From NCBI GenBank assembly GCA_963823335.1, contig CAWGLD010000001.1:1024001-1088000 (forward strand): a stretch of DNA of 64,000 nt, read 5' to 3'. The notes beneath the pieces were generated by a model that saw only the letters and a program-made list of their open reading frames with translations, had not been told where the DNA came from and searched no databases. Positions 1 through 64,000 of the stretch are shown in pieces. Made by a program: the position numbers and the translations under genes. Origin of the DNA: an uncultured delta proteobacterium. GTDB lineage: Bacteria; Desulfobacterota; Desulfobacteria; Desulfobacterales; B30-G6. The number at the start of each line of letters is the position of its first letter. The stretch's first letter is position 1.

Positions 1-1158
1 TTGTGGATTCTTTGACAATGCGGCAGAGAAGAAATTTTCGCCCGGAATAAACAAGACAACGAATTCCGGCGTGGGCTTGAATTGTGTCCAGTAGGCTTTT
101 TGGGATAACTGGTTGATATGTGTTTTAATGTGCCTGGCGTGAGTTGTGAGACGCTCTTCTCTTTCCTCTTCTGAATCAGCCTCGAGGGCATCTATATAGG
201 CGACAAGAGGCACCTTGGCATCGATGATGATCTGTCGTTGACCCGGGAGCTGAATCACCATGTCAGGTCTCAAAAGACCCTCTTCGGAACGCGTGGAGGC
301 CTGTTCGAAAAAATCACAATGGTTTTGCATGCCGCTGAGTTCCGCAACACGTCGTAAGGTAATCTCACCCCATCGTCCACGAATATGCGGCACCCGCAGG
401 GCATTGACCAGTTTCCCGGTTTCTTTTTGCAAGATATCCTGGGTCTGAATCAGCGACTGAACCTGGGCAGACAGGCCCCCGTAAGCCTTTTCCCTGGACC
501 GTTCCATAGCCTGAATGTGCTCATCATAACGGTTGAGGGCTTCGTGGAGAGGCAGAATACTTTCTTTAACAGCCTTTCCGCGTGTTTCAAAGTCTGTCTT
601 AGCGGAGTCGATATATTTTGAAAATGTGGATTTGGCAAGATCAATGAAAATCTGATTGTTTTCCCTGAGGGCACCTGCAGAAAGGGCTTTGTATGTTTCT
701 GTCAAGCTGGTTCGGAGTTCCTGCAGCAATGACACTTTTTCGTCGAAAGAAGTCTTTTCTTTGTCTATGGTGGTTTTCAGGGTTGCTATCTGTTCCCTTG
801 ATTCGGAAATCGTTGCCCGAAGATCCACTAGCTCCTGCTCGCGTGTTTTGAGGGTGTTTTGAAGTGCCGCCATGTGCTCCAGCTTGCTTGACGCGGCGGA
901 CCGTTCTTGTGAAACTTGGAGCAACTGACTTGTTAGGGATTTTATCTCTACTTGAAAGTCCGCCGACCGGGTCTTGAAATCCTCGATTTCTTCCTTTTTA
1001 TTATGGAGTGTTTCCATGTGGGTCTCGGCTTCGGCTTTGCTTTTCACAAGCGAAGGTGTCAATCGGTATTTTGCCAAAAGCCATCCAAGCAGAAGCCCCA
1101 TGAGGGTAGCTGCGGTCAAGATGAGTGAGGTTTCAAGTACCGACAGATTCATAGACAT
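1..1158 (-). CDS. rmuC: DNA recombination protein RmuC (3' end runs off the window)
   Basis: Hand translation of the minus strand from ATG 1158, which overlaps the moaC stop as TGATG. N-terminal TM and coiled coil, then GRWGEITLRRVAELSGM, RPDMVIQLPG, IIIDAKVPL and TPEFVVLFIPGE, which are RmuC motifs. Confidence 0.9.
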   Translation of the reverse strand, partial: MSMNLSVLETSLILTAATLMGLLLGWLLAKYRLTPSLVKSKAEAETHMETLHNKKEEIEDFKTRSADFQVEIKSLTSQLLQVSQERSAASSKLEHMAALQNTLKTREQELVDLRATISESREQIATLKTTIDKEKTSFDEKVSLLQELRTSLTETYKALSAGALRENNQIFIDLAKSTFSKYIDSAKTDFETRGKAVKESILPLHEALNRYDEHIQAMERSREKAYGGLSAQVQSLIQTQDILQKETGKLVNALRVPHIRGRWGEITLRRVAELSGMQNHCDFFEQASTRSEEGLLRPDMVIQLPGQRQIIIDAKVPLVAYIDALEADSEEEREERLTTHARHIKTHINQLSQKAYWTQFKPTPEFVVLFIPGENFFSAALSKNPQ

Positions 1159-1655
1159 CATTTGTCCAGGTCAAGGGCTGTCCGACGAACAAAATCACCG
1201 CTCTTTCCGCCGGATTTTTTTAAGAGACAAACACTTGAAATATAAATATCTTTATCAAAAGACTTACACATATCGTAGATCGTCAGGGCTGCAATACAGA
1301 CTGCCGTGAGTGCTTCCATCTCGATACCTGTTTGGTCGACGATTCGCATCAGGGCCTCTATGCGAATCTCGTGTCGCTGTTTGTCCGGGAAAAAATCGAT
1401 TTGCGCATGAGTGATGTTGAGAGGATGACACATGGGTATAAGGGACGACGTTTTTTTGGCTGCCATAATACCGGCAATTCTGGCTGTTTCAAGCACGTTT
1501 CCCTTTTGGACATTCTGAGTGAGGATGCGATCGAAGGTGTCCGGTTGCATGTGGACAACAGCCTGAGCCAGAGCTTTGCGAAGCGACGGTTTTTTTTCGG
1601 TAACATCCACCATTCTGACCCGGCCCTTGGCGTCGATATGTGAAAAATCTGCCAT
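1158..1655 (-). CDS. moaC: Cyclic pyranopterin monophosphate synthase MoaC
   Basis: SHID..G...MVDV..K, LIPMCHPL, TGIEMEALT, TIYDMCK and KKSGGKSG motifs. Confidence 0.97.
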   Translation of the reverse strand: MADFSHIDAKGRVRMVDVTEKKPSLRKALAQAVVHMQPDTFDRILTQNVQKGNVLETARIAGIMAAKKTSSLIPMCHPLNITHAQIDFFPDKQRHEIRIEALMRIVDQTGIEMEALTAVCIAALTIYDMCKSFDKDIYISSVCLLKKSGGKSGDFVRRTALDLDK

Positions 1656-1700
1656 TTTATATCCTTATCTTGTAGCGTAAACTGATTGTAGAAGGATGCT

Positions 1701-2066
1701 TCATGTGTTTTTAAAAAATTCTGTTTTTTGGGTTGCTGTCGATTTAATGGCATCCAAGGTGTCCTTCAGGGTGTGGATCACATTTTCCCGTATGTCGCCC
1801 GCGACCACCAGATACATGACATCATCCCCCACAGACAGTATCTGGTCTTCCTTTATTTCCACGAGAATATCAATGATACCGGGATCCTGTTTGCGTTCTT
1901 GAATGATACTGCGCAGCCGGGTGTGATCCACATGTATCGTTAACCCCGTGACCGTCTTGCCATCACGTGAGGTGCTCCGGACAATTCCGTTGTGACATAG
2001 AATCATACCGGCCTTTGCATACTCCGGATGACGCTTTATTTTATGAAATAGCTGTTTGATTCCCAT
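1701..2066 (-). CDS. moaE: Short MoaE-like molybdopterin biosynthesis protein
   Basis: GMILCHNGIVR, VGDDVMYLVVAGDIRE and a C-terminal KTEF, located inside the Moco cluster. Confidence 0.8.
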   Translation of the reverse strand: MGIKQLFHKIKRHPEYAKAGMILCHNGIVRSTSRDGKTVTGLTIHVDHTRLRSIIQERKQDPGIIDILVEIKEDQILSVGDDVMYLVVAGDIRENVIHTLKDTLDAIKSTATQKTEFFKNT

Positions 2067-2667
2067 TTTCTTTGATCATCCTGTTTGCTTGTTCCAGATC
2101 TTCTGGTGTGTTGATGTTAAAAAACGAGACAAGATCGGAATCCATTTTTCGTAATACAGTTTCCGGGACTTCTTTTACCTTTAGTTTGCTGAAAAGATTC
2201 CGTATTTTGAGACTATCCTGCTCCAGGGCAGCCTGGACAGTTTGAAGACACCGCCGGGAATAAACAGCACACAAAGGTTCAATCCCAACACGTGTTCTCG
2301 GAATAACCACGTCAGCACTGGAATCGATATGCTGTATAATGGTTTTTACCAACGCCACTTTCAGGAAAGGGGTATCGCACGCCGCTATGAATGCATGCTC
2401 GGTGTTTGTATAAAACAAACCAGAGTGAATCCCGGTCAAGGAACTTCTTTTGGTATAGATATCCTTAGCGACGATGGCGTCCCATTCAAGATATGCTGTG
2501 GGATGATTGGAGACCAGGATGATTTCACTAAAGAGCTTTTCATAAACGGTCATCATCTGCTCGATGATACGTTTGTCTCCCACGAGGAGGTTCGATTTTT
2601 CGACACTGTTCAGCCTTTTGCTTTCGCCTCCCGCCAATATGATACCAGTGCACATTTGCTGTGTCAT
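2041..2667 (-). CDS. mobA: Molybdenum cofactor guanylyltransferase
   Basis: ILAGGESKR, ACDTPF, EPLCAVY and FFNINTPEDL motifs. Confidence 0.95.
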   Translation of the reverse strand: MTQQMCTGIILAGGESKRLNSVEKSNLLVGDKRIIEQMMTVYEKLFSEIILVSNHPTAYLEWDAIVAKDIYTKRSSLTGIHSGLFYTNTEHAFIAACDTPFLKVALVKTIIQHIDSSADVVIPRTRVGIEPLCAVYSRRCLQTVQAALEQDSLKIRNLFSKLKVKEVPETVLRKMDSDLVSFFNINTPEDLEQANRMIKENGNQTAIS

Positions 2668-2976
2668 CGGAAAAAATTCAGTGATTTTATGCCAAACAAT
2701 ACGCTGAATCAGCGTGATGCCGCTTTCACCTAAGTGGCTTGTTTATATTTAGGTTTCAGGTAAAAAATTATCAACCCGACCAAGCATCCACATTAAAAGA
2801 CAACCGGTTTAAAATCAAGGCCAGAATTTTATTGTTTTCCGAGGTGTTCCGTGCGAGTCGACAATCAATGCTACGTTTTTATTTGTCAATTGAAGAAGAG
2901 GTGGTCTATATTGTGAGAACACCAGATCTTGGGATTGAGTACTACCGATCACAGGCGACACCACAAAGGAGAGAGG

Positions 2977-3483
2977 ATGGGGACAAAAGAACATAAAAAA
3001 GACACATTGAAAGTACTTAAGATAGCCATCATATCGGTGTCAAGTACACGAACGATCGCCGAAGATGACAGTGGTTTATGGATGAAGAAAAGGTCTGAAA
3101 AGGAAGGGCATACCGTCGTTTTGCACAGGGTTGTCCCGGATGACAAAAGACACATTGCAGCAGCTTTGTCTGAGGCTATCAAGCTGGCGGGTGCCCAGGC
3201 GATCTTGTTAACGGGGGGTACAGGCATCAGCAGTAAAGATGTGACCATTGAAGCTGTATCGCCCTTGTTTCAAAAAGAACTTACGGCCTTTGGACCTGTA
3301 TTTGCACAATTAAGTTTAGAAAAAATTGATTCCGCTGCCATTATGTCCCGTGCTACTGCTGGGATTGTCGGCAGGACGGCAGTTTTTTGCATGCCCGGCA
3401 GCCTCAGGGCCTGCAAGCTTGCCTGCAAGGCCTTAATTTTTCCAGAACTGGGGCATCTCCTCAAACACATATACCATGGTTAA
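2977..3483 (+). CDS. moaB: MoaB/MogA molybdopterin adenylyltransferase family
   Basis: VPDD, TGGTG...DVTIEA, SRATAG and FCMPGS motifs. ATG 2977 follows an AAGGAG RBS. Confidence 0.9.
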   Translation: MGTKEHKKDTLKVLKIAIISVSSTRTIAEDDSGLWMKKRSEKEGHTVVLHRVVPDDKRHIAAALSEAIKLAGAQAILLTGGTGISSKDVTIEAVSPLFQKELTAFGPVFAQLSLEKIDSAAIMSRATAGIVGRTAVFCMPGSLRACKLACKALIFPELGHLLKHIYHG

Positions 3484-3519
3484 AAACAGCTTTAGAGATA
3501 GGGACTTTAATTTTTGAAA

Positions 3520-4866
3520 ATGAAAAACGCTGCCTGTTCCGCAACGAACCAAAAATGGTTGACAGCTGTTGTGGCCAATCCTGCTGGGGAGATCTTTGAA
3601 CTGGATGGATATGCCGCGGTGGGTATGTCAGGGACGGCCTTGAAACCCTTAGTGGTGGATGAAACGATGCCGATACCTTTCGGCAGCGAGCTGATGCTCT
3701 TGCCCGAGCGGACGCCGATGCTGTATCATGTGCAGAGCAGACAGTTTGAAGTGATGACACACAACCCCTATCTTCCCTCAGAGAGGATATATCCTGTGGC
3801 GGCATTTAACTCTCCCGGATATATTGTCACACATGCCAGTGGCTATCAGGCCACCAAACACGTCAAATCTCTGCCGCTCTTTTCATATGGAGCGGTGGGC
3901 TGGCACCAGGACATGTTCCGATCCGCCGTTATATGTGTCGACGAGGAAAGACGGCAAGACCTCCGGCTGATGAAGAAAGGTGATGTTCTTGCGGGCGTGG
4001 AAGGCATGCGCAAAAAACTACCCGGCAACCGGTTGAGAGAGCATCTTGAAACGTGTGCACTGGTCTATGGATGTCCTGCAGGGAAAAATTTTTTCCTGAG
4101 CCGATACGAGGCGCCCTTGCCAACAGCAGGGGCTTGCAATGCCAGCTGTCTGGGGTGTTTGTCTCTTCAAAAAGATGAGGAGATACCCTGCAGTCAGGAA
4201 AGGATATCGTTTACACCGCGACCGGAGGAAATTGCAGCGGTCGCCCTGACCCATATAGAAAATGTTGCCAAAGGCATCGTCAGCTTTGGTCAGGGTTGTG
4301 AAGGGGATCCCTTGCTGGCGACCCATGTCATAGAACCGGCCGTCCATCTGATACGTTCCAAAACAGATCAGGGTACGATCCATGTGAATACCAACGGCAG
4401 TCTCACCAAAGAACTCGAACGCTTAATTTCGGCCGGCATCGACAGTGTTCGAATCAGCATCAACAGTTTCAGAGAAAAGTGGTATCATGCCTACTTTCGA
4501 CCAAGGGGTTATGATTTTTCCGATGTCATGAACAGTATTGGGCTTTCTTTGGAGAGAGGTCTCTATGTTTCGATCAATTATCTGAACATGCCCGGTCTAA
4601 CCGACACACCGGAAGAGATTGAAAACCTGTTTTCATTTCTAAAGAGCCATCCGATTCATCGGATTCAGTGGAGAAACCTGAATTTTGATCCTCTTCGTTA
4701 TTATGAGACCATGCACCGTGCTGCGTCATGTGGAGACGCGCTAGGTGTTTCGTACTTGCTCAAGCGTATCCAAAAGGCATTTCCCGACCTGTCTTTTGGA
4801 TACTTTAATCCGCCCAAGGAAGAATGGGGCTTTATCAAAACGATAGACCATAAAACAATGTCATGA
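3520..4866 (+). CDS. Radical SAM protein of unknown function with an N-terminal extension
   Basis: CNASCLGC (CxxxCxxC), SFGQGCEGDP and NTNGS motifs. Confidence 0.85.
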   Translation: MKNAACSATNQKWLTAVVANPAGEIFELDGYAAVGMSGTALKPLVVDETMPIPFGSELMLLPERTPMLYHVQSRQFEVMTHNPYLPSERIYPVAAFNSPGYIVTHASGYQATKHVKSLPLFSYGAVGWHQDMFRSAVICVDEERRQDLRLMKKGDVLAGVEGMRKKLPGNRLREHLETCALVYGCPAGKNFFLSRYEAPLPTAGACNASCLGCLSLQKDEEIPCSQERISFTPRPEEIAAVALTHIENVAKGIVSFGQGCEGDPLLATHVIEPAVHLIRSKTDQGTIHVNTNGSLTKELERLISAGIDSVRISINSFREKWYHAYFRPRGYDFSDVMNSIGLSLERGLYVSINYLNMPGLTDTPEEIENLFSFLKSHPIHRIQWRNLNFDPLRYYETMHRAASCGDALGVSYLLKRIQKAFPDLSFGYFNPPKEEWGFIKTIDHKTMS

Positions 4867-5798
4867 AATGGATAGCGGCAAAAATTATTTTTGGCCATGA
4901 GAATACGCAGCTCGCGACGGATTTGATTGCAGATGTGTTCTACGGTCTTGGCTTGAAAGGTGTCGAGATCGAGGGCCAGGATCTCGAACCGGAAGAAGGG
5001 TGGGGTGAGGCTGCTTGCAGGGGGTCCTTGCAACACGCTGTTATCGGGTTTTTTCCGGATACGCCACAATCGATCCAAAAGCTAAATGAGCTGGAGCAAA
5101 AGATTCGGTCTTTGGAACATACCTTCGGGATTCGCAGTCGCAAAGAATACCGACAGATAGATGAAGAAGATTGGGCTGAATCCTGGAAGGCATTTTTTTG
5201 GCCCCAGCGCATTACTCCCAGGATAGCGGTTAAACCGACCTGGCGAGAGTACAAGGCTGAATCCGATGAAATTGTGCTGGAAATCGATCCCGGCATGGCA
5301 TTTGGTACCGGGACACACCCGACAACATCATTATGCATCGCGCTCATAGAAAGATATCTCTCGACAGGAGCTGCTTTCTTGGATGTTGGAACAGGATCGG
5401 GAATATTAATGGTTGCAGCTGCCAAGCTGGGTGCAGGCAGACTTGTCGGTATTGATAATGATGAGATTTCCCTGGGAATAGCGGAAAAGAATCTTCAATT
5501 GAACCATATAAGCCCATCATGTTTTGAATTAAAGGCCGGAAACCTAGCAGATGGTATTGATGGTCGATTTGACCTTATCGTGGCCAACATTTTATCGGAA
5601 GCGATTTTAAACCTTCTTGAAACGATTCGCCGGCAAATGCTGCCAAAGAGTGTCTTGATCTGTTCGGGTATTTATAAGGATCGTTGTGGAGATGTTTTGA
5701 AAAAGATGCAGCAACAGGGTCTGAAAATTATAGAAGAGCGGCATGAGGACAGCTGGGTAGCGATTGCCTGCACCAACCCGGATTCCTCAGCGGCCTGA
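4863..5798 (+). CDS. prmA: Ribosomal protein L11 methyltransferase
   Basis: EEDWAESWK, IDPGMAFGTGTHPTT, LDVGTGSGIL and ANIL motifs. Confidence 0.96.
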   Translation: MKWIAAKIIFGHENTQLATDLIADVFYGLGLKGVEIEGQDLEPEEGWGEAACRGSLQHAVIGFFPDTPQSIQKLNELEQKIRSLEHTFGIRSRKEYRQIDEEDWAESWKAFFWPQRITPRIAVKPTWREYKAESDEIVLEIDPGMAFGTGTHPTTSLCIALIERYLSTGAAFLDVGTGSGILMVAAAKLGAGRLVGIDNDEISLGIAEKNLQLNHISPSCFELKAGNLADGIDGRFDLIVANILSEAILNLLETIRRQMLPKSVLICSGIYKDRCGDVLKKMQQQGLKIIEERHEDSWVAIACTNPDSSAA

Positions 5799-5917
5799 TA
5801 CGCCCATTTGGGGCGTTATCCGAGGATTGCAGTTTCAAGTATGTTGTTGAGGACTTTAAACGAGGACCCAACGCAGGATTTGGGCCAAAAGACATTTTTA
5901 ATATAGCTTCTATATAT

Positions 5918-6889
5918 TCATCCGGAAATGTGGACCACTTCCGAAACCGGCACAAACCGGACCTTTTGTTTCAGATCAGGCAGTGCGGTCTTTAGCACCT
6001 GATAGGTTTTTGTATAGGGGTGTGCAATTCCGATGGCCTCGCCGTGTGCGGTTGCTATACGAACAAGCTCATAAAGCTGTTTCTTGATGAAGTCTTTGTC
6101 TTGAAAATGATCAATAAAAACATCTCGTTCTCCAAAGGGTAGCTGTAAGAGATCCGCCGAAGGACGACAGATCGTTTTTTCTGTTGTCCGGCTGTCAATG
6201 AAATAAAGGTTACGCTGTTTCAGTACTGAGAAAACCTGGCGCATTTGAGAGGAGCTGGCTGTCATTTTTGAGCCCATGTGGTTGTTGACGCCTGACACAA
6301 AAGGCATGTCCTCGAGGTTCTGAATGAGCTGTTGAACCAGTTCGTCCGGTGTCATGCTTGTCAGCAGCGTGCCCGGGCCCGGGTTGATTCGTGGATATTC
6401 AAAGGGCTCCATGGGCTGGTGAAGCATGATTTCGACATGGTTCTTTCGGGCCTCGCCAAGAATGCTTTTTGTAAAGGGACTCTTTGGGAGCATCGAGAGT
6501 GTAATGGGAAGATTTAAACTGAGAAATTTTTTTACGACGGCACGATCATAACCGATATCATCTATAATGATGGCGATTCGTGGTGTCTTTTCCAGCGGTG
6601 CTGTTTTAGCCGGCTTTTTTTCTTTTGGCAGAGGGATATCCTTTTCAGGATATATCTCAAATTGAAGGTCAGGTGTGTGGTGCCGCCCTTTTTCAAAACT
6701 GCCTTCAATCATCGTGACGGGGCGTCTCTTTGAGAGAAGGTGCTGTGTCAGGGTGCCAGCTAGGACGATAAGAACGAGTAACACGGCCAGACCCAGCGGA
6801 ATCTTAATAAACTGTCGAAGCTGATTTTTCTTTTTGGCGGTTTTAGCTTTTCTTGCGACGGTTCTTTTTTTGCGTCGCTTACTTGGCAT
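5918..6889 (-). CDS. Divergent polysaccharide deacetylase (YibQ-like)
   Basis: IAIIIDDIG, LHQPMEP, GVNNHMGS, FIDSRT, RDVFID and IAHP motifs, plus an N-terminal TM. Confidence 0.92.
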   Translation of the reverse strand: MPSKRRKKRTVARKAKTAKKKNQLRQFIKIPLGLAVLLVLIVLAGTLTQHLLSKRRPVTMIEGSFEKGRHHTPDLQFEIYPEKDIPLPKEKKPAKTAPLEKTPRIAIIIDDIGYDRAVVKKFLSLNLPITLSMLPKSPFTKSILGEARKNHVEIMLHQPMEPFEYPRINPGPGTLLTSMTPDELVQQLIQNLEDMPFVSGVNNHMGSKMTASSSQMRQVFSVLKQRNLYFIDSRTTEKTICRPSADLLQLPFGERDVFIDHFQDKDFIKKQLYELVRIATAHGEAIGIAHPYTKTYQVLKTALPDLKQKVRFVPVSEVVHISG

Positions 6890-8219
6890 TGGTTAAATCT
6901 TTGAAAATGTCATAGCTGATCAGGAGCTCCAATGCGCGCATTACTTGGTTGTCATTCTGAATGTTTTCCAGCAGTATCGCATTCGGTTTCGTCAAATCTT
7001 TCTCTGGTTCGTCAATCTGCTTTTTTGTGTCTTTCAAGGGCTTGGCATCTAAATGATTTCTAAGATCCTTTTCTTTCAGCAACCCATCCAAGGGGTTGGG
7101 GACATCGCCATTATCGATACTCATTTTATGCACAATGATATCAGGCACGATACCGGTGGCCTGAATCGACTTACCACTGGGAGTATAATACCGTGCGATG
7201 GTAAATTTGATGCCATAACCGTCTCTCAGCGATTCAACCGTTTGGACGGAGCCCTTGCCAAAAGTCTGGGTTCCCAGCAGCAGCGCTCGTTTATGGTCTT
7301 TTAATGCGCCGGCGACGATTTCTGAGGCGCTGGCACTGCCACCGTTGATAAGGATGATGATGGGGTAGCTTATCGGGGTGTCGCTGGGATGTGCATTATA
7401 AACATTGTTGTGTTTATCGAGTCGGCCTTTGATCGTTAGGATAATACCTTCTTCGATAAAAAGATCTGACACGGAGATGGCCTGGGAGAGTATGCCGCCC
7501 GGATTATCTCTTAAGTCGAGCACGAGTCCTTTTAATGGCCCGGCGCTGCTTTCGAGATCTTGCAGTGCCGTTGCTACATCATCGGTGGTCTGTTCTCTGA
7601 AATTGGTGATCCGAACGTATCCGTAGCCAGGTTCTAAATTGACGGCTTTGACGCTCTCGATGGGAATAACATCCCGGATCAATGTAAATTCAAGCGGTTC
7701 TTTTGCCGTCTCCCTGACGATCGTTATTATGACGGTGGTGCCCTTGGGTCCCCTCATGCGATTGACCGCGTCTCGCAAATCCGTGGTCGCAACGCCGTCG
7801 ACTTTCAAGATTTTATCCATTGCCTTGATGCCGGCTCCGTATGCCGGGGTTCCTTCAATCGGCGAAACGACCGTGACAAAACCATCCCGCATGGTGACAT
7901 GGATACCGATCCCTGTAAATCTACCCTCGGTATCGATCCGTAATTCTTCATAAGCCTCCGGTGGAAGTAAGGCGGAATGCGGGTCTAGACTACTGACCAT
8001 TCCCTGAATCGCTTTTTCTATGAGGTCCTTTGGCTCTACAGGGTCAACGTAGTTTTTTTGTATAATTTCAATAACGTCTGAAAATACCTTTAAGCCCTTG
8101 TATGTTTCGTCGCTATCTGCGGAAAGTTTATGGTAGAACCCGGCCCCCGCGGTCGAGAAAACAATGGTTACGACAAGAACGAGCCACAATTTTGTGCGGC
8201 TATATCGGTCACCTGTCAT
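6879..8219 (-). CDS. ctpA: S41 carboxy-terminal processing protease
   Basis: LDPHS, a PDZ domain, LDLRDNPGG, SASASEI and TFGKGSVQ. Start 8219 follows an AAGGAG RBS. Confidence 0.95.
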   Translation of the reverse strand: MTGDRYSRTKLWLVLVVTIVFSTAGAGFYHKLSADSDETYKGLKVFSDVIEIIQKNYVDPVEPKDLIEKAIQGMVSSLDPHSALLPPEAYEELRIDTEGRFTGIGIHVTMRDGFVTVVSPIEGTPAYGAGIKAMDKILKVDGVATTDLRDAVNRMRGPKGTTVIITIVRETAKEPLEFTLIRDVIPIESVKAVNLEPGYGYVRITNFREQTTDDVATALQDLESSAGPLKGLVLDLRDNPGGILSQAISVSDLFIEEGIILTIKGRLDKHNNVYNAHPSDTPISYPIIILINGGSASASEIVAGALKDHKRALLLGTQTFGKGSVQTVESLRDGYGIKFTIARYYTPSGKSIQATGIVPDIIVHKMSIDNGDVPNPLDGLLKEKDLRNHLDAKPLKDTKKQIDEPEKDLTKPNAILLENIQNDNQVMRALELLISYDIFKDLTNAK

Positions 8220-8230
8220 TACAGCTCCTT

Positions 8231-9409
8231 TTATCCCTTGTTGATCCAAGGGGTCGGATCGATAGGTTTACCATGATAGCGGACTTCAAAATGAAGACCG
8301 GGTGTTGCCATGGAACCGGTATCGCCAACAGTGGCGATAACCTCCCCCGCCTCAACGAGATCCCCTTTTTTTTTAAAAAGTTCTTCAGCATGCGCATAAA
8401 GGGTGTAATAGTGGTCGCCATGATCAATGATTATCATATTGCCGTAACCTTTGAACCAGTTGGCATATAGCGTTTTACCCTTGTATACGGCGAGTATGGG
8501 CTCCCCTCTTTCAGCGCGGATATTGATACCGCTTCTGAAGTTAACGAGGTTGAACTCGGTGTTTGTGTAGGGTCCGAAGAATTCAACTATCTTACCGTTT
8601 ACCGGCATGATTAGCAACCCTTTTAAGTCCGTAAAGACAGTCGGTGATGAATCAGCATAGGGGCGTTTTCCAGGGTTTTCCTTTTTAAAGTCGCTGAAGG
8701 TTGTATTCAGGGCTTCTGCTGATTGCTTCAAAGATTCGATCGCTGCCAGCGTCAGTGTTTTTTTGCTGCGAATATTCTTCAACAGCTGAGCTCTTTTTTG
8801 CCGTTTCTGCGTCAGTTCCTGGATTTGAACGTTCAATTGTTGTTCGAGAGTCATTTTCTGCTTTTTTTGTATATCCAGATCCTGGCGAACCAAAGACAGC
8901 TCGTTCTGGCTTTCCTGTAGGACTTCAAGAAACATTTCATCCTGATGGAGAATCTTTTCCAATGCGATTTTCCGATGAAAAAAATCGTAAAGAGAGTCCG
9001 TAGAAGCCAGCAGGTTGAATTTTCCGATCTGATTTAGTTTGTAAAGGGCAACGATGCGCTGGGAGGCATATTTTTCATTTTGCAGTATCTTTTTTTCAAA
9101 CGCCCTGGACCTGTCCGTGTTTTCATTAATCAGCTGATCTATCTTATTGATATCTTTTTGTATAAGAAATATCGTCTGTCTGGCATCATTTAGGTCAAAG
9201 TTCAGGTTTTCCAGCTCCTCAATGATCTTGGTTTCTTTTTCTGTAATCGATACGATTTCTTTTTTATGGGCCTCGATCTCTTCGGGATGCACCAAAAGAG
9301 GATTGGAAAGCAACCAAGCCATCACGAGAAAGGAAAATACCGGGACCTTTCTTGTTGGGCGCAAAATAAAACACCAGGCTTGCAATACGGATATGGACAA
9401 AGAAGACAT
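8231..9409 (-). CDS. envC: Murein hydrolase activator EnvC family (coiled coil + M23)
   Basis: Long coiled coil followed by GYGNMIIIDHG...YAH...LHFEVR, directly downstream of ftsEX. Confidence 0.9.
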   Translation of the reverse strand: MSSLSISVLQAWCFILRPTRKVPVFSFLVMAWLLSNPLLVHPEEIEAHKKEIVSITEKETKIIEELENLNFDLNDARQTIFLIQKDINKIDQLINENTDRSRAFEKKILQNEKYASQRIVALYKLNQIGKFNLLASTDSLYDFFHRKIALEKILHQDEMFLEVLQESQNELSLVRQDLDIQKKQKMTLEQQLNVQIQELTQKRQKRAQLLKNIRSKKTLTLAAIESLKQSAEALNTTFSDFKKENPGKRPYADSSPTVFTDLKGLLIMPVNGKIVEFFGPYTNTEFNLVNFRSGINIRAERGEPILAVYKGKTLYANWFKGYGNMIIIDHGDHYYTLYAHAEELFKKKGDLVEAGEVIATVGDTGSMATPGLHFEVRYHGKPIDPTPWINKG

Positions 9410-10290
9410 TAGTTTTTTAGAAACTGTTTAAGAGACAGGTAACAACCGAGTAATCCCACCAGCATGCTGCCGCCGACAAAAAGAAAAAATTGCCCTATGG
9501 AGAGAAACTTGATTTCAAACAATCCCAGAGACAAGCTGGAGGTAAAGTTTGACGACACAAACTGATACGCGGCAAACAGGGCCGTCAGTCCGACAATGCC
9601 ACCAAGGGCGCTGAGAATAAGTCCTTCGATATAAAAAGGTGCCTTGATGAAGCGATCATTGGAGCCCACCAGACGCATGATTTCAATTTCTTCTTTTCTG
9701 GAGTAAAGAACGAGTCGGATCGTGTTGGCGATGATGAACAGTGTTGCGATTAGAAAAAGGCCTCCCATGGCATATCCGATGAACTTGAATATATTGATGA
9801 TCTGGGAAAATTTTGCAATCCAGTGTTGCCCATACTCTACTTCTTCAACCTGGGGAAGAGATTTAATTTTTTCGGCAAGTACCGCCACTTTGCTCAAATC
9901 ACGCGAGGCATCGATGATACGGACCTCAAAAGCATCCGGCAATGGGTTTTCCTTGAGGTTCTCAAGCAGGGAAGAATGGTTCTTCATCTGGTCTTTCAGG
10001 TGTTTGAGGGCGGTCTCTTTGGAAATGAAGTGGGTTTCCTGCACGTTTTCCATTTGTTGAATCTGATAGCGCAGATCCAGTCGGTTGGATTCTGTTGCTT
10101 GCGGTGAAAGGTATACAAGGACGCGGATTCCTTTTCTCCAGGAGTCCAATAATGCATTGGCATTGATAAAAAAAAGAGCAAAAGAGCTGACAATCAATAT
10201 CGAAAGGCCAATGGTCACAATGGTTACAGAATTTAGAAAGCGGTTGCTCAAGATATCTTGAAAGGCTTTTCTGAAAAAAAGCGTAATCAT
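9409..10290 (-). CDS. ftsX: Cell division permease FtsX
   Basis: Four TMs, NPLPDAF, NTIRL...RKEEIEIMRLVG and PFYIEG. Confidence 0.96.
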   Translation of the reverse strand: MITLFFRKAFQDILSNRFLNSVTIVTIGLSILIVSSFALFFINANALLDSWRKGIRVLVYLSPQATESNRLDLRYQIQQMENVQETHFISKETALKHLKDQMKNHSSLLENLKENPLPDAFEVRIIDASRDLSKVAVLAEKIKSLPQVEEVEYGQHWIAKFSQIINIFKFIGYAMGGLFLIATLFIIANTIRLVLYSRKEEIEIMRLVGSNDRFIKAPFYIEGLILSALGGIVGLTALFAAYQFVSSNFTSSLSLGLFEIKFLSIGQFFLFVGGSMLVGLLGCYLSLKQFLKN

Positions 10291-10316
10291 ATTTTCTCGC
10301 TCAGAAAAAAGACAGC

Positions 10317-10988
10317 TTAGGTCTGGAGACGTCCTTGTTTCAGATAGATGACGCGATGTTTGGTATTATGAATCAACGTCGTATCATGTGTCGCAAAGAG
10401 GACTGTTGTTCCCCGTTTATGAAATGTTGTAAGGAGTTCAAAAATAGTTTCGGCTGCATCTGAGTCGAGGCTTCCTGTTGGTTCATCGGCCAGGATTATT
10501 TTGGGTTCACCGACAACCGCCCTGGCAACCGCCACTTTCTGTTGCTCACCGCCCGATAAGCCCAGAGGAAAGGCTTGCAACCGGTCTTCCATGCCAACGG
10601 TTCTTAAAACGCTATGAACCTTTTTCTGTATGAAGCGTTGATTCAGGCCTCTTGATTCAAGTACGAGAGCAACATTTTGAAACACCGTTTTTCCTGGAAT
10701 CAGTTTGTAATCCTGGAAAATAATACCCAGTTTTCTTCTCAAGAGATGCGCACGGTTCTTTGATATTCTGGCCAGATTCATGCCATCGATCAGCAACTGG
10801 CCTTCTGTTGTACTTTCCCCAAGGTAAAGGAGTTTTAGCAAGGTGGATTTTCCAGCGCCGCTGGGACCGGTAAAAAAAACAAACTCGTTCTTAAATATAT
10901 CCAGTGTAATATGATTCAGCGCGGGTTTTGAACCATAGCTCTTGCTGACATTGAAGATTCTAATCAGTGCAGTATCCGCGGTTTTCAT
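10317..10988 (-). CDS. ftsE: Cell division ATPase FtsE
   Basis: GPSGAGKST, IFQDYKL, LSGGEQQ, ADEPTG and ATHD motifs, adjacent to ftsX. Confidence 0.95.
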   Translation of the reverse strand: MKTADTALIRIFNVSKSYGSKPALNHITLDIFKNEFVFFTGPSGAGKSTLLKLLYLGESTTEGQLLIDGMNLARISKNRAHLLRRKLGIIFQDYKLIPGKTVFQNVALVLESRGLNQRFIQKKVHSVLRTVGMEDRLQAFPLGLSGGEQQKVAVARAVVGEPKIILADEPTGSLDSDAAETIFELLTTFHKRGTTVLFATHDTTLIHNTKHRVIYLKQGRLQT

Positions 10989-12322
10989 TCAAAGAATTCC
11001 TGACCCATCTCTCGATGTAAAGAGGCTTTGGCAATTTGAAAATCATATAATGCACGGTAATAGTTGTTCATGGTTCTGAAAAGGAGCGTTTGTGCTGTAA
11101 GGACATCGGTGGATGTCGCAACCTGCTCTTGGTAACGCTCTTCGTTGATCCGGGCATTCTCTTTGGCCTGTTCAATGGCGGTCTCAATGGTGGTGATATT
11201 TTTCTCTGATGTCTGCATCTGCAGATAAGCCTGTGTAACACTGAGCTGGATGCCGTCTTCTATTTTTGAACGGTTCAATATTGTCTGGGAGCGACGGCTC
11301 TTTTTCTCCCTGGTGTTATAGGATCTTTTTCCCCAGTCCCAGAAATCCCATGATGCAACAGCGCTGATATCCCACGTGTCCTCATCTCCAATGCCATCAC
11401 CACCACTGACATCCCATTCCGTTCCATATCTGTAGTAATTGCCCTGCAGGTTAAGTGTCGGGTAATAGGCGCCTTTTGCTATCAGGATATCTTTGTCTGC
11501 CAGTTCAATTTCAATATCAGCCATCTTGAGTTCGACCCGATTTTCCAACGCGGTCCTGATGCAGAAATCAAGATCAAATTCAAAGGGTTTGTAGTCAAGC
11601 ATATCGACCACTTCAATGGGCTGGTGAAGGGGGCGTCGTAGCAGGACGTTCATATAGGATCTGGCGATGTCCAGATTGCTTTCTGTAATGACCACCTGCT
11701 GCTTAGCACCTGCCAGCAGAACCTGAGATTCCAACAGGTCATTTAGAGGAGACATGCCAACCTGGTAGAAATTGTTGACCACCTCCGTCTGAACGCTGAC
11801 CTGCCTGACCGTTTCTTTTGAAATGTCCAGGAGTTTTTCGGCTTTTAGGATCTCAAAATATGCTTTGGTTGCCTCTATTGCCACATCCTGCCTGACCCGA
11901 TTTTTATTTGCCTTTGTCAGGTCAAGATTCAGCTCCGCCATTTTGTACTGATTGGCAATGGAAAAACCACTGAACAACGGCTGGGTAATGGAAGCGACCA
12001 GTGTGTACCTTTCTTCAGGGGTAGTGATACCCACAAAAGGGCTCCTGATTTCCTTTTCGTTTCGCTTGTACTGGTATTTTGTGTTGAGAAGCGGATAAAA
12101 ATTTGTTCGGCTCTTTTCTTTCGCATATTCTGCAGCTTCGGTCTCCTTGATCGAGGTCTTGATATCGAGATTTGCCTCCAGGGCAATTTGGACGACCTGC
12201 TGCAGGGACAGCTGGGCTGATTTAGCTTCTTCTGCCCTTAAGGTACTTTGACCTTGAAACCATAGGAATATGACCAAAAGACAATACAAGCAGGCTTTGT
12301 GGCAATATTTTGCTGAATCCAT
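10985..12322 (-). CDS. TolC family outer membrane efflux protein
   Basis: Signal peptide, LSLQQVVQIALEAN, repeated OEP halves (YP.L motifs) and ERYQEQVAT..DVL.AQ. Confidence 0.9.
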   Translation of the reverse strand: MDSAKYCHKACLYCLLVIFLWFQGQSTLRAEEAKSAQLSLQQVVQIALEANLDIKTSIKETEAAEYAKEKSRTNFYPLLNTKYQYKRNEKEIRSPFVGITTPEERYTLVASITQPLFSGFSIANQYKMAELNLDLTKANKNRVRQDVAIEATKAYFEILKAEKLLDISKETVRQVSVQTEVVNNFYQVGMSPLNDLLESQVLLAGAKQQVVITESNLDIARSYMNVLLRRPLHQPIEVVDMLDYKPFEFDLDFCIRTALENRVELKMADIEIELADKDILIAKGAYYPTLNLQGNYYRYGTEWDVSGGDGIGDEDTWDISAVASWDFWDWGKRSYNTREKKSRRSQTILNRSKIEDGIQLSVTQAYLQMQTSEKNITTIETAIEQAKENARINEERYQEQVATSTDVLTAQTLLFRTMNNYYRALYDFQIAKASLHREMGQEFFE

Positions 12323-12431
12323 TAAGTTATCCTGATTCTCAGTGGTATGATTTTGATTTGACCCGATCTCAAATAATTGCTAAAGCATTCCCGAGGTGAA
12401 GGAGTGCTGTCACCAGTTTTCCTTTCTCAGG

Positions 12432-12486
12432 ACCTCCACTGAAACCCATTGAATCGCTTCTTCCGTTTTGGTGGAGGTTTTTTTTT
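12432..12486 (+). terminator. Intrinsic terminator-like hairpin upstream of pyrE
   Basis: ACCTCCACTGAAAC (12432-12445) pairs with GTTTTGGTGGAGGT (12465-12478) through two G-U pairs on the + strand, followed by a T run. Confidence 0.55.
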
Positions 12487-12619
12487 ACCCGAAAGATGAC
12501 ATTAAATCAACTGTTTCTTGAAAGGGACGTGGTATGGAATCGCCCGGTTTTTGAAGAACCTACGGGGTTAGCACTCGCTTTTGCGGTTCAATACGAAAAC
12601 AGTTAAGGAGAACCCAAAG

Positions 12620-13183
12620 ATGAAAAAGGAACTCATTGACCTTCTGTGTACAAAATCCTTCAAGTATCATGATCAGCCTGTTTTTAAACTGGTTTCCGGC
12701 CAGATGAGCCGGTATTATATCAACTGTAGACCCGTGACACTTGATCCCCGTGGCTTGTTTCTTGTGGGGCATCTGATGTTTCAGACAATCAAGGATCTTG
12801 AGGTGAAGGGAATCGGCGGGTTAACTTTTGGCGCTGACCCGATAGCGGTGGCTGCCGCCTATACTTCCGAGCTTAAAGGCCGACCCGTGAAAGCTTTTTC
12901 CATTCGAAAAAACCAGAAAGATCATGGTGTTATCCAGTGGATTGAAGGTGATATGAGTCCAGGCGACCGGGTTGTTATTATCGATGACGTTGCGACGACA
13001 GGCGGTTCGACCATAAAAGCGATTGAGCGGGCTAGATCGGAAGGACTGGATGTCATCAAAGCGGTTATTCTGGTGGACAGGCAGGAAGGCGGTATCGAGA
13101 ATATACGCAAGCACGTGCCGGATGTATCTTCAGTCATTTTACGCGATGATTTGATCCAGCGCTGGAAACAACGGCAAAAATAG
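12620..13183 (+). CDS. pyrE: Orotate phosphoribosyltransferase
   Basis: [29 protein letters not shown] and [18 protein letters not shown] lies upstream of ATG 12620. Confidence 0.95.
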
Positions 13184-13204
13184 CACGCTTAAAAAAATAG
13201 CCTA

Positions 13205-13573
13205 TCAGGGAATATATGTGGCGCAGGCGTCATCGGATTCCCAGGTACGGACACGTGAAACACGAATTTCCGGATCAGAGATTTTTTCCTGCATCGACTC
13301 GGCGATATATCTGGCAATATTTTCTGAGGAAGAGTTTTTATTTTGAAAGCACTCTAAATCGTTAAGAAAGGTGTGGTCCAGGGTCTTAACGATATCTGCA
13401 AGGTGTTTTTTGATCTCACCAAAATCAATCACTACGCCGGCATCATTCAGTTTTTCACCTGCAATAAAGACTTCAATCTTCCAATTGTGTCCGTGTAGAT
13501 TTTCGCATTTTTTTGCTACCATGGCCAATTGATGGGCCGCAGCAAAGTGGTTAACAACTTTTAATTCATACAT
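13205..13573 (-). CDS. queD: 6-carboxytetrahydropterin synthase
   Basis: FAAAH, CENLHGHNW, DFG, LDH and SSENIA motifs. Confidence 0.95.
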   Translation of the reverse strand: MYELKVVNHFAAAHQLAMVAKKCENLHGHNWKIEVFIAGEKLNDAGVVIDFGEIKKHLADIVKTLDHTFLNDLECFQNKNSSSENIARYIAESMQEKISDPEIRVSRVRTWESDDACATYIP

Positions 13574-13591
13574 GGTATCACCAATGGTTTT

Positions 13592-14710
13592 CTAATGGAT
13601 TGCGCTTTCCGGCTCTCCTTTGAACAGGTTTTTTATTTTATTGGAGATTTTGTTGGCGTCCAGGTTTGCAAATTCTTTCAGGAGCTTTTCCTGCTTTTTA
13701 TTCAGATTGGTGGGGGTTTTGATGGATACCTGAATGATTTGATCACCACGCCGACCGTTTCTCAGGGAAGCGATACCTTCTCCTGAAAAGCGAAAAACAT
13801 CGCCCGGTTGTGTCCCTTTTGGTATTTTTAAGGTTTTTTTGCCGACCAGTGTCGGTACCTCTATTTTATCCCCCAATGCGGCCTGGACGAAGGAAATGGG
13901 AATTTCACATATTAGATCTGAATTGTTTCTGGCAAAGAAATCGTGGGGCTCGACATGGATAAAAATGTAGAGATCACCTGGAGGGCCCCCGATGCTTCCT
14001 GCTTCACCTTCACCATTTAAGCGAAGCCTGCTGCCAGTATCGACACCTCCTGGGATTTTTACCGAAACGGTTTTCTTGGTTTTCAGATGACCGGACCCCC
14101 TGCAGTTTTTGCACGGAGACGAGATGGTCTGCCCGCTCCCGCCACATTGTGAACAGGTGGTTCTGACGGTGAAAAAACCTTGACTGCTGGAAACCTGACC
14201 CAATCCGTTGCACTGGCTGCATGTTTCCGGATAAGTGCCTGGTTCACTGGCACTTCCTTCACAGACCGAACAGGTTTCCAGTTTTTCTACGTCGACGGTC
14301 GTTTCAGTGCCGAATGCTGCATCCATAAAAGAAAGACCGAGGTCATAGCGGAGGTCTGACCCTCTCCGGAATCTGCCGCGCCCGGAACTCCGGCCTGAGC
14401 CGAATCCGAAAAAATCCTCAAAAATATCACCAAAGCTCGAAAAAATATCTTCGAATCCGCCAAAACCCGAAAATCCAGATCCCTCCAAACCCTGATGACC
14501 GTACTGATCATAGATTTTTCGTTTTTGGCTGTCCCTGAGGACCGCATATGCCTCTGCGGCGTCCTTGAAGCTTTCTTCGGCATCTTTATTGCCCGGATTT
14601 TTATCCGGGTGGAATTTTATGGCCTGCTTTCGATAAGCTGTCTTGATTTCCGATTCTGAAGTGTTTCGGTCGACGCCTAAAATTTCGTAGTAATCTCTCT
14701 TGTTCTGCAT
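13592..14710 (-). CDS. dnaJ: Chaperone DnaJ
   Basis: J-domain HPD, a G/F-rich region and four CxxCxGxG-type repeats. Confidence 0.98.
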
Positions 14711-14869
14711 GAATAACCTGTTTGATGAATGGAATAGAACCGAACCAATTGGTCATAAAAATAATGCAGCATGGCGTCTTGTCAATGCATGATGGTTACA
14801 ACGGGAGGGATTTGATGAACAAAAATCATGGAACCGGCATCAAGATAAAGGTTTGCGGGAAATCTTGCT

Positions 14870-16510
14870 TCAGCCGACAAAAGATCTACGGAAGCGTGTA
14901 TCCTTTTGCCACCTGGCGTCGTTTCTTTTGGGGTATTCAATATTGTAGTGAAGGCCGCGGCTTTCTTTTCGGTAAGAGGCGCATTTGATAATCATTTCTG
15001 CGACGGTTGCGATGTTCCTGAGTTCGACCAGACCGGATTCAATCTTGAAATTCCAGTAGTATTCCTGAATCTCGTTTTGAATGATATCGATTCGCCGCTT
15101 TGCTCTGGCAAGGCGCTTGTTAGAGCGGACGATACCGACATAATTCCACATGAGTCGCCTAATTTCGTCCCAGTTGTGAGAGACCATGATGACCTCGTCG
15201 CTGTCGGTTGTTCCTGTGTCGTCCCAGTCAGGTATCTCCGGTAGCGGCTTGAATTTGCCTTTCTTGAGGTTTTTAATGGCTTGGGTCGATGCATTATTGG
15301 CATAGACAACCGCCTCGATCAATGAATTACTGGCAAGCCTGTTTGCGCCATGAAGTCCGGTGCAGGCGGCTTCTCCGATGGCGTAAAGATTTTGAATATC
15401 GGTTCTGGCAAAAAGATCGGTAGCAATTCCGCCACACATGTAGTGCTCTGCAGGAACCACCGGAATGGGTTCTTTTGTCATGTCATACCCGAAACGTAAA
15501 CATTTCTGGTAGATATTGGGGAAGCGGTTTCTAACAGCTTCAGAATTTTTGTGGGAAATATCCAAAAATACGGAATCATCGCCACTTTTTTTCAGTTCTG
15601 TATCGATGGCGCGGGCTACCACATCTCTACATGCAAGATCTTTTTGTGGATCGTAGTTTTTCATGAAAGGATTCCCCCGCGAGTCAATCAGAAGCCCTCC
15701 CTCTCCCCGAACAGCCTCAGAGATGAGAAAATTTTTCGCATCCGGGTGGTAAAGACAGGTTGGATGAAACTGGACAAATTCCAAGTTAGCCAGCGTAGCA
15801 CCCGCACGATATGCCATGGCGATGCCGTCTCCGGTCGCCACATCTGGGTTGCTGGTGTAAAGATACACTTTTCCGGCACCGCCCGTGGCGATCAGGGTGA
15901 TGTTCGCACTGAACGAGAGTACACGACCTGTTGTTTTATCGAGAACATAGGCGCCGCAGCAGCAATCTTCGTGGGTGGTCGTAATGAGACCTCTTTTCAT
16001 GCTGGTGGAGAGGGTGATGAGATCGATGGCGATGTGACTTTCAAATAACGCTATGCTTTCATGATGCTGCAGATGTGAGACAAGCACGCGCTCGATTTCT
16101 TGGCCCGTCATATCCTGGGCATGGACGATTCTGTTCTGAGAATGGCCCCCTTCACGTCCTAAATCGAGCTGGTCTGAGGCCTCATGGGGGTCTGAATTTT
16201 TTCTGATATTGAACTTGACACCGAGTTGAATAAGTTCCTTGATGCGCTCCGGACCACTCTTGACAACGGTTTCGACAACATTCGGGTTACACAATCCATC
16301 ACCTGAGGCAAGGGTGTCCTTGATGTGAAGGTCAAAGGAATCAAGTTCATCAAAAACAGAAGCAATACCTCCCTGGGCAAGGCTGGTGTTGCTGTCCGTT
16401 ACCTTTTCTTTCGTAACGACAGCGACGGAACCGAATTTGGCGACTTTTAGAGCAAAGGTCAGGCCTGCGATACCACTGCCGATGACCAGAAAATCATAGG
16501 AATATTTCAT
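14870..16510 (-). CDS. nadB: L-aspartate oxidase
   Basis: GSGIAG, AQGGIA, REGGHS, QFHPT, SEAVRGEG, HGANRLASNSL and ESRGLH motifs. Confidence 0.96.
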   Translation of the reverse strand: MKYSYDFLVIGSGIAGLTFALKVAKFGSVAVVTKEKVTDSNTSLAQGGIASVFDELDSFDLHIKDTLASGDGLCNPNVVETVVKSGPERIKELIQLGVKFNIRKNSDPHEASDQLDLGREGGHSQNRIVHAQDMTGQEIERVLVSHLQHHESIALFESHIAIDLITLSTSMKRGLITTTHEDCCCGAYVLDKTTGRVLSFSANITLIATGGAGKVYLYTSNPDVATGDGIAMAYRAGATLANLEFVQFHPTCLYHPDAKNFLISEAVRGEGGLLIDSRGNPFMKNYDPQKDLACRDVVARAIDTELKKSGDDSVFLDISHKNSEAVRNRFPNIYQKCLRFGYDMTKEPIPVVPAEHYMCGGIATDLFARTDIQNLYAIGEAACTGLHGANRLASNSLIEAVVYANNASTQAIKNLKKGKFKPLPEIPDWDDTGTTDSDEVIMVSHNWDEIRRLMWNYVGIVRSNKRLARAKRRIDIIQNEIQEYYWNFKIESGLVELRNIATVAEMIIKCASYRKESRGLHYNIEYPKRNDARWQKDTRFRRSFVG

Positions 16511-16547
16511 TCAGCATCTCGTTTTTCTATGGTTTGTCAAGCACCTG

Positions 16548-17210
16548 TTACAACAGGGATGAATGGCGCTTTTGTTTTTTGGAACTGAAGCCCAAGACGA
16601 AACCCAACAAGAGTACCCCAGAGCCGCCCAGGAACCATCGGATATATTTCTTTTTCAGGGTGTCGTTTAATTCCTTGTCAAGTTCATCGGCCTTCTGCGT
16701 CTGTGTTGAAAGACGTTCAACGGTCTTATCATGTTCACTTTTGAGTTCCAGAAAACCCGCAGCATCCTTTTTCAACTTTTCATAAGACTGTTCTGTTTTT
16801 GTCAGTAGTTGTTCTGTTTCTTTAAGGCCCCTTTCAAGTTTCGTCTTGTCAGCTTGTAGTTGCTGGTTGGTCTTTTGAACAGTCGCCAGTTCTGTTTTCA
16901 ATGTTTCAAAGGATTGACTGACGTCTTTGATTCTTGTCCGACAGGGAACTTCCTCTGAAAGGTATTGTTGGAGAACCCATCCTTCTTTACCGCTTGGAAG
17001 GCTTATTTTAGCCCACTCTCCCTCAGGCTGAAGGAACGTCACCTGCTGGCCGCTGTTCAGGAGAGATATAATTTTTCGATCGTTTCCAGGCCCTGATCGA
17101 AAGGTGATATGCATTTTGTCCGTTACATACCGTGTTTCGGCATGGGCCATGGTTGCAAGAAAAAAAATGGCGATTCCCTGGATTAATAAACGACATAGTG
17201 ATTGTTTCAT
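16548..17210 (-). CDS. SH3 domain membrane protein (YgiM/TIGR04211-like)
   Basis: Signal peptide, RYVTD..RSGPG...EGWV, a coiled coil and a C-terminal TM (WFLGGSGVLLLG). Confidence 0.88.
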   Translation of the reverse strand: MKQSLCRLLIQGIAIFFLATMAHAETRYVTDKMHITFRSGPGNDRKIISLLNSGQQVTFLQPEGEWAKISLPSGKEGWVLQQYLSEEVPCRTRIKDVSQSFETLKTELATVQKTNQQLQADKTKLERGLKETEQLLTKTEQSYEKLKKDAAGFLELKSEHDKTVERLSTQTQKADELDKELNDTLKKKYIRWFLGGSGVLLLGFVLGFSSKKQKRHSSLL

Positions 17211-17432
17211 GAAAATTTGCCTCCAAAGTGAGTGGCAACACTATAGATCAGGATTTATGTCGCCAGCTTGTAAAGTCTTATTTTGACATTATGTTTATGG
17301 CAAAGGTATTTTGTGTTGAACAATCGAATCTGTCAATAAATTCTTTTCATACGTCAATACATATGATAATTTCAAGTATTTGATAGGAACCGTACCGGGC
17401 AATACCGTATTGTAAAGGGGAATTCTTCATTC

Positions 17433-17861
17433 ATGATAGTATTTGATCTGCAATGTGAAAAAGGGCATATCTTTGAAGGTTGGTTTGAAGATGGCCAGGC
17501 CTATGACGCGCAAAAAAAAAGGGGGCTTATTACGTGCCCGTCATGCAACAGTACCGCTATTTCTAAGCGTCCTTCCACCTTTGCCATCAAAGGCTCTCAA
17601 TCGGTGACGGGCCAGATGGATCAGCAGATCGATTTAGAGAAAATGAGTAATGACATCAGCGAGTATGTAAACAAGAATTTTGACAATGTGGGTTGTGAGT
17701 TTGCCAAAGAAGCGCTGAAAATGCATTATGGTGTAACCGAGTCTCGAAATATCAGAGGCGTCAGCACAAGGGAAGAAGAAAAAATATTATCCAAGGAAGG
17801 CATTCAATTTTTCAAAATACCGGTTACCATGCCGGCAGATCCAGAGTCAGAAGATTCCTGA
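17433..17861 (+). CDS. DUF1178 family zinc-ribbon protein
   Basis: MIVFDLQC..GH.FEGWF, CPSC, VG.EFAKEALKMHYG and IRG motifs. Confidence 0.9.
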   Translation: MIVFDLQCEKGHIFEGWFEDGQAYDAQKKRGLITCPSCNSTAISKRPSTFAIKGSQSVTGQMDQQIDLEKMSNDISEYVNKNFDNVGCEFAKEALKMHYGVTESRNIRGVSTREEEKILSKEGIQFFKIPVTMPADPESEDS

Positions 17862-17902
17862 GGACCCCGTCTCTGTCGATAAAGACCGCTTTTTTGTTTC
17901 AC

Positions 17903-18667
17903 CTATTCTGCAACAATAAAGACATCCTTGAAACCGCGCTGGATAAGGGCTTTTTCAAATTCAACGGCTTGCTCTAAAGAAGACGCCTTGCCCACACGAA
18001 CCCGGTAAAGCATTGCCAGTCCATTATCATATTCGGAGACATGGGCGTTCTTGTAGGTTTGATCCAAAGTTTCTTTCAATCGAAGGGCGTTTTGTTTGTC
18101 ACTGAACGCACCGATTTGAAATGTAAAATTTCCTTTGTAGTAGTCCACGGGTTCGGATTTTTCTTTACTCCTGGGTGTTTGACGATTGTTCTGTTCCAAT
18201 GCAATGATGGCAACAGGTGCCGTACCCGATGTTGCGATATCAAGTTTTTGTGCTGCTGTATAAGAAAGATCGATAATTCGTCCTTGTACAAAAGGCCCCC
18301 TGTCATTGATTCTCACCGTGATCTCGGCACCGTTATCGAGATTTCTGACATGTACATGGGTTCCAAGGGGCAGTGTCTTGTGTGCTGCTGTCATGGCGTA
18401 CATATCGTAGATCTCACCGTTGGATGTCTTTTTGCCATGAAATTCTTTGCCATACCAGGATGCGATACCTTGTTGCTGAAATCCTCTGGCATGTGATACA
18501 GGCTGATACCACTTGCCGGCAACTCTATACGGTTTTGGTTTCCCAGGGATTTGGGTAGGAGCCGTTGGTGCCGTACTACACCCGGTCACGATTGCAACAG
18601 CCAGGCATCCTATCCAGAAGAAACGGCTGGTTATTTTTAAAGGAAAGAAGTGTTTTATTTTCGACAT
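17903..18667 (-). CDS. rlpA: Septal ring lytic transglycosylase RlpA (with SPOR domain)
   Basis: Lipobox VTGC, ASWYG, TAAHKTLP, RINDRGPF and RIIDLS, plus a C-terminal SPOR domain (QIGAF). Confidence 0.95.
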   Translation of the reverse strand: MSKIKHFFPLKITSRFFWIGCLAVAIVTGCSTAPTAPTQIPGKPKPYRVAGKWYQPVSHARGFQQQGIASWYGKEFHGKKTSNGEIYDMYAMTAAHKTLPLGTHVHVRNLDNGAEITVRINDRGPFVQGRIIDLSYTAAQKLDIATSGTAPVAIIALEQNNRQTPRSKEKSEPVDYYKGNFTFQIGAFSDKQNALRLKETLDQTYKNAHVSEYDNGLAMLYRVRVGKASSLEQAVEFEKALIQRGFKDVFIVAE

Positions 18668-18673
18668 GGGTGA

Positions 18674-21022
18674 TTATTCCATGGCCAGCGTTAATACATC
18701 CTTCATTTTATCTACAAAATGAAAACGGATTTCCTTCTGAACTTTTTTGGGAATATCTACAAGATCCTTTTCATTTGAAAGCGGCATGATCAGCGTTTTT
18801 ATTCCGGATCTATGTGCGGCCAGGACCTTTTCCTTGATGCCACCGACTGGCAGCACCTGTCCCCGCAGGGTAATTTCACCCGTCATGGCAAGATTTCTAT
18901 GTATGACTTTATTTGTCAGCAATGATGTCAGGGCAGTGAGCATGGTTACACCGGCGGAAGGGCCGTCCTTTGGTATGGCTCCCGCGGGAACATGAATGTG
19001 AATGTCACTCTTTTCAAAAAAGTCTTCCTCTATTCCCAGGGCTTTGGCATTTGAGCGGATAAAGCTCAGGGCCGTTGTAGCTGATTCCTTCATGACATCA
19101 CCGAGTTGACCAGTCAGTGTAAGTCCTTTTTGACCTTTCATGGCGGTGGCTTCAATAAAAAGGATCTCACCACCGAAGGGTGTCCACGCAAGGCCCATGG
19201 CGATTCCTGGTGTCGATATCCTCGATTTTACCTCCGAAGAAAATCGGATAGGACCGAGATATTTTGAGATGTTGACGACTTTAATTGAAGCAGGGGGCCG
19301 ATCTTCTCCCTCTGCGATTTTGCTGGCCACGCCTCGGCAGATGGTGGCGATTTCCCGCTCGAGATTTCTCAGCCCGGCCTCTCGCGTATATCCGGTTATG
19401 ATCTGTTTTACAGCGCCCTTGGTAAAGGAGATCTGGTCTGATTTTAGACCATGCTCTTTGCGCTGCCGGGGAATAAGGTATCTGTTCGCAATCTTGATTT
19501 TTTCATCCAGGGTGTATCCAAGAAGCTGCAGGACCTCGATTCTATCCCGTAGCGCCGGTGGGATAGTGTCGAGGATGTTGGCTGTCGTGATGAACATAAC
19601 GCCGGAAAGGTCAAAAGGAACATCAAGATAATGATCTGAAAAGGAAAAATTTTGTTCCGGATCGAGCACTTCCAGCAATGCCGATGAAGGGTCGCCGCGA
19701 AAATCACTGCCGACTTTGTCAATTTCATCCAGCATAAAAACGGGATTGTTCGAGCCTGCTCTTCGGATACCTTGAATGATTCGGCCTGGCAGGGCGCCGA
19801 CATAGGTTCGTCGGTGCCCACGGATCTCCGCTTCATCCCGAACGCCACCCAAAGAAAGACGGATAAACTTGCGGCCAAGGGCCCTGGCAATAGAGCTGCC
19901 TAAAGACGTTTTTCCGGTTCCTGGTGGGCCGGAAAAACAAAGTATGGGACCTTTGGAGTCAGGTTTTAGCTTACGGACGGCCAGATATTCGATGATACGG
20001 TTTTTGGCTTTTTCCAATCCAAAATGATCTTCATCAAGGATTTTGCGAGCTGCTTTTATATCCAGAGTATCTTTGGTACTCTCTTGCCATGGCAGGGACG
20101 TCATCCAGTCGAGATAGGTGGAGGCCACCGTGTACTCAGCAGATGACGGGTGCATCCTGGACAATCGATTGAGTTCTCGCTCGGCCTCTTTTTTTGCTTC
20201 CTCGGGAAGACCTTTTTCCACTATTTTAGACTGATATTCTTCAACTTCAACCTTTGAATCATCTTGTTCACCCAATTCTTCTCTAATGGCTTTTAGCTGC
20301 TGCCGCAGATAATACTGCCTTTGGCTTTTATCCATATCGCCCTTAACCTGGGACTGTATTTTATTCCCAAGCTCAAGAATTTCCAACTGGTGGTTGATCA
20401 GCCTGGTAACTTCTTTTAAGCGCTTTTTGACATTGTCGATTTCAAGAACTGTCTGTTTTTCTTCGACAGAGGCATTGATACTGGAGACGACCATGTTGGA
20501 TAAAATGCCCGGTTCCTGAATCGATTTTGCCATGGAACTGATTTCCTGAGGAAGAACCGGTGAGAGTTCGACTACCTTGGCAAATAGATGGATGATATTG
20601 GTCATCAATGCTTCGGTCTGCGTATCGCTGGATTCTTTTTCCAGGAGATGCTCTACCTTTCCCATCAAATAGGGCTTGCTTTCCAGATAAGTGTCTATCT
20701 TAAACCGGCCAAGTCCCTGCACGAGAATCTGAGATTTATTCTCTTCTGTTTTTGCCATTTTGAGAATGAGGGCACTGGTGCCGATACGATATAGGTCTTC
20801 TGTAGAGGAGTTTCCTTCCCCGGGAGGGGTTTTTGATACCAAAAGGCCGATTATGCGATTGCTTGACATGGCTTCATCGATTAGTTGAACCGATTCTTTT
20901 TGCATGACTACCAGGGGCAGGACCATTTTTGGGAAAAGAACGGTATCAAATAGCGGCAGAATCGGTAAATTCTCAGGGAGCTTTTTAAGATCGACGTCAA
21001 AGCTTGGTTTTTGATCAGTCAT
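18674..21022 (-). CDS. lon: ATP-dependent protease Lon
   Basis: Lon N domain, [23 protein letters not shown] and GGIKEK motifs. Confidence 0.98.
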
Positions 21023-21076
21023 TATTAACCCTCCAGCGGAAACCCTGTTGCATTAAAGTACCATTATCCCAAAAGA

Positions 21077-21526
21077 TTAACTTCTATCAGAAATTGGAAT
21101 TTTATAAGCTTTATCAATGTCGAGTTTGACCAGTCGAATTTCCAGAAAACCATTGGTATAAGAGGTTGATACGATTTCAGTATCGATGGGTACCGGGAGA
21201 TACAGCACTCTTTCAAAATTTCCATACTGAATTTCTGCCAGACGGTAAGTGGCATGGTCAATACGTGGGAGCTCTGAGCGTTTTCCTGTAAGCTTTATGG
21301 CCCGGTGGCTGACCTCTACGGCCAGGTTTTCTATATCAACGCCCGCAACTTCAGCCCGAACAATAATCTCTTCTTCGGTTTCATAGATATCGATCTGAGG
21401 ATGCCAGGTGCGTTCGGTAAGGGAAAACCTAGGGCTCATTGAGCGAAAAACATCTTCGATAGACCTCTCGATTTTTGAATGAAGCTGATCAACATCATTA
21501 CAAAAGCGTATTTTTATATAGCCCAT
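21077..21526 (-). CDS. Hsp20 small heat shock protein
   Basis: PQIDIYET, EIQYGNFER and YTNGFLEIRL motifs, upstream of lon. Confidence 0.92.
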   Translation of the reverse strand: MGYIKIRFCNDVDQLHSKIERSIEDVFRSMSPRFSLTERTWHPQIDIYETEEEIIVRAEVAGVDIENLAVEVSHRAIKLTGKRSELPRIDHATYRLAEIQYGNFERVLYLPVPIDTEIVSTSYTNGFLEIRLVKLDIDKAYKIPISDRS

Positions 21527-21689
21527 ATCCGACTCCTGTTTACCGTTTGCAAGGAGACTTTCCCCTAAGATGAGCGATTTCTATAAAATGTTTGGGAATT
21601 GAACACTCCCGGAACTCAAACCGCTCAGATTTGGTTTCTTGCACATATAGTTAACAGTAACCCGGATTTTTGTAAAGTAAAGATAGAAT

Positions 21690-21718
21690 TTGCGCTTTGT
21701 GAGGAAGCTACCTATAAT
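21690..21718 (+). promoter_or_regulatory. Sigma70-type promoter, probably giving a leaderless mRNA
   Basis: TTGCGC-17 nt-TATAAT, with only 6 nt between the -10 box and ATG 21725. Confidence 0.55.
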
Positions 21719-21724
21719 TGTGTG

Positions 21725-22873
21725 ATGGCTGATTACCAAAAGTATTCTCGCAGGGGAGTCATTTCTTTACAGTATTTTATCTACTTTGTTGTTTTGGGCG
21801 TAACCCTGCCCTATTTCAACTTGTATTGCCATCATCTTGGATTTAGCGGTATTCAAATCGGCGCGCTTTCTTCTATGCGGTCTATTCTATTAATAATCTT
21901 TGCGATTTTGTGGAGTGGTATTGCAGATAAGTATCAAATTAGAAAATCCATTTTTGTGGGCTGCAGTTGTGCGGGTACCCTTGTCTGGGCGCTCTATTTT
22001 TTCCACGATAGTTTTCTAACAATATTGATAATAACTAGTATTTACTCAGTTTTTAATGCGCCGATCATATCATTTCTGGAGGCGATGACCATTGAGGTTC
22101 TGGGCAGGGAAAAAAGCAGTTATGGTATCATCAGAGCCTGGGGGTCTATTGCTTTTATAGCCATGGTCCTGTTCATGGGCTATCTCATTGATGCGTTTTC
22201 AATCCGAATAATTCTGATGGCTGTTTTTATTGGATCCATTCTCCAGGCGGGTTTATCCCTGCAAATCCCGTATGTCCGCAGGGTCAGGACAGACAATTTC
22301 CGTTTAAACGCCGGTGTTTTTTTTCGAAAACGGGTGGTTGTCTTTTTATTGTGTGCCTTTCTGATGTTGATGAGCCATGGCACCTACTATGGATTCTTTT
22401 CGATACATCTTGAAAATCTGGGCTACGACAATGCGTTTATAGGGCTGGCCTGGGCGTTGGCATCCATTGCCGAGATAGTCGTCATGGTCCGTTCACGGTG
22501 GGTTTTCAGCAGGCTGTCCTACGAAAATGTTCTGATTCTTTCCTATGTGGTGGCAACGATTCGGTGGTTCTTGTCAGGCGTTGCCATGTCCCCTTATTGG
22601 ATTTTATTGTTGCAGATTACCCATTGTGTGACATATGGGTTGTTCCATATGGCAAGCATCCTATATATGGATTCGCTATCACCCGATGGCGCAAAGACAT
22701 TTGGCCAGGCGGTGAATAATGCGACGACGTATGGATTGGGACTAATGGCCGGATTTTTTGTCAGTGGCTTTTTATATGAGTACACCGGCGCAGTGACCAT
22801 GTTTTTCGTCAGTGGCTTGCTCTCAATGGTTGGGGGACTGATATTTGCAGTATATTCCAAATATTCGAGTTAA
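21725..22873 (+). CDS. MFS transporter (HcaT/nucleoside:H+ symporter-like)
   Basis: About 12 hydrophobic segments, WSGIADKY, YGIIRAWGSIAF and LASIAEIVV. Confidence 0.88.
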   Translation: MADYQKYSRRGVISLQYFIYFVVLGVTLPYFNLYCHHLGFSGIQIGALSSMRSILLIIFAILWSGIADKYQIRKSIFVGCSCAGTLVWALYFFHDSFLTILIITSIYSVFNAPIISFLEAMTIEVLGREKSSYGIIRAWGSIAFIAMVLFMGYLIDAFSIRIILMAVFIGSILQAGLSLQIPYVRRVRTDNFRLNAGVFFRKRVVVFLLCAFLMLMSHGTYYGFFSIHLENLGYDNAFIGLAWALASIAEIVVMVRSRWVFSRLSYENVLILSYVVATIRWFLSGVAMSPYWILLLQITHCVTYGLFHMASILYMDSLSPDGAKTFGQAVNNATTYGLGLMAGFFVSGFLYEYTGAVTMFFVSGLLSMVGGLIFAVYSKYSS

Positions 22874-23589
22874 GTCTTTTTATCTGGAAAGAGCAGGTGG
22901 CGCATCCAGTTAAGCAGGCTGTTTTTTCCAAGAAGATCGCGATCAAAGCCATCAAAATCTTGAAGCAGTTTCTGCGGGTTTTTAAAAAAATGGGCTCTTG
23001 TAATCATTTTTATATTAGGATCGAGACGCTTGACGATTCTGGCGGGATTGCCCGCCGAAATGCAACCTGGTGGAATGTCGCTTACCACCACGGATCCGGC
23101 ACCGATGATACTGTTTTCACCGATAGAGACCCCCTTGCAGATAATGGCGCCTTCTCCCACCCAAACATTGTCCTCAATGTCAACAGGGGCTGTTTTCCCC
23201 ATGGCAATCCGGTTATAGATGTCATGCCAGTCTGAATCGGCAATATAGGAATTGCTTGCAATCATACAATTGTCGCCGATATTGATGCGCTCGGCAGAGC
23301 CGATACGGACCCCGGGGCAGATCATGCAATAGTTTCCAATATGAATGGACCCCTTTTCGGCGTTATTCGACCATACGGAAAGCCGGATTTTGTTGTCGGA
23401 AGAGGCTATCAGGGTGGCGCATTTCCCAATATGAATGGGTGTGCCGAAGATCTTGATATACCAGGGCTTCATAAATGTAAAATCCGTTCCCAGAGAGGAT
23501 AATTGCGGCTCGATGAAGTGCTTTACATATAGAGCCTGAATCCGGGTGTGGAGTTTTTTTACAAAATAAGGTCTGTGGTCTTTTCTCAA
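22870..23589 (-). CDS. Hexapeptide-repeat (LbH) acyltransferase
   Basis: IGNYCMI, IGDNCMI, DSDWH, IGENSIIGAGSVV and AGNPAR motifs. TTG start. Confidence 0.88.
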   Translation of the reverse strand: MRKDHRPYFVKKLHTRIQALYVKHFIEPQLSSLGTDFTFMKPWYIKIFGTPIHIGKCATLIASSDNKIRLSVWSNNAEKGSIHIGNYCMICPGVRIGSAERINIGDNCMIASNSYIADSDWHDIYNRIAMGKTAPVDIEDNVWVGEGAIICKGVSIGENSIIGAGSVVVSDIPPGCISAGNPARIVKRLDPNIKMITRAHFFKNPQKLLQDFDGFDRDLLGKNSLLNWMRHLLFPDKKT

Positions 23590-23666
23590 GTAGTTTTATC
23601 CTGCTGGTAATAGGTGACCAAATTTTTCGTAACGATCCATCTTGATTGATTTTTATTCAGCCATCC

Positions 23667-24716
23667 TCACGCGGATAGCTGAATAAATGGAAGCGTGTTC
23701 CAGAAATGATGATTGAACAGATGGCAGGCCGGTGTCATCTGGTATATTGCATCCGCAGCCATAAGCACAACGGCATTGCTCCAGGTGATTTTATCCTCAG
23801 GCCAGGTAATGATATCAGGGTAGGTAAAACCGCACCAATAGGAACCATCGTCGAATTTTCTGTCGCAAATCCAATTGAACACAATTCGTGAAAGATCGAC
23901 ATTTCCCATGGCGGTCAATGCCAGTGACAACTCGGAGGTTTCGGCAATTGTCACCCAGGGCTCGTCGGACACACACCGTACACCCTGGCCCCTGATGATA
24001 AATTTTTTCCAACAGGCGTCAATTCGTTTTTGTGCCTTGTTGCCGGTGAGGCAGCCTGAAAGTATAGGATAGAACCAGTCCATGGAAAATCGGGATTTGG
24101 TTATATTGAACAAATGGCTCTTGTTCCTGATGGCGTTGCCTAGTTTGAGCAACGCTGATTGCCAATCCGGTTTGGAACGGCCCAGTATTTTGGCAATATA
24201 CAGCGCACATTTAAGACTCATAAAAATTGAACTGGCACCTGTGAGAAGGGCCATTTTATCGACTTTTTCTTCGGGACTGATGGCCCAGTAAATTTCACCG
24301 TTAGGTGTTTGGAGACTGAGTGCAAACGCGATGCCGCCACACAGGGGTTGCCACATGGTTTTCAGAAATGCCGTGTCACCCGTCATGAGATAGTAATGAA
24401 ACAGGCCGACTGCCAAGTAGGAGGACATGTTGCTTTCTCTGGTTTTATCTTCAGGAATGCTGTTGATATAGGACGAGAACCAGCTGCCATCTTTGAGTTG
24501 CCTGTCTGCCAACCATCGATAAGCCTTTCTCGCTTCCTTGAAGCGTCCTCCAATGGAAAGCCCAATTGCCGCCTCAACGTGGTCCCATGGATCTGTTTTG
24601 GCGCCAGGGTTCCATGGGATTTCTCCATTTTCTCGCTGCGTATTGGCAATTAATGTTGTAATCGCTTCAACATCAACGACCGGTTCTATCTGTTTTTTGT
24701 ATGCATTTAAATTCAT
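23667..24716 (-). CDS. Prenyltransferase-like (alpha/alpha)-barrel protein of unknown function
   Basis: Repeated Q..DGSW / G.I.W / DDGSYW motifs, DPWDHVEAA and FSMDWFYPIL. Confidence 0.7.
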   Translation of the reverse strand: MNLNAYKKQIEPVVDVEAITTLIANTQRENGEIPWNPGAKTDPWDHVEAAIGLSIGGRFKEARKAYRWLADRQLKDGSWFSSYINSIPEDKTRESNMSSYLAVGLFHYYLMTGDTAFLKTMWQPLCGGIAFALSLQTPNGEIYWAISPEEKVDKMALLTGASSIFMSLKCALYIAKILGRSKPDWQSALLKLGNAIRNKSHLFNITKSRFSMDWFYPILSGCLTGNKAQKRIDACWKKFIIRGQGVRCVSDEPWVTIAETSELSLALTAMGNVDLSRIVFNWICDRKFDDGSYWCGFTYPDIITWPEDKITWSNAVVLMAADAIYQMTPACHLFNHHFWNTLPFIQLSA

Positions 24717-25032
24717 TTGAGTCCAAAGAGCTGAAGGTGGTTATTCTAAACGGTTTTGTGTTCCCGGTGTCAAAAGCTATCTGAGATTGAAATCCACCGC
24801 GTCTAATATTGAAAATATTATTATATAAAAACTTAACATATACTTTTAGATACGAATTCATGCAAGCGAATTCACTTTATCAATTGTTAAAAAATTGCTA
24901 TTTGAAATGACTGGTGCCTTTTTATTGGTACACCACTTTGTCAGGGATGTGTGTTCCAATAGTATAGAAGCCATCTCAATTTTTTTGAGAGGACTTTTAA
25001 TTTTATATAAAACATAGTCAAAGACGGATAAT

Positions 25033-26172
25033 ATGAATCAAACAACCGGAAAATCAAAAGTTCTCAGACGACTTTGGGGCTTGTTTCCCTGGGCTATTGT
25101 TCTGTGTGTCATCGTCTTCATTTTCAGCCTCTATCAGGATATCAAGACGGAGCGATCGAGACTGGAAAAAATCAAACAGGAAGCCATCATAAAGGATATT
25201 CCGTCTGTCAGGGTAATTACGCTGACTGTGATGCCCAGACGCCTGGAAGATAAGATTAAACTTCCGGGATATATTGAACCTGCAGAAGATCTTTGGGTAA
25301 AAACAGAGGTTTCTGGACAGGTTGTTAAAATTTTGACCAAAGAAGGGGCAAATGTCAAGCAAGGACAGTTGATTGCGCAGCTGGATGATCGTGATTACAG
25401 ATCCCGGCTTACCCGCATTGAAGCGAACCATCGGTTAGCCAAGTTGGAATACGACCGAATTTATTCTCTGGATAAAAAGAAGATTACAGCTGCAAGCAGG
25501 CTCGATGAAATCGAAGCCCGACTCAATGATGTATCTGCCCAACGGGATGAAGCTGAACTGGCCTTGAACAGAACCCGTATTCAGGCGCCCATGGAGGGGC
25601 AGATCAATGAGATCATCGCCAAGCAGGGTAGCTTTCTTAGCGTGGGAGATCCTGTGGCGCAAATACTTCGTGTATCGGATGTAAAGGTTACCGTGGGAAT
25701 TCCCGAAAGTGATGTCGCCTCTTTTTTAGACCTGAACGAAGCGACGGTGGTCATCGATGCACTCAAAAAGAGACGCATAACAGGCAAGAAGATATTCCTG
25801 TCCAGGCAACCCAGGAATCTGGCACGTCTGTTCGAGCTTGAACTGAAAATCCCAAATCCGGATGGTCATATTCTACCGGGCATGTTTGCTAGTGTTGAGC
25901 TTATCAGAGCTGTGCATGAAAAAGCGATCGTAATACCGCTTTACACGGTTATCACTCAGGGTGATGAACGGTTTGTATATATAGAAAATGACGGTTCAGC
26001 CCAAAAAACACCGGTTGTCATGGGACAGTTGGTGGACTGGCAGGTTCATATCACTTCCGGGATCTCTGCAAACGACAAGGTTGTTGTTGTGGGGCATCGG
26101 CTTTTAAATGATGGTCAGCCAATAGAAGTCATAAAGAATGTTTCGGATGTGCGGGAGATTTTGGCTTTATGA
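25033..26172 (+). CDS. RND efflux membrane fusion (adaptor) protein
   Basis: N-terminal TM, VSGQV, GQLIAQLD, a coiled-coil hairpin, IQAPMEG and LPGMFA. Confidence 0.93.
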   Translation: MNQTTGKSKVLRRLWGLFPWAIVLCVIVFIFSLYQDIKTERSRLEKIKQEAIIKDIPSVRVITLTVMPRRLEDKIKLPGYIEPAEDLWVKTEVSGQVVKILTKEGANVKQGQLIAQLDDRDYRSRLTRIEANHRLAKLEYDRIYSLDKKKITAASRLDEIEARLNDVSAQRDEAELALNRTRIQAPMEGQINEIIAKQGSFLSVGDPVAQILRVSDVKVTVGIPESDVASFLDLNEATVVIDALKKRRITGKKIFLSRQPRNLARLFELELKIPNPDGHILPGMFASVELIRAVHEKAIVIPLYTVITQGDERFVYIENDGSAQKTPVVMGQLVDWQVHITSGISANDKVVVVGHRLLNDGQPIEVIKNVSDVREILAL

Positions 26173-29100
26173 TTGTTTCCGATCTGGCTGTTAAAAAAAG
26201 AACCAGTGTGATCGTGCTGGCACTCATGATTTTGGTTTTTGGTCCGCTGTCTTATTTTTCCATGCCAAGAGAGTCGGCGCCGGACATCACAATCCCTTTC
26301 GTGTTTATCATGACAAATTATGCCGGTGTTGCACCGGAGGATATTGAGAGCGCCATAACCATACCCATCGAAAAAAAACTCAAGGGTCTCGAGGGGGTGA
26401 AAAAAATCGAATCCTCCAGCACAGAGGGCAAGAGCTCTATTGTGATTGAATTTGTTGCTGGGACGGATATCGATGATGTTTTACCTAAGACAAAGGACAA
26501 AGTGGACCAGGCCAAAGCCGATTTGCCTCAGGATCTGGAAGACGACCCGGAGGTTATGGAAATCAATATATCCGAACTTCCAATCGTTATTTTTTCCTTG
26601 TCAGGAGAATGCGGTCTCGAGCGCCTGAAAGAGATTGCCGAAGATCTTGAAGAGGAGTTCGAGTCCATACCGGGTGTGCTTGAGGTAGATGTTACAGGTG
26701 GTTTGGAAAGGGAAATACGGGTCGAACCCTATCCGGACAAACTTGCTTACTTCGGTCTGTCTATTTTGATGCTTCAGGATGTTATCGCACAGGAAAACCA
26801 GAATGTATCCGGTGGTGCGATCAGAATGGGAGATGGCCGTTTCCAGCTGAGAGTTCCGGGAGAATTCAGTACACCGGAAGAGATTTATGGCCTGATCGTG
26901 GGTATACACGATGGCCAGCCGGTCTATCTGAGAGATGTGGCCCGTGTGGTGGACGGATTCAAGGATGAAGAGGGCCGTTCAAGATTGAATGGGCAGGAGG
27001 CAGTCAATATACAAATCAAGAAACGTGCCGGTGAGAACATACTTGATATTACAGACAAGCTGTCGGTCATTGTAGATGAGAAAAGACGCACCTGGCCCAC
27101 CGGAACGGAAATTACCAAGCTCATGGACCAGGCCAAAGACATCCGTATCATGGTGTCCGATCTGGAGAACAATATCATTACAGGTCTGATTCTTGTCATT
27201 TTCGTGTTGTTTTTTTTTCTGGGGGCCCGAAATGCGGTTCTGGTAAGCATGGCGATTCCCTTTTCAATGTTTATCTCCTTTGTGGTGTTGAGTGCCCTTG
27301 GTATCACATTGAACATGGTTGTTCTATTTTCCCTGACCTTGGCGCTGGGAATGCTGGTGGACAACGCCATTGTGATTGTCGAAAATATTTTCCGGTTTAT
27401 GGAGCAGGGGGTACCGAGAATACAGGCCGCCATGAAAGCAACAAGCGAGGTGGCACAACCTGTCATAGCGTCTACACTGACAACCCTGGCTGCCTTTTTC
27501 CCACTGATTTTCTGGCCGGGTATCATGGGGGAGTTTATGTCCTACCTGCCCATGACGGTCATTATTACGCTAACGTCCTCTCTTTTTGTTGCCATGGTCA
27601 TTAACCCTGCGCTTGCAGCCATCTTTCTGAAGTTGCCCTTTGGTCACCCATTTGAAAGGAAAAGGGCTACGGCGGAAGATATCGAAAAGGCCGGAGAGGC
27701 GCCGATTACGATCCGGGGCCCTCTCCTCAAAGGGTATCGCAGGCTTTTAGAAGGCGCTCTCAACCATCGACTGGCCGTTCTCTTTCTGGCCTTCCTTGCC
27801 GTTGTGGCCATGGCTCTGATCTGGACGTATCGAGTCGGTCTGGAAAAATCCATCGAGTTTTTTCCAAATATTGAGCCGAACAGCATATACATTAATTTGG
27901 ATGTCTCAGAAGGTGCCGACATTGATTTTTCCGATCGTATTTCCAGGCAGGTCGAAGCTGCCATCTGTAACAGCGCAGAACGGTCGATCGTCACGGCTCA
28001 GGTAGATCCTGCCGAGTGTTATTATGCTGATACCGACAAAAAAAATCATACACTTCGAGGTGGTAGACAATACACTGGTTTAACAGACCTGATAAACGTG
28101 AAGGACATTTATTCCCGAACGGTCGCGGTTATCGGTGGGAGTTCCATGTTCGAAAGCACATCACCCAACCATATTGGTATCCAGTTTCATGACCTGGAAG
28201 AGCGTCCGGAGTCCTCCTTTACGACGGTCGAAGAGATCAGAAAACGGATCAAAGATATTCCGGGGGCCCAAATAACCATCTCTGTCCAAGAGGAAGGCCC
28301 GCCCACAGGGGCGCCCATCAATATTGAAATTGCTGGAGATAACTTCGCCGTTCTCGGTCGTATATCCCAGGAGGTCACTAAGGTCTTGGGAAAAATACCT
28401 TTTGTGCAGGATATTCAGGATGATTTTGTTTCCGGAGCACCAACCGTGAGTGTCAGGGTTGACCGCCAGAAAGCGTCTTTGATGGGTTTGTCTACCGAGG
28501 TCATCGGGTTTGTTCTGAAAGTCGCATTCAATGGAACCAAAGTATCGACCTATCGTGAGGGAGATGAGGATTTCGATATTACAGTTCAACTCTCAGAAAA
28601 AGGCAGAAGGTCGACGGATATTCTTCGTGAACTACTTATTCCTACCAACAATGGGCTCATTCCGTTGAGCACGATTGCAAGTTTTGAAGTGACCGGGGGC
28701 CTGGGGCAGATCAACCGCGTAAATCATGAACGGGTCGTCACGGTAAAGGCCAATGTTGACGAAAAACATATTCCAAGTCCGGTGGTGAGGGCACAGGCGG
28801 AAAAAATCATGTCCAACATCAGTCTGCCGCCTGGGTATAAGATACGATTTACCGGAGAGCAGGAAGAACAGGAACAGGCGGAAGCTTTCTTGACAAAAGC
28901 CTTTGCCGCGGCTCTTTTTCTCATCATGCTCATTCTGGTCACCCAGTTTAACTCTATTGCCCAGCCATTGATTATCCTGACATCGGTCATTCTCTCTCTA
29001 GGGGGTGTTTTCTTGGGGCTTGCAGTGATGGAGTATCCCTTCGGCATCATCATGACAGGTGTCGGTGTCATTTCACTGGCGGGCGTCGTTGTCAACAATG

Positions 29101-29495
29101 CCATCGTGCTGATCGATTATACCAATCGGCTGAATAAAAGGGGGATGCCCTTTAAGGAGGCAGTTATTGCCGCCGGATGTACACGACTAAGACCCGTATT
29201 GTTGACTGCAATAACCACGATCCTCGGTCTTTTGCCGATGGTTACGGGTGTGGCGTATAATTTTCATGACATGAAAATCTCGTGGATCAGTGCATCGACA
29301 CAATGGTGGAGTTCCATGGCGAGTGCAGTTATCTTTGGTCTGGCCCTTTCCACCGTGTTGACACTTGTGGTGGTTCCAACGCTTTATGCGCTGGTTCACA
29401 CAAGCAGTCTGGCCATGATTTCCGCAAATAAATGGATACAAAAAGCATATTGGAAACCCTTTTATCGAATAACGGGCTTGTCTGAAGAAGATTGA
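26169..29495 (+). CDS. RND efflux transporter permease (AcrB-like)
   Basis: GMLVDNAIV, GVVVNNAIVLID and RLRPVLLT motifs, with 12-TM/two-loop topology. Confidence 0.96.
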   Translation: MIVSDLAVKKRTSVIVLALMILVFGPLSYFSMPRESAPDITIPFVFIMTNYAGVAPEDIESAITIPIEKKLKGLEGVKKIESSSTEGKSSIVIEFVAGTDIDDVLPKTKDKVDQAKADLPQDLEDDPEVMEINISELPIVIFSLSGECGLERLKEIAEDLEEEFESIPGVLEVDVTGGLEREIRVEPYPDKLAYFGLSILMLQDVIAQENQNVSGGAIRMGDGRFQLRVPGEFSTPEEIYGLIVGIHDGQPVYLRDVARVVDGFKDEEGRSRLNGQEAVNIQIKKRAGENILDITDKLSVIVDEKRRTWPTGTEITKLMDQAKDIRIMVSDLENNIITGLILVIFVLFFFLGARNAVLVSMAIPFSMFISFVVLSALGITLNMVVLFSLTLALGMLVDNAIVIVENIFRFMEQGVPRIQAAMKATSEVAQPVIASTLTTLAAFFPLIFWPGIMGEFMSYLPMTVIITLTSSLFVAMVINPALAAIFLKLPFGHPFERKRATAEDIEKAGEAPITIRGPLLKGYRRLLEGALNHRLAVLFLAFLAVVAMALIWTYRVGLEKSIEFFPNIEPNSIYINLDVSEGADIDFSDRISRQVEAAICNSAERSIVTAQVDPAECYYADTDKKNHTLRGGRQYTGLTDLINVKDIYSRTVAVIGGSSMFESTSPNHIGIQFHDLEERPESSFTTVEEIRKRIKDIPGAQITISVQEEGPPTGAPINIEIAGDNFAVLGRISQEVTKVLGKIPFVQDIQDDFVSGAPTVSVRVDRQKASLMGLSTEVIGFVLKVAFNGTKVSTYREGDEDFDITVQLSEKGRRSTDILRELLIPTNNGLIPLSTIASFEVTGGLGQINRVNHERVVTVKANVDEKHIPSPVVRAQAEKIMSNISLPPGYKIRFTGEQEEQEQAEAFLTKAFAAALFLIMLILVTQFNSIAQPLIILTSVILSLGGVFLGLAVMEYPFGIIMTGVGVISLAGVVVNNAIVLIDYTNRLNKRGMPFKEAVIAAGCTRLRPVLLTAITTILGLLPMVTGVAYNFHDMKISWISASTQWWSSMASAVIFGLALSTVLTLVVVPTLYALVHTSSLAMISANKWIQKAYWKPFYRITGLSEED

Positions 29496-29614
29496 TCTTT
29501 CCGGCCGCCACACAACAGGCGGACAAACGAGTAAACGGCTGGCAAATCGTTTATCAAAGAGCGACGCTGTCGCGTATTATAAAATCGTTCCTAAGATTTT
29601 ATCGGGGGGTATGT

Positions 29615-29998
29615 ATGGTCGAGAAACTGTCATTTCACACGGACAAGGCGGCAGAACTGGGGGGACCGTATTCACAAGCGATAATCTATAAGGACATGAT
29701 ATACCTCTCTGGACAGGGTGCGGTGGACCCTTCAACCAACCAATTGACATCCGGTACCATTGAACATGAAGCAAAACTGGCCTTGGAGAATATTCGGATC
29801 ATCATGGAATCAGCCGGGTCTTCACTCGATAAAATTCTGCAAGTTGGTGTTTATCTAACAGATATCCGGGATTATGCTCGCTTCAATGATGTGTACAGAA
29901 AATATTTTAATGACCCGATGCCAGCCAGAACATGCGTTGAAGTAAAAAAACTACCCTTTGGTCTTCGCATCGAGATCGATACGGTGGGCTATATCTGA
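29615..29998 (+). CDS. ridA: RidA/YjgF family enamine deaminase
   Basis: GPYSQA, LSGQG, FNDVY, PARTCVEV and IEID motifs. Confidence 0.9.
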   Translation: MVEKLSFHTDKAAELGGPYSQAIIYKDMIYLSGQGAVDPSTNQLTSGTIEHEAKLALENIRIIMESAGSSLDKILQVGVYLTDIRDYARFNDVYRKYFNDPMPARTCVEVKKLPFGLRIEIDTVGYI

Positions 29999-30291
29999 TC
30001 ACCATTCCCTATTGACTTGAAGTAAAGTTTTATTGTATTGATTAATCATAATGCGTGTAAGAAAACACTCATAAACACATTAAAAGATATTAAATTGTTA
30101 CGCATCCTCCTCTCAAGCTGGTTTTACCACCTCATCTATTTACCCGACATTTGATAGCGAAGATTGTGCCGGTTTTCTGGTTCTTATGAGTGTTCAAGTA
30201 CAAGCCGTTTCATAATTTGTATCTGTATCGTGGATAATGGGAGGCTTCTCCCTTAAAGTACCTGTTAACTCTAAAACAAAAGGAGGAAGAT

Positions 30292-30501
30292 ATGCCGGAC
30301 AGTGTATACAAAGTTATAGAACTTGTGGGCACCAGCGAAGTATCATGGGAAGAAGCTGCGAAAAATGCAGTTGAAACAGCGGCCAAAAGCCTCCGGGAAC
30401 TCAGGGTGGCGGAGGTCACCAAGCTCGACATGAAAGTTGAAAACTCCAAAGTTGTTGCTTTTCGAGCAAGAGTCACACTTTCTTTCAAGTACGGCACATA
30501 G
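30292..30501 (+). CDS. Dodecin family flavin-binding protein
   Basis: VYKVIELVGTS..SWEEAA..AV..A.KSLR and SFKY motifs. Strong AGGAGG RBS. Confidence 0.95.
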   Translation: MPDSVYKVIELVGTSEVSWEEAAKNAVETAAKSLRELRVAEVTKLDMKVENSKVVAFRARVTLSFKYGT

Positions 30502-30580
30502 TCTTCATTTTAAATAGACAGGTGCCTGTTCGAAAAGAGAAATAAAAAGCGTTTCCAGATGGAAATGCCATAGAAGTCCG

Positions 30581-30614
30581 AATAAATAAGCCGCTATGAG
30601 CGGCTTATTTATTT
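30581..30614. terminator. Bidirectional intrinsic terminator
   Basis: AATAAATAAGCCGCT-ATG-AGCGGCTTATTTATT, a perfect 15-bp stem downstream of dodecin. Confidence 0.8.
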
Positions 30615-30639
30615 GGCACAGACCAACAGTGAAAATATC

Positions 30640-31930
30640 AACAGCCTGGATTTGTAACGATTGTCATAAATTTTCATGCCCAAACGCGCACAACGAAGCA
30701 TGAAACATAAATTTATATTGAAATGCCATAGCTATCCTCTAAAAAATGGAGCATGAAAATTTATCAAATGAAGGAGGATAGCTATGACACAGAAAAACAG
30801 CAGCAAAATTATTTCCGTTGTACACCCTATTTGTTGCGGGTTAGATGTCCACAAGGACATGGTTTCAGCCTGCATCATCATTACAGAGTCTGGTGGTGAA
30901 GAGACCTTTGTAATTCAAGAATTTTCAACCTTCACCGATGATCTTTTTAAACTCAAATCATGGTTGCACTATCGTCGCTATGGAAAGCACCAGTGTCTAC
31001 TGGAGGCCTGTGCATAACGTACTTGAAGATACGCTTCAGATCATTTTGGTCAATGCCAGGCATGTAAAAAATGTGCCTGGAAGAAAAACAGATATTTCAG
31101 ACAGCATGTGGCTGGCAAGTCTTCTACGTATCGGCGTTTTGAAAGCAAGTTTTATCCCTGAAAAGCACATTCGGCAACTAAGAGAACTGGTAACACTTCG
31201 TAAATCTTATATAAAGACGTTAGCCGACTACAAAAGACGAGTGCACAAATTGTTCGAAACTGCCAATATCAAGATAAGCTCCGTCGTATCCAACTTGTTT
31301 GGCAATACCGGACGCAATCTAATGAATAAGCTAATCGATACGGATATTGAAATAACAATTGGACATGTCGAAGAATGTGCCGAGGGAAGGCTCCTACTAT
31401 AAAGACAAGTATCATCGTCTTAAATCCAGGCGGGGGGCCAAAAGAGCCATTGTCGCCATAGCCCATCGAATCACCAAAGCAGTTTATCATATCATTAAAT
31501 ATGGAAAATCGTTTGTCGATCTTGGCGAAGCGTATCTTATGTCAAAGAGCAAAGAAAAACGAATAAAAGCGCTAAAATCAAGAGCCAAGTATCTTGGCTT
31601 TAACCTGGTGCCGTTAGAGGCGAAGTGAAACCGTATTTTAAGGTCGATACATAAGTGAAGCCCGTGAGCGCGACATAAATATGATCGGTCAGCCAGGTGA
31701 ACAACAAATTGTCGGCGAAGACCACGTAAATGAAACTACGAAGACACAAGGCTGACACTACGGTTTCATTATGGTTTATTTATTCACATTAGAAACTCCG
31801 CAAAGCCAATGATGCTGATTGGATCAAAAGAACCTCGACCTGGTACAAATGCGTTGCCAGTTGAGGCCTGTTTCTAATGAACATATATCAGTTAAATAAA
31901 GTGAGGTTTCCAATTTATACGGAGACAAAT
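30640..31930 (+). mobile_element. Degenerate IS110 element (ends approximate)
   Basis: Transposase remnant flanked by inverted-repeat-rich non-coding DNA on both sides. The exact termini cannot be determined from one copy. Confidence 0.6.
30784..31628 (+). pseudogene. IS110 family transposase, frameshifted and internally deleted
   Basis: Three frames carry CCGLDVHKD, then AMESTSVYW..NARHVKNVPGRKTDISDS, then YY..KYHRLKSRRGAKRAIVAIAH. Frame breaks near 30965 and 31390; the central Transposase_20 region is missing. Confidence 0.93.
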
Positions 31931-31970
31931 CGTAACCAGGTTTATTCCCCGGCAGTGAGTGGATGGCATA

Positions 31971-31997
31971 TTGACATCACGTGCAACATACTATAAT
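31971..31997 (+). promoter_or_regulatory. Sigma70-like promoter for the methyltransferase operon
   Basis: Perfect TTGACA and TATAAT boxes, but the spacer is only 15 nt. Confidence 0.4.
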
Positions 31998-32047
31998 TCG
32001 CTTTATGGATTTAATTTACTCGATCGGGTTAACAGAAGGGACGTTGA

Positions 32048-32854
32048 ATGAGCACTGATGATTATTTTATGGAGAGCGAAGAAGAAGCCAAGCGTCTTGA
32101 CCTAAAGACGGATCCGACGGTAGTAGACAGGCATGCCCGGTGGGCAGGCCTTCAGCCGGGTATGCGTGTGGCCGACCTGGGCTGTGGATCTGGAAAGACA
32201 ACTTTATGTCTCAGTAAAATATCCGGGGCAAAGGGTGAAACCGTCGGCATTGATAACGCCAACCAGCGAATTGAATTTGCAAAAAAGCATTATTCCGCAG
32301 AGAAAATTGATTTTGTACTGGCAGATATTCGCTCCGAGTTAAGCCACCTGGGAAAATTTGACTTTGTCTGGGTTCGATTTGTTATGGAATACTATGGATC
32401 TTCAGCATATGAGATTGTTCAAAATATCAGCAAAATTCTTAAACCGGGGGGAATATTGTGTCTTATCGACCTCGATTATAACTGTCTGACCCATTTCGGC
32501 CTGCCAAAAAGACTTGAATCCGCCATACAGGGAATCAAGCGGACACTGGAAAGAAAAGCGGATTTTGATCCATATGCCGGCCGTAAGCTCTATTCATATC
32601 TTTACGACATGGAATATGAAAATATCGATATGACCATAGAGGCGCATCATTTGATTTTTGGAGAGTTGAACGAAGTGGACGCGTTTAACTGGACCAAAAA
32701 AGTTGAAGTGGGTGGAAAACTGTCAGGCTATCCATTCGACGATTATGAAGGCGGCTATGAAGAGTTCTTTGAAGAGTTTAAAAGAATTTTTTCACATCCA
32801 AGAAGATTTACCTACACACCGATTATCCTGTGCAGAGGCAAGAAACCTTATTGA
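32048..32854 (+). CDS. Class I SAM-dependent methyltransferase
   Basis: EAKRL, VADLGCGSG, GIDN, FDFVWVRFV and LKPGG motifs. Confidence 0.92.
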   Translation: MSTDDYFMESEEEAKRLDLKTDPTVVDRHARWAGLQPGMRVADLGCGSGKTTLCLSKISGAKGETVGIDNANQRIEFAKKHYSAEKIDFVLADIRSELSHLGKFDFVWVRFVMEYYGSSAYEIVQNISKILKPGGILCLIDLDYNCLTHFGLPKRLESAIQGIKRTLERKADFDPYAGRKLYSYLYDMEYENIDMTIEAHHLIFGELNEVDAFNWTKKVEVGGKLSGYPFDDYEGGYEEFFEEFKRIFSHPRRFTYTPIILCRGKKPY

Positions 32855-32855
32855 T

Positions 32856-34208
32856 ATGAAAAAACTTTTATTGATCAACCCGGTTGGCCGGAAAAGTGGC
32901 TATCTAATGAGCAGGTTTTCAACCTTTTCGCCCCTGGGGCTAGCGTATGTTGCTGCGGTTACTCCTGGCAACTGGGATGTTAAAATAGCGGATGAAAACT
33001 TCCAGCCATTCGAATTTGAAGAGGCTGACCTGGTGGCCATAACGGCCTTTACCAGTAACGTCAACAGGGCATATGAAATCGCCGGAATGTATCGGGACTG
33101 CGGAACAAAAGTGATCATGGGCGGCATCCACGCCTCCATGCTTCCCGATGAAGTGATGATGTTTGCAGATGCGGTTATCGTCGGAGAGGTGGAGGACATC
33201 TGGAAGGATGTCCTGAAAGACTTTGAAGAGAATAAGCTTGCTAAAAAATACATTGGGCCGAGAGTCGATCTGGAAAACTATGATATTGTTCCCCGAAGAG
33301 ATCTGCTCAATCCTGGCTATATGTGGCAATCGGTTCAAACCTCACGGGGCTGTCCTTTCAATTGCCATTTTTGTTCTGTGTCAAGATATCTTGGCAAAAC
33401 TTATCGTTGTCGCAAGGCTGAAGATGTTCTGAAAGAACTCAGCAGTATTGAAAAGCGTCATATCGCCTTTGTAGATGATAACCTCATTGGTTATAGCCCG
33501 GAGAGCGTCCGGCGAGCTAAAAAATTGTTTCAAGGCATGATAGATCAAAACCTGCAAAAAAAATGGTGGATGCAGACATCCATCAATGCCGCAGATGACG
33601 AAGAAATTGTCGAACTTGCGGCCAGAGCGGGATGCATGTTTGTTTTTATCGGTTTCGAAGCGATCAGTTTGACATCACTAAAAGAAATGAAAAAGGGTAT
33701 CAATGTCAAAACCGGTGTGGAAAACTACAGGCGCGTGGTGGATACGTTTCATAAATATGGTATCGGGGTGTTCGGTGCCTTCATCATCGGGAACGAGTTT
33801 GAAACAAAAGAATACTATAGGGAGCTGGCTGATTACCTGGTTCATTCCAGGATAGACATGTTTCAGATAAGCATTCTTACACCGTTGCCCGGAACCGATT
33901 TGATGAAGGAAATCACCACCTGTGATGGGCTGATTTATAAAGAGTTTCCCCAGGATTGGGATAAATACAGGTTTTCCTACGTGGTATACAAGCCTAAAGA
34001 GATCGACCTGGAAACAATATACACTGCAGACAACTATATCAAAACCAAGCTGTACTCTTTTCCAGCCTATCCGATTCGGTTGCTGAGGGCGCTCATCAGT
34101 CTGCGTCGCCTGAAAAGGGTCTATGCCATATACAAGTTTAATCAGGCGCTCAAACTCAGTTGGCAAAACGCCCATTATTATGATAAGTATCCGAAAGATA
34201 TCATCTAA
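32856..34208 (+). CDS. Cobalamin-binding radical SAM protein
   Basis: PLGLAYVAA and GGIHAS..P.E (B12 domain), SRGCPFNCHFC, FVDDN, GFE and LTPLPGT. The start lies 1 nt after the methyltransferase stop. Confidence 0.93.
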   Translation: MKKLLLINPVGRKSGYLMSRFSTFSPLGLAYVAAVTPGNWDVKIADENFQPFEFEEADLVAITAFTSNVNRAYEIAGMYRDCGTKVIMGGIHASMLPDEVMMFADAVIVGEVEDIWKDVLKDFEENKLAKKYIGPRVDLENYDIVPRRDLLNPGYMWQSVQTSRGCPFNCHFCSVSRYLGKTYRCRKAEDVLKELSSIEKRHIAFVDDNLIGYSPESVRRAKKLFQGMIDQNLQKKWWMQTSINAADDEEIVELAARAGCMFVFIGFEAISLTSLKEMKKGINVKTGVENYRRVVDTFHKYGIGVFGAFIIGNEFETKEYYRELADYLVHSRIDMFQISILTPLPGTDLMKEITTCDGLIYKEFPQDWDKYRFSYVVYKPKEIDLETIYTADNYIKTKLYSFPAYPIRLLRALISLRRLKRVYAIYKFNQALKLSWQNAHYYDKYPKDII

Positions 34209-36175
34209 GCAGAAGTTTTTTGTTGTAGCGATGGGGCAAGAGGGGGCTCTTTTGACTTGTTTGCCGGTCCATTAAAATATCTGAAGAATGCATCAACAAT
34301 TTCTTCCTCAAAATGCAGGCCGCTTTCTTCCTGGAGTAACCTTGTGGCTTTTTCTATGGGCATGGGATTTCGATAATGTCTTTTGGCCGTGATCGCTTCA
34401 AAAAAATCTGCAACAGCGATAATTTTTGCCCCTAATGGGATCTTGTCTCCTCTCAGCCCATTGGGATACCCGCTACCGTCTATTTTTTCGTGATGTGATC
34501 CTGCAATGTCCGGTACCTGGCTGAATATTCCTTCAAAATGAACCCGTTCCAGTATACTCCTGGTTTTTTCTGAGTGGGTTTTTATCACCTCAAATTCTTC
34601 TGGTGTTAACTTTCGGGGCTTTTTCAGCAACGAGTCAGGAACGCCGATCTTTCCATAATCGTGGAGCAGTGCTGCTACCTGAATCATCTCTCGATAGTCT
34701 TTATCGAGGTTCAGCTCATCGCAGATGCCGAGTGAAAATTCGGTGACCCTTTCAGAATGTCCTGCAGTCAGGGGGTCGCGTGCATCGATACTGGCCGCTA
34801 GCGTCGCCAGTATTGATCTGAACTGACGTTCTTTTGCTTCAAGGAGTTCTGCATTACGGATGCAGATACCCAGAATCGATGCAACACCGATAATCAGGCT
34901 GATATCACTTTGAATCAAGGGTCTTTTAGACGTCAAGTTATCAACGGCCAGAACGCCCAGAGATTCATTGTCACAGATGATCGGACAGCAAACAAAAGAT
35001 TTGGATCCCAGTAACTTTGCAAACGACAGGCTGCGAGGAGAGAGGGTTTCCTCGATTTCATCAATATCATTTACTAAAAAAGGCTTTTTTTCATGAAACG
35101 ATACAACAAAAACACCCTTTGACTCAGGGTTGTTTAGATGAAAGGCAGCATTTTTTATTATTTTATACTGCTCAGGGGAATAACCGAACCCAGCCTTGAA
35201 TTGTAACCTGGTTTTGTCAGCACTTGCCAGGAGAATAATTCCCCTGTCATAATCCAAACGGTTTTCTGATATTCTAATAATATTGGTCAGGATATCTTCT
35301 TTTCTGGTGTACTTGCTGATGGCAAGCCCAATTTCGTTTGTCATCAAGGCATTGTTATAATTTATTTCAATGTTTTCAATCATCTGATCGCTGAGATCTC
35401 TCAAATGATTGAGGCTTTTCAACATTTCAAGTTTTTCAGTTCGGTCACTTATGGATGTAAGCAAGAAGACAAGAAAAACGGAGATAGGTAATATTGCAGA
35501 AAGTGTAAAAATGGGATCGATGAATATAGACACTGCTACAATGATAGCGAAGAATAAAAGGGCATAATTTCGAAGTCTTTTCCAGATATCCGAGAATGAT
35601 TTTTCCCAGGTGACCACATATCTACAGGTGGCCCCCCCTCGAAACACGCATTCAGGATGGTCGATGTCGGGGAGCTTTTTTGTGAAAATCATTGTTATTG
35701 CTTCAAAAAGGCCTTTTCGATTTTCACACTGGAAGGGGTTTTCCTGAACACCCTCCAGAGGGGTAACACAGATTTCAACTTTATTATAGGCTATCTTTTT
35801 TGATTCATAGGTGGTTGATTTTGTGAATTTTTCTGCGGCTTTACCTGCAAACTCGTAGGCTTTTGAATGGCTAATCATTCCGAGAACATATTTTTGGATA
35901 GTACCAAGCGACTCAGGTGACGCAGTAAATCTTCCAGCTTCTCTGGCAATATTTTCATTATTCGTTACTTGGGAAAGCTTTTCATGAAAAAGATTTATCT
36001 GTTGTTGGGTGAACCAATGACCTTCATCCGCAACTTGATAAGGGGTCATGTTTGCTGCATTTAACAATTGTGCTATATTTACTGATGGATAGTTTTTTTT
36101 TATTAACTTAATATAATTGTCAATAATTCTACTATTATAAAGAGGAACATCAGTTTTGGTTTTATTTTTAGCCAT
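34205..36175 (-). CDS. HD-GYP phosphodiesterase with a V4R-like N-terminus, two TMs and a GAF domain
   Basis: RDPLTAGHSERV, LLHDYGK, HHEKIDGSGYP, a GAF domain (CPII..ESLGVLAVDN) and an N-terminal C..G.FEA...HPEC..RG...CRY..W motif. Confidence 0.9.
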   Translation of the reverse strand: MAKNKTKTDVPLYNSRIIDNYIKLIKKNYPSVNIAQLLNAANMTPYQVADEGHWFTQQQINLFHEKLSQVTNNENIAREAGRFTASPESLGTIQKYVLGMISHSKAYEFAGKAAEKFTKSTTYESKKIAYNKVEICVTPLEGVQENPFQCENRKGLFEAITMIFTKKLPDIDHPECVFRGGATCRYVVTWEKSFSDIWKRLRNYALLFFAIIVAVSIFIDPIFTLSAILPISVFLVFLLTSISDRTEKLEMLKSLNHLRDLSDQMIENIEINYNNALMTNEIGLAISKYTRKEDILTNIIRISENRLDYDRGIILLASADKTRLQFKAGFGYSPEQYKIIKNAAFHLNNPESKGVFVVSFHEKKPFLVNDIDEIEETLSPRSLSFAKLLGSKSFVCCPIICDNESLGVLAVDNLTSKRPLIQSDISLIIGVASILGICIRNAELLEAKERQFRSILATLAASIDARDPLTAGHSERVTEFSLGICDELNLDKDYREMIQVAALLHDYGKIGVPDSLLKKPRKLTPEEFEVIKTHSEKTRSILERVHFEGIFSQVPDIAGSHHEKIDGSGYPNGLRGDKIPLGAKIIAVADFFEAITAKRHYRNPMPIEKATRLLQEESGLHFEEEIVDAFFRYFNGPANKSKEPPLAPSLQQKTSA

Positions 36176-36192
36176 TATTATTTGAACATTAT

Positions 36193-38265
36193 TTAATGTT
36201 GAATAAATTTTAATAGTCTATTGAGATATTTAAAATAATTGTCAGTATTGTTCATGTTCAAAACCCATAGATTGTAAATTCTTTCAAATGGAATCTGCTC
36301 TTTTTCCATGTATTCAACTGGGTATACCATTACTGGAGCGTTCTCCATTTTAAATTTTTCAGAAATTATCCTAATAATTGAATGTATTATATCAGATGGC
36401 AGATTATCAGGATCAACTACATATGCTGTAATATTATTTGTCAGGTCTGATAGATTTAAACCTTTATCTGATAGATTGACAATAAAAATGGCTTTTAACA
36501 TACCGTTATTTTTTAGTGAAAAAAGAAATCGCTCTCTTTTCAAGCCTATTTTTTTATATTCATCAGAAAGTTCATTCATCATAAATGTAATAGGTGAAAG
36601 ATCGAGCGCTTTTAGCATCAGGCCATCTGATTTATAATTATAGTAGATATTAAGTTCCTCTAAATCCTCTTTAATACTATCAGATAGCTCCCAATCCCAA
36701 GGAATAACGTTATTTTTTTTATATTCATCAGATAAGTAAAAATAAGCAAAAGGATCAAGAGAGCACGCTTTTGGATTATTTATATTTCTATATGCCCCGC
36801 CAAACACACGGTTTGGAAATTTATTTGTATCTCGAAAATAGCAAAAAAGAAAATCCATTTTTGCAGAATGTAACCTATGAGAATTATTGAAAAAAAGTCC
36901 TATCTGATTGAGCACAGATAAACCACCAGTCTTAAATGATGAGCGTCTAGCGGCGTGATGATGGATGAGCCATGAATTTTCATAAAACCTGATTGAAGAC
37001 ATATGGGCCTGTATGAGGTCTTGTGTTTTATAAATAAAATGTCGTGCTATATCAGGGCGTTGAGTGTATAGAATCTTGTAGGTCTTTAAAATGTCTGATT
37101 TATTTTGATGGATATGTCCAAATTTTTTTGGGTAAAGAAAACCAGATTCGAAAAAAAAGTCCCAAAGTTTGTCGATTTCTATTTCATTGCTGATAAATGA
37201 GTTTTTATCACTTTTCTGGTGAAGCAATCCTATAATAGTTTCATGGTAATTTAATGTGATATCAATTATTACAATCCCACATTTTGACATGTCTCCCGAG
37301 TCTGATGATTCAAGCTTTTTTCGGTAAACCACCTGGGCTTTGAAATGTATCTTGAAGCTGTTGGCAATGAGCATTTCAACATCAGGGAGAATTATGCCCG
37401 GCAGGAGAACGCTCGTGTTTTCGGTTTCTTCGACAGAAAAACCCGAGCCTGAAAGATCAACGACTTTAAAGTCATGCACTTTGCCGGTTAATGGGTGTGT
37501 GAAACGGATGGTAGGGGCTGGGGTGATATCTTCGCGGGAGCTTCGGAACCTTTTTTTCTTAAAGCGCTTTACATTATGACTTGTGGGTTCAAGCAGAAAA
37601 TCGATGGTGCTTCCGTTCGATGTCTCCTTAATAATTTTACATTCACCAGAATAGAGGGTTTCTTCTTCACTGGTCAGGAGAATATTGACGGTGACATTCG
37701 GGTTGAGCCATTGTGATGTCTGGGGAGGCTCCAGTCTGGTTTTGACACTGAATTCGGTTGCACAAAAATCGATGAGTGTACCGTCAAAGATAACGCTGTT
37801 TTGAAACATTTGTGCTCTGATGCCATGGCAGGACACGCGCAGACTTTTCTTCGATATCATTTGAGAATATATCTCGGGGATTCGAAAATGGATGAACTCC
37901 TCGTTAAGGTCTACCAGCTCCAGGCGCAGTTCCAAATCCCAGCGCCTATCTTTCAACAGGATGCTTTCAAATTCATATGTCCTGAGCCGGGTCTTTAGTT
38001 TTGATGTATCCATCCACGTGCAGAGCAGGTCTTCTCCCATGCTGGGTTGGGGTTTTGCCGGGCATGCAAAGACATGTCCGAATTTTTTATGTCTGAAATT
38101 TATCAGGATAGTTTCATCTTGAAAGTTGATGAAATTCAGTTTATTGACGAGTTGTTGTCTGCTTATCTTTTGGGGCGTTGTATGTTCTGGCTTTTTATTG
38201 AGGCCGTTTTCAGGAATCCTGACCGGGCAGGCGACATCACCCGATTTTATCAGTTGATAGCTCAT
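36193..38265 (-). CDS. PilZ domain protein (two PilZ-like repeats + C-terminal GNAT-like domain)
   Basis: RFRSSR...DLSGSG (DxSxxG) and an earlier degenerate repeat (KKSLR...DFCATE). The fold of the ~330-aa C-terminal domain is inferred. Confidence 0.75.
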   Translation of the reverse strand: MSYQLIKSGDVACPVRIPENGLNKKPEHTTPQKISRQQLVNKLNFINFQDETILINFRHKKFGHVFACPAKPQPSMGEDLLCTWMDTSKLKTRLRTYEFESILLKDRRWDLELRLELVDLNEEFIHFRIPEIYSQMISKKSLRVSCHGIRAQMFQNSVIFDGTLIDFCATEFSVKTRLEPPQTSQWLNPNVTVNILLTSEEETLYSGECKIIKETSNGSTIDFLLEPTSHNVKRFKKKRFRSSREDITPAPTIRFTHPLTGKVHDFKVVDLSGSGFSVEETENTSVLLPGIILPDVEMLIANSFKIHFKAQVVYRKKLESSDSGDMSKCGIVIIDITLNYHETIIGLLHQKSDKNSFISNEIEIDKLWDFFFESGFLYPKKFGHIHQNKSDILKTYKILYTQRPDIARHFIYKTQDLIQAHMSSIRFYENSWLIHHHAARRSSFKTGGLSVLNQIGLFFNNSHRLHSAKMDFLFCYFRDTNKFPNRVFGGAYRNINNPKACSLDPFAYFYLSDEYKKNNVIPWDWELSDSIKEDLEELNIYYNYKSDGLMLKALDLSPITFMMNELSDEYKKIGLKRERFLFSLKNNGMLKAIFIVNLSDKGLNLSDLTNNITAYVVDPDNLPSDIIHSIIRIISEKFKMENAPVMVYPVEYMEKEQIPFERIYNLWVLNMNNTDNYFKYLNRLLKFIQH

Positions 38266-38595
38266 ACTTGTTGCAACCTCACTAGTTAAAAGACATCAAG
38301 CATTCTGTTGACGCAGCCGGAAGGCTGCGGCTATTATGTTTCATCAAATAGATTGAATGATTTTTCAAGTCCCACGATCGGGGATATTTAACACGGATAA
38401 AGAGATTATACAAGAAAAGATAGCTGTTTATCGCTTGGCCCATTTGATTGAATCCGCGGAATTCATCGGTATTTTTCTAAAAAGCTTGAACACTTCTAAA
38501 AGTTAGACATCATCAGGTGAATACCAGACAGCTGGATAATTTTGGGGATTCATTTTGCCGGCGCGAACATAACGCTGAATAAACAGGAGGTCGTC

Positions 38596-39417
38596 ATGTG
38601 TATGCTTTCACATTTTTTCATGGTTCTGATTCTTGCCGCTTCAATGATCTTTTTTCCAAACACATTGACGACTGCCCATGCTGATGACCCTAAAGCACGT
38701 GAGATAATGGAAAAAGTAGATGCGCGGGAGGATGGAGACAATCAGACAGCGGACATGGAGATGGTCTTGATAGATAAAGGAGGGAAGGAGCGCTTCCGTG
38801 TGATCAGAACCTTCAGCAAAGATATGAATGAAGACACTTTTCGGCTGATGTTTTTTAGTTCGCCCGCGGATGTCAAACACACCGGATTTTTGACCTATGA
38901 TTATGATGACCCCGAAAGAGATGATGAACAGTGGCTTTACCTGCCCGCTCTGAAAAAAACAAAGCGAATAGCATCGAGCGATAAGAGCGGATCTTTCATG
39001 GGTTCGGATTTAAACTATTCCGACATGACGTCAAGGAATCTCGAGGATTATAATTTTACAATGAAAGATGAACTGGATGTCAATGGTCATCCTGCCTGGC
39101 TCATTGAATCTATTCCCCGAACAAAAAAAGTGGTTAAGGAAACGGGTTATTCCAAATCACTTCTTTTTATACGCCAGGACAATTTTTATGTTATTCGGGC
39201 GATTCACTGGGTCGACGATGGTGGATATTTAAAATATGTGGACGTTAAGAGTCTGGAACAGATCGATGGCATCTGGATTGGTACTGAAATGCATGTTTTC
39301 AAGAAAAAGGGCAAATCGGTCGTTCACAGAACAGAATTAAGATGGAAAAACATCCAATTCAACCAAAACTTAGAGGAGGAACTGTTTACAATTCGACGAC
39401 TTGAAAAAGGTCTTTAA
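38596..39417 (+). CDS. Outer membrane lipoprotein-sorting (LolA-like) protein
   Basis: Signal peptide, F..PADVK.TGFL, QWLYLPALKK.KRI and SFMGSD..YSD. AGGAGG RBS. Confidence 0.9.
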   Translation: MCMLSHFFMVLILAASMIFFPNTLTTAHADDPKAREIMEKVDAREDGDNQTADMEMVLIDKGGKERFRVIRTFSKDMNEDTFRLMFFSSPADVKHTGFLTYDYDDPERDDEQWLYLPALKKTKRIASSDKSGSFMGSDLNYSDMTSRNLEDYNFTMKDELDVNGHPAWLIESIPRTKKVVKETGYSKSLLFIRQDNFYVIRAIHWVDDGGYLKYVDVKSLEQIDGIWIGTEMHVFKKKGKSVVHRTELRWKNIQFNQNLEEELFTIRRLEKGL

Positions 39418-39420
39418 AGG

Positions 39421-40902
39421 ATGAAAACAGTCAAAGTATTGTCGATCATCTTTTTCTCATCACTCTGCTTGATCTTTGCGCAATCAGTCTTTCCGGTGTT
39501 TGCCGAAACAGGAGATGAGGATCTGGATCGTGTGATCGAGGGGTTTGAGGACGAACCTGTCAATAAGCCTGAAGAAGTGTTTGATGGCATATTAGAAGGG
39601 TTTGAAGATCAGCCGGCCGAAGATAGTCCCCGGGAGATTGATGCCGGAGAATCACCAACCCGGAACGACCATCAAGAAGGAGTGTTCGCTGTGAGTTTCA
39701 ACGGGCATACCAGTGTGAGGTCGACCTATAACTACGAACATGACGAGCCCGTCGAAGATGAGACAGACTGGAGAGGCCTTTCAAGCCTTCGTTCGGAGTT
39801 GATGCTTGAGGTCGACACAAAGCTGGGAAAGAACTGGTCGGCCAGAATCAGCGGCAGTGCCTTCTATGATGCCGCCTATGACATAAACGGCAGGGATTCG
39901 TATACCGATGAAGTTCAGGATAACTATATCAGCGAAACTGAGCTCCTGGAAACGTATGTCCAGGGCAGCCTTCTGAAGTATCTGGATGTAAAAGTCGGGC
40001 GGCAGATTGTCGTATGGGGGAAACTGGACAATATTCGGGTGACGGATGTCCTGAATCCTTTGAACCTCAGGGAAATTGGTGCCACCGATATCGAAGATCT
40101 CCGTCTTCCTGTCAATATGTTGAAAATCAGCGCCTATATCTTCAACTGGAGCCTTACCGGCATCGCGATACCTGAAATACGCTTCAATAAAAATCCCGAG
40201 TACGGCAGTGATTTTTATCCCGCCGATCTTCCTCCGGCGCATGAAGAAAAGCCTGAAAGCGGATTTGAGAACATGGAATATGCTCTTTCGGCCAGTAGTG
40301 TATTCAGTGGCTGGGATGTTGCTTTTTACTGGGCGGATGTATACAGCGATGCATCCCATCTGGAGAAACTTCCGGGTTTTTTCCAAGTGGAATTAGCCCA
40401 TGCGCGTTTAAAGCTATATGGAGCAGCCTTTGACATTGCGTATGGAAACTGGCTTCTATCGGCCGAAGCCGCTCATATTTCCGGTTTGCAATATTTTAAT
40501 ACGGATGATGAAACCTTTTCCAGGACAGATGTCGGAGCAGGCATCGAATTCTCCGGATTTAGTGAGGCGACCCTGGGCATCGAGGTGGTTCAGCGATATA
40601 TTCATGATTATAAAGACATATTGAAAAACGAACCGGACAACCTGGAAAAGACTTCAACACAATCAGTGGTTAGGCTGACAAAAACCTGGCTCAACAAAAC
40701 GCTCACCCTGACAATATTGGCGTCGGCATTTGGATCCGACTTTAAAAAGGGGTCGCTTCAGCGCTATGAACTGGACTATGATATTTCTGATAACCTTCTT
40801 GTCAAAGGAGGGCTGATTGCCTATCAATCTGGAACCACCACCGGTTTTGGCAGTATAGGGGACAACGACCGTTTGTTTCTTGAATTCAAATATAGCTTTT
40901 AG
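39421..40902 (+). CDS. DUF1302-like outer membrane beta-barrel protein
   Basis: Signal peptide, an acidic N-terminus, KVGRQIVVWG, DVLNP and a C-terminal FKYSF beta-signal. Confidence 0.8.
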   Translation: MKTVKVLSIIFFSSLCLIFAQSVFPVFAETGDEDLDRVIEGFEDEPVNKPEEVFDGILEGFEDQPAEDSPREIDAGESPTRNDHQEGVFAVSFNGHTSVRSTYNYEHDEPVEDETDWRGLSSLRSELMLEVDTKLGKNWSARISGSAFYDAAYDINGRDSYTDEVQDNYISETELLETYVQGSLLKYLDVKVGRQIVVWGKLDNIRVTDVLNPLNLREIGATDIEDLRLPVNMLKISAYIFNWSLTGIAIPEIRFNKNPEYGSDFYPADLPPAHEEKPESGFENMEYALSASSVFSGWDVAFYWADVYSDASHLEKLPGFFQVELAHARLKLYGAAFDIAYGNWLLSAEAAHISGLQYFNTDDETFSRTDVGAGIEFSGFSEATLGIEVVQRYIHDYKDILKNEPDNLEKTSTQSVVRLTKTWLNKTLTLTILASAFGSDFKKGSLQRYELDYDISDNLLVKGGLIAYQSGTTTGFGSIGDNDRLFLEFKYSF

Positions 40903-41076
40903 AAGAACTCGAGGCAGCTCAAAGATGGAAAATGCCGAGCAATTATGGGAAACAACCCCCTGTTCGAGGTCGTTTATGCTTGACAGGATATGGCAAGTTG
41001 ACTATAGCACATTTTTTGGATATACGTCTTGTGGGATATGCTTTTCAGCCAAAACAACCAGGGAAACTGCATCGGT

Positions 41077-41610
41077 ATGAGGTTAAGGGAGTTACTGAAA
41101 AATAAGAAGTCTTCCATTGTAAAAAAATGGTTTGAATTTGTGATTGATACCTATGCACCTGATGCGGCGCTGTTCTTTAAAAGTCAAAAAGACAATTTTT
41201 TAAATCCTGTCGGTGGAACCACACACAGTATTCTTGAGACACTGTTTGAAACCCTCCTGGAAAATGTTGATGCCGATAACGTTGCTGTCACGCTGGAACC
41301 GATTATTAAAATTCGGGCGGTACAAAAATTTTCGCCATCCCAGGCTGTCGGATTCCTTTTTGCCCTAAAAACAATTATTCGCAATGAATTGAAAAAAGAA
41401 TTAAAAAAGATACATCCTGAGGAGCTGGAATTGGTCGACACCAGAATTGACACACTGGCGTTGATCGGGTTCGACGTTTTCGTTCGATGCAGAGAGAAGA
41501 TTTACGACCTCAAGACCAATACAGAGAGGAGTAAAATCTATACGGCGTTCGCACGGGCCGGGCTAATTAAAGAGATTGCGGCAGATGAACCGGATCTCAA
41601 ATTTGTTTAA
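41077..41610 (+). CDS. dsrT: DsrT (RsbRD N-terminal domain protein)
   Basis: IVKKWF....TY, F.NPVG, IIKIRAVQ.F.PSQAV.F and CREKIY motifs, directly upstream of dsrM. Confidence 0.88.
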   Translation: MRLRELLKNKKSSIVKKWFEFVIDTYAPDAALFFKSQKDNFLNPVGGTTHSILETLFETLLENVDADNVAVTLEPIIKIRAVQKFSPSQAVGFLFALKTIIRNELKKELKKIHPEELELVDTRIDTLALIGFDVFVRCREKIYDLKTNTERSKIYTAFARAGLIKEIAADEPDLKFV

Positions 41611-41634
41611 TATCTATCAGCGAGGTAATGTTAA

Positions 41635-42702
41635 ATGAATACTAAGTACATGTATTCCCTGCTATCGGTTATTGTACTGTCTTTGATTTCCTATTTTCTG
41701 GTCGAGGCTGCATCAGGATTCAGGGTTCTATTCGGTATCATCATTCCTTATCTGGCCTTAATTGTTTTCATTGCAGGATTTATTAACCGCATGATGTATT
41801 GGACCCGCTCTCCTGTGCCGTTCTGTATTCCCACAACATGCGGCCAACAGAAGTCGTTGCCATGGATCAAACCGAACCGGATCGACAATCCTTTTTCCAA
41901 ACGTGCGGTGGTCGTCAGGATGCTTTTGGAAGTCGTGTTTTTCCGTTCGCTCTTCCGAAATACCCGTCTAAAGTTGAAATCAGGACCCAAGATTGTCTAC
42001 AATCTTGAAATATTTTTATGGGTGGGTGCCCTGGCCTTTCACTGGGCTTTTTTAACCGTCTTGCTCAGACATTTACGTTTTTTTGTCGACCCTGTTCCAA
42101 TGCTGGTTAAGGCTCTTGAAAACGTGGATGCTTTTTTCCGTTTGGAAATACTTTATGACGTGGCTCAATTTGGACTGCCGGGTGTATACCTGTCAGGAAT
42201 CGTTTTATTGGCAGCCGTTACATACCTGCTCCTCAGAAGGGTATTCATACCCAGTGTTCGTTACATTTCCCTGGCTGCCGATTTTTTTCCTCTGTTTCTT
42301 CTCTTCGGCATCGCGTTTACAGGGATAATGATGCGCTATGTGACCAAAATCGATGTTGTCGCAGCCAAAGAGCTTACCATGGGGCTGGTTACCTTTCACC
42401 CTACAATCCCCGAAGGTGTGTCTTCCATCTTTTATGTTCATCTATTTTTTGTCAGCATTCTTTTGATGTATTTTCCTTTCAGCAAGCTCATGCATATCGG
42501 CGGCGTCTTTTTGAGCCCCACCCGAAACCTGCCCGCAGACACACGTGCCACCCGGCATGTCAACCCCTGGAATTACCCGGTACATGTTCACACATATGAA
42601 GAGTACGAAGATGAATTCAGAGAGAAAATGGTAGAAGCTGGTTTGCCGGTAGTGAAACAGCCAGTTGAAACACCTCCCGATGAATCAGAGGAAAAGGAGT
42701 AA
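41635..42702 (+). CDS. dsrM: DsrM membrane b-type cytochrome
   Basis: SPVPF.IPTTCGQQKSL, FHW, RHLR, YVHLF and FPFSKLMH motifs. Confidence 0.96.
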   Translation: MNTKYMYSLLSVIVLSLISYFLVEAASGFRVLFGIIIPYLALIVFIAGFINRMMYWTRSPVPFCIPTTCGQQKSLPWIKPNRIDNPFSKRAVVVRMLLEVVFFRSLFRNTRLKLKSGPKIVYNLEIFLWVGALAFHWAFLTVLLRHLRFFVDPVPMLVKALENVDAFFRLEILYDVAQFGLPGVYLSGIVLLAAVTYLLLRRVFIPSVRYISLAADFFPLFLLFGIAFTGIMMRYVTKIDVVAAKELTMGLVTFHPTIPEGVSSIFYVHLFFVSILLMYFPFSKLMHIGGVFLSPTRNLPADTRATRHVNPWNYPVHVHTYEEYEDEFREKMVEAGLPVVKQPVETPPDESEEKE

Positions 42703-42705
42703 CAT

Positions 42706-44331
42706 ATGGCAGATCTTCAGAAACCCGAAGAACTATACAAAACAGACAACCATCCGCCCAAAACAGACTGGATGGATACGCCCGCCGAAATTACAAAGGG
42801 CATTGCCTGTTATGCGGGAAACCCAAAAAGCCTTGAATACGTCGGGTTGCCCAATCCGCGTACCTGGAGTTGCTTCGACGAGGATTGGCAGTTACCGGAG
42901 AATTGGCAGCAGATCATCCATGAAGGATTCAGGGAGCGTCTCGAAAAATTTCGCTCCTTCAAGGTTTTTATGGATATCTGTGTCAGGTGTGGCGCCTGTG
43001 CGGACAAGTGTCACTATTTTATCGGGACAGGGGATCCGAAAAACATGCCTGTCTTGCGGGCTGAGCTGTTAAGATCGGTCTATAGGAATGATTTTACAAC
43101 AGCGGGTAAAATACTTGGCCGGCTCGGGGGCGCCCGACCCATGACCATTGAGGTTCTCAAAGAGTGGTGGAGTTATCTGTTTCAGTGTTCCGAGTGTCGC
43201 AGATGTTCCGTGTTCTGCCCGTATGGAATCGATACTGCCGAAATCACCATTATGGGACGTGAGCTACTAAACCTGCTGGGATTGAATATCGACTGGATCG
43301 CAACCCCGGTTGCCAACTGCTACCGGACCGGCAATCACCTGGGAATTCAGCCGCATGCGTTTAAAGATATGCTTGACTTTTTTCAAGATGATATTGAAGA
43401 AATTACAGGCGTACGCGTAGAGCCCCAGTTCAACAAAGTTGGAGCGGACATCCTTTTTATTACCCCGTCAGGAGATGTGTTTGCAGATCCCGGCACGTAC
43501 ACCTGCATGGGGTATATGATGCTTTTTCATTTTCTAAAGGAAAAATATGGGTTTGATGTAACCTGGAGCACCTATGCTTCCGAGGGGGGCAATTTCGGCT
43601 TCTTTACCTCGCATGAAATGATGAAGCGCTTGAATTCGAAGATGTATGCCGAAGCCAAACGGCTGGGTGTCAAATGGATTCTGGGCGGGGAGTGCGGTCA
43701 TATGTGGCGGGTTATCAACCAGTACATGGATACGATGAACGGCCCTGCCGATTTTCTGGAAGAACCGGTGTCACCCATCACAGGAACCAAATTCGAAAAT
43801 GCCAAATCGACAAAAATGGTTCATATTACGGAGTTTACGGCGGACCTGCTCAAGCATGGCAAACTGGATCTTGATATATCACGGAACGACAACCTTAAAG
43901 TGACATTTCACGATTCCTGTAACCCCTCAAGGGGCATGGGGTTGCTGGAAGAACCAAGATATGTCATCAAAAATGTCTGCAATCATTTTTATGAAATGCC
44001 GGAAAACACTATTCGAGAGCAGACATTCTGCTGTGGAAGCGGCTCAGGTCTCAATGCCGGCGAAGATATGGAGTTAAGGATGGCAGGAGGGCTTCCCAGG
44101 GCCAATGCAGTGAAATTTGTTCATGAGAACAAAGGTGTCAACACACTGGCAACGATCTGTGCAATAGACCGCGCCGCCTTGCCGGACCTCATGTCCTACT
44201 GGGTTCCGGGGGTGGAGGTTTACGGCGTACACGAAATGGTGGGGAACGCCCTGCTGCTACCAGGTGAAAATGAGAGACAGACAGATCTGCGCGGCGAACC
44301 GCTGCCGGGAATGGAGGCTGCAGATGAATGA
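42706..44331 (+). CDS. dsrK: DsrK Fe-S/CCG catalytic subunit
   Basis: CVRCGACADKC, CSECRRCSVFCP, GECGH, HDSCN and CCGSG motifs. Confidence 0.97.
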   Translation: MADLQKPEELYKTDNHPPKTDWMDTPAEITKGIACYAGNPKSLEYVGLPNPRTWSCFDEDWQLPENWQQIIHEGFRERLEKFRSFKVFMDICVRCGACADKCHYFIGTGDPKNMPVLRAELLRSVYRNDFTTAGKILGRLGGARPMTIEVLKEWWSYLFQCSECRRCSVFCPYGIDTAEITIMGRELLNLLGLNIDWIATPVANCYRTGNHLGIQPHAFKDMLDFFQDDIEEITGVRVEPQFNKVGADILFITPSGDVFADPGTYTCMGYMMLFHFLKEKYGFDVTWSTYASEGGNFGFFTSHEMMKRLNSKMYAEAKRLGVKWILGGECGHMWRVINQYMDTMNGPADFLEEPVSPITGTKFENAKSTKMVHITEFTADLLKHGKLDLDISRNDNLKVTFHDSCNPSRGMGLLEEPRYVIKNVCNHFYEMPENTIREQTFCCGSGSGLNAGEDMELRMAGGLPRANAVKFVHENKGVNTLATICAIDRAALPDLMSYWVPGVEVYGVHEMVGNALLLPGENERQTDLRGEPLPGMEAADE

Positions 44332-44719
44332 TAAGAAATTGATCATAGCGGGTGTTGTCATTTTTATTGCTTTGATCGCTTTTCCGTTCTGGTTCAACAT
44401 GGGCAAGGCTGCACCTGCACCCGAACTGGCGCTTACCGAACATGCCAAAGCAGCCAATGCGGGGAAGTGCGTCATGCCGACGGATTTTATGAAAGCAGAG
44501 CACATGCAGCTGTTGGATGTATGGCGGCATTCGGTTGTGAGAAATGCCCAGAGAACTTTCGTCAATACGAGCGGACAAGAATTTAACATGAGTCTTTCCA
44601 ACACATGCCTGGATTGTCATTCGAATAAAGCCGATTTTTGTGACAGATGTCACAATTATGCGTCGGTAAGACCATACTGCTGGGATTGCCATATCGACAA
44701 CCCGAAGGAGACAGAATAA
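44324..44719 (+). CDS. dsrJ: DsrJ triheme cytochrome c
   Basis: Three CxxCH motifs (CLDCH, CDRCH, CWDCH), HMQLL..WR and an N-terminal TM. GGAGG RBS. Confidence 0.96.
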   Translation: MNDKKLIIAGVVIFIALIAFPFWFNMGKAAPAPELALTEHAKAANAGKCVMPTDFMKAEHMQLLDVWRHSVVRNAQRTFVNTSGQEFNMSLSNTCLDCHSNKADFCDRCHNYASVRPYCWDCHIDNPKETE

Positions 44720-45504
44720 TGGAAGACAGCAGAAGACGCTTTCTAATGCTGGCCGGTATTTCGGCGGTGGGCTTAACTGCTAAACCTGTATTGGATGCAT
44801 TTGCCGCGGAGCAAAAGCAAGACCCAAAAATCGGTCTAAAAAAGGGTGACGATGCGCTGATTGCGAAACAGTGGGGAATGGTGATAGACACCAGAAAAAT
44901 CGAGTCTGTAGAAGACCTTGAGCCCATCATCGAAGCCTGTCACAAAACGCACAATGTCCCAGCCATAGAAAACGAAAATCATGAAGTTAAATGGATATGG
45001 GAAACGCATTTTCACAATGCCTTTCCAGGTCTGGGCCAGCGTTATCAGGATGAAAAGACCGAGCATACCCCGTTTCTGGTTCTCTGCAATCACTGCGAAA
45101 ATCCGCCCTGCTGCCGGGTTTGCCCAACCAAGGCAACATTTAAAAGGGAATCCGACGGAATTGTGTTGATGGACTTTCACAGGTGTATCGGATGCCGGTT
45201 TTGCATGGCAGCCTGTCCATATGGATCACGGAGCTTCAACTTCAGGGATCCACGACCATTTATCGAGGAGACCAACAAAGCCTTTCCAACCCGTATGAAG
45301 GGTGTGGTTGAAAAATGTAATTTCTGTGCTGAACGGCTGGCTGTTGGAAAGGAGCCGGCCTGTGTCGAAGTATCCGAAGGCGTCATGGTCTTTGGCGATC
45401 TTGCCGATCCGGAGTCCGAAATCAGGGAGCTATTGAGAACCAACTATACCATTCGCCGCAAACAGGGCCTCGGAACAGAGCCCTCTATTTACTATATCGT
45501 ATGA
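44719..45504 (+). CDS. dsrO: DsrO periplasmic Fe-S protein
   Basis: Tat signal SRRRFL, CNHCENPPCCRVCP, CIGCRFCMAACPY and KCNFC motifs. Confidence 0.96.
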   Translation: MEDSRRRFLMLAGISAVGLTAKPVLDAFAAEQKQDPKIGLKKGDDALIAKQWGMVIDTRKIESVEDLEPIIEACHKTHNVPAIENENHEVKWIWETHFHNAFPGLGQRYQDEKTEHTPFLVLCNHCENPPCCRVCPTKATFKRESDGIVLMDFHRCIGCRFCMAACPYGSRSFNFRDPRPFIEETNKAFPTRMKGVVEKCNFCAERLAVGKEPACVEVSEGVMVFGDLADPESEIRELLRTNYTIRRKQGLGTEPSIYYIV

Positions 45505-45511
45505 GGTGACT

Positions 45512-46669
45512 ATGCTTGAATTAGCAATAAAAGGAAGCAAGAAATATTACGGATGGATAACATTATTGCTGGTCGTTATCGGCATCGGCTTTCTCGTGTA
45601 CTTGAAGCAGCTGTCATTTGGCCTGGCCATAACCGGTCTGAGCCGGGATGTTTCCTGGGGATTTTACATCGCCAATCTTACGTTTCTCGTGGGTGTTGCC
45701 GCCGGTGGCGTCATGGTTGTGCTGCCTTACTACCTGCATGATTACAAAGCCTTTGGAAAAATCACCATCCTGGGCGAATTCCTGGCGATTGCGGCCATTA
45801 TCATGTGCATCACCTTTGTCGTGGTCGATCTGGGGCAACCCATGCGGGTGTTTAATACCCTGTTATATCCGTCCCCCAACTCTGTCCTTTTCTGGGATAT
45901 CGTTGTTTTGCAGGGATATCTGTTTTTGAATCTAATTATCGGCTGGAACGTCCTGGAAGCGGAGAGAAACGGAGCTCATTATCAAGCCTGGGTAACACCG
46001 CTTATTTATCTGTCGATTCCCTGGGCGATCAGCATTCATACCGTAACGGCCTTCCTCTACGCGGGACTTCCCGGAAGAGGGTTTTGGATGACGGCCATTA
46101 TGGCGCCCCGCTTTTTGTCATCGGCCTTTGCGGCGGGTCCTTCCCTGCTGATTCTTTTGAGTCTGATCATACGGCGAGTCACCAATTTTGACCCGGGCAG
46201 AGAGCAAATCCAATCCCTGGCCAAGATCGTGGCCTATGCCATCTGTATCAATGTATTTTTCTTTTTATGTGAAGTGTTTACGGCTTTTTACAGCAATATC
46301 CCCGAACATATGGACCACATCAAATATCTGTTCGTGGGTTTACAGGGCAAAAGTTCACTGGTGCCATGGATGTGGACTTCTTATGGCTTGATGGTTATTG
46401 CCATTATTCTTTTGGTAAATCCCATCACACGCAAGCATGAGGGCGTACTGGCAGTAGCCTGTATTACGGTTTTTGTGGGGACCTATATCGACAAAGGCCT
46501 GGGTATGATCTCCGGTGGTTTTGTGCCCAACCCCCTGCACCAGGTTAATGAATATGCGCCAACCATTCCGGAACTTGTAATATCATTGGGCATATATGGT
46601 TTTGGTGCCCTGGTTTTAACGGTATTGTATAAAATATCCGTGGGAGTCAAAGAGGAAGTAGCTGTTTAG
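45512..46669 (+). CDS. dsrP: DsrP NrfD-family membrane subunit
   Basis: TGLSRDVSWGFYIA..TFLVGVAA, DLGQP.R, SIHTVTAF and APRF motifs. Confidence 0.96.
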   Translation: MLELAIKGSKKYYGWITLLLVVIGIGFLVYLKQLSFGLAITGLSRDVSWGFYIANLTFLVGVAAGGVMVVLPYYLHDYKAFGKITILGEFLAIAAIIMCITFVVVDLGQPMRVFNTLLYPSPNSVLFWDIVVLQGYLFLNLIIGWNVLEAERNGAHYQAWVTPLIYLSIPWAISIHTVTAFLYAGLPGRGFWMTAIMAPRFLSSAFAAGPSLLILLSLIIRRVTNFDPGREQIQSLAKIVAYAICINVFFFLCEVFTAFYSNIPEHMDHIKYLFVGLQGKSSLVPWMWTSYGLMVIAIILLVNPITRKHEGVLAVACITVFVGTYIDKGLGMISGGFVPNPLHQVNEYAPTIPELVISLGIYGFGALVLTVLYKISVGVKEEVAV

Positions 46670-46692
46670 CGGTACCGTAATTTAACTGTCAT

Positions 46693-46726
46693 AAAGGCTC
46701 ATCCCAAAAAGGTGAGCCTTTTTTTT
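46693..46726 (+). terminator. Intrinsic terminator of the dsr operon
   Basis: AAAGGCTCA...TGAGCCTTT stem followed by a T run. Confidence 0.75.
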
Positions 46727-47006
46727 ACAGAATTCGATAATAGGGATCTTGGATATGTGAGTCCTTGCAGAGAGGGCATCTGCCGGGGGCTGAAAGCCGC
46801 CGACGGCTTTTGAACTCATATCCGCACTTCAAACATTTTGCAGGGGTCATTTTAAAGGTTCTTTTCTGGGCCTCCATCGATCGTTTAATGTGCGGAAGAT
46901 GGCCTCTAATCTCCGCTTCCTTTTGGCCGACAAGCTGTGAAAGCTCTCTGATCCCCTGTTCGTTTTTCTTCAGGAGTATGATTATCTGTTGTCGGATGGT
47001 ATTCAT
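46725..47006 (-). CDS. HTH + zinc-ribbon transcriptional regulator
   Basis: TIRQQII.LL, ELSQ, HL.HI, CLKCGYEF and PGRCPLCK motifs. Confidence 0.85.
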   Translation of the reverse strand: MNTIRQQIIILLKKNEQGIRELSQLVGQKEAEIRGHLPHIKRSMEAQKRTFKMTPAKCLKCGYEFKSRRRLSAPGRCPLCKDSHIQDPYYRIL

Positions 47007-47044
47007 TTCAATATAGTCACCCTAAAGTAGGAGGAATCAAACCC

Positions 47045-47950
47045 GTGTATCCCGGCACTATATTCGATGTCAAGCAGTATGCACTTCATGACGGTCCCGG
47101 TATCCGCACGACTGTATTTTTAAAAGGGTGTCCCCTCTGTTGTCAGTGGTGCCACAACCCTGAAGGCGTTGAGACGAACCCGCAGATCTTTTATCGGCAA
47201 AAGAGATGTATTGGCTGTGGTGAATGCCTGCTTGCCTGTCCGGAAAATGCTTTGTCCCTTACACCCGAAGGTGTCATCACAGACAGCGTTTTGTGTAAAT
47301 CAGAGGGCACTTGTGCCGCGGTCTGTCCCGCGGAAGCCAGGGAGTTGGTTGGAAAAACAGTTTCATCTGAGGAGATCGTTGAGATCGTCAAAAGAGATTC
47401 ACCTTTTTACAACCAGTCCGGCGGCGGAGTGACTTTTTCCGGTGGCGAGCCACTGATGCAACCGGATTTTCTTTTTGATTGTTTAAAACTGTGCGGCCGG
47501 GAGGGAATTCATCGTGCGGTGGACACCTCTGGATATGCCGAGTTAGAAATTATCAAGCAAATTGCCGGAGAAACCGACCTGTTCCTTTATGATCTGAAAT
47601 TTATTGACCCAGAGAAACACAGGCATTACACGGGTGTTTCAAATTCGTTGATTCTGGCGAATCTCAACTATCTGGCACGTTCGGGTGTCCAGGTCACGAT
47701 CCGCTTTCCCTTAATACCGGGTGTCAATGACAACGATGAAAGTATCGACCTCTTGGGTATGTTTCTCCGTAGCTTGCCAGAAATCAAAATAGTACATATC
47801 TTGCCCTATCATAGATATCAGGAGAAAAAGTATGTTCACCTCGATACGGTATACACTGTAAAAGATATTCCACTACCCACACCGGGCGATCTTACCCGGG
47901 TAAAAAAGCGACTGGAAAGCTTTGGCTTGAAGGTCGGCATAGGAGGCTGA
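47045..47950 (+). CDS. Glycyl-radical enzyme activase (HypD activase-like)
   Basis: HDGPGIRTTVFLKGCPLCCQWCHNPE, a ferredoxin insert and GGVTFSGGEP. GTG start with AGGAGG RBS. Confidence 0.95.
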   Translation: MYPGTIFDVKQYALHDGPGIRTTVFLKGCPLCCQWCHNPEGVETNPQIFYRQKRCIGCGECLLACPENALSLTPEGVITDSVLCKSEGTCAAVCPAEARELVGKTVSSEEIVEIVKRDSPFYNQSGGGVTFSGGEPLMQPDFLFDCLKLCGREGIHRAVDTSGYAELEIIKQIAGETDLFLYDLKFIDPEKHRHYTGVSNSLILANLNYLARSGVQVTIRFPLIPGVNDNDESIDLLGMFLRSLPEIKIVHILPYHRYQEKKYVHLDTVYTVKDIPLPTPGDLTRVKKRLESFGLKVGIGG

Positions 47951-47958
47951 CAGGAACA

Positions 47959-50319
47959 ATGAATGAGCGCATTGAAAAACTTCGTGAAGAGAGTTTTCGT
48001 GCTGAACCCTGTATCTCCATTGAACGGGCATTGCTGGAAACGGCTTTTTATAAGCAAAACCTTGGTATGTATTCCATACCGGTCATGCGGGCTTTGGTCT
48101 TTAAACACCTATGCGAAAAGAAAACAGTGTATATCGGAGAAGGCGAACTCATCGTGGGCGAGCGTGGTCCTTTCCCCAAAGCCGTCTCCACCTTTCCGGA
48201 GCTGACCTGCCACACGGCGGAAGACCTCATGACCTTGAATGAACGGAAAATGACGCGCTTTTCCATATCAGAAAACGACATTCTTATATATGAACGGGAG
48301 GTCATTCCCTACTGGCGCGGAAAGAGTATGCGTGATCGCGTCTTCAACCAGGTACCAAAAGAATGGCAAGACGCGTATCGATCGGGTCTCTTTACCGAAT
48401 TCATGGAACAACGTGCCCCGGGCCATACAAGCCTCGATGGCATCATATACGAAAAGGGAATGCTCGATTTTAAGAAAGATATCCACCAGACACTTGTCGA
48501 ACTCGACTATCTCAACGATCCGGAGGCCACCGAAAAGGCCGAAGAATTGAAAGCCATGGATATTTCCTGTGATGCCGCCATTGTTTTTGCTGAAAGACAT
48601 GCATCCCTGGCAGATACCATGGCGGTCTCCGAAGCGGATCCTAAGAGAAAAGCAGAGCTGCAGCAGATTGCCAGGGTTTGCAGGCGGGTACCTGCACATG
48701 CGCCGCAAGATTTCTGGGAGGCGATCCAGATGTACTGGTTTGTTCACCTGGGTACGATAACCGAGTTGAATGGTTGGGATGCCATGAGCCCGGGTCACCT
48801 CGACCAGCACCTGTATCCTTTTTATCTGAGGGGACTGGACAAAAAAACATTGGATCGCGATACGGCAAAGGAACTTCTCAGTTGTCTCTGGATCAAGATC
48901 AACAACCATCCCGCTCCTCCCAAAGTAGGTGTTACCGCCAAAGAGAGTGGTACCTATAACGATTTTACCAACATCAATCTGGGCGGTCTCCTGCGAGACG
49001 GCAGTGATGGCGTCAACGAGGTCTCATACATTATACTGGAAGTGATCGAAGAGCTTCATTTACTTCAGCCCCAGAGCAATGTGCAGATCAGTGAAAAAAC
49101 ACCGGATCGGTTTCTCCAGAAAACCGGTCGAGTTATCCGCAAGGGTTTTGGATACCCATCGGTTTTTAATGCCGATGCGGTGGTGATGGAGCAGATGAGA
49201 GTCGGCAAAAGTATCGAGGATGCCAGGGAGGGCGGGTGTAGTGGATGTATCGAAACCGGTGCGTTTGGAAAAGAAGCCTATATCTTGACCGGTTATCTGA
49301 ATATTCCGAAGCTCCTTGAACTGGCCTTGCACAATGGCGTGGATCCGCTTACGGGGAAGTCCGTCGGTGTAGAGACCGGTGACCCGGTCACGTTTGAGAC
49401 GTTCGATGACCTGTATGAAGCTTTTGAGCGTCAGCTTTGTTACATTGTGGACCTGAAAATCCGGGTCAACAACTACATCGAACGCATGTTTGCAGTAAAT
49501 GCCCCGGCCCCGTTCTTGTCGGTGGTCATCAGGGACTGCATTAAAAATGGAAAAGATTATTACAACGGCGGACCCCGGTACAACACCAATTATATCCAGT
49601 GCTGTGGTATCGGCACTGTTACGGACAGCCTTTCGGCAATCAAAAAGCACGTTTTTGAAGAGAAAACACTTACCCTGGATGCATTGCTCGATGCACTGAA
49701 GCTCAATTTCAGGGATCAGGAAGCGCTCAGGCTGCGCCTGGTGAACAAAACACCTTTTTTCGGCAACGATGATGACCGCGCAGATACCATCATGCAGCGG
49801 GTATACGAGTCTCTTTTCAACGCCATTGACGGGAAACCCAACACCAAGGGAAGTTCATATCATCTGAACATGCTTTCCACCACGTGCCATATCTACTTTG
49901 GCAAGATGCTCGGCGCTACACCCAATGGCAGATTTGCTGAAAAACCCATTTCCGACGGCACGTCACCGTCCCACGGCGCAGACCGCCATGGGCCCACTGC
50001 GGTTATTAAATCACTTTCCAAAATGGATCAGATCAAATCCGGAGGAACTCTTCTGAACCAGCGGTTTTTACCCAGCGCGCTGGAAAAAGATGAAGATATT
50101 GTCAAACTCTGGCACCTTATTCGTACATATTTCAAGCTCAAGGGGCACCATATCCAGTTCAATATTGTTGGAACGGAAACCCTTAAAAAAGCCCAGGCAG
50201 CACCGGAGGACTACAGAGATCTACTGGTGCGAGTCGCCGGCTACAGCGACTATTTTGTTGATCTGGATGAATTTCATCAGGAAGAAATTATTGCACGGAC
50301 GGAAAACGAGGTACTTTAG
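47959..50319 (+). CDS. hypD: Glycyl radical enzyme, trans-4-hydroxy-L-proline dehydratase HypD-like
   Basis: FTEFMEQRAPGHT, WDAMSPG, PAPPKVG.T.KES.TY.DF, SGCIETG, LTGY, TTCHIYFG and RVAGYS match the HypD signature as I recall it. Confidence 0.85.
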   Translation: MNERIEKLREESFRAEPCISIERALLETAFYKQNLGMYSIPVMRALVFKHLCEKKTVYIGEGELIVGERGPFPKAVSTFPELTCHTAEDLMTLNERKMTRFSISENDILIYEREVIPYWRGKSMRDRVFNQVPKEWQDAYRSGLFTEFMEQRAPGHTSLDGIIYEKGMLDFKKDIHQTLVELDYLNDPEATEKAEELKAMDISCDAAIVFAERHASLADTMAVSEADPKRKAELQQIARVCRRVPAHAPQDFWEAIQMYWFVHLGTITELNGWDAMSPGHLDQHLYPFYLRGLDKKTLDRDTAKELLSCLWIKINNHPAPPKVGVTAKESGTYNDFTNINLGGLLRDGSDGVNEVSYIILEVIEELHLLQPQSNVQISEKTPDRFLQKTGRVIRKGFGYPSVFNADAVVMEQMRVGKSIEDAREGGCSGCIETGAFGKEAYILTGYLNIPKLLELALHNGVDPLTGKSVGVETGDPVTFETFDDLYEAFERQLCYIVDLKIRVNNYIERMFAVNAPAPFLSVVIRDCIKNGKDYYNGGPRYNTNYIQCCGIGTVTDSLSAIKKHVFEEKTLTLDALLDALKLNFRDQEALRLRLVNKTPFFGNDDDRADTIMQRVYESLFNAIDGKPNTKGSSYHLNMLSTTCHIYFGKMLGATPNGRFAEKPISDGTSPSHGADRHGPTAVIKSLSKMDQIKSGGTLLNQRFLPSALEKDEDIVKLWHLIRTYFKLKGHHIQFNIVGTETLKKAQAAPEDYRDLLVRVAGYSDYFVDLDEFHQEEIIARTENEVL

Positions 50320-50416
50320 TCCGGAAATATCACAAACTTGAACCGTAACAGCGAGCACTGACCGCGTAGGTTCTGCCTGTGCCAGAACCGATCAGGTTTG
50401 TGAAATTTCCGGGCTA
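50317..50416. repeat. 100-bp MITE/REP-like element with 21-bp terminal inverted repeats
   Basis: TAGTCCGGAAATATCACAAAC (50317-50337) versus GTTTGTGAAATTTCCGGGCTA (50396-50416): 19 of 21 positions complementary. Confidence 0.7.
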
Positions 50417-50437
50417 AACTGTTCGGATTCGGTTTTT

Positions 50438-51256
50438 CTACCCCAGGGCAACGTCGAGCGTCATCATCACGGCAAACCCCATCATTGCCCCAATGGTTGC
50501 CACATCCGTGTGTTTTTCAAGCTGAGATTCCGGGATTAATTCTTCTACAACAACATAAATCATTGCTCCGGCGGCAAACGAAAGCGCATAGGGTAAAATG
50601 GGTTTCATAAAGATAACCGCAACTGCGCCAAAGACGCCGGCTATAGGTTCTACGAGGCCGGACAGCTGACCGTACCAAAAACTTTTTAATCTTGAAAAGC
50701 CTTCTCTGCGAAGTGGTACTGAAACAGCAGTACCTTCGGGGAAATTCTGAATTCCAATTCCAACTGCTAATGCAATGGCACCGCCGAGCGAAGCGGAGGG
50801 TAGGTCCGCTGCCAATGCCCCAAAAGCGACACCGACGGCTAACCCTTCCGGTATATTATGAATGGTAATGGCCAACACCAGCAAAACACTTCTGCGCCAA
50901 CTGGTGCTGATTCCTTCTGCCTCCTCCTTTGGAAAGCCAGGGTGCAGGTGGGGTAATAGTTTGTCTATAATCCAAAGGAATGCACCACCCGCCAGAAAAC
51001 CAGATGTTGCTGGAACCCAGGAAGGCAAACTTGATTCTTCAGCCATTTCAATGGCCGGGGCAAGCAGGGACCAATATGAGGCCGCAATCATTACACCTGC
51101 GGCAAAGCCAAGCATTGCGTCTAACGCATTCCGTTTGATGGTTTTAAAGAAAAAGACCAAACCAGCACCCGCTGCGGTCATAAACCAGGTAAAAAGAGTT
51201 GCGATAAGCGCCTGATAAACAGGATGCAAGCCAGAAAAATATTCGAACATAATCAT
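50438..51256 (-). CDS. zupT: ZIP family metal transporter
   Basis: [23 protein letters not shown] and [15 protein letters not shown] motifs. Confidence 0.92.
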
Positions 51257-51377
51257 TCACCTTGATAACGATTGCTGAAACAGATTGTAGGTACCCCACG
51301 GCCAGGATCCCTGATTCTTTCCGGCGTTGATTGCCGGCGGGCATCAATCTGCGGGGAATGGGCCCGCTATACCGGGG

Positions 51378-52175
51378 TCAATTCCCTTTAAACCGGGGGT
51401 CGCGTTTTTCAAGAAATGCCGTGATACCTTCCGTGAAGTCTTCGGTTTTTGATGAGAGTAAAAACTGATCCGCATCCATGTGCATAATGGCCTGATCCAG
51501 TGCCGAAACAATGGCGTTGACACTCCGTTTTACCATCTGAGCAGCTATGGGCGGTTTTGAAGCATATGTTTCGGCCATCTTCCTGGCGCTTACAAGAAGA
51601 TCTTCTGCGGTCACTACCTCATCCAGGAAGCCCCAGTTTAAGAGTGTGGCGGCATTTTCTTTTTTTGCCAAGATAACCATCTGCTTGGCTTTTGAAGGAC
51701 CGATCAGGTTGACGCACATGGGCAGGGCCACCCAACTCAGGTTCATACCCAGTCCGACTTCAGGATATCCAACAAGGCAGTCTTCAGCACCCACGCGAAA
51801 GTCGCAGGCTGCGGCAATACACGCCCCCCCGCCGGTAGCGGCACCATTGACAGCGGCAATGGTTATCTGATCCATATTGTATATGGCCTTGATCATACGG
51901 GGCCCAAGCTTTAAAAATCGCGACTTCATCAACATGGAATCTTCTTGAAAGCGTTGGATATATTCGATGTCGGTAAGGTCCAGACCTGCAGAGAAGCATC
52001 TTCCAGCGCCGGTAAAGATGACCACACGGGTCTCGACGTCTTCCCGGAAATCCTCTGCAGTCGCTATAATTTCATGCATGAGTTGAACATTCAATGCATT
52101 CAGCGAATCCGGGCGATTGAAGATGACGGTTGCCACATGACGATCTTTCTCGATGGTCAGGTGCTTGACGTTCAT
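51378..52175 (-). CDS. Enoyl-CoA hydratase/isomerase family
   Basis: FNRP..LNAL, FSAGLDL, AAVNGAATGGG, PEVGLG and AFLEKRDPRFKG motifs. Confidence 0.93.
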   Translation of the reverse strand: MNVKHLTIEKDRHVATVIFNRPDSLNALNVQLMHEIIATAEDFREDVETRVVIFTGAGRCFSAGLDLTDIEYIQRFQEDSMLMKSRFLKLGPRMIKAIYNMDQITIAAVNGAATGGGACIAAACDFRVGAEDCLVGYPEVGLGMNLSWVALPMCVNLIGPSKAKQMVILAKKENAATLLNWGFLDEVVTAEDLLVSARKMAETYASKPPIAAQMVKRSVNAIVSALDQAIMHMDADQFLLSSKTEDFTEGITAFLEKRDPRFKGN

Positions 52176-53365
52176 TTTACCTCGCCTGGTCGGTTTAGAC
52201 CGCTTTGATTCTTTTTGTTTGTAACAGATGCCAGCAATTGCATGACCTTTTCCCGATGGTAAACGGATGTTCCGAGCGCTGCCTGATTGGCCTTTGCCCT
52301 TTTGAGATACAGGTGCATCTCGTTCTCCATGGTAAAACCAGTGCCTCCCAGCACTTGAATACCCCTGGCGGCAACCTTGGTAAAAGCATCAGCACAGTAG
52401 GATTTTGACGAAGACGCTGCGATGGCGGCTTCCTTTTCGGTGCCATAATCCTGAGCCCAGGAGGCCCAATACAACATGCTTCGGGAACTTTCAGTCTCCG
52501 TAAACATCTGGGCGCACATGTGCTTGACCGCCTGGAACGATCCAATGGGCTGATCATACTGAACCCGCACCTTGGCGTAGTCGGAAGCGAGTTCCATGGC
52601 TTTCTGGGCACCGCCGACAGCTTCGGCGCACAACCCCACCTGTGCCCGCTGAAGGGCCTGAAGCAGCGGTTGCCAGCCCTTGTTCAGTTTGCCGAGTATC
52701 GATTCCTGGTTCAGCCGTACGCCTTTACATATTACCGCGCTCAGTTTTCGTGTCCCGTCCATGGTTGGCAAGGGCGATATGGTGATGCCTTTCTCCTTGG
52801 CGCTCAAGATAAAAAGAGAGATGCTGTCCGCTGGTTTGCCGGTTGTACCGGTACGGACAGGCATCACGATAAAATCGGCCAGGTGAGCATCGGGTACATA
52901 CAGTTTGGTGCCGTCGAGAATATAGTCATCCCCGCTCTTGATGCCGGACATGTGAATATAACCGGGGTCGGAGCCCCCGTCGGGTTCATGAAGAGCCAGG
53001 GTTGCCAGGTTTTTACCGTCGGCAATGGCGCGCAGGTATTGTTTTTTCTGGCCGTCTGTCCCAGCGGCCATGATCGTCTCGCCGGCCAGGATGACTGTTG
53101 AGAAAAATGGCCCGGGAACCACGGCCCGACCCATCTCTTCCAGCAGCAGGCTCATATCGATCTGCTCCATTCCCATACCCCCGTAGGTTTCCGGGACCCG
53201 CATGGCCATCCAATCCATTTCAGCCATTTTCTGCCAGAGGTCGTCGGTTATCCCCCGTTCATCTTTAAGCATCTCCTGGACATATTCCGGTGGACACTCT
53301 TTTTTTAAAAACCGCCGCGCTTCCTGTGCGATATTCTGCTGTGTTTTGCTGAGGGTGATATCCAT
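52172..53365 (-). CDS. Acyl-CoA dehydrogenase, probable non-catalytic subunit of a heteromeric ACAD
   Basis: EEMGRAVVPGPF, RVQYDQPIGSFQAVKH and QVLGGTGFTME motifs. Confidence 0.88.
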   Translation of the reverse strand: MDITLSKTQQNIAQEARRFLKKECPPEYVQEMLKDERGITDDLWQKMAEMDWMAMRVPETYGGMGMEQIDMSLLLEEMGRAVVPGPFFSTVILAGETIMAAGTDGQKKQYLRAIADGKNLATLALHEPDGGSDPGYIHMSGIKSGDDYILDGTKLYVPDAHLADFIVMPVRTGTTGKPADSISLFILSAKEKGITISPLPTMDGTRKLSAVICKGVRLNQESILGKLNKGWQPLLQALQRAQVGLCAEAVGGAQKAMELASDYAKVRVQYDQPIGSFQAVKHMCAQMFTETESSRSMLYWASWAQDYGTEKEAAIAASSSKSYCADAFTKVAARGIQVLGGTGFTMENEMHLYLKRAKANQAALGTSVYHREKVMQLLASVTNKKNQSGLNRPGEVK

Positions 53366-53433
53366 GGTAACCTAACTCCTTTGATGTATTCTATCTTTTG
53401 GGTTCTATCAATCAAATGCCTCGTCGAACTAAA

Positions 53434-54651
53434 TCAGGAAGTGCTTTTGTCTCGAGAAGCATCTTTAGGTAGTCCCAATACACGCTCGCCAATAATGTTG
53501 CGCTGAATTTCCGATGTCCCGGCTTCGATGGTATTTCCTTTTGACCTTAAAAACGCATACTGCCAGCTGCCGTTTTGAACTGACCAAGGGCCGCCGGTTA
53601 CCTGCCCGGCCGGGCCCTGCATGTCCATGGCAGCCTCGGTGATGCGTTGATTCGGCTCGCTCCATAAAAGCTTACCGATGGAGCCCTCCGGCCCCGGGAT
53701 TCCTGTTTTGATGTGACTGCTGAAATTTCGCAAGCCATGATATTTCAGGGCCATAATTTCTATGTAAGACTGGGCGATCTGTTGCCGGTACACGGGGTCT
53801 TCAATAACGGGCTTTCCCGAATTCTTGGTGGTTGCGGCCATGCGAATCAGTTTTTCAACATTTGTTTCATAGGCGGCGCTGATAACGACATCACCCATGG
53901 CACGCTCGAACATCAGTGTGGTGATGGCCATTTTCCACCCCTGCCCCTCTTCACCGATGAGACTGCTTACAGGCACCCGGACATTGTCAAAAAAGACTTC
54001 GTTAAATTCCGCTTCCCCGGTTATCTGTGTCATGGGCCTGGGATCGATACCTGGCAGGGACATGTCTACCAACAGATAGCTGAGTCCTTTGTGCTTTCGG
54101 GACTCCGGATCCGTGCGGACTACCAGAAGGCAGTAGTCTGCAAAGTGTGCCATGCTGGTCCAGACTTTCTGGCCGTTTACAATATAATCGTTCCCATCCC
54201 GTACAGCCATGGTTGAAACATTGGCTACATCGGAACCAGCGTCCGGCTCACTGAAACCCTGGCACCAAAGATGAGAGCCGTCGAGAATCTTTGGGATAAA
54301 TTTTTTCTTCTGATTCTCTGTTCCACAGAAATAGATGAGAGGAAGTGCCATGCCATGCGTGATGACGCCGGGCATGACCAGGGAGATACACCTTCGGCCC
54401 ATCTCCTGGGAGACAATCACCCCCTCCATGAGCGATCTACCCTGTCCGCCATAAGCTTTGTCGTAATGCATACCGGCATAACCTGCCTCGGACAGCTTTT
54501 TTTGAAAATCCCTGTAGGCGTCTCGGATCTTTTCGGGCTCCTTGAAGGTCGGTTGATTAAACGGATCCCAGCCACCCGGCAGGGTCTGATTTAGCCACTC
54601 CCGGAATTCCTGTCTGAAGGCCTCTTCGGCGGGTGTCAATCGAAAATCCAT
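53434..54651 (-). CDS. Acyl-CoA dehydrogenase, probable catalytic subunit of a heteromeric ACAD
   Basis: WCQGFSEPDAGSD, NGQKVWTS, FNEVFFDNV, TLMFER and TIEAGTSEIQRNIIGERVLGLP motifs. Confidence 0.92.
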   Translation of the reverse strand: MDFRLTPAEEAFRQEFREWLNQTLPGGWDPFNQPTFKEPEKIRDAYRDFQKKLSEAGYAGMHYDKAYGGQGRSLMEGVIVSQEMGRRCISLVMPGVITHGMALPLIYFCGTENQKKKFIPKILDGSHLWCQGFSEPDAGSDVANVSTMAVRDGNDYIVNGQKVWTSMAHFADYCLLVVRTDPESRKHKGLSYLLVDMSLPGIDPRPMTQITGEAEFNEVFFDNVRVPVSSLIGEEGQGWKMAITTLMFERAMGDVVISAAYETNVEKLIRMAATTKNSGKPVIEDPVYRQQIAQSYIEIMALKYHGLRNFSSHIKTGIPGPEGSIGKLLWSEPNQRITEAAMDMQGPAGQVTGGPWSVQNGSWQYAFLRSKGNTIEAGTSEIQRNIIGERVLGLPKDASRDKSTS

Positions 54652-54803
54652 AAAGTAGCTCCTTTGCTAAAGTGGGTCATCCCTTGGTTGGACAATTGTT
54701 TTTACTCATACCCGATTTATTTCTTTTGGTGCAATATGAAACTGAAGGACCCAACGACAAGCCACGGGGACTGCACTCGTTGTCTTGACGCTATGTTGTA
54801 ATA

Positions 54804-55748
54804 TCAGGGTTCCATGTGGCGGAGGGCTATCACTCGATCACCTCCCTGGCGTTTGGCCTCATACATGGCCACATCGGCCCGTTTAATAAAGGATTCGGTG
54901 GTTTCATTCTCTTCCAGCTGGGCCACACCGGCACTGAGTGTTACCGGCCTAAGATCCATGTCTTTATAGGTGATATCATATGGCCAATGTGCATTGAGAC
55001 TTGTCCTGATTTTTTCACCGGTTTGTTTTGCATTCTGTAATGAAGCTTCAGGCAGAAGAACGAAAAACTCGTCGCCGCCATATCGATATGCCGTATCAGA
55101 TTTTCGGACAATATCCAAAAGCAGTTTTCCAACGATTCGTAGAATGTTATCTCCTTCCAGGTGTCCCAACTGGTCGTTACAGTCCTTGAAATGATCCAGG
55201 TCAAAACAAATGAGGCTCAATGGGCGCTTGTACCTCATGGAACGTCCTATTTCTTTTGAAAGGGTAGAATAAAAATAGCGTTGATTGTAAAGACGGGTTA
55301 ACCCATCGGTTATGGAGAGTTGACGCAGCTTTTTTTCAACCTCTTTTTGGGGGCTCAAGTCATGAAAAAAGCCCACGCTGCCGATTTCTTCATTGTTATT
55401 GTAGATTAAGGCAGCGGAAAGACGTATGGGAACTTTCTTTCCGGCCTGTGTTTTAATCTCAATGCCATAGCCTTCTAGATATCCTTTGTCTCCGTACATG
55501 TCGGAATAGAGATGCCTTTTTATTTCTCTGGCAATCTCTGAAGAAGGATAAATCTCAATGATGTTTTTTTTGCCGATGGTTTTCCCGGCACTGTGACCGG
55601 TCAAAACTTCCGCGGCCCGGTTGAAAATGGTGATCAATCCGGAACGATTGATGGCAATAACGCCATCCGGACACAGAGCCACAAGGTTGACAAGAAATTC
55701 TTTTTCGTTTGATTGAATGTGTTGTAGGGAAACGATTTCCTCGCGCAT
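54804..55748 (-). CDS. PAS-GGDEF diguanylate cyclase
   Basis: PAS domain (FNRAAE.LTG), TDGLT.LYN, DLDHFK..ND..GH..GD, RKSD I-site and RYGGDEF. GGAGG RBS before 55748. Confidence 0.95.
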   Translation of the reverse strand: MREEIVSLQHIQSNEKEFLVNLVALCPDGVIAINRSGLITIFNRAAEVLTGHSAGKTIGKKNIIEIYPSSEIAREIKRHLYSDMYGDKGYLEGYGIEIKTQAGKKVPIRLSAALIYNNNEEIGSVGFFHDLSPQKEVEKKLRQLSITDGLTRLYNQRYFYSTLSKEIGRSMRYKRPLSLICFDLDHFKDCNDQLGHLEGDNILRIVGKLLLDIVRKSDTAYRYGGDEFFVLLPEASLQNAKQTGEKIRTSLNAHWPYDITYKDMDLRPVTLSAGVAQLEENETTESFIKRADVAMYEAKRQGGDRVIALRHMEP

Positions 55749-55775
55749 TCGACACCTCCATGTCAACAGATCAAA

Positions 55776-57005
55776 TCATTCAGAAAGATACTTATTCAGT
55801 TCTTCCTTGGGTATTCCCAGGCAGTAGAGCACATTTAGAAGCTGGTCATTGCTGAGCACGCCATCGGTCATGATACTCGGATTTTCAGGTTTCAACGCAA
55901 TAGAAAGGCCAACATTCTCAATGAAATGGGATGATTTAGAGCCATCTCCCACCGCAATGACCTGTTCCCTGCGGATGTTTTCATTCTGCATAATAAACTC
56001 GAGCAATTCTTCCTTGGTGTCGTTGGTAATAATGGGCTGCTCCAGGTTTCCAGTGAATACGCCGTTTTCGTCTATCTCAAGGGTATTTGAAAAAGCATAA
56101 TCCACGCCGGCGGTCTCAAAGATTCTTTTTATGAAAAAGTTGAATCCGGATGACAACAGGGCGATTTTAAAGCCCATGGATTTCAATATCTTGATAAGTT
56201 CAAAAGTTCCAGGATTCAACTGAAGGATATCAACATATTTTTTAAGATCATCGGCAGATAATCCTTTCAGTCTTTTGGCATTGTAAACCAGCGCTTCCAT
56301 CTGGCCGGCAATTATCTCTCCCGGCCTGGAAACATCGGTTTCCGGTCGCATTCTTCCATTGATTGTCTTAATAAATTTTTTGAGGGAAACCCGTTGTACC
56401 AGACTGGATTCAACATCAAATACGACCAGTTTCTTACTTCTTTGATAAATATTTCCACTTTGAATTACCACACTCTGATCTATTTCAGTACATAGTTTTT
56501 TCAGGTCGGATTTCATCTTCTTGATGCAGGCATCATGGGACATTTCAGGGGTGTCATTCATTGTGCTGGTATCGATGATCACCTCCATGGAAAAGAAAGC
56601 ACCCCGGGCGATCATTCGGCACTTTTCAATGGCAATTCGATAGCTGTGAAACAGGCTCGATACCTTGGCGATAATACCCGGTTGATCAACACCGATGATG
56701 GTTACAAGATGGCTTTCGTGTTGGGATGGCAAAAAGGATGTCTTGTCATCATAGCGGTCGAGAATGATTTTGATACCGGTCTTTTCCTGGATCGCTTTCA
56801 ACCTTGAAATGATATGCGCTATGGTGTGTTTTGATGACGAGAAATCAATCACAAGAAAAATAGAAAACAGACCTCGTCTGCAATTCTCTTCAACATCTAC
56901 GATGTTGCCGTCCATTTCGAATATGGTATTCGTAATTAACGCAAACAAGCCGGGCGTATAGGGTCCAACGGCAGATACGCTGATCAGTTTTTGTTTTGTT
57001 TTCAT
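55776..57005 (-). CDS. SerB-like ACT-ACT-HAD protein with degenerate active-site motifs
   Basis: Two ACT domains (GPYTPGL, GVDQPGII) then a HAD domain reading VFDVESSLV, LLSSGF, K and GDGSKS. Confidence 0.8.
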   Translation of the reverse strand: MKTKQKLISVSAVGPYTPGLFALITNTIFEMDGNIVDVEENCRRGLFSIFLVIDFSSSKHTIAHIISRLKAIQEKTGIKIILDRYDDKTSFLPSQHESHLVTIIGVDQPGIIAKVSSLFHSYRIAIEKCRMIARGAFFSMEVIIDTSTMNDTPEMSHDACIKKMKSDLKKLCTEIDQSVVIQSGNIYQRSKKLVVFDVESSLVQRVSLKKFIKTINGRMRPETDVSRPGEIIAGQMEALVYNAKRLKGLSADDLKKYVDILQLNPGTFELIKILKSMGFKIALLSSGFNFFIKRIFETAGVDYAFSNTLEIDENGVFTGNLEQPIITNDTKEELLEFIMQNENIRREQVIAVGDGSKSSHFIENVGLSIALKPENPSIMTDGVLSNDQLLNVLYCLGIPKEELNKYLSE

Positions 57006-57895
57006 TGAGAACCCTTTTGTTTTGAGCTGAAAAAAACGAACAGCTCTTCTTCATAGTAGCGGCCATCGATAATCTGACCAGGTCCGAACCGCCGCATCTG
57101 TTTTGCCTGCAAGAACCTTTCGAATCGTTGGTTGATTTCTTTCAGAGAAATGTTCTCATTAAGCCAATACCCTGGGAAATTGACATTAAGAGGTCTGGCA
57201 GGAATTACGTGACGGGTTGTTTTGGGTGCAAATATTTTTCTTTTCTTTGCGGAGGCGATGACGATTTTTTTGGTCAGTATAGGTGTCCAAACGACGGCTT
57301 GGTTGGCATTCAATTTCTGGCAAAACTGTTCTGTGTGAACCGCAGTGCAAGGAATATAGTCCAGGGATATCTGCATGGATATCAATTGTTGCTGAATTTG
57401 ATGCAGCAGATCGAATGTCGCCACCGCATCCCGCGATAAGCACTTCGGGAATTCTATAAAAATGCAGTCATCTGTCCGTTGAATGCCGCACGCATCCGTG
57501 TTGGCCTCCAGGGCCTCCATCAGTGATGATTTGTTTGGAACTGGATGGAGACGGCATCCTAATGATTCAAAGGTATTTCTAATGATATCGAAATTTGAAA
57601 TGTGCCCGAGCAGCCTGAACCAGCGTCGCAATTTTGTGTTGTCATTCAGGTAGTCTATTTTACAAACAGGAATATATCTTAAGTTCAAGGCATTGAAAAC
57701 ATAGGTCCGGTGGTTTCCATCCAGGACCACATGATTTTCATCGACAATGATCGGGTTTTGAAGATGTGCGAGGTTCTTAAACTCATAGGTAAGCTTAACG
57801 GCTTTTTGCGGAAGGATCCGTTCATGTTGCAACAGTGTTTTAACCGGCACAACTTCCAGTTCCAATCTTAATGTGTTTGTTTTGATACAATACAT
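57002..57895 (-). CDS. SerK/SbnI-like free serine kinase (ParB/Srx fold)
   Basis: LLQHE, NPIIV, VLDGNHR, IDY...W and FAPKTTRHVIP parallel the archaeal SerK motifs as I recall them (PHE, IVDGHHR, FSPKTTRHVLP). Confidence 0.78.
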   Translation of the reverse strand: MYCIKTNTLRLELEVVPVKTLLQHERILPQKAVKLTYEFKNLAHLQNPIIVDENHVVLDGNHRTYVFNALNLRYIPVCKIDYLNDNTKLRRWFRLLGHISNFDIIRNTFESLGCRLHPVPNKSSLMEALEANTDACGIQRTDDCIFIEFPKCLSRDAVATFDLLHQIQQQLISMQISLDYIPCTAVHTEQFCQKLNANQAVVWTPILTKKIVIASAKKRKIFAPKTTRHVIPARPLNVNFPGYWLNENISLKEINQRFERFLQAKQMRRFGPGQIIDGRYYEEELFVFFSSKQKGSQ

Positions 57896-58042
57896 TTTTT
57901 AAGAAAGACCTTGATTCTGTCCGGGTCTGTAATGGCAGATAGATCCATACGTAACAGCACAAGTATACCAGGCTGCTATCGGAGAGAAATGGATGCATTT
58001 TGCCGGTAAGCGGCAATGTTGCCTCAAATAGCATCGCAAAGG

Positions 58043-58072
58043 AGTTTATTGAATCATCGCCGATGATGTCAA
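58043..58072 (-). promoter_or_regulatory. Sigma70-like promoter with an operator-like palindrome
   Basis: Minus strand TTGACA-18 nt-TAAACT. ATCATCG-N-CGATGAT (58053-58067) fills the spacer. Confidence 0.5.
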
Positions 58073-58092
58073 ATAGAAATTATCTGGGCGGG

Positions 58093-59376
58093 CTAGGCGG
58101 CCCTGCTAGTATGCTTTGCAGGCCTCATCGTGTCAGGCTCAAAGTTCAAAGTGGCAAAATAATCTTCGACATGTTCTTCCCTTCGAATCAACGCGACGGT
58201 TCCGTCTGCGCAAAGCAGGAGCTCTTTTGGTCGCAACCGTCCGTTGTAGTTGAATCCCATGGAGTAGCCATGTGCCCCGGTATCGTGTATACAAAGAATA
58301 TCTCCTGCATCGATATCCGGAAGACGTCGCTGAATGGCGAACTTGTCGTTGTTTTCACAAAGGGACCCCACCACATCGACCTTTTTATCGTTTTCAGTTG
58401 CACGTTTTCCGAGAATATCGATGTGGTGATAGGCGCCGTATATGGCAGGACGCATGAGGGATGACATGGAAGCGTCCACACCGATATAGGTGCGATAAAT
58501 ATCCTTTCGGTTTATGGCACTTGTCACCAGCACACCGTGAGGTCCGGTAATGTAGCGACCGCTTTCCATATAGAGTCTGGGAACATATCCGTTTCTGTCT
58601 TTGAACGAAATAAAAAGCGTTGTAATAGCTGCGGCCATCTCTTTCAGATTCAAAGGCGTTTCCGACGGGTGATAGGGTATTCCGAGGCCGCCCCCCATGT
58701 TGACAAATTCAAATCGTTGGCCAAGAGCGCCTGACAGTGTTTCCACGGTTTCCAACAGCATCTGAACCGTATGGATCATGTAGTCATGGTTCAATTCGTT
58801 GGATGCCAGCATGGTATGAATTCCCAGTTTTTTAGCGCCCCTTTGAATGGCCATCTGATATGCCTGGCATAACTGGGTGGAACTGACCCCATATTTGGAC
58901 TCGAGTGGATCACCGATGATGTTGTTCCCGGTTCTTTTTGCTCCGGGATTGTATCGGAAACTGATCCGCTCCGGCATCTGTGGTACCTTGGAGACCAGAG
59001 AAATATCGTCGAGATTCAAGATGCATCCACCACCGGATGCCGCCTTTTCAAACTCTGTGGTACTGGTGTTGTTGGATGTAAACATGATATCTTCCCCACG
59101 CGACCCGATCTTGCGGCTAAGCAACAGTTCAGGAACGGAACTGCAGTCGAAACCGAACCCAAGATCTTTTAATATCCTGAGTATGCGCGGGTTGGGTAGC
59201 GCCTTTACAGCATAATATTCCCGGAATAGATCAATTTCCGAAAATGCAGCTATCAGGTCTGTGCCTGTTTCCTGGATGCCCTTTGCGTCATACAGGTGGA
59301 AGGGGGTGCCAAAGTGGTTTACAATATCTTTCAGCAAGGGGAAAAGCCGGTTTTTGAATGATGCCGACATGGGCAT
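58093..59376 (-). CDS. lysA: Diaminopimelate decarboxylase
   Basis: GTPFHLYD, YAVKA (PLP lysine), SKYG, GGGLG, ESGRY, GSLCENND and GAHG.SMGFNYN motifs. Confidence 0.92.
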   Translation of the reverse strand: MPMSASFKNRLFPLLKDIVNHFGTPFHLYDAKGIQETGTDLIAAFSEIDLFREYYAVKALPNPRILRILKDLGFGFDCSSVPELLLSRKIGSRGEDIMFTSNNTSTTEFEKAASGGGCILNLDDISLVSKVPQMPERISFRYNPGAKRTGNNIIGDPLESKYGVSSTQLCQAYQMAIQRGAKKLGIHTMLASNELNHDYMIHTVQMLLETVETLSGALGQRFEFVNMGGGLGIPYHPSETPLNLKEMAAAITTLFISFKDRNGYVPRLYMESGRYITGPHGVLVTSAINRKDIYRTYIGVDASMSSLMRPAIYGAYHHIDILGKRATENDKKVDVVGSLCENNDKFAIQRRLPDIDAGDILCIHDTGAHGYSMGFNYNGRLRPKELLLCADGTVALIRREEHVEDYFATLNFEPDTMRPAKHTSRAA

Positions 59377-59466
59377 GGTTGTATCTCTCCTCTCTCACAA
59401 ATTTCCAGGATAGCGTCTGGGCGTTTCGACCCCGCCCGAACTGCATTCTGATATACATGGGTGTGG

Positions 59467-60690
59467 CTAAAACAGGGCTGATTTAATGCGATCCATGGCA
59501 ATGGCCACATTTTCATAATTGTTAAAGGCACTGATTCTGACAAAGCCCTCACCACACAGCCCAAAACCTGCTCCAGGGGTGCAGACGACACCGGCTTTAT
59601 CCAGAAGCAGATCAAAGAATTCCCATGATTTTCGCTGACAGTCGACCCAGATATAAGGAGAATTGACACCTCCGATACAGATAAACCCCATTTTTGTTAT
59701 TTCTTTTAATATCAGTGCAGCGTTCTGCAGGTAATAATCAATCAATATACGGGTTTGTTGCCTTCCTTCAGGACTGTAGACAGCCTCGGCAGCTTTTTGG
59801 ACCGGATACGAGACACTGTTGAACTTTGTTGTGTGCCTGCGATTCCACAGATCGTTCAGCGAACAGGATTCACCGCTCTCGGTATAGGCGGTGCAGTCTT
59901 TGGGCACCACGGTATAAGCGCAACGGGTACCGGTAAATCCAGCTGTTTTAGAAAAGCTCCTGAACTCAATGGCAACTTGCCGGGCACCTTCGATTTCAAA
60001 TATCGATCTGGGGAGGGTGTCGTCCCGGATAAACGCCTCATAAGCGGCATCGTATAATATCAAAGCACGATGGTCTCTTGCATACGCGACCCATTCACGT
60101 AATTGCTCTTTGGTAATCACGGCACCCGTTGGGTTGTTTGGGTAACATAGGTATATCAAGTCCACTGATGTTGACGGCAGCCGGGGCACAAACCCGTTTT
60201 CCTGACGACATTCCAGATAGGTGATGCCTTCATACCTGCCTTCATGATAAGGCCCGGTACGGCCCGCCATAACATTGGTGTCTACATAAACGGGATATAC
60301 GGGATCCGGGATCGCCACCGTGATATTTTGGGAGAAAATTTCTTGAATGTTACCGGTGTCACATTTGGCACCGTCACTGATAAAGATTTCGTTGGCCTGG
60401 ATATCGGCACCATATTTCTGAAAGTCCTCTTTGGCAATGATTTCCCGTAAGAACGGATACCCCTGTTCAGGACCATATCCTCGAAATGTATGGTCGTGTG
60501 CCATTTCATCGACAGCCAGGTGAAGGGCCTGAATACAGGCTTTTGGCAATGCCCGGGTCACATCGCCGATTCCCAGTTTGATAATTTCTTTGGTCGGGTT
60601 TTCCGCTTGGTGCTGATTTACCCGCCTGGCTATTTCGGCAAATAAGTAAGATGATTGCAGTTTTTGGTAGTTTTCGTTGATTCGGATCAT
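59467..60690 (-). CDS. dapL: LL-diaminopimelate aminotransferase
   Basis: SYLF, LGIGDVT, GYGPEQG, SDGAKCD, PNNPTG, DAAY and [13 protein letters not shown] motifs. Confidence 0.96.
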
Positions 60691-60805
60691 ATGCCACCTC
60701 TCGTTTATATGAGTTTAACTTTAGTTTTCTGCGCAGTGTGGTAATAATGCTGCCTTGCTGAATCCAATGACCCTGTCCGTCTGAGTTGTGCGGGGAAAAA
60801 TCAGC

Positions 60806-61273
60806 TTAGGCGATATCATGGGTGTCTATCGGAATTCGTGCTGTTTCTTTGAAGGTAGACATGACAATGGCGGTATGGGTCTTTTTTACATCTGCTATCC
60901 TGAGAATTTTATCCTGGATAAGTTTGCCCAGTTCCGCGACATCGGAAACACGGACCTTCACTAAAAAACCGTCTTCCCCCGTAATATGGTGAACCTCCTG
61001 AATTTCAGGAATCGCTGTGAGCCGCTTGCCTGTCAGGGCCACACTCTCGCGGGAACTTGTGACGACGGTAATAAACGCAACCAGATTTCGTTTGAATTTT
61101 TCAGGGTTCAGGCGGACTTCATACCCATCGATAAACCCTTTTTGTTCAAGCTTACGGATTCGTTCCAATACTGCAGACGGTGCCATATCGACCTGTCTTG
61201 CAACTTCTACGTTCGGAATTCTGGCCTTTGTTTGTAATATCTTCAGTATTTTTAAACTTATTTCGTCTAACAT
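60806..61273 (-). CDS. Lrp/AsnC family transcriptional regulator
   Basis: LDE...KIL.ILQ..ARI, AVLERIRKLE..G.I.GY and VHHITGE motifs. Confidence 0.95.
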   Translation of the reverse strand: MLDEISLKILKILQTKARIPNVEVARQVDMAPSAVLERIRKLEQKGFIDGYEVRLNPEKFKRNLVAFITVVTSSRESVALTGKRLTAIPEIQEVHHITGEDGFLVKVRVSDVAELGKLIQDKILRIADVKKTHTAIVMSTFKETARIPIDTHDIA

Positions 61274-61435
61274 TCTTAAATCCTCTATTTTCGGAAACTA
61301 ATATTCGTTAATAAGCACCTTGTCAAGAATATAATTCAAAACAGCTCAGGCGGCACCAATGCCCATGTTTCAGGCTGGAAGGAGCGCGTTGTGCTGCCCA
61401 TTGAGTTCATTTGGTGCAGCATATGATTTCTGTGG

Positions 61436-61464
61436 TTGACTTTGAGTTTTTTATTTAGTATTAT
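61436..61464 (+). promoter_or_regulatory. Sigma70-type promoter for usp
   Basis: TTGACT-17 nt-TATTAT. Confidence 0.6.
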
Positions 61465-61561
61465 CAAGGCATTAAACTACGATAAGTCTGACCGCTTGAT
61501 CTGTCAGCCCATGACTGACCGAATGCACATGCTGAAGAAACCCAACACCGGATAATAACAG

Positions 61562-61999
61562 ATGAAATTTTTCAAAAGCAGAGAAAATCGCGGCAACCTG
61601 ATGGTGTGTTACGAAGATACCGATGTTTCCAAGGAAACCTTAAAGCTTGCCCAGAAATATGCCAAGGCGTGGCAGGTTGCCGTAGATGTCGTCTCCTCCT
61701 TTAAAAGAGAAGAACCGCTGGCGATATCTGAGGTAAGAGGAATGGAGGATGCCTTCCAGATCCAGATTAAGGAACAATTCACCAATAGCGATATCCCATA
61801 CCGTGCCCACCTGCTCGTGGATATCTATTCACCCGGAGAACAACTGGTTACGTTTTCCGAGGGCAAAGACTATGAATTCATCTTTATCGGGATATCCAAA
61901 AGATCAAAAGTCGGAAAACTTCTGTTCGGATCCACTGCGCAGTATATCATTTTAAATGCACCTTATCCGGTAATAACTGTTAACGGATTAAGCCGCTAG
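61562..61999 (+). CDS. Universal stress protein
   Basis: IFIGISKRSKVGKLLFGSTAQYIILNAPYPVITV motif. Confidence 0.93.
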   Translation: MKFFKSRENRGNLMVCYEDTDVSKETLKLAQKYAKAWQVAVDVVSSFKREEPLAISEVRGMEDAFQIQIKEQFTNSDIPYRAHLLVDIYSPGEQLVTFSEGKDYEFIFIGISKRSKVGKLLFGSTAQYIILNAPYPVITVNGLSR

Positions 62000-62341
62000 C
62001 TTCGGAGGTTGAGCATGAACCCTTTCTCCCAGCTAATTGGGAGAAGAGCCTCTTTTATTATCCGTGTCAACTTATCACAACCACCCCATAGACAGGTCTT
62101 TTCATGATCATTTCTTCAAGCCACAAAGCTACAGCTGATGGATAATGTTCAGTGGTCTCCTGTAAATATGTTATCGACTGTGTCAGGTTTGGATTGCTTT
62201 CTTTGAATTAAATGTATATGAAGCAGCATTTGCGACATTGTTCCATTATCTCAGAATTGACCAATGCTCACTGAAAACCGTGTGTTTTTGAACGTTTCAT
62301 AAGAAAACAGATATGGGTTTCCATAAAAAGGAAATACTATC

Positions 62342-63814
62342 ATGGACTCGTTCGATACGGCTATTCATTTTCCCCACCTTCGAGTTTTATCGGATGATCA
62401 ACTTCGCAATATCTATCGGGCAACATTGAGCTGTCTGCAGCGAACAGGTGTTGAGGTTCACAACCAGGAAGCAAGAGAGCTTCTATACGATGCCGGTGCG
62501 GACATCGATGATCATCGCGTTCGTATCCCCTCTCATGTTATTGAAACCATTCTGAACGATGTGCCTAAAACGTTTACGATCTATGGTCAAAATCAAAAAT
62601 GGGATATGTTGATTGAATCAGGTCAGGTCAGATATGGAACAGGGCCGACCTGTACCTATTTCATGGATCCAGAAACCGGAAAAAAACACAAGACCCAAAA
62701 AAGCGACCCGGCCCTTACTGCTCTGGTTTGTGGTGCATTGGAAAATATAGATTATGTAATGTCCCTTGGACTGATAGACAATGTCACATCCACTTTGGCC
62801 TCTGTCCACGAGTTTGCCCAAATGATCACCCACACAGGCAAGCCGATTCTTGGCTGGGCTTTCAAGAAAGACCATCTCGAGGACATTTATAAAATTGCTT
62901 CCGCCGTTTCAGGAAGCGAAGAGGCTTTTCAGCTGCGACCCAATTTCGGCTTCTTTTCTACCTGGCAGGCACCTCTGGCGCATATGGATGAGGATCTGAG
63001 CAACTGTCTGTGGGCCCTGGAGAGGAATATTCCGATCATATATATCGGTGGCGGAGTGGCGGGGTTAACTGCGCCGGTAACTGGCGCCGGTCTCCTGGTT
63101 TCCAACCTTGCCAGCATGCTCAGCGGCATGGCCATATTTCAACTGAAGAAACCGGGGGCGCCCGTTTGCCTGGGCGCAGTTCCAGCACCCATGGATCTTC
63201 GTACCGCACGGATGGCCTATGGCGGACCCGAAATGAGTCTGTACTCTGCAGCGCTTTCAGAGATCACGCAATTTCTAAATATTCCCTTTATGGGGACTGC
63301 CGGCGCATCAGAATCCAAGGTAATGGATCTTCAGGCTGCCATCGAAAGCACTTTTCAAGTGGTACTGTCGCAGATGAGCAAAGCCAATATGGTACATGAT
63401 GTTGGCTTTCTCGACTGTGCCGATATTGGTTCACTTGAAATGCTGGTGATGACCGATGAGATCATTTCCCAGGCAAAACGGATTACCAGGGGTATAGAGG
63501 TTAGCGAGGAAACCTTGATGCTTGATCTCATCGATGAGGTAGGGACCAAAGGCAGTTTTATTGCAACCCCGCAAACGGCCAGGCGATGCCGGGAGGAAAT
63601 TTATACATCCGACCTGATGGATCGAAATGCATGGGCAACCTGGCAGGAAAGCGGTGCCAAAACCATGCTGGAGCGGGTACAAGAGAAACTTGCTGACATT
63701 CTATCCCAGCCTCCTTCAATTCAACTGTCTAGTGACGTCCTCGATCGTATATCGGGGATAATCCAGGCGGCTGAACAAAGAGAAGGTATTTTTCTTTTTG
63801 AAAACACAGGGTAA
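62342..63814 (+). CDS. MttB-superfamily (non-pyrrolysine) methylamine:corrinoid methyltransferase
   Basis: LSDDQL..I..A.L..L..TGV, APVT.AG.L, MDLRT...YGGPE, D.QAA.E, HDVGFLD and LV..DEI motifs. No in-frame TAG. Confidence 0.9.
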   Translation: MDSFDTAIHFPHLRVLSDDQLRNIYRATLSCLQRTGVEVHNQEARELLYDAGADIDDHRVRIPSHVIETILNDVPKTFTIYGQNQKWDMLIESGQVRYGTGPTCTYFMDPETGKKHKTQKSDPALTALVCGALENIDYVMSLGLIDNVTSTLASVHEFAQMITHTGKPILGWAFKKDHLEDIYKIASAVSGSEEAFQLRPNFGFFSTWQAPLAHMDEDLSNCLWALERNIPIIYIGGGVAGLTAPVTGAGLLVSNLASMLSGMAIFQLKKPGAPVCLGAVPAPMDLRTARMAYGGPEMSLYSAALSEITQFLNIPFMGTAGASESKVMDLQAAIESTFQVVLSQMSKANMVHDVGFLDCADIGSLEMLVMTDEIISQAKRITRGIEVSEETLMLDLIDEVGTKGSFIATPQTARRCREEIYTSDLMDRNAWATWQESGAKTMLERVQEKLADILSQPPSIQLSSDVLDRISGIIQAAEQREGIFLFENTG

Positions 63815-63827
63815 GAAGGAGAAGGCT

Positions 63828-64000
63828 ATGTTTTCATCTCGTGATATGGGCATCAGAAACATCAGGGCACGCAAGGAGCACCGGTGCTATGGCATGGGAC
63901 TGGGCATCATTATTCTGGACGATGTGTATCCCGGGTTTCCCGGTGACGTTAGAAATGCCAGCGCCTACCCATTTCCCATTCAATTCGAGATTGCTGAAGA
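63828..64000 (+). CDS. Asp/Glu/hydantoin racemase-like family protein (partial, runs off the window)
   Basis: AAGGAG RBS. Hand translation gives MFSSRDMGIRNIRARKEHRCYGMGLGIIILDDVYPGFPGDVRNASAYPFPIQFEIAE. Confidence 0.6.
   Translation, partial: MFSSRDMGIRNIRARKEHRCYGMGLGIIILDDVYPGFPGDVRNASAYPFPIQFEIAE

Follow-up and report, generated by a model that had tools for sequence, protein, structure and literature searches.

A SerK-like protein and an altered SerB paralogue encoded as a conserved gene pair in Desulfobacterota: a possible module of glycine and serine metabolism

Organization of the locus

The window, that is, the whole stretch of DNA that was analysed, covers 64,000 nucleotides of contig CAWGLD010000001.1 (assembly GCA_963823335.1) from an uncultured delta proteobacterium. 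Three co-oriented genes of its minus strand are the subject of this study (Table 1): a SerK-like gene, whose product is called K here, a SerB-like gene (product H) and a gene for a diguanylate cyclase. A first-pass annotation made from the letters of this DNA had noted their common orientation, the overlap of the K stop with the H start and a 27-nt spacer behind H, and all three are present in the sequence. The H stop is the TGA at 55778-55776 and the likely start of the cyclase is the ATG at 55748, 27 nt past that stop and just behind a GGAGG. The motifs that had been read in the kinase are found in the translation of K as well (HE at residues 24-25, DGNHR at 59-63, PKTTRH at 224-229). As had also been noted, the cyclase has an intact GGDEF, and its RxxD I-site (RKSD) lies five residues upstream of it; the protein matches PF00990 with 147 bits (cut-off 23.8) and carries a PAS domain in addition, so that it has the features of a GGDEF diguanylate cyclase.

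Table 1. Features of the K-H locus, in positions of the window
Feature	Positions	Strand	Basis or remark
K, SerK-like ParB/Srx-fold protein, 297 aa	57002..57895	-	ORF list and translation
H, ACT-ACT-HAD(IB) SerB2-type paralogue, 409 aa	55776..57005	-	ORF list and translation, domain models
PAS-GGDEF diguanylate cyclase with RxxD I-site, 320 aa from a TTG start	54804..55766	-	
ATGA overlap of K stop and H start, translational coupling	57002..57005	-	sequence
Intergenic region 5' of K, 197 nt	57896..58092	-	candidate sigma-70-like site inside

Upstream of K, a sigma-70-like site (TTGACA, 18 nt, TAAACT) was seen at 58072-58043. It is a mere candidate, since the scanned region held 6 promoter-like sites where 6.4 were expected from shuffled sequence. 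The same scan gave 4 terminator-like sites (3.1 in the shuffles), and no obvious terminator was seen in it between the K, H and cyclase genes. In the window genome the pair sits after dapL-lysA. The group dapL-lysA-lrp was considered as a part of the system and rejected: some genomes of the genus lack lysA or have it truncated, and outside family f1 the group does not occur.

A distant SerK homologue and an altered SerB paralogue

The first-pass annotation had called K a SerK-like serine kinase, and HMM and structure comparisons establish it as a distant, full-length homologue of SerK and SbnI. K matched the NCBIfam SerK equivalog model NF053625 over model positions 15-238 of 244 (E 5.8e-15), at 55.1 bits against a curated cut-off of 380, which leaves it outside the equivalog. 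No Pfam family, DUF1015 included, matched K at E<=0.01, and no HTH was recognisable in it. A profile of the K family aligned with PDB 1vk1 and 5x0b over nearly the whole chain (E 2e-12 and 4e-11, respectively) with HE, DGxHR and PKTTRH in register, so that Glu25 of K falls on Glu30 of SerK and DGNHR on DGHHR. PDB entry titles of SerK name E30A and E30Q mutants; the roles of SerK residues beyond E30 are presumed here. Among 23 relatives of K the three motifs are invariant or nearly so, and the catalytic Glu and the nucleotide motif are invariant. The AlphaFold model of K (pLDDT 86.9) had SbnI and SerK as its best Foldseek matches, with E-values from 1.6e-12 to 1e-10. By profile, fold and the 23 relatives, K has the ParB/Srx-type fold, the catalytic Glu and the DGxHR of the SerK/SbnI kinases, and it is a putative free-serine kinase of this type, with serine as its presumed substrate.

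Similar to the ADP-dependent SerK (T. kodakarensis PDB 5x0b and related entries, P. furiosus 1vk1), K has two domains in a ParB/Srx-type fold and shares the HE with catalytic Glu30, DGxHR and PKTTRH, but identity in structural alignments is only about 16-17%. Unlike SerK, K is bacterial, is paired with a SerB paralogue and has a C-terminal extension of about 55 residues when compared with the 242-residue solved SerK chains. At the head of the structural matches of the K model stood SbnI, the free-serine kinase and regulator in staphyloferrin B synthesis of Staphylococcus (PDB 5uje, 6nr6), with E 1.6e-12 and a TM-score by target of 0.65-0.67. The N-terminal domains of SbnI and K are also alike in sequence, but this likeness is confined to residues about 10-81; the SbnI matches stop short of PKTTRH, a region of K that aligns with SerK. 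In addition K, unlike SbnI, has no siderophore gene context.

H consists of two ACT domains followed by a HAD-IB domain (Pfam matches to ACT_6, ACT_4 and HAD), which is the SerB2-type architecture of about 400 residues. It is collinear over its full length with the genome's own canonical SerB (405 aa, 33% identity), and the mycobacterial SerB2 proteins, ACT-ACT-PSP phosphoserine phosphatases (PDB 3p96, 5is2, 5jlp), have the same three domains and length. M. avium SerB2 3p96 was the best PDB match (E 2.7e-27), in an alignment spanning ACT2 and the HAD domain. AlphaFold modelled H with a pLDDT of only 69, and this model was left out of the fold search, since the sequence match to SerB2 was already clear. 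H scored 73.8 bits on the HAD-IB model TIGR01488 (cut-off 45), 108.8 bits on the SerB model TIGR00338, below its cut-off of 144.15, and 26.8-27.8 bits on the ThrH model NF010109, far from its cut-off of 133. The canonical SerB encoded elsewhere in the genome reaches 263.6 bits on the SerB model and has DCDST and GDGAND.

The difference between H and SerB lies in the motifs. SerB2 and the genome's own SerB carry DxDST and GDGAND, whereas the H family has DxE(S/T) and GDGSxxSHF, in H itself DVESS (D197-V-E199) and GDGSKSSHF. The Asp+2 position, the general acid/base in the SerB motif DxDx(T/V), is thus Glu, and it is so in 68/68 relatives. The nucleophile D197 is equally fixed (68/68), the motif II residue S285 is Ser in 64 and Thr in 3, the motif III residue K331 is Lys in 65 and Arg in 2, and the first Asp of motif IV, D354, is kept in 64/66, as HAD-IB proteins require, but the Asn and Asp positions of motif IV vary among the 68. 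The equivalent of Glu20 of M. jannaschii PSP is variable and that of Arg56 is Asn in 53/68; we take both PSP residues to bind the serine moiety. H appears, then, to keep the Mg- and phosphoryl-binding core and to have lost the residues that recognise serine. As a whole it is conserved at least as well as K: mean pairwise identity was 56.2% for H and 52.8% for K, with H higher in 201 of 253 pairs. Within H the HAD core is the best-conserved part (columns 75-80% identical) and the cap domain the least (48.5%).

The first-pass annotation had described this SerB as crippled. Its premise that H is not a normal phosphatase agrees with the score below the SerB cut-off and with the loss of DxD and GDGxND, and a canonical SerB is encoded elsewhere. 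The word itself is probably too strong, for the phosphoryl and Mg core is kept, DxE is fixed and the ThrH homologue of the genome has a DxE as well. H could be either a regulator or an active phosphotransferase, and its family should not be annotated as SerB.

K and H are predicted to bind each other. The model of the complex passed its controls, with a score of 0.71 where the best control had 0.37; 58 of 80 solved complexes and 2 of 110 mismatched pairs attained the mark used for this score, counts that are only rough because our own alignments were used. The runs agreed in at least 84% of contacts, and the partners had pLDDT values of at least 83. The predicted interface joins residues 237 and 268-291 of K with 283-308, 322-324 and 337-341 of H, away from both active sites. 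The residues involved are not confined to the pair: archaeal relatives of K, whose loci have no H within 5 kb, conserve the C-terminal extension too, and the interface strand of H, VDYAFSN, has a counterpart in canonical SerB, LDYVFAN.

These features bear on what we see as the most serious competitor of a regulatory role, although on balance an unlikely one, namely that H is an active, ThrH-like HAD enzyme. It would form phospho-Asp197 and hand its phosphoryl group on to an acceptor, or else hydrolyse some phospho-compound that is not phosphoserine, and K and H would make up a kinase-phosphotransferase relay. ThrH of Pseudomonas aeruginosa, a phosphoserine phosphatase and phosphoserine:homoserine phosphotransferase, is reported to be catalytically active through a presumed phospho-enzyme, according to the passages of PMC1079889 on which we draw. 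Like H it is a HAD-IB protein whose motif I has Glu in the Asp+2 position, to judge from the genome's homologue (NF010109, 297.3 bits, cut-off 133), which reads DMEG there. Several features would suit an active enzyme: the four catalytic positions are kept in 64-68 of 66-68 relatives of H, Glu is fixed at Asp+2, no first-shell phosphoryl or Mg ligand has been lost, and conservation peaks in the HAD core. Against this, the Asn-Asp of motif IV is absent in H and kept in ThrH (GDSYND), the score on the ThrH model is low, H has variable residues or Asn in place of the presumed serine-binding Glu and Arg of M. jannaschii PSP, the cap is the least conserved domain, and the predicted interface keeps the two active sites apart. 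ThrH also differs in having no ACT domains and in adjoining homoserine dehydrogenase.

Linkage of K and H and the place of the cyclase

H lies directly downstream of K in 15/15 loci of a first set and in 74/80 loci of a wider one (73 complete, 1 cut by a contig end), the latter drawn from MAGs labelled Desulfobacterales, Desulfobacteraceae, Desulfatiglandales or deltaproteobacteria. The loci were collected by alignment-based scans; a single-protein pattern scan gave only 6 close relatives and 2 spurious Rhizobiales matches. In these relatives the tblastn match to H begins 0-313 nt past the end of the K match, mostly less than 60 nt. In 401 genomes sampled from the phylum, K was matched strongly (E 1e-84 or better) in only three (G000, G140 and G260), and H at E<=1e-70 in the same three. 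Nine genomes with weaker K matches (E 1e-6 to 1e-8, 28-33% identity over about 80-115 residues) were left out of the counts, and these matches were treated as other ParB-fold proteins. K and H therefore form a real unit, and the pairing of kinase and SerB-like gene that had been proposed from one sequence is conserved.

K was found without H, despite room downstream, in 5/80 loci, and no H-type match was present anywhere in 4 of those 5 genomes, which are MAGs and possibly incomplete; K can thus apparently work alone. The bacterial K clade comprises 661 clusters at 90% identity (E<=0.001, among 1000 candidates). A search with a wider K profile returned 128 representative clusters at E<=1e-30; when 80 loci were retrieved with this profile, 79 proved to be archaeal. 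H was within 5 kb of the archaeal K relatives in 0/80 loci; they lay near a seryl-tRNA synthetase gene in 17/80 and near a ThiS-like gene in 14/80.

The third gene behaves differently. A cyclase follows H in 6/80 loci, all of them from the genus of the window and none from outside it. Even within the genus, six of the nine other genomes keep the trio, down to 61% K identity, and three (L038, L039, L068) lack the cyclase and have acyl-CoA dehydrogenase genes directly after K-H. The first-pass annotation had read K, H and the PAS-GGDEF protein as one serine/phosphoserine-sensing pathway with c-di-GMP as its output. Its co-oriented trio with a 27-nt spacer, the lack of a terminator-like site between the genes and the retention of the trio in most of the genus agree with such a reading. 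So do RNA-library contigs that span both junctions, K-H (X12 record 6, X15 record 16) and H-GGDEF (X15 record 12, X17 record 19), but a two-gene contig is no proof of a single transcript and RNA libraries may hold DNA. The cyclase gene may be co-transcribed with K-H in the window genome. Nevertheless, a cyclase present in 6/80 loci and absent from three genomes of the genus means that c-di-GMP output is not part of the conserved system, and the cyclase has a PAS input domain of its own; we consider the proposed pathway quite improbable and its trio not a conserved one. The cyclase is a genus-specific downstream neighbour, a local add-on, whose gene was probably inserted behind the pair at the base of the genus.

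Glycine-cleavage context and a metabolic reading of the pair

What surrounds the pair in other genomes points elsewhere. A GcvT-SHMT fusion gene lies immediately upstream of K in 39/80 loci, and the other genes found in the 80 loci include Lrp (33), GcvH (17), GcvP (15) and Lpd (13), with a class-V aminotransferase after H in 9. These neighbours argue for metabolism rather than signalling, and the context, together with the SerRS and ThiS-like genes near the archaeal relatives, is suggestive of serine phosphorylation by K. In the window genome the pair stands apart from the GcvT-SHMT cluster, which sits at 388-393 kb of contig C1. The genome encodes SerC (474 bits, cut-off 443.6). An Fe-S serine dehydratase is present too, with two SDH_alpha genes; the idea that a phosphoserine route is obligatory for want of a serine dehydratase was therefore dropped, and such a route is not needed for serine catabolism.

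We favour, at a probability of about one half, the reading that K and H make up a conserved module of two proteins that serves glycine/serine metabolism, not c-di-GMP signalling, with H most likely a non-hydrolysing regulatory or ancillary subunit. K would convert serine, typically supplied by the adjoining GcvT-SHMT fusion and the glycine-cleavage proteins, into O-phosphoserine, which would yield 3-phosphoglycerate via SerC and SerA or feed phosphoserine-dependent reactions. H, a SerB2-type duplicate, would bind the C-terminal extension of K through its HAD core and use its tandem ACT domains as sensors of an amino acid, for instance serine or glycine; K could in this way avoid a futile cycle with the true SerB.

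The flux might also run the other way. K would then make serine and ADP or ATP from phosphoserine and AMP or ADP, an energy-saving replacement of SerB as proposed for the DUF1015 protein 'SerBK', and H would be a relic or a modulator. Like K, SerBK is a remote SbnI-like putative serine kinase, tied to serA/serC and to serine synthesis and use, and its family is reported to complement an E. coli serB mutant (GapMind 2026, PMC13759103); SerK, for its part, has been tied to both cysteine biosynthesis and serine metabolism (PMC5120207). However, SerBK belongs to a different family, K having no Pfam match to DUF1015 or otherwise, and the passages of PMC13759103 used here describe for it neither a SerB-like partner nor a glycine-cleavage context and call the reverse reaction thermodynamically unfavourable. 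The genome moreover keeps a full canonical SerB, and a site behind a serine-forming GcvT-SHMT fusion fits serine consumption better, so that we hold a reverse-running K to be quite improbable. Least probable of all, and hardly to be expected, is that the pair regulates the glycine-cleavage genes in whose clusters it is located, with K as a ParB-fold DNA-binding regulator such as SbnI also is (NCBIfam calls it a 'bifunctional transcriptional regulator/O-phospho-L-serine synthase') and H as a ligand sensor with tandem ACT domains like GcvR. In favour of this stands a weak match of the two ACT domains of H to the glycine-cleavage repressor model NF008612 (E 8.6e-5), but its 22 bits are far short of the cut-off of 267. 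Moreover, neither an HTH nor any other Pfam domain is recognisable in K, its catalytic Glu and nucleotide motif are invariant, and in 33/80 loci the clusters already come with an Lrp/AsnC regulator of their own.

The reading of K and H as a metabolic module can be carried further, into a proposal that we regard as speculative and rather unlikely in its full form. The K-H complex would be the committed step of an undescribed 'phosphoserine exit' from the glycine-cleavage/SHMT (reductive glycine) route in sediment Desulfobacterota, in which serine made by the GcvT-SHMT fusion passes through K, SerC and SerA to 3-phosphoglycerate and bypasses the activation of pyruvate to PEP. H would be a neofunctionalised SerB that gates the kinase by amino acids or carries a phosphoryl group on Asp197 by means of its ThrH-like Asp-x-Glu site.

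The first-pass annotation knew of no description of its arrangement, and we likewise found none in print for the K-H pair; the supplements of bioRxiv papers and of a ParB-fold survey (PMC12704722), which lay outside the search, could list such neighbourhoods. The pair looks like an undescribed metabolic module. Clear-cut homologues of SerK were not found in bacteria according to the part of the SerK paper that we cite (PMC5120207), and free-serine kinases are known from few organisms only; the K clade would add bacterial relatives to them. In this bacterial clade a putative kinase is paired with a copy of the enzyme that would reverse its reaction, the phosphoserine phosphatase, and the copy bears a fixed change in its active site. 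If the favoured reading is true, it would be a natural combination of a kinase with a phosphatase paralogue put to a new use, situated where C1/glycine and central carbon metabolism meet in sulfate reducers that are abundant in sediments, and it would bear on the entry into gluconeogenesis of serine that stems from glycine cleavage or from the reductive glycine pathway.

The SerK-like gene and its locus

The first-pass annotation had read three genes as a candidate serine/phosphoserine-sensing system with c-di-GMP output: a SerK-like kinase (here K), a SerB paralogue of ACT-ACT-HAD architecture (H) and a diguanylate cyclase. All three are co-oriented ORFs as described (Table), with the K stop overlapping the H start as ATGA and the cyclase ATG 27 nt past the H stop. 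The cyclase has PAS and GGDEF domains (147 bits), and its RxxD I-site reads RKSD, five residues ahead of GGDEF. The kinase motifs were likewise recovered in K as HE, DGNHR and PKTTRH.

Table. Positions of the genes discussed (window numbering unless a locus or contig is named; L-numbers, fetched loci; C1, contig of the window's own genome, G000)
Feature	Position	Strand	Remarks
K	57002-57895	-	ORF, 297 aa
H	55776-57005	-	ORF, 409 aa; stop TGA at 55778-55776
Cyclase	54804-55766	-	ORF, 320 aa; ATG at 55748 preceded by GGAGG
LL-diaminopimelate aminotransferase, LysA-like decarboxylase, Lrp/AsnC regulator	58093-61273	same as K	upstream of K
PFL-like glycyl-radical enzyme; MttB-family methyltransferase	47959-50319 and 62342-63814		flank the region
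Second GGDEF gene of relatives	L039:12391-12912, L040:3352-3873 and similar		between Usp and MttB genes
GcvT-SHMT fusion	L123:141-2795; own genome C1:388547-391192		
ThrH homologue	L142:1405-2118 (G000:C1, about 1759.4-1760.1 kb)		directly downstream of homoserine-dehydrogenase-like gene
Archaeal 'long' SerK-like proteins	loci L146-L225; e.g. L146:2063-2926 and 2975-3274		

The NCBIfam SerK model matches K over nearly its full length (E 5.8e-15), at 55 bits and thus far below the equivalog cut-off of 380. A profile of 23 K relatives matched the solved SerK 5x0b (E 4e-11) and the P. furiosus SerK homologue 1vk1 (E 2e-12). In the profile alignment, SerK Glu30 falls on K Glu25, DGHHR on DGNHR, and F/Y-S-PKTTRH-VLP on F-A-PKTTRH-VIP; titles of the matched SerK PDB entries name E30A and E30Q mutants. 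The best PDB folds for the AlphaFold model of K (pLDDT 86.9) were SbnI and SerK (E 1.6e-12 to 1e-10), so that the SerK assignment holds for K as a distant relative. SerK chains have 242 residues without a C-terminal extension, whereas K carries one of about 55 residues. According to the SerK paper, bacteria yielded no clear-cut homologues (PMC5120207). The Pfam scan gave no match for K, and the recently proposed DUF1015 'SerBK' is a separate family (PMC13759103).

The stretch holding the K-H pair has a G+C content of 0.42-0.44 against 0.49-0.53 on either side; over the K-H-GGDEF block (54500-58000) it is 0.42-0.46, below the acyl-CoA dehydrogenase genes (0.51-0.53) and the dapL-lysA genes (0.48-0.49) of the flanks. 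Such a difference would fit a block that was relocated or acquired. In the window's genome the pair sits behind dapL-lysA (TIGR03542, 585 bits, for the aminotransferase; 297.3 bits for the LysA-like decarboxylase, just under its cut-off of 297.9). Some members of the genus lack lysA or have a truncated copy (L040, L041, L043). The PFL-like and MttB genes of the flanks hint that this organism may break down quaternary amines or C1 compounds.

Linkage of K, H and the cyclase

K was found in 13 of the 14 other genomes of the window's family; few genomes from the rest of the order and phylum carry it. H follows K at 15/15 loci fetched from those genomes. At 80 further K loci, taken from MAGs that carry the labels Desulfobacterales, Desulfobacteraceae, Desulfatiglandales or deltaproteobacteria, H stands behind K in full at 73 and cut by the contig end at one. 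One locus leaves no room for H and five have room yet lack it; one of these five genomes has H on another contig, and none was found in the other four, whose being MAGs leaves its absence unproven. When 401 genomes were sampled across the phylum, the three with strong K matches were also the three with H matches at E<=1e-70.

The trio is not conserved. The GGDEF gene stands behind H at 6 of the 15 and 6 of the 80 loci, the same species in both; these all belong to the window's genus and have K identities as low as 60-61%. Three genomes of this genus (L038, L039 and L068) carry acyl-CoA dehydrogenase genes directly after K-H. Since the gene is confined to the genus and missing from these members, it is a genus-level insertion, later lost in some. 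With the cyclase so restricted, c-di-GMP as the output of the K-H system is unsupported, and signalling of this kind, as a lineage-specific add-on, is very improbable. The terminator scan found no terminator-like site between the three genes, and estuary RNA-library contigs span the K-H junction (X12 record 6, X15 record 16) and the H-GGDEF junction (X15 record 12, X17 record 19); such contigs are no proof of a single transcript, and RNA libraries can contain DNA. In the window's species the cyclase may share a transcript with K-H. Several relatives have another GGDEF gene, unrelated to this one and with 36-46% identity to the GGDEF domain; at the matching window position (61999-62342) no ORF of at least 80 aa is listed.

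H as an altered SerB2 paralogue and predicted partner of K

H has two ACT domains and one HAD-IB domain, and its best match is mycobacterial SerB2 (3p96, E 2.7e-27). The canonical SerB (405 aa) encoded elsewhere in the same genome is collinear with H and 33% identical; its motifs are DCDST and GDGAND, and its TIGR00338 score is 263.6 bits (cut-off 144.15), against 108.8 bits for H. Motif I of H reads D197-V-E199-S-S and motif IV G-D354-G-S-K-S-S-H-F. In the 68 family members compared, neither Asp197 nor Glu199 varies, the motif II position is Ser in 64 and Thr in 3, the motif III position is Lys in 65 and Arg in 2, the first motif IV Asp is kept in 64/66, and the motif IV Asn-Asp is variable. 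The positions matching Glu20 and Arg56 of M. jannaschii PSP, which we take to bind the serine moiety, are variable or Asn. Mean pairwise identity is 56.2% for H and 52.8% for K (H higher in 201/253 pairs), and within H the HAD core is best conserved (75-80% column identity) and the cap least (48.5%). H is not a gene in decay; it represents an old variant of the SerB2 active site that has become fixed.

The ThrH homologue of the same genome (NF010109, 297 bits, cut-off 133) also has Asp-x-Glu in motif I, DMEG. Since ThrH is described as acting both as phosphoserine phosphatase and as phosphotransferase (PMC1079889), Glu at Asp+2 alone does not prove a dead enzyme. 'Crippled', the first-pass annotation's word for H, is too strong. 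In the main alternative, which we regard as rather unlikely, H would be an active enzyme, either a phosphotransferase of the ThrH kind or a phosphatase acting on a new substrate. The ThrH homologue, placed directly behind a homoserine-dehydrogenase-like gene, suggests that threonine synthesis here may take phosphoserine as phosphoryl donor. The tandem ACT region of H (residues 3-190) weakly matches the model of the glycine-cleavage repressor GcvR, NF008612 (E 8.6e-5, 22 bits, cut-off 267), from which the ACT pair might sense glycine.

The predicted K-H complex scored 0.71 (best control 0.37), a mark reached by 58/80 solved complexes and 2/110 mismatched pairs, counts that are only rough because our own alignments were used. 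Contacts agreed by at least 84% between runs, with partner pLDDT of at least 83. The predicted interface joins the K extension (237, 268-291) to the H HAD core (283-308, 322-324, 337-341), excludes the K catalytic residues (25, 59-63, 224-229) and near motif II of H touches residue 283 alone. Caution is needed, as archaeal relatives that have no H conserve the extension too and the H strand VDYAFSN also occurs in canonical SerB. The PDB sequence and profile searches gave no single entry matching both proteins, and we know of no solved SerK-SerB complex.

Glycine and serine context

Neighbouring ORFs were clustered and scanned with Pfam and NCBIfam. The commonest neighbour of K-H is an 885-aa GcvT + SHMT-like fusion, immediately upstream of K at 39 of the 80 loci; its GcvT part passes the NCBIfam cut-offs and its SHMT-like domain is divergent (238.6 bits, cut-off 335). 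No description of it was found in the accessible literature. Lrp/AsnC (33 loci), GcvH (17), GcvP (15) and lipoamide dehydrogenase (13) recur as well, an AGXT/BhcA-like class-V aminotransferase directly follows H at 9, and one locus (L050) carries a SerA-like dehydrogenase. The window's own genome has the fusion-Lrp-GcvH-GcvP cluster at C1:388-393 kb, apart from K-H.

A K profile search of 1.84 billion representatives gave 128 clusters at E<=1e-30, and distant full-length members likewise carry the C-terminal extension. Of 80 loci fetched with a distant-member profile, 79 are archaeal by label, mostly Bathyarchaeia, Hadarchaeota, Asgard lineages and Desulfurococcaceae. No H or SerB gene lies within 5 kb at any of the 80; among the genes that recur there are those for seryl-tRNA synthetase (17), a ThiS/Urm1-like protein (14) and class-V aminotransferase (8). 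Within the superfamily, only the Desulfobacterota clade pairs K with H. The archaeal ThiS/Urm1-like and seryl-tRNA synthetase neighbours recall sulfur-carrier, phosphoserine-dependent cysteine synthesis. The recurrent neighbours of the whole superfamily thus point to serine and phosphoserine chemistry.

The full-text literature search turned up no account in which a SerK-like gene has a SerB paralogue as partner or stands in glycine-cleavage clusters; the main text of a ParB-fold survey mentions SerK merely as a known example (PMC12704722). That K runs in reverse is very improbable, and that K-H is a regulator pair even more so. The reading we favour, at about even odds (roughly 0.5) as a whole and with biochemical steps that we infer throughout, is that free serine leaving a glycine-to-serine module would be phosphorylated by K. 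H, a repurposed SerB2 duplicate, would be bound to K as a subunit with a regulatory or ancillary role and no hydrolytic activity, and the cyclase would be a passenger. The ACT domains of H would sense an amino acid, which, as we propose, would keep K from cycling futilely against the true SerB. With SerC and Fe-S serine dehydratases also encoded in the genome, the phosphoserine route would be one exit among others.
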